In this document: one piece after another, positions 1-64,000 of the stretch
How the letters are laid out: each line of letters starts with the position of its first letter
Numbering within the stretch: position 1 is the first letter of the stretch
Assembly (NCBI GenBank): GCA_039621445.1
Contig: CP154954.1
Span: 22,456,954 to 22,520,953, forward strand
Source: Euglena gracilis
Taxonomy: Eukaryota
DNA length: 64,000 bases
Reading direction: 5' to 3'
Made by a program: the position numbers and the translations under genes
The notes under the pieces: model-generated
Database searches by the model: none
What the model was told of the DNA's origin: nothing
Seen by the model: the letters and a program-made list of their open reading frames with translations, nothing else

Positions 1-172
1 AAACAAGCAAATACGCCCAAATCCAGCAAGGTTGGACTTTTTCAGCCAAACTTTGGACATGAAAACCCAAAGCTTCAAAACCTCAAAAATGACACTTTTG
101 TCATTTTACACCCTTTCCACCTATTTTTTTTCGGCGCTTTGCTGGGCTGATGCAAACTTTATTTCCACAGAC

Positions 173-29499
<29,327 letters not shown>

Positions 29500-30131
29500 C
29501 TGCAGGCAATGGGGTCGTGTTTCTCAACATATTGTATCCATTGTGATTCTTTTGGCCATTTTGTAGTTTGGCTTTTTTGACTAAGTTTGGATGCGGATCA
29601 TTTTTTGTACCCAACCTTCTGCCCACGAGGTCCATAACAATTCCCCCTGCTATTGAAACTGGTCTACTGCCTTTCCATGGACAGGGACATGGGAAATTTC
29701 CACTTGCAAAATGACCAGCAGGTCACTTGTTGAATTCCATTCTGACCCCGGAGGTCGATGACTCCAGCCACTTGGGTCAAAAAAAATGGCGGAAAATCAA
29801 TGCATTCTGGCCAATGGTTGAAAACAAAATTGGATTTGTGATGTGTTTTGGGATGCCTTATTCTTCAACTGCCCAGAGGGGTCCAGCTCAGAGGTTGTTG
29901 TCTGGAACGTCAACTCCCATTGGGATCCTGTTTGCACCCAAAAAAAAATGAAAACTTCATTCTTTTAAGCTTCACAACTAGAATCCAGAGAACGAGAAGG
30001 CACTCATCAAAAGGCCTCATCAAAAGGCTAAATGTATTTCTTCTGTTGGCGCCGTTTGCCAGTGCTCCCCCCCGGTGAATTGTAGCCTCTTTGACTGATG
30101 AATGCCTTTCGCCGTTGTGAGATTTTCAGAT

Positions 30132-30254
30132 TAAGGGTTCTCTTAAAGACCGCAGGCGGGGGGGGGTCCCGCGGTTCGGCTGGAAAAAGGCGCTGGCTGG
30201 CTGAAGCCCCCCCCCCCCAGGGGTAAGGTCCCCTCCGGCTCAAGAAAACCCCTG
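30132..30254. mobile_element. Short hAT-like MITE (CAGGGGTTTT family)
   Basis: Ends TAAGGGTTCTCT / AGAAAACCCCTG. 8-bp TSD TTTCAGAT. Confidence 0.78.
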
Positions 30255-32666
30255 TTTCAGATTCATTAGCCCTCAAAAATGAGGGTTGCCCAACGTGATA
30301 TATTCGGGTTCCCTTTTTTTTTGGACCCACTACAGGTGTCGAACATAATAGTGAAAACAAAAATGGATGTGTAAGCCAACGTCAGAGGTCATCATGGGGT
30401 TATGCATGCCGACACACCAATTACAATAATCGGTTGGAATGCCCCTCCAATGGTGGCATACCGATGGGTTCCCCATACACACCCAATAATAATCGGTCCC
30501 CAAGGGGGCAACATCATGTGGAGAGTGTTCAATAGGAGGGAATGTAACAAACGGACAACCTTACTTCAACCATGCAAAGGTGCCCGTGGAAGCAAAACAC
30601 CACTATTTGCACTGGCTCAATCACCAAATGGCACCCCTCTATTTCTTCACAAAAAAAAATCTCGAAAATTTCAGGTTTAATAATTGGTAGCTTTTAGGAG
30701 GGGGTGAAAAAAGGCAGGTCAAAAAAATTCGACCAAATTTTGGCACAATCAAATTATACTGACATTTTTTCATTGGATTCTTTTTTGGACTTTCAATGGC
30801 ATTTTTTTTTTGCTTCAAAGACCACTCAAAATAAAATTTCTGAGAAAATGTTGAAATTTTGGAAGGTGTGAAAAAATGGGGGTTTAGGGGGGTTTTGGGA
30901 GTGACCTCCCATATGGGTCAAAAAAACACCCAGCGCCTTTGGCACCGGAAGAATCTTTTTCCCCTGGAAATACGGGAAGAGGGTGGTGGGGGGTGGTCAA
31001 CCCCCCCCCCACCACCCTGGCTGTTCGGCCGATTCCCGTTCTGCCCTGCCCTTGGCAGGTCCGGACCCCCCCCCCCTCTGGTCCAAGAGTGGGGGGGGGT
31101 GGACACCAGCAACATAAACCCAAATTGCCAAAAATGTCAAAAAAAATGGTGCCAAGAGATGGAAGAAAATTTTGGATTTCTGGGGTCCCGGGCTGGGGGG
31201 TCCCGGGTGCTCCTCTGGGGCAGCACTCTCAATCCCAAGTCCGAGGAACAAACTGCCCTTATGCTAGCGATCTGCCCCGTGAAGTTAATCTTTGGGACTG
31301 CACCCAAAAATGAACGTGCTGGCAGGGTTTGATATGAAGGTTGATGAGATTGCCCCCCCTGCATTGGTCCAACAGGAGGGGACACACCCCAAACGCTGTT
31401 TCGGCCCGGAGGTCGTTGCCTCCAAGAAGGGAAAAAAACAAAAGAGTATTAAAACCATAACATATTATCCAAAAGGAAGATAAAAATTTGGTTGGCAAAA
31501 TCATGGCATGGGGGAGTACAAGGCCCCTGGGGGGTTTCTGCTGCCCCAAACCTGCAAAGGGGTTTAGGTCGTTGAAAAGATTAGGGTTAGGGTAATAGTT
31601 TTAAAGCCTGAAATTGGCCTAATCCGGAGCGGTCCTCCAGACCAGTCCTGAAAGTTGTGGGCCCCTATTCCTTTTAATAAACTCCGAAACGGGGGGGGGG
31701 GGCAGGTCCCTTGCGTGGGCAACCGTGTGGTGGGTTTTCTCTTTCCCACCCTTGTCCCCTGCCGCCTTTGGGGCCGTGCCTCGTGGGCCAAAAGCGGGAG
31801 TGGGCGGGGCAAGGGCCCCGGGGCCAGAGATTTTCGGCCCCGGGGCGAGGGCTGGACGAGAAAGCCTGGGGTCTCCCCCCCCACCACGGCACCGCCTGAA
31901 GGAAAACTCCTTCGGCGCCGAAGGAAAAATTTGCTCGAATACCGCCCCTGGAAATACAGGAAGGGGTGGTGGGTGGGGGGGAGGGCATGAAGTGAGAGGG
32001 GGGAGGGGGGTGGTCCCGGACCCACCTCCCGTGGGAAGGGGAGAGGGTCCCCGGGGGAAAAAAAAACCTGGCGCAAAGCGCCGGAAAATGTTTTTTGGGG
32101 GGGCCTGCAAAAAAAATGCCCGAAATTTTCAGGCAATTTTTTTTCCTCCAAAACACATGATAAAACATAAGTCTGCTGGCGCCAAGCGCTGGGAATCCCT
32201 GAAACCCTGTGGGTGGTGGGTAGGAGGGTCCGACCACCTGCCCCCCCCCCCCCCCCCCGGGGGTTAAGCGAGCGTTGGTTTTGTACAGGGGGTCCGACCA
32301 CCTCCCCTCCTCCCTCCTAGGGGAGGAGGGGAGGCACCACCCCCAGGGCCCAGGTGGTGGGTGCGGAGACCCCCTCATTGAAACAAAAAAACCATTTCTT
32401 CCCCATACAATCCTGCCAGATGGGGAGGGTGGCACCCCCCCTATTTTTAGCTGTGACACTCCCATATTGAACCAATCCTACTGAGTGGGAGCAGGACAAA
32501 CGTGAGCATTTTCAAACCTTGTGCAGTGGAGTGCCACCGTGAGTGACTGTGTGGGGATGGAGGAAAGGTTAGTGATGGGCAGGTGCCCCTGCAGGCTGGC
32601 TTGGAGCGTTAAATAAATGAAATGTGCAATAAATGGGTGACGATGCCACAGCGCTGCTCTCACATC

Positions 32667-33960
32667 CAGGCACCTATAGTCAAGCCCAAAAACATGACCA
32701 TTTTAGGCCATTTTTAGGCCATTTTGGGCCATTTGTGGCAATTTTAAGGCACTGTAAGCTATGGGTTCTGAAAATCATAATCTTGGGTCATTTTTGTCCC
32801 AAAAATTGTGTAATTGTGTGCGCAAAACTTCACTTAATTCAGAAACAAGAAAATGAGCATTAAAAAAGCATGTAAAATCCATTGGCACTGAATCGAAACC
32901 ACAGGAAGCTCAAGAAATCTAATTTATTCCCAGGAATTCCGAACGGAATTTTTTATGCATTTTCTGCATAAAAATTTTTGTTGGAAAAATGTTGGGCAAA
33001 ATATTATCTGGGCGGACAAAATGGTGGATGCACAAACCCTTTCTGAGGAAACACAATGGCCCTGATACCAAACCTTGTATTTTTCCAAATCAACTGAATT
33101 CAAATTCAAAAATTGAAAATATATGCATCGCAGGACAACTGCTCAGATGTGCAAATCAAACATGCCAAAATGGAAGTGAAGATGTGGGCAAATTGCAATT
33201 TTTTCGACTCAATTTAAACAAATGTTCTAAATGCCTCAGTTTTAGGTTCTTGCTGGAGAAGTTTGCTGAAGCCACATGCATGGTATCCCCACCATACCAA
33301 AAGACACAATCATTTGCCATTTGCTCCCTTCAAGCTGTTAAAAAATATTTTACACCTTCATTTTAAGCCATTTTAAGCTATAGGCGGGGGTTTTGAAAAT
33401 CATGATTTTGGGTAGTTTTTGTCCCAAACTCTGCATCATTGTGTGTCCAAACCTTCAGCTATTCAGCAACAAGAAATGCACATCCAAAAAAACGTACAAA
33501 ATTCATGAACACTGGATGAAAGCCACGGGGAGCTCAACAATCTTCATTCCCACCCACAGAGGAATTCTGAACGATGGGAATCCACTGCGAGAAAATTTTG
33601 TCGAAAAAATATTGGACAAAAAAATTCAAAGGACAGTTAAAATGATGGATGCAAAAAACCTTTTTGAGAAAATACAATGGCGTTGACAAAATCATAGGGA
33701 AATTTTAAAAAAAATACATGTGGGATCTAAAAAAAAAATATATGTCTATTGTGGGACAGTTGCTCTGAATGTGAAAATTGAACATGCTAAAGGTGAAACT
33801 GCGGGGAAATCACAACCTTTGTCAATTCAATTGTAATTTACAATTCCGGTGCCTCAGTTTTAGGTTCTTGTTGGAGAAGTTGCTGAAGCCAAGAGCATGG
33901 GATCCCCATCATATCAAAAGACACAATCATTTGCCATTTGCACCATTCAAGCTGTTTAAA
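32667..33960. mobile_element. Truncated second copy of the CAGGCACCTATAG element with an internal ~600-bp tandem duplication
   Basis: Same left TIR and ATTTTAGGCC repeats. About 32740-33340 is repeated at about 33370-33960. No right TIR is visible. Confidence 0.7.
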
Positions 33961-33962
33961 GC

Positions 33963-34306
<344 letters not shown>

Positions 34307-34558
34307 CTCGCATGCAGGTGGCACGGCAACGTTGTACCTGCTGGATTGCATTACCACCTTGCATTGTATTACCACATATCATACTTATATCTACATGACA
34401 TTATATAATTGTAATAATATATAAGTATATTGTATTATATTATTATTATTTATATAATGAATTGTATACTTCTGTCCTGACCAGGCTCCCCTCCCTGGCA
34501 ACCGACCAACTCCACCAAAGTGCCCCCCCCCCCCCAAAGCGTCGCTGTGGTGCTGGCC

Positions 34559-37500
34559 TCAGCGGCGCCAGCACAGGCGGAACCGGCCGCCCGTGCTGGC
34601 CCCCGGCTGCAGCTCCGCCCGGCACGCCTCGCACCGGCAGTCAAAGCCCCGGGCGGAGAGGAGGGCCGCCCGGCGCTGGGCCGGGGGGCCGGGCCCAGGG
34701 CTTGGTGGCAGCCAACCGGGCCCAGTTGGCTGTGGGGGGGGGATGGGGAGGGGTTGAACCCACACTGGACGTGAGGGGCATGCGACACACGGGATTGACA
34801 AAGGGGGGAACATTGCCACAGGAAGGGCAAACGCCGTGAAATGCGTCCGTTGTGGATGGACACGGGTTGCTGATGCGACACAAATGAAAGAGCTGCACGA
34901 AGTTACTGAACTGCCTTCAACGGAGGCACCACAACCCATGCCCCCAAAAAATTTCCTATCATGGCATTGCTCATCCCTTGGCACCAATCCCTCATCCCCG
35001 AAGACCCTCGAAGAACCCCACTGCCCCCCCATGACCATTTTCCCTCTTTTCCCACCCACCCAGCCACCCACCTACCCACACACTCGAGCCACCAAAACTA
35101 TTTGACTCCCGCATTCCCCTCAAACCGAGCCCTGGTCGTGCAATTCTTGGGGATCGAGGTAGCTCATGTGCAGCGCTGCCCCCTGGAAGAGCGGAAGGAT
35201 CTCTCATCCAAAAGGTCCTCCCCGCCCAAGCTTGGAACAACGCCGCGAAATGATTCCTTGCGATCTCCATCAACGGTCATTGAAAAAGATTCTGAACCAC
35301 AATCTTCCTCTTGCCACGCTTTTTTTGCAGAGCTGTTTCCACAAACATGACAGTGAACAGGCTATCCAGAAAGACCGCATCTGACTGGGGGGGGGTCGTT
35401 AGACAAGCTCACTCGCTGGACTTAGAGGGCGAGGTATAAAAACCTTTGCCAGAAGTGCCTTGGCTGAGTGCCCAAGCACTTTTGGCCATGTGCCTCAACC
35501 CCCCTGGGGGGATCTGGGTGCCTTGGAGTGCCTGCCCAAGCAGGCAACCACTGGGGGGGGGGGATCGGCCTTTCATTCTACCCTGTCAAATACGAACTTC
35601 CATTCTGTATTTTTCACGCACTAGACGCAATTTTTTGTTGTTTGAAACGTTTTCCTGGAGGAAAATTTTCTCTGGTATTGTAGAAAGACAGAGGTAACTG
35701 TATGACTTGGCTCCAAAACTATCAATTCCAGAGCATATGTATGATCTTTGTCTTGGGATACATATTGGGAGGCAAAATACAGCAGTCGAGTACTTGATGG
35801 TGATAATTAAGAAAATGTGTGGTTCAGACAACACGCGAGACGGGGAGGAAGGTGAAAACTACAATGACACTTTTACATGCTTTGTTGCGCTTCAACTTAA
35901 AAAAAATTGTCAGACGAAAAACCCCAATAACGATTTTTACTTGATTTGGCATGATTTATTTTGGGAAGAATAGACTTGCATGGTCATGATTGATATATTC
36001 ACGTGATTTCACACATCATGCCTTTTTGGTGAAAAACCTGCCTTTTGCATTTCTCTTTTGACTGTCAGCTCTGACCATCTGCAGCACCTCACCCTTAAGA
36101 ATGGGACGCCAAGATAATGAGGGAGAACGGAATATGGACACACAAACTCCCGAAGTTGCTTCTGAAACGAGATGATCGTTGATGCTGAACATGAGAAAAC
36201 TGGCGAAAAGCAAATCAACGGCACTCAACGCCTTGTTCCAACATACCCACCCACTCACCCATCTACACCTCCCCCACGTGAACCCCAAATCACACCCGGG
36301 GGATGCGGCGGGTCGCCCGGCACACAAGTTGGACCGACTCGCTGGCCATCCCCTGGCCGGGGGTTGGGACGTCCAGCAGGTTGATCGTGCAGCCCGTGTT
36401 GGGTCGGCAGACCGTTGCCCCCCCGGGCCACACAAGCTGTGGACGGGGGGGGGGACCAGTCCAGGGGGGGGGGGGGGCTACGGCCTGGGTGGGGGCACAG
36501 CTGTGGTTCAGCAGGGAGGCGAGGGGGAAGAGGCAGCGCACGTTGGCCTGTGGCGGGGGGGGGGGGTGGGGGGGGAAGAGTGCTCGAAAGTCCTACCGAC
36601 AGATAGGGGGGAGAGTGAGAGGGCGGGAAAGAAAAAGCAAATGCCATTTTCTGATTAACAACAGTAGCAAATCACATTCTTTTCGTCGGACACGTGGGGA
36701 CAAAGACACCGGGTTGATTCGACCACCCGGGGGGTCTCGCTGTCCCCCCCCCCCCCTTGGGTGCCTGCCCGGGGCAACCCTGCAGCTCCCCCTGGTTGGG
36801 GTGGGGGTCGGCCTCAACTTCAAATTAAGCTTGATCAAGCCATGTTATTGGGGAGACTCCAGGCCCCGCCCAGCCCCCCTGCACACCTTGGCGGGCCGCT
36901 CCTGCCGGCCGTCCACAAACTGCACCCGCTTCTCCAGCCCGTTGCCGCGGAACCCACCGTACGCCGCGAGGAGGTCCGCCGCGGCCAGCCCGCCGCGCTG
37001 GGCGAAAGGCAGGGCGTTGAACGCGGCCGTCAGGGCCTGGCTCTCCGCCTGTGTTGGGAGGGGTAAAGAGGGCAGGTGGGGGTTCAGACTCCTGGATTCG
37101 GTTCAGGAGGGGGGGTGGGGGGGACCCCCCCCACCTAAACAATTGCGCAATCTGGGTGTCCGATTTTCAGCCCAGCGCTTTGCGCTGGGCCGAAAAATTC
37201 TGACCCCTAAAACCGCCAGAAGTGCCATTTTGGGCACATTTTGGGCAAAAATTTGTCAAAAATGCAAAAAAAGATCTTCGGCGTGAAGTGCTAGAAGGAA
37301 AAAAAAATGCTCTTTTTGGGGGGTGGCCTGGGCACGATCGGTCCGGGCCCTACTGGCAGGTGGAGGGGGGTGGTCTGGACCCCCTCCGATCCGGGGGTGG
37401 GGGCAACACCCACCTAAATTCTGCACGCCCTCCTTATATCGATCCTTGGACCAGGGGGGCTGGCCATCCATATGGCGTTTGGGGTATGGCGCTTACTGTA

Positions 37501-40500
37501 ACCACATGGCGTATGGCACTGACCGCAATGATATGACGGATGGCACTAAGACCCCCCGGGGAGGGGATGGGCGGCTGGATGGTATTTGTTGAGGGGCCAG
37601 TTCCCCCCCAACGCAGACCCAACATATTACTTTGGTCACTTTTGGCAAAAAAACTTGTCCAAATTGCCAACCGGAAGAAAACCTTGGGGGGGGGGCAGGT
37701 ACCCCTGGGGTCGGTCAGGACCCCCCTTGGGAAATGAGGGGTGGTCAGGACCCAGCCCCCCAAAGCCTGGCACCCTCCTTATATCGAACCCTGGGGTCAG
37801 GTCATTTTTTTGGGTACCAATTCCTGGAACACCCCGGGACCCTGGGCACACCACTTGCAACCCTCTCCTCCAGCACAACCATAATCAATTCCCAAGGGAG
37901 GGTTCAATATCGAACCACAGATCTGAAAATGAAGTGGTTGACTCAAGCCCAAGCAAGCCTGCATGACATATGCCAATAATTTTGTCACCAAAATTTGGTC
38001 TTGATGCCACAAAAAAGGGGGTGGGCGGTACGGAGACACGCTGGAGACACGTGCCATGCATACATGCGTGCATGTACCACACATACCGTACCTACCGAAC
38101 ATAACGTACATTACGTACATATACTGGAGACCGTTGAAGGCACGTACCGTACATACCATACATTACATACACGCACCGTACATACTGTACATACCATACA
38201 TTACACACACATACCGGAGACACGCTGACATCGCGGGGCAGGCCGGCCAGCAGCGGCCCCAGTGCGGCGTGGAGGGGGCCGGCCCGCAGGGCGAGGTAGG
38301 CGGGGAGGAAGGCGGCGGGGCTGGCGTCGCTGCTAACCACCGCGAAGGCGGCCTGGGGCACCGGTTGTATGCAATATTCCCTTCCCATTATCTGCCTTGC
38401 CAGTAGGTTGTCAGTGGAGTTCTTATTCCTGAAATATTGTCACCCATCAAATAACACACACACACACACACATAATATACATATATCATATAATATATGT
38501 GTAATATATGTTATAACATGTGGTGTATATACTATATAATATATAATAATATAAAATATAATATGTATAATATAATATATATATACATTTTTAAATATAA
38601 CATATATAATAGAATAATATATAATATATTGTGTATAATACATATAATATGCATTCAAAACATATCCAAATGGTGGAATTAAACGTACATCCAGAAAGAA
38701 GACATTCGTGCAACACACCTTCTCGTGAAAGATCACTTCACCTGCATCAATGTCCCTGCCAACCCTCAGCCCCAGACCCATATCTGGTATCAAGCCTTTG
38801 CGTGTGGGCGAGTTGGGAAAACACTTGTCACTTGGGATGAAACACCTGGAATCAGAAAATGTGCTTCAAATTGAGAGAAAAATAACACATAACACATAAT
38901 TAAATACGCGTTGGCATATTAATGCAATGTGTGGATTCCTCTGCACAAGAATAATTTCAGAGGCCACGGATAAAACGGGGGTTGGATTGGAGGCAGAGGG
39001 AAGCGGGGGCGGTGCAGGAGCTTGGTTGGCACCACGGAGACCTCCAGCGCTATGCTGCGCACCAGGAAACGCCCCAGCACCTCGTCCAGGGTAGAGAAGC
39101 GATGCAGACCTGGCAGCACGAAATGCTTCCCCAAAGCCAAGCCCCACGTTTCCAAATACACAGCCCTCCACCGGGGTGCTTTTGGCATCCTGTGCCATAC
39201 TGGCTCATTCTGCCAAAAAAAACAACCAATTATTCTGAATACTGCTTTTTTCTCATTTACCCAATCATATCCAATGCACTTTTTCTTCGGTGTGTGTGCA
39301 GCTTGTTCTTGTTGTCATGCCTGATTGTGCTATACCATCAGCAAAACATAATTGGTAATCCTTCTATATAAACATAAATATAACTCTGGGAAACTTGCTG
39401 TATTATACTGGAAAATGCACGGCACATTGGCTGTTCAGAACGAGGGGGATGTGACACCTGGAAAGCGGATCGATGCTGCCTGGCCAGCCGGCTCGGTGCG
39501 GGTGTAGGTGTGAACAGGCACGTCCCCTTCAGCCTCAGGTGTGGGCAATACTGGGTCGTAGTCTGCTGCCCCCTGGGCCTCGGGAGGCCTGCAGCAGAAA
39601 TGAAATAAAACACAGAACAACAAGGCAGAAAGCCAGGAGGAGAGCTCCGTTCTGTCCTGTTCCTCGTGCAATTGTCTCCGCCCCATTTCATTTTTTAAAT
39701 GCACAGCACAATGGAATGCACAACCGAGTAACACAGCACCACACAATACTCTTCACAAATTCTTTATGGTTTGGATCTGACCCTCTGGTGTGCATTCATG
39801 TGCATGTGCGTAATGACATTCACAAGTGATCCACAAAGAGGGAAGAAACGCAATGGGATCCAAAATGCGGGTGGAAAAGAAGAACAGTCTTCAAAAACTT
39901 TGGAGCCAAATGTGCCAAAAAGAACTGCAAAAATCTTCTTTGTGGTTTTGCCACTCATCAAAATTCCACAATGCGAATTTTCATAGAAAAAATGATATTG
40001 GAACAATTTCACTGAATAAAATACGAAATTCGAGGAGGAAAAAAAACCTGGTGGAGAAAAAAACACAAATCAGCGAATTTCGCAAAACTGAAAAGAAGCA
40101 AGAAAACCAGAAAAAGCACCCCCAAAGCACCATACAGGGTTGGAGGAGCGAGGCCCTGGGCAGCCGCGGTGGCCCGCAGCACATCTTCCAGCGGCGGCAC
40201 AAAATCCTCCGCGTGGAACTCGGGCGCTGTAGACGTGGGGCGAAGGAGGGCTACAAAAGAAGGTTCGCTGCTGGTTGCAGGGGTTGCAGGCATAAGAGCA
40301 CCACTGTGTTGGGGCAGAGCATGTGTTTCGATCAAACGCTTTTCCTTTTCAGGACCCGGCAGAAATGGGGGGGACAGCGCCCACCCCTGCTTTTGCGGGG
40401 CATTTTTTGGGTCCAAATTTTTCTTGGTGCTTCATGCTGCCCCCGCCGGCCCCCCTTCCCAGGTCACCAACCATAAAATATTTGAATTTGAAGAATATAC

Positions 40501-41967
40501 GCGACCGTATCACCATTATGAGTTGATACCCGAAATCCTCATTGCAGGAACCCTCCCCCAGAATGATGCTTTTGCGAAAACTTCATTCAGGTGTCTGTGG
40601 TCAGAGGCTGGTGGGGCAGTCAGGTGCTGGGGTTTGGTCGGTCCGAAAACCTTCCATTTTCCAAAAAAAATTTATGGGGGGTCAAGGCGGCGGAGGGAGA
40701 GACCCGTCAGGCAGGGAGGAGGGTCAGGAGGCGCTGGGGCGAAGGCGTCGGGCACAGGGTCAGCCACCGGCCCTGAGACGGGGGGGGGGGGGGAGGGGGG
40801 GGGCCAACCGGAAGGGGGGGGGGGGGTGGGTCGACCCCGCCCACCCACCACAGCAAGGAAATTTTGACCTAAAAATCGTCGCCCGGGAAATATGGGAAAG
40901 CCTTGGGTGGGGATTGTCGCCCCCCCCCCCTTCATCAGGACGTGGGTGGGGTGGTGGCTGACTCCCCCCCAACCATGGGGTTTCAGGGATTCTTGAAAGC
41001 CCTGGCCGAGGGGCCCTGGAGAGGGCAGTGGACGGTTTGGCTGATTGCCACTGGGTGGGGGGATGGGTGGGGGGAAACGAGACCCCAAGGGGGGGGCGAA
41101 GCAAGGCCGAAGCCGAAGCCGAAGCCTGCACGAAAACAACAATGCGTGGGGGGGGCAATACTGGGCTGTGGAGTTGTGGACGACACGGCTCGATCGAGCA
41201 CTGCTGGTTTCGGCGGGTCTGAGAAAGCAACAAACAGAGGTAAACACAGCCGAACTGGTGTCATTGATGGTTCTTTGGCCGGTGTGCTTTTTGGGCGAGC
41301 ACAATGCAGTCTGCAAGGTGGTGATGCACCGCAGAAGTCGAAAAAGCAATTTGCGATTGCCCCAAGGAATTACGGAATCCAACCCGATTTGGCAGAGGTT
41401 AGATTGAGGCTGAAATGGTGGAAGATTTATGGATGATTTTTCACAACACAGTGGCCGCTTCCTTCCCACCACCAACGTCACACCAGCCCTAACCTGGTCC
41501 CTCACCCTGAACTGGATGCAAAGCCTTAATCCTATCCGAAACCTGAACTCCTGCCCTCAATGGCAACCTCTAACAATGTATGTCACAGCCTCCCCCCCCC
41601 CCGTCCTGCTCCACCCCTCCTGTCTTGTGCCATTTGTGTCCTTCCATCGAAATGCATACGCGACCCCAGCCGGACCAGGGGTGACCCTTCCCACACCCGG
41701 CCATACAATGGTGTCATCATTCAGCCTGTACCCACAACCAACCCTGGGGGGGGGGGGCTTGGAGTGCCTGGTCTTGGTTTTAGGGGCAGGTGGTGTTTGC
41801 GTGTGAACGTGGATGTGTGGACGTGTGGACCAGGGGGGTGGGAGCAGCGGACCCGGGGTCGGGGTGCACTCCGTCAGGGCCGCCTCCAGCAGGGCGTCCA
41901 CGTCGTCCGCGGGGGGCGGCAGGACGAGGGAGTCCAGGAGGGCGTCCGGGTCGAACTCCGCGGCCAT
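34559..41967 (-). CDS. Multi-exon SET-domain protein (SMYD-like lysine methyltransferase) with a long Pro-rich N-terminus and post-SET cysteines
   Basis: Exons: 41853-41967 (ATG), 41162-41218, (unresolved small exons 40590-40775), 40136-40303, 39458-39588, 39028-39199, 38719-38785, 38230-38352, 36887-37048, 36491-36547, 36296-36400, 36077-36093, 35138-35165, 34559-34690 (TGA). Motifs after splicing: MGLGLRVGRDIDAGEVIFHE (GxG), LFPLASLLNHSCAPN (NHSCxPN), CRATRRIPRGEVLQMSYL (GEEL-x-SY), RGFDCRCEAC (post-SET CxCxxC). Confidence 0.88.
34691..35137 (-). other. Nonconventional intron in the SET gene
   Basis: Boundaries C|GACCAGGGCTCGGT ... ACCAAGCCCTGGGCCC|G. 10 of 11 positions pair from +4/-6. 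Removal gives ELH-GPPAQRR. Confidence 0.88.
35166..36076 (-). other. Nonconventional intron in the SET gene
   Basis: Boundaries T|GGTCAGAGCTG ... CAGCGCTGCACAT|G, with CAG at +4..+6 and CTG at -8..-6. Removal gives GEVLQM-SYL. Confidence 0.88.
36401..36490 (-). other. 90-nt nonconventional intron splitting the NHSCAP/N motif (exact boundary can slide within a CCC repeat)
   Basis: The 5' end ACCCAGGCCGTAGCCCCCC pairs with the 3' end GGGGGGCAACGGTCTG. No GT/GC-AG solution exists. Removal restores NHSCAPN. Confidence 0.8.
38786..39027 (-). other. Nonconventional intron in the SET gene
   Basis: Boundaries C|AACCAAGCTCCTGC ... GCAAAGGCTTGATACC|A with pairing in the +4/-6 register. Removal gives EVSVVP-DMGLGLRV. 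Confidence 0.8.
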
Positions 41968-42288
41968 CCCGCCCCGCGGCACCCGGGCATGGGGGGGGGG
42001 CTGGGCTGTCCGGAGGCGCATGGAGGGGCTGGGGCAGGCTGGTTTGGTTCGACCAAGCCTGCGGGTGCTGACCTCGTGCTATGAGGTGCCTTGCCTATAG
42101 CGCCCCCCCCCCCCCGGTTGGTTTTGGGTTCTGGCTCCGGCCGATCCTTTTCCTTCTCGCAAATGGCCGCTTTTGGGCCACGGCGCCTTCGGCGCTGGAG
42201 GCTGTGTTATAGCACTGCCCACCCCAAAACCCGACGGAAATGCTTCCCCTCCGCTGCTGCCCATAGCACCATCCCCGGGGGGGGTGAC

Positions 42289-42544
42289 CAGGGTTTTTTT
42301 TAAAGACCGGGGGGGAGGGGGAGGGAGGGCCCCCCCCACCCACCCACCCCCTGGGGGGCCCCGGGGGGGGGGTCCTGGGGACCCACAAAAAATGGCCAAA
42401 AATCGCGAAAAGTGCTAAAAATAGCACTTTTTTCGGCGCCGAAAAGTATATCCCACCCCCCTCCCGGGGGGGGGGGGCTCGGCCGACGCACCCACCCTTC
42501 CCCCCCTCCCCCCCCCCGGGGGTCCACGACTAAAAAAACCCCTG
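42289..42544. mobile_element. hAT-like MITE (CAGGGGTTTT family)
   Basis: Ends CAGGGTTTTT / AAAAACCCCTG. Degenerate TSD GGGGTGAC / GGGGCGAT. Confidence 0.7.
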
Positions 42545-43629
42545 GGGGCGATCTTCTGTCAAAAGAAGCCTGGACTGGGTTCCCCAATACAGATTGAGGC
42601 GGAAAGCCAGCCTCCCACCCGACCCGGACGACCACAGCGGCAGGGTTTCAAAGAAAACGGCACGGATGGTCGTTCCTTCGATGGCACGGAACCAACAAAG
42701 CGGCCGTGCAATTGACTGGCGGCCCTCTGGGGCACCTTCAAGTGGCTGCCTTTGAGACCCTCACGTGGGTCAGCAGGAAAACAAAACAAACTTGAGCTGG
42801 GGCTCATCTTCTTTGGGGGGCGGGGAGTGAGGTGCTGCTCAAAGCCAATGGACAGCGTGGCACATCACAAAGCACCGTACGTCAACGTAGTGGTCCAGGG
42901 GAGTGGGCAAGACGAGAGAGGGAGCGAGAGGTCAGCTGCGAAGCAGAGGCAGGTTTCATCAGCTGCACATCAATGAATATGCAGCCTGCAGAGCGGTGGA
43001 AGATGAACAATGCAACAGGAAAAGATCGCAATAAGTCAGCAACCAGGGAGGGAGGAAGGGATGAATGTTTTCTGCATGGCTGGACTGGTTGGAATTGGAG
43101 CCAGCTGTGACACAAAAATCTGCACCTGGAACCAAAAAAAAAAAACTGGGCAATTGTCCCCCCAAATTATTCAAAATTCAAAGCAAATATTGTTGTGCCC
43201 AATACCCCCACCCCCACAATTAATAATACCCGGGGTAACTTATTTGGGCATCTGAAATTGGGGCCAGGGGGGAATTATTTGCGCCAATGACACGCTGCGT
43301 AAAAATTACAGAACTTCAAAGGGAAAAAACACCAGGTAATGTTCGAGAATGTGCCGTTGACACGGGGGGCAGAAAGGGGGAGGAACCTTCCCTCTTCCTC
43401 CAGCAACCAAACCTCTCTCCTGGAAAATAAGCGCGGAGAAGCTTTCGACTAAACGCCCAAGAAAGTAAATCACAATTGTCCGAAACGCAACTAGCTGCCA
43501 TTTTGGGGAAAAGCGGGTGCACCCTCATGGTCGTGGCGTTTCAGAGGGCTCTTGTGGATATACCGGAAACAAACAAAAGAGAATCCTAACATCTGGGGCC
43601 CTCTCTGCCCCCCGACAGGTGTGGCGTGC

Positions 43630-59849
<16,220 letters not shown>

Positions 59850-59865
59850 CGTGGGTTACAGCGCA

Positions 59866-59890
59866 CTCTGGTGGCGAGCGGGGTATGGCG
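59866..59890 (-). promoter_or_regulatory. Candidate spliced-leader trans-splice acceptor upstream of the UBL-UFD1 start codon
   Basis: C-rich tract ending CCACCAG about 18 nt upstream of the ATG. SL trans-splicing is known in euglenozoans. Not verifiable here. Confidence 0.3.
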
Positions 59891-62800
59891 GGAGTATGCC
59901 CTGAATTTGCAAAACCCCAAGGCAAGAAGGAACCTGGACACAGGGAAGAGATGGCAAACAAAATCGCAGCATGGCAAGCCTGGGCAATACGGAAGGGAAC
60001 GCAGCTTCCAGACATATGTTCCAGCAAATCAGCAAATGGGGCTGGCAAGGTCCCTGGCATCCTGGTATCGTCTCCACCCCTCCCAATAGAAGTGGGGCTT
60101 TTACAAAGGCAGGATCGAAATAAATATAGGAAATTTCATTGTGCAACATTATCTGATATGCAACACCGTGCATATTTGTACAATCATTTACACGGTGCCG
60201 CCCACTCTTTTTCCAAAAAAAAACATTTGTGCTGTATGCTCATATTTGTGTGCATGTTCATCGATCCAGTCACCCATCGTCCATTGCACACAGAAAACAC
60301 TCACATGTAAAGCGCCCCAGATTGCAGTGTGCACCTCTTCTTGGATTTTGCTTGCCTGGTTTTTGTCGATTTCCTTCAAAATTTGGGTGTTTGTGTGGTT
60401 CGGGGGGGGGGTTGAAGTTGCATAATTTGCATTTTTGAACAATGAAAATTTTTGAGGAAATGTGGATTTCTTGTTTATTTGGCCTCCCAAGTTTTGCATT
60501 TTTTAAGGGGTTGCACAGGGAAATTTCTCTTCTACCAGAAACCACAGACAAATTGAAATTCTATACACTTGTGTTAATTATTTCAGTTGCTGCACAATGA
60601 AATACAAAATGTGTGCAAATTTGCACCATTTGTGTCATATTTCTCACAAATGTGTTATATTTGTTATATTTTTTAAAAAAAAATTTCATTAGAAAAACAA
60701 ATGTGCAATGTAGCTTCTTCCTCATGGTGGAAAAGAATGTACCCATCCACCACCCCTGGGGGGAAGAGGCTATTGTGGGAACAAAATCCAGGAGACAAAG
60801 GTTGTGGTCTCCTCCAAAGAGGTGTCTGATCTTATCGTGTCGGAAAAGAGTTTTAGGCCCAAAAAATCTCTTTTCCGACGCACCGAAAAAAAGATTAGAT
60901 ACTGCTTTGGAGCAGACCACAACTGACACCCCACCACAAATCCACGGCAAACCCCTAACCCAAACCAAATCCCAAAAAAATCTTAACAAAACCACTGCTG
61001 CTAACGCGGATAGACTTTGGTTCATATGGATGCGTGTTCCTCGAGCACAAGCAATCCCCTTTGGAACAAGAAAAATCCAACCCAAACCGTCGTCAAACTT
61101 TCTTGGAGTGCTTTTCAATGAGTTCAAAAATTGAAAAATCCTGCTTACCCCCCCAGGAAGCTGTCACCGGGCAGGTTGGCCAGTTGAAGGGACCCTGACA
61201 GTTTCCTGAGCAGGACCTTGACAGGTTCTCAGGCATGACAATTTCCTGGAGGGGGGTTTTGTTGACAAATGCACACATGGGGGGAAGAAAGCGTTAGCCC
61301 CAGGGGGGGGGGGTTGGTAGACAAATGCACACATCAGGGGGGGGAAGAAAGCGTTAGCCCAGCGTCAAAAAAAAGTACAAAAATGCGCAAAAAAAGGCAA
61401 AAAAATGTGAATAAATGCAAAAATGCAAAATGCAAAAATCTAAGTGAATAAATGCAAAAAAACACAAACAAAAATTACCTAAAAATACAAAAAAAAAATG
61501 GCACCAAATCCACCAAGAGTTTTACGGAAATATCAGGGAAAATCAGTCTCAAAAACTTGCAATTTTCAAAAAATGCAAAAAATGCAAAAATGGTGAAAAA
61601 ATGCGAAAATTGGGTAAACTACAAAAAACTTCACCAAAGAAAAAACTTCACAAAAAAAGCAAAAAATGTACTGAAAAAAAAGCGCAAAAATATGCATTTT
61701 TGGGGGGGAAAAGCAAAAAAAAATGAGAAATGCATTCCCCCTCTGCACATATCAGCATATCCCTGCCACACAGTTGTACCGTCTCGCCGGGTCCAAGAGC
61801 TGCGGCTTCCCAAACCTCCCCTTCCTTTGATGTTGCCTCCCTTCCGGGAGGCTGCTCGCCGACCACTTCCAAAAGTGGGACACGCGTTGCAGAGAAAAGG
61901 CTCGTCAGAATCAGTGGCGTGCACATAAGCAGGGCAACGCAGACAGGGGTCACAGATGGTAACGGTCACACGGGTCAGAGATATGCGCTGACAAAGCACA
62001 GAGGCAAAATCGCCCCAGGAGAAGGAGGTGTGGTGTGGGTTGTGCGCCCGAGGTCAGGTAAGCAGGGGTGTCGCAGATTTTTTTTTTGCTGAAACATCTG
62101 AGGGTGAGCTGCAATTTCTCAAGGCAAAACACTGTTGTATTCTCAAAAACGCCATCCGGCGTTGGTAGGAAATACAAAGTAAGAACATTGTGTTGAGTGT
62201 TGTGGAGATCCTTTAGGGCTGTTATTATTTTCTTAAATAAGAAAGCAAGCACACTAAAAAGCAGTTGCCACTAATTCTGTCGCTCACCAAAACCCGCGAA
62301 GCTCAGCTGCATGAGTGGAGAGGGCGTGTTCCGTGGACAAGGGAAGGGAGGTAGCGAACTGCGCAAGAAACCACTGTGGGGCGACAAACCGGATAGTGCC
62401 TGGGCACTATCCACAAACAGTGCAAGACATCGAGGAAAAGGAAGGGGAGCAAGGCCGTTTAGCACAAACCGGGCAAAAGTGGCGTCAATCCTTTGCCCTT
62501 CCAAAGTATTGATCTCATGGCACCCACTCTGCAAAACCACTGGCCACAGAACCAGTCAGACCAATCCAACTGATAGACCCATCAGAACTGTTGGTTTGCC
62601 GGATCGCTCTTTCCGAGATTCAAAGAACTGATGGCAATAATCATTTTAAACAATTACCCCTGCCCCTGCTCTGATCCTTGGATGTGTGTTTGGAGTGAAA
62701 GTCAGCAAAGCATGGCAACGACAGTGACTGGATGCCCACAAGGCACAAACATGGCCTTCTTCGGAATGGGGCAGACTGTGACCTTTGTGTGCGGGTTATC

Positions 62801-63155
62801 CGGTGGGGCCGTGCTTCACCGTGTAGAGTCTATTGAGGGTGGTGGCGGGGTTGTCGTACTTGTATGTAAACGGTGGGCTGCGAGGAAACCACACCCATTG
62901 CAATTTGTTTCTAAGAACCAGCACCCCCCCCAAAAGACGGCGGTTTGCACACATATGATTTCCATCATAATTAATTTCAATGCACCAACTTCAAATAGTT
63001 GGTTAGTGGTCAATTATTGGTGGGTGGTGTCTCATCTCAGAATCTGGGAGGGTGGCAACTGTTTCATTGGTTGTGAGATGCCACATCGATTCGGGTAGGT
63101 TGTTGGCCCCGGGAAGAGGTGTAAAAAATGAAAAAAAAATATGGATAATTGTATA

Positions 63156-63855
63156 CTGTCATAGGAAAAAATAACATCCGGAAAAAATAACATCTGGAAA
63201 AAATAACATCTGAATAAATAACATCCAGAGAGGCTTGTCAAAAGGCACTTAAAGGTTATCTAGTTCCAGCGCTTCAGTCACCCGGACTGCGCCATTGTTT
63301 AGGTGGAGGGAGTGCAAGGCATTGCAAAAAAACTGGAGCGCACACCAGACATTTACCTACACCCCCCCACGAGTCATTGCCAGTTTCCCCCCCCCAGGAC
63401 CCCCACAGGACAGGGTCTTGGGGGGGGGGACTGGCCATAAATGCCCCCCACACACCCCACACTTGACCAGTGTCGGCTTAAGGCAGGTGGGAGGGTCGGA
63501 CTCCCCCCCCCGGTCCAGGAGGGGGGGGGTCGGGCATATATTGCAATAACTGGGTGATCCCAACACAAACAAATAGCATCTGGTATGAGAGTATCCAGAG
63601 CATAACCCATGAAACGGTACAGTCTTTACTTCAAAAAGGCAAGGATTGAATGCAAGCTTGATGGACAGCTTCGTCCTTTGGTAATGATTGTCACAGTCGT
63701 TCGTGTTCTTCATCCCACATCCTATCCACTTTATACATCTTATCTATTTTCGACTTATTTCTGGAGCAAATGAAGAAAAAATAACATCTGACTAAATAAC
63801 ATCTAAAAGCGGCTTAGATGTTATTTTTTCCGGATGTTATTTTTTCCTATGACAG
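63156..63855. mobile_element. Tc1/mariner-type MITE
   Basis: Perfect 40-bp TIR CTGTCATAGGAAAAAATAACATCCGGAAAAAATAACATCT, flanked by TA on both sides. Confidence 0.88.
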
Positions 63856-64000
63856 TACCCAGAAAAGCAAAAGCTGCTTTCACAAGGCATTTTAAACATT
63901 TCTGTCAACAACAAATAATGGGCCTGGTTTTTTTTGGTGCTTCTTCTTTATTTCTCCCACCCAGGGGGTATAAAAATAAAATTTTTAGAGGTTATCAGCA

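Follow-up and report, generated by a model that had tools for sequence, protein, structure and literature searches.

The window analysed here, a 64-kb stretch of DNA, carries on its minus strand what we take, with a probability of roughly 0.85, to be a nuclear gene of Euglena gracilis or of a very close relative, predicted from its sequence to encode a 413-residue, SMYD-like SET methyltransferase without a MYND domain and interrupted by twelve introns: eight of the GT...CAG type, three nonconventional ones and one further non-GT-AG intron. An earlier, sequence-only reading had proposed four stem-closed, non-GT-AG introns in this gene. Three of them (39027..38786, 36490..36401 and 35137..34691) are recovered with 0 mismatches when a transcript-derived protein is mapped onto the window, and the fourth (36076..35166) gives way to a GT-AG intron, 36295..35183.

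The gene and its transcript-derived counterpart

Junctions were tested by mapping onto the window the protein EG_transcript_11344 (EukProt EP00667_Euglena_gracilis_P011121), a protein that is named as a transcript and serves here as the junction reference. All boundary slides compatible with the protein were checked. The resulting model is as follows.

41967..34559, minus strand: coding region of the SET-domain gene, 13 exons, 413 codons plus stop, by protein mapping
41967-41853, 41218-41162, 40772-40719, 40232-40136, 39588-39458, minus strand: exons 1-5
39109-39028, 38785-38719, 38352-38215, 37048-36887, 36547-36491, minus strand: exons 6-10
36400-36296, 35182-35138, 34690-34559, minus strand: exons 11-13

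Spliced in this way, the 13 exons form a 1242-nt open reading frame with a single stop at its end, the product of which is identical to EG_transcript_11344 at 402 of 413 residues (97.3%). In a protein search, exon 9 matched EG_transcript_11344 at 100% identity across 54 residues. Given the 11 residue differences, EG_transcript_11344 represents a different allele, copy or strain, so that its splicing pattern is transferred to the present gene by inference. In metagenomes, 30 nt of exon 11 had 0 matches, and Rfam searched over the whole 64-kb window at gathering threshold gave 0 matches.

Apart from EG_transcript_11344, the sole relative below E 1e-10 among 1.84 billion representatives is a SET protein of the euglenid Eutreptiella gymnastica (UniRef100_A0A7S1J295; 35% identity over 273 residues, E 2e-60), which is collinear with the gene product from the pre-SET region to the post-SET. 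This single strong relative, together with the 97.3% identity to a Euglena gracilis protein, bears out the euglenid origin that had been proposed on the grounds of intron structure.

Three nonconventional introns among conventional ones

The three introns that are supported by the transcript-derived protein and have non-GT-AG, paired ends are listed below.

39027..38786, minus strand: nonconventional intron, 242 nt; junction SVVP|DMGLG, 0 mismatches to EG_transcript_11344
36490..36401, minus strand: nonconventional intron, 90 nt; junction NHSCAP|NTGCT, 0 mismatches to EG_transcript_11344
35137..34691, minus strand: nonconventional intron, 447 nt; junction PQELH|GPPAQ, 0 mismatches to EG_transcript_11344

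Their borders can slide by 6, 6 and 3 protein-compatible positions, respectively, and GT-AG, GC-AG or AT-AC termini occur at 0 of these 15. We compared the ends with the published euglenid signals, namely the code N3-CDG/CH'G-N5-6|R (PMC12501133), the strict form of which is found in just 61.2% of nonconventional introns, and the E. gracilis consensus of CCAGG at +3..+7 and CCTG at -9..-6 (PMC11170887). Intron 35137..34691 (5' GAC-CAGGGCT..., 3' ...AGCCCTG-GGCCC, then exon base G) fits exactly both N3-CAG/CTG-N5|R and the E. gracilis consensus. The other two depart from the strict code, each in a different way, and are thus placed among the ~39% without the strict signature (PMC12501133). In 36490..36401 (5' ACC-CAGGCCGT..., 3' ...ACGGTCTG-CCGACCC, then exon base A) CAG/CTG is present but with a 3' spacer of 7 nt instead of 5-6, a '+2' variant that is still spliced, at a reduced level, according to PMC12501133. 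In 39027..38786 (5' AAC-CAAGC..., 3' ...GCTTG-ATACC, then exon base A) CAAG/CTTG takes the place of the CAG/CTG core pair, giving a CAA/TTG core with a compensated A:T where the published motif leads one to expect G:C.

End-pairing was scored by computing the duplex energy between the two 20-nt termini of each intron and comparing it with 300 shuffles of the 3' end. All four introns of the earlier proposal had been described as having paired ends, and this is upheld for three: the duplexes of 39027..38786, 36490..36401 and 35137..34691 amount to -12.4, -22.3 and -21.5 kcal/mol, energies matched in 2, 1 and 4 of the 300 shuffles. For the eight GT-AG introns of the gene, the end-duplex energy is matched in 33 to 294 of 300 shuffles. 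The 10-nt + U7 + 10-nt test of PMC11170887 gives -5.7, -3.2 and -9.8 kcal/mol for the three introns in the same order. Noncanonical borders and terminal pairing are found together in all three, as in euglenid nonconventional introns.

Judged via the protein of the 97.3%-identical copy, these three introns would be absent from the mature mRNA. Retention was considered for each and rejected. That of 39027..38786 (242 nt) shifts the frame, and that of 35137..34691 leads to a TGA after 5 codons. Intron 36490..36401, if retained, is in frame and open for 30 codons, the minus-strand ORF 36290..36592 reading through it; here retention is rejected by the uninterrupted NHSCAPN of EG_transcript_11344 and NHCCAPN of the Eutreptiella ortholog.

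Within 39100..34559 the three introns alternate with four GT-AG introns, so that two intron classes are indeed mixed in one pre-mRNA, as had been claimed. Three of the four GT-AG introns, together with a further non-GT-AG intron in the N-terminal part of the gene and outside the range covered by the earlier proposal, are as follows.

38353..38718, minus strand: GT...CAG intron, 366 nt, by protein mapping
37049..38214, minus strand: GT...CAG intron, 1166 nt; donor 38214 agrees with EG_transcript_11344 (DxSVSP kept)
36548..36886, minus strand: GT...CAG intron, 339 nt, by protein mapping
40718..40233, minus strand: further non-GT-AG intron, 486 nt

The G-run and C-run at the ends of 36548..36886 pair at -27.3 kcal/mol, which does not stand above its shuffles (33/300). 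For 40718..40233, the candidate boundary slides read CT..GT, TC..TC and CC..CT, and the best protein mapping has 4 mismatches, all among the flanking residues; a CAG/CTG motif in register was not found in this intron, and its end-pairing is at chance level (256/300 shuffles).

The SET domain and its position relative to the introns

The Pfam check proposed with the earlier reading was run on EG_transcript_11344 (from which the window's product differs at 2 residues inside 182-363) and returned SET (PF00856) with a score of 30.2 bits, above the cut-off of 22.4, and an envelope of residues 182-363. With the introns removed, NHSCAPN, ...MSY and the post-SET FDCRCEAC are all present. That the nonconventional introns lie inside one SET domain holds only in a loose sense: 36490..36401, after residue 320, is the only one of the three within the Pfam envelope, while 39027..38786 (at residue 179|180) and 35137..34691 (after residue 370) fall outside it.

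The best solved match is SmyD1 (3n71_A), to residues 196-284 of which the C-terminal SET half aligns (E 6.7e-06). As in SMYD proteins, the C-terminal SET half has NHSC-x-PN, a catalytic SY and a post-SET F-x-C-x-C-x2-C, and a long insert separates the GxG half from the NHSC half. In the SMYD subfamily a MYND zinc finger splits the SET domain. Unlike SMYD, the Euglena protein has no detected MYND zinc finger (Pfam reports SET alone at E up to 0.1), so its resemblance to SMYD is confined to the SET and post-SET parts. It is also without the TPR-like C-terminal domain of SMYD, ending 43 residues past the last intron, and its GEEL motif is degenerate (GAAL). Among 150 aligned SET relatives, the motif columns hold Y in 149 and G in 142.

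The fourth site is predicted to be spliced by a conventional intron

Between exons 11 and 13 the two models differ, and the features concerned are the following.

36295..35183, minus strand: GT...CAG intron, 1113 nt; CGG|GTGTGA...TCTTCCAG|GGGGCA
36093..36077, minus strand: previously proposed 17-nt mini-exon, GEVLQ plus the first two bases of an M codon
36076..35166, minus strand: previously claimed nonconventional intron; ends fit N3-CAG/CTG-N5|G

EG_transcript_11344 reads ATRRIPRGAALHMSY, which the junction 36295..35183 reproduces with 0 mismatches by joining ...RRIPR of exon 11 to GAALHMSY. RGAALHMSY is encoded at 35182..35138, adjoining on the upstream side the exon of the sequence-only reading, and both the GAALHMSY coding sequence and its CAG acceptor are intact in the window. 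Intron 36295..35183 engulfs the mini-exon and the 5' end of 36076..35166, and 35182..35166, inside the claimed intron, is used as coding by EG_transcript_11344. The mini-exon is not part of the transcript-derived protein. The motif GEVLQMSY, to which the sequence-only reading had assembled the SET domain, is therefore replaced by GAALHMSY in the transcript product, and the combination of intron 36076..35166 with a GEVLQM mini-exon is not supported. The end duplex of that intron (-11.4 kcal/mol) is at chance level, being reached by 54 of 300 shuffles.

We nevertheless weighed whether the earlier model could hold in full, with exon 11 spliced to the mini-exon at an AAG acceptor, 36076..35166 then removed to give RGEVLQMSY, and EG_transcript_11344 representing another copy or a minor isoform. 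This model splices to one open frame with a terminal stop and keeps the length of 413 residues, the ends of 36076..35166 match the published code exactly (N3-CAG ... CTG-N5|G; PMC12501133), and the mini-exon encodes G-E-x-L, with a GE that is nearer to the family consensus: in the motif column of the 150 relatives E is commonest (74/150, versus 14/150 for A), and the Eutreptiella ortholog carries GEPLHICY at the position of the Euglena GAALHMSY. A profile of the relatives did not separate the two forms, scoring GAALHM at 371.2 bits, GEVLQM at 368.0 and both together at 359.3; this difference is slight, and the profile's consensus looked EG_transcript_11344-like in sparsely covered columns, so these scores were set aside. 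Against the model stand the sole transcript-derived sequence, the chance-level pairing and the acceptor, which is AAG, whereas the conventional introns end in CAG in 8 of 8 cases. Moreover, if the conventional intron 36295..35183 is out first, the proposed 5' end of 36076..35166 would be deleted with it. We regard this model as quite unlikely.

A second isoform was not found in the protein collection: a search for longer proteins with exon 9 gave one match, EG_transcript_11344; at near lengths EG_transcript_11344 retrieved only itself among 8000 scored candidates; and 0 of 3 shorter candidates matched its residues 320-413. The cluster of EG_transcript_11344 has a single member, which makes the absence of a GEVLQM form from this collection weakly informative.

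The mini-exon resembles the beginning of exon 12. When the first 18 nt of that exon are compared with the intron without gaps, the mini-exon scores best (13/18 bases; reached by 7/500 shuffles), and extending the match by 12 nt of acceptor gives 19/30 (2/500 shuffles). Gapped local alignment of the mini-exon with the exon-12 region returned a 10-nt match alone, at a score reached by 218/300 shuffles, so the idea of a duplication is drawn entirely from the ungapped test. The mini-exon might have arisen as a duplicate of the exon 12 start that has since decayed, or it might be an alternative exon that is rarely or never used. That 36093..36077 (GEVLQ-) and the 17 nt with which exon 12 begins, 35182..35166 (GAALH-), are diverged duplicates used in a mutually exclusive manner, with the choice of acceptor setting the need for a nonconventional excision, seems to us improbable. 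Slightly less probable still is that both forms are made as mutually exclusive alternatives, one through the acceptor chosen by the spliceosome and the other through completion by nonconventional excision, in an 'overlapping' or atypical exon-skipping event by which GExL is altered beside the catalytic Tyr. The two products would be in frame and of equal length, the two 17-18-nt segments are alike in the ungapped test, and for E. gracilis PMC11170887 records 59 events of overlapping intron pairs and 10 of atypical skipped exons; the second form is without transcript support, however, and would depend on weak pairing and a poor acceptor (AAG). Should such a switch exist, two intron systems would jointly toggle the GExL motif that adjoins the catalytic tyrosine in this SET protein. 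The reading we favour remains the GT-AG intron 36295..35183.

Discussion

Euglenid nonconventional nuclear introns were initially reported from a small number of E. gracilis genes and are covered genome-wide in PMC11170887 and PMC12501133. The three introns of the gene described here share with them the non-GT-AG, 'slidable' borders and the mixing with GT-AG introns within one gene, and there is no essential difference between the two. The mixture of intron classes in one Euglena gene is a known, textbook phenomenon: E. gracilis has 16,151 nonconventional versus 11,527 GT-AG introns (PMC11170887), and in E. agilis 71.8% of introns are nonconventional and "many genes contain both" types (PMC12501133).

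In the three introns, the C-A-(A)-G block from +4 pairs with the C-(T)-T-G block 5-7 nt ahead of the 3' junction, and this terminal pairing brings the two splice sites together. On the basis of the literature, conventional introns would be removed before the nonconventional ones, which would leave by a separate route, described as non-spliceosomal (PMC6221363, PMC11170887) and as 'presumably spliceosome independent', with a call for experimental verification (PMC11170887). Two machineries for the two intron classes are the literature's working view.

Since mixing of intron classes is the rule in Euglena, the significance of the present gene lies mostly in annotation. It provides a worked example in which euglenid nonconventional junctions were recoverable from protein motifs without tools. 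The same example shows that motif-guided picking of exons can lead to the invention of a plausible exon, here GEVLQM, at a site for which the mRNA has a degenerate GAALHM. And if the code-compliant, apparently unused 36076..35166 were ever spliced, this would be informative about competition between the two systems where their sites overlap.

Gene model and intron map

With the translated exon 36887-37048 (minus strand) a single Euglena gracilis protein of 413 residues, P0001, was retrieved at 100% identity over 54 residues (EG_transcript_11344; EukProt EP00667_Euglena_gracilis_P011121); from its name, we take it to be derived from a transcriptome assembly. Exact P0001 peptides were placed in the window to anchor the exons, all donor and acceptor positions were enumerated for each neighbouring exon pair, and the junction with the fewest mismatches to P0001 was kept. 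The resulting model has 13 exons, from 41967 to 34559 on the minus strand, and a spliced length of 1242 nt encoding 413 residues, 402 of which are identical to P0001. The 11 differences indicate a different allele, copy or strain as the source of P0001, and the splicing pattern of the present locus is therefore one that we infer from it. Of the 12 introns, eight are GT...CAG, three had been proposed in the sequence-only reading, and one is a further non-GT-AG intron upstream of the range covered there.

The eight GT...CAG introns and the further non-GT-AG intron, placed by protein mapping to P0001
41852..41219, minus strand, GT...CAG intron
41161..40773, minus strand, GT...CAG intron
40718..40233, minus strand, further non-GT-AG intron
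40135..39589, minus strand, GT...CAG intron
39457..39110, minus strand, GT...CAG intron
38718..38353, minus strand, GT...CAG intron
38214..37049, minus strand, GT...CAG intron
36886..36548, minus strand, GT...CAG intron
36295..35183, minus strand, GT...CAG intron

Pfam places a SET domain at residues 182-363 of P0001 (30.2 bits, cut-off 22.4) and detects no MYND finger in it; among solved structures SmyD1 chains match best, and the match covers only the part from NHSC to post-SET. A search of 1.84 billion representatives gave 185 with E ≤0.001, and below 1e-10 stood only P0001 itself and a SET protein of the euglenid Eutreptiella gymnastica (35% identity over 273 residues). No second isoform or fragment was found in the protein collection searched, and a 30-nt piece of exon 11 had 0 matches in a metagenome scan.

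The start of intron 38214..37049 (at 38081-38217) and the inside of intron 38718..38353 (at 38440-38640) carry short tandem repeats that are degenerate (ACATACCGT-like, with a period of about 9), along with a long tract that is AT-rich and of ATATA type. In several frames of both strands, about 3 kb at ~3400-6400 read as almost pure poly-Ala, interspersed with Val or Thr, which points to a very long trinucleotide repeat of GCN type; the AT skew of bin 4001-6000 is -0.847. Some 250 nt downstream of the SET gene stop codon, a long inverted repeat (33963-34306) encloses a (GT)n microsatellite of ~110 nt and resembles a foldback or MITE-like element. Its two adjoining arm pairs are:
33963-34020 / 34249-34306, 58 nt, 91% complementary
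34017-34070 / 34198-34251, 54 nt, 87% complementary

Three nonconventional introns

The sequence-only reading had proposed four non-GT-AG introns with paired ends. They lie on the minus strand, in GC-rich surroundings with many homopolymer runs and microsatellites. Three of them, 39027..38786, 36490..36401 and 35137..34691, are confirmed: their junctions match P0001 with 0 mismatches, and none of the protein-compatible boundary positions (6, 6 and 3, respectively) offers GT-AG, GC-AG or AT-AC. The pairing register is as published, a block from +4 (CAAGC, CAGGCCGT and CAGGGCT) pairing with a block whose end stands 5, 7 and 5 nt short of the 3' junction. PMC11170887 reports an E. gracilis consensus of CCAGG at +3..+7 and CCTG at -9..-6, and PMC12501133 a genetically defined code, N3-CDG/CH'G-N5-6|R; both are fitted exactly by intron 35137..34691. 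The 3' spacer of 36490..36401 is 7 nt, and in the assay reported in PMC12501133 splicing persisted at a reduced level with the spacer at +2. In 39027..38786 the third pair is a compensated A:T.

For each intron, the duplex energy of its first 20 nt with its last 20 was set against that of 300 versions in which the 3' end had been shuffled. Pairing beyond the shuffles holds for these three introns and fails for the fourth segment, 36076..35166.

Duplex energy of intron ends and shuffles (of 300) reaching it
39027..38786, -12.4 kcal/mol, 2
36490..36401, -22.3 kcal/mol, 1
35137..34691, -21.5 kcal/mol, 4
36076..35166, -11.4 kcal/mol, 54
40718..40233, -6.9 kcal/mol, 256
eight GT-AG introns, -1.3 to -27.3 kcal/mol, 33 to 294

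The 10-nt + U7 + 10-nt test of PMC11170887 gives -5.7, -3.2 and -9.8 kcal/mol for 39027..38786, 36490..36401 and 35137..34691, respectively.

The GT-AG intron 36548-36886 (minus strand) has ends, GTGTGCAGGGGGG... and ...CCCCCCCCCGCCACAG, that can form a strong duplex and recall the introns that have been discussed in euglenids as 'intermediate' or hybrid; because 33 of 300 shuffles reach its -27.3 kcal/mol, we put this energy down to G and C runs. Intron 36401-36490 (minus strand) is exactly 90 nt, in frame and free of stops; left unspliced, it would yield an insert of 30 residues, rich in Pro and Gly, between NHSCAP and NTGC, not a truncation. The further intron, 40233-40718 (minus strand), lies in the N-terminal low-complexity part, with possible borders CT..GT, TC..TC or CC..CT. 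No CAG/CTG was found in register and its end-pairing is not above chance; it would belong among the nonconventional introns without the published signature.

The segment 36076..35166 and its mini-exon

Once all four proposed introns and four GT-AG introns are removed, one open frame that ends in a stop does result, and to that extent the description was self-consistent. The junctions around 36076..35166 are, according to P0001, different. P0001 reads ...ATRRIPRGAALHMSYLDPQELH... at this site, and its GAALHMSY is encoded by 35182..35159, which runs from upstream straight into the 28-nt exon of the sequence-only reading. It is joined to exon 11 through CGG|GTGTGA...TCTTCCAG|GGGGCA, that is, by intron 36295..35183, with 0 mismatches to P0001. 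Thus, the 17-nt mini-exon 36093..36077 (GEVLQ-) and 36076..35166 both fall within a conventional intron in the sole transcript product at hand.

The mini-exon could still be used in a minor alternative form. The ends of 36076..35166 fit N3-CAG/CTG-N5|G exactly, both models encode 413 residues, and Glu is the commonest residue at motif position 2 (74 of 150 aligned relatives, against 14 with Ala). Position 3 has Glu in 94 and Ala in 22, with Val outside the top eight residues listed; at position 5 His occurs in 5 of 149 and Gln is outside the top eight. The Eutreptiella ortholog, GEPLHICY, shares GE with the mini-exon version and LH with that of P0001. When the opening 18 nt of exon 12 are compared without gaps along the 1113-nt intron, the mini-exon also matches best (13/18, reached by 7 of 500 shuffles); the match is 19/30 when extended over the acceptor (2 of 500) and 22/42 over 42 nt (43 of 500). 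However, gapped local alignment does not back this similarity (218 of 300 shuffles), and the mini-exon requires an AAG acceptor, whereas CAG closes every one of the gene's eight conventional introns. Most likely, it is a relic or a chance look-alike.

Relation to euglenid splicing

Nothing here is new in kind. For E. gracilis, PMC11170887 reports 4,498 + 11,653 introns of the nonconventional kind and 11,527 with GT-AG borders, as well as overlapping and atypical exon-skipping events, and the transcript product of this gene is already in a public collection. To the observed map, borders and pairing we add a putative order of events, drawn from the literature: conventional introns are reported to leave the transcript before the nonconventional ones (PMC6221363). 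In the SET pre-mRNA, the conventional introns would likewise be out first and the others would be removed afterwards by another machinery, described in PMC12501133 as still unidentified, with the terminal helix bringing the junctions side by side. If so, 36076..35166 would already have lost its 5' end, along with 36295..35183, by the time the second system acts.
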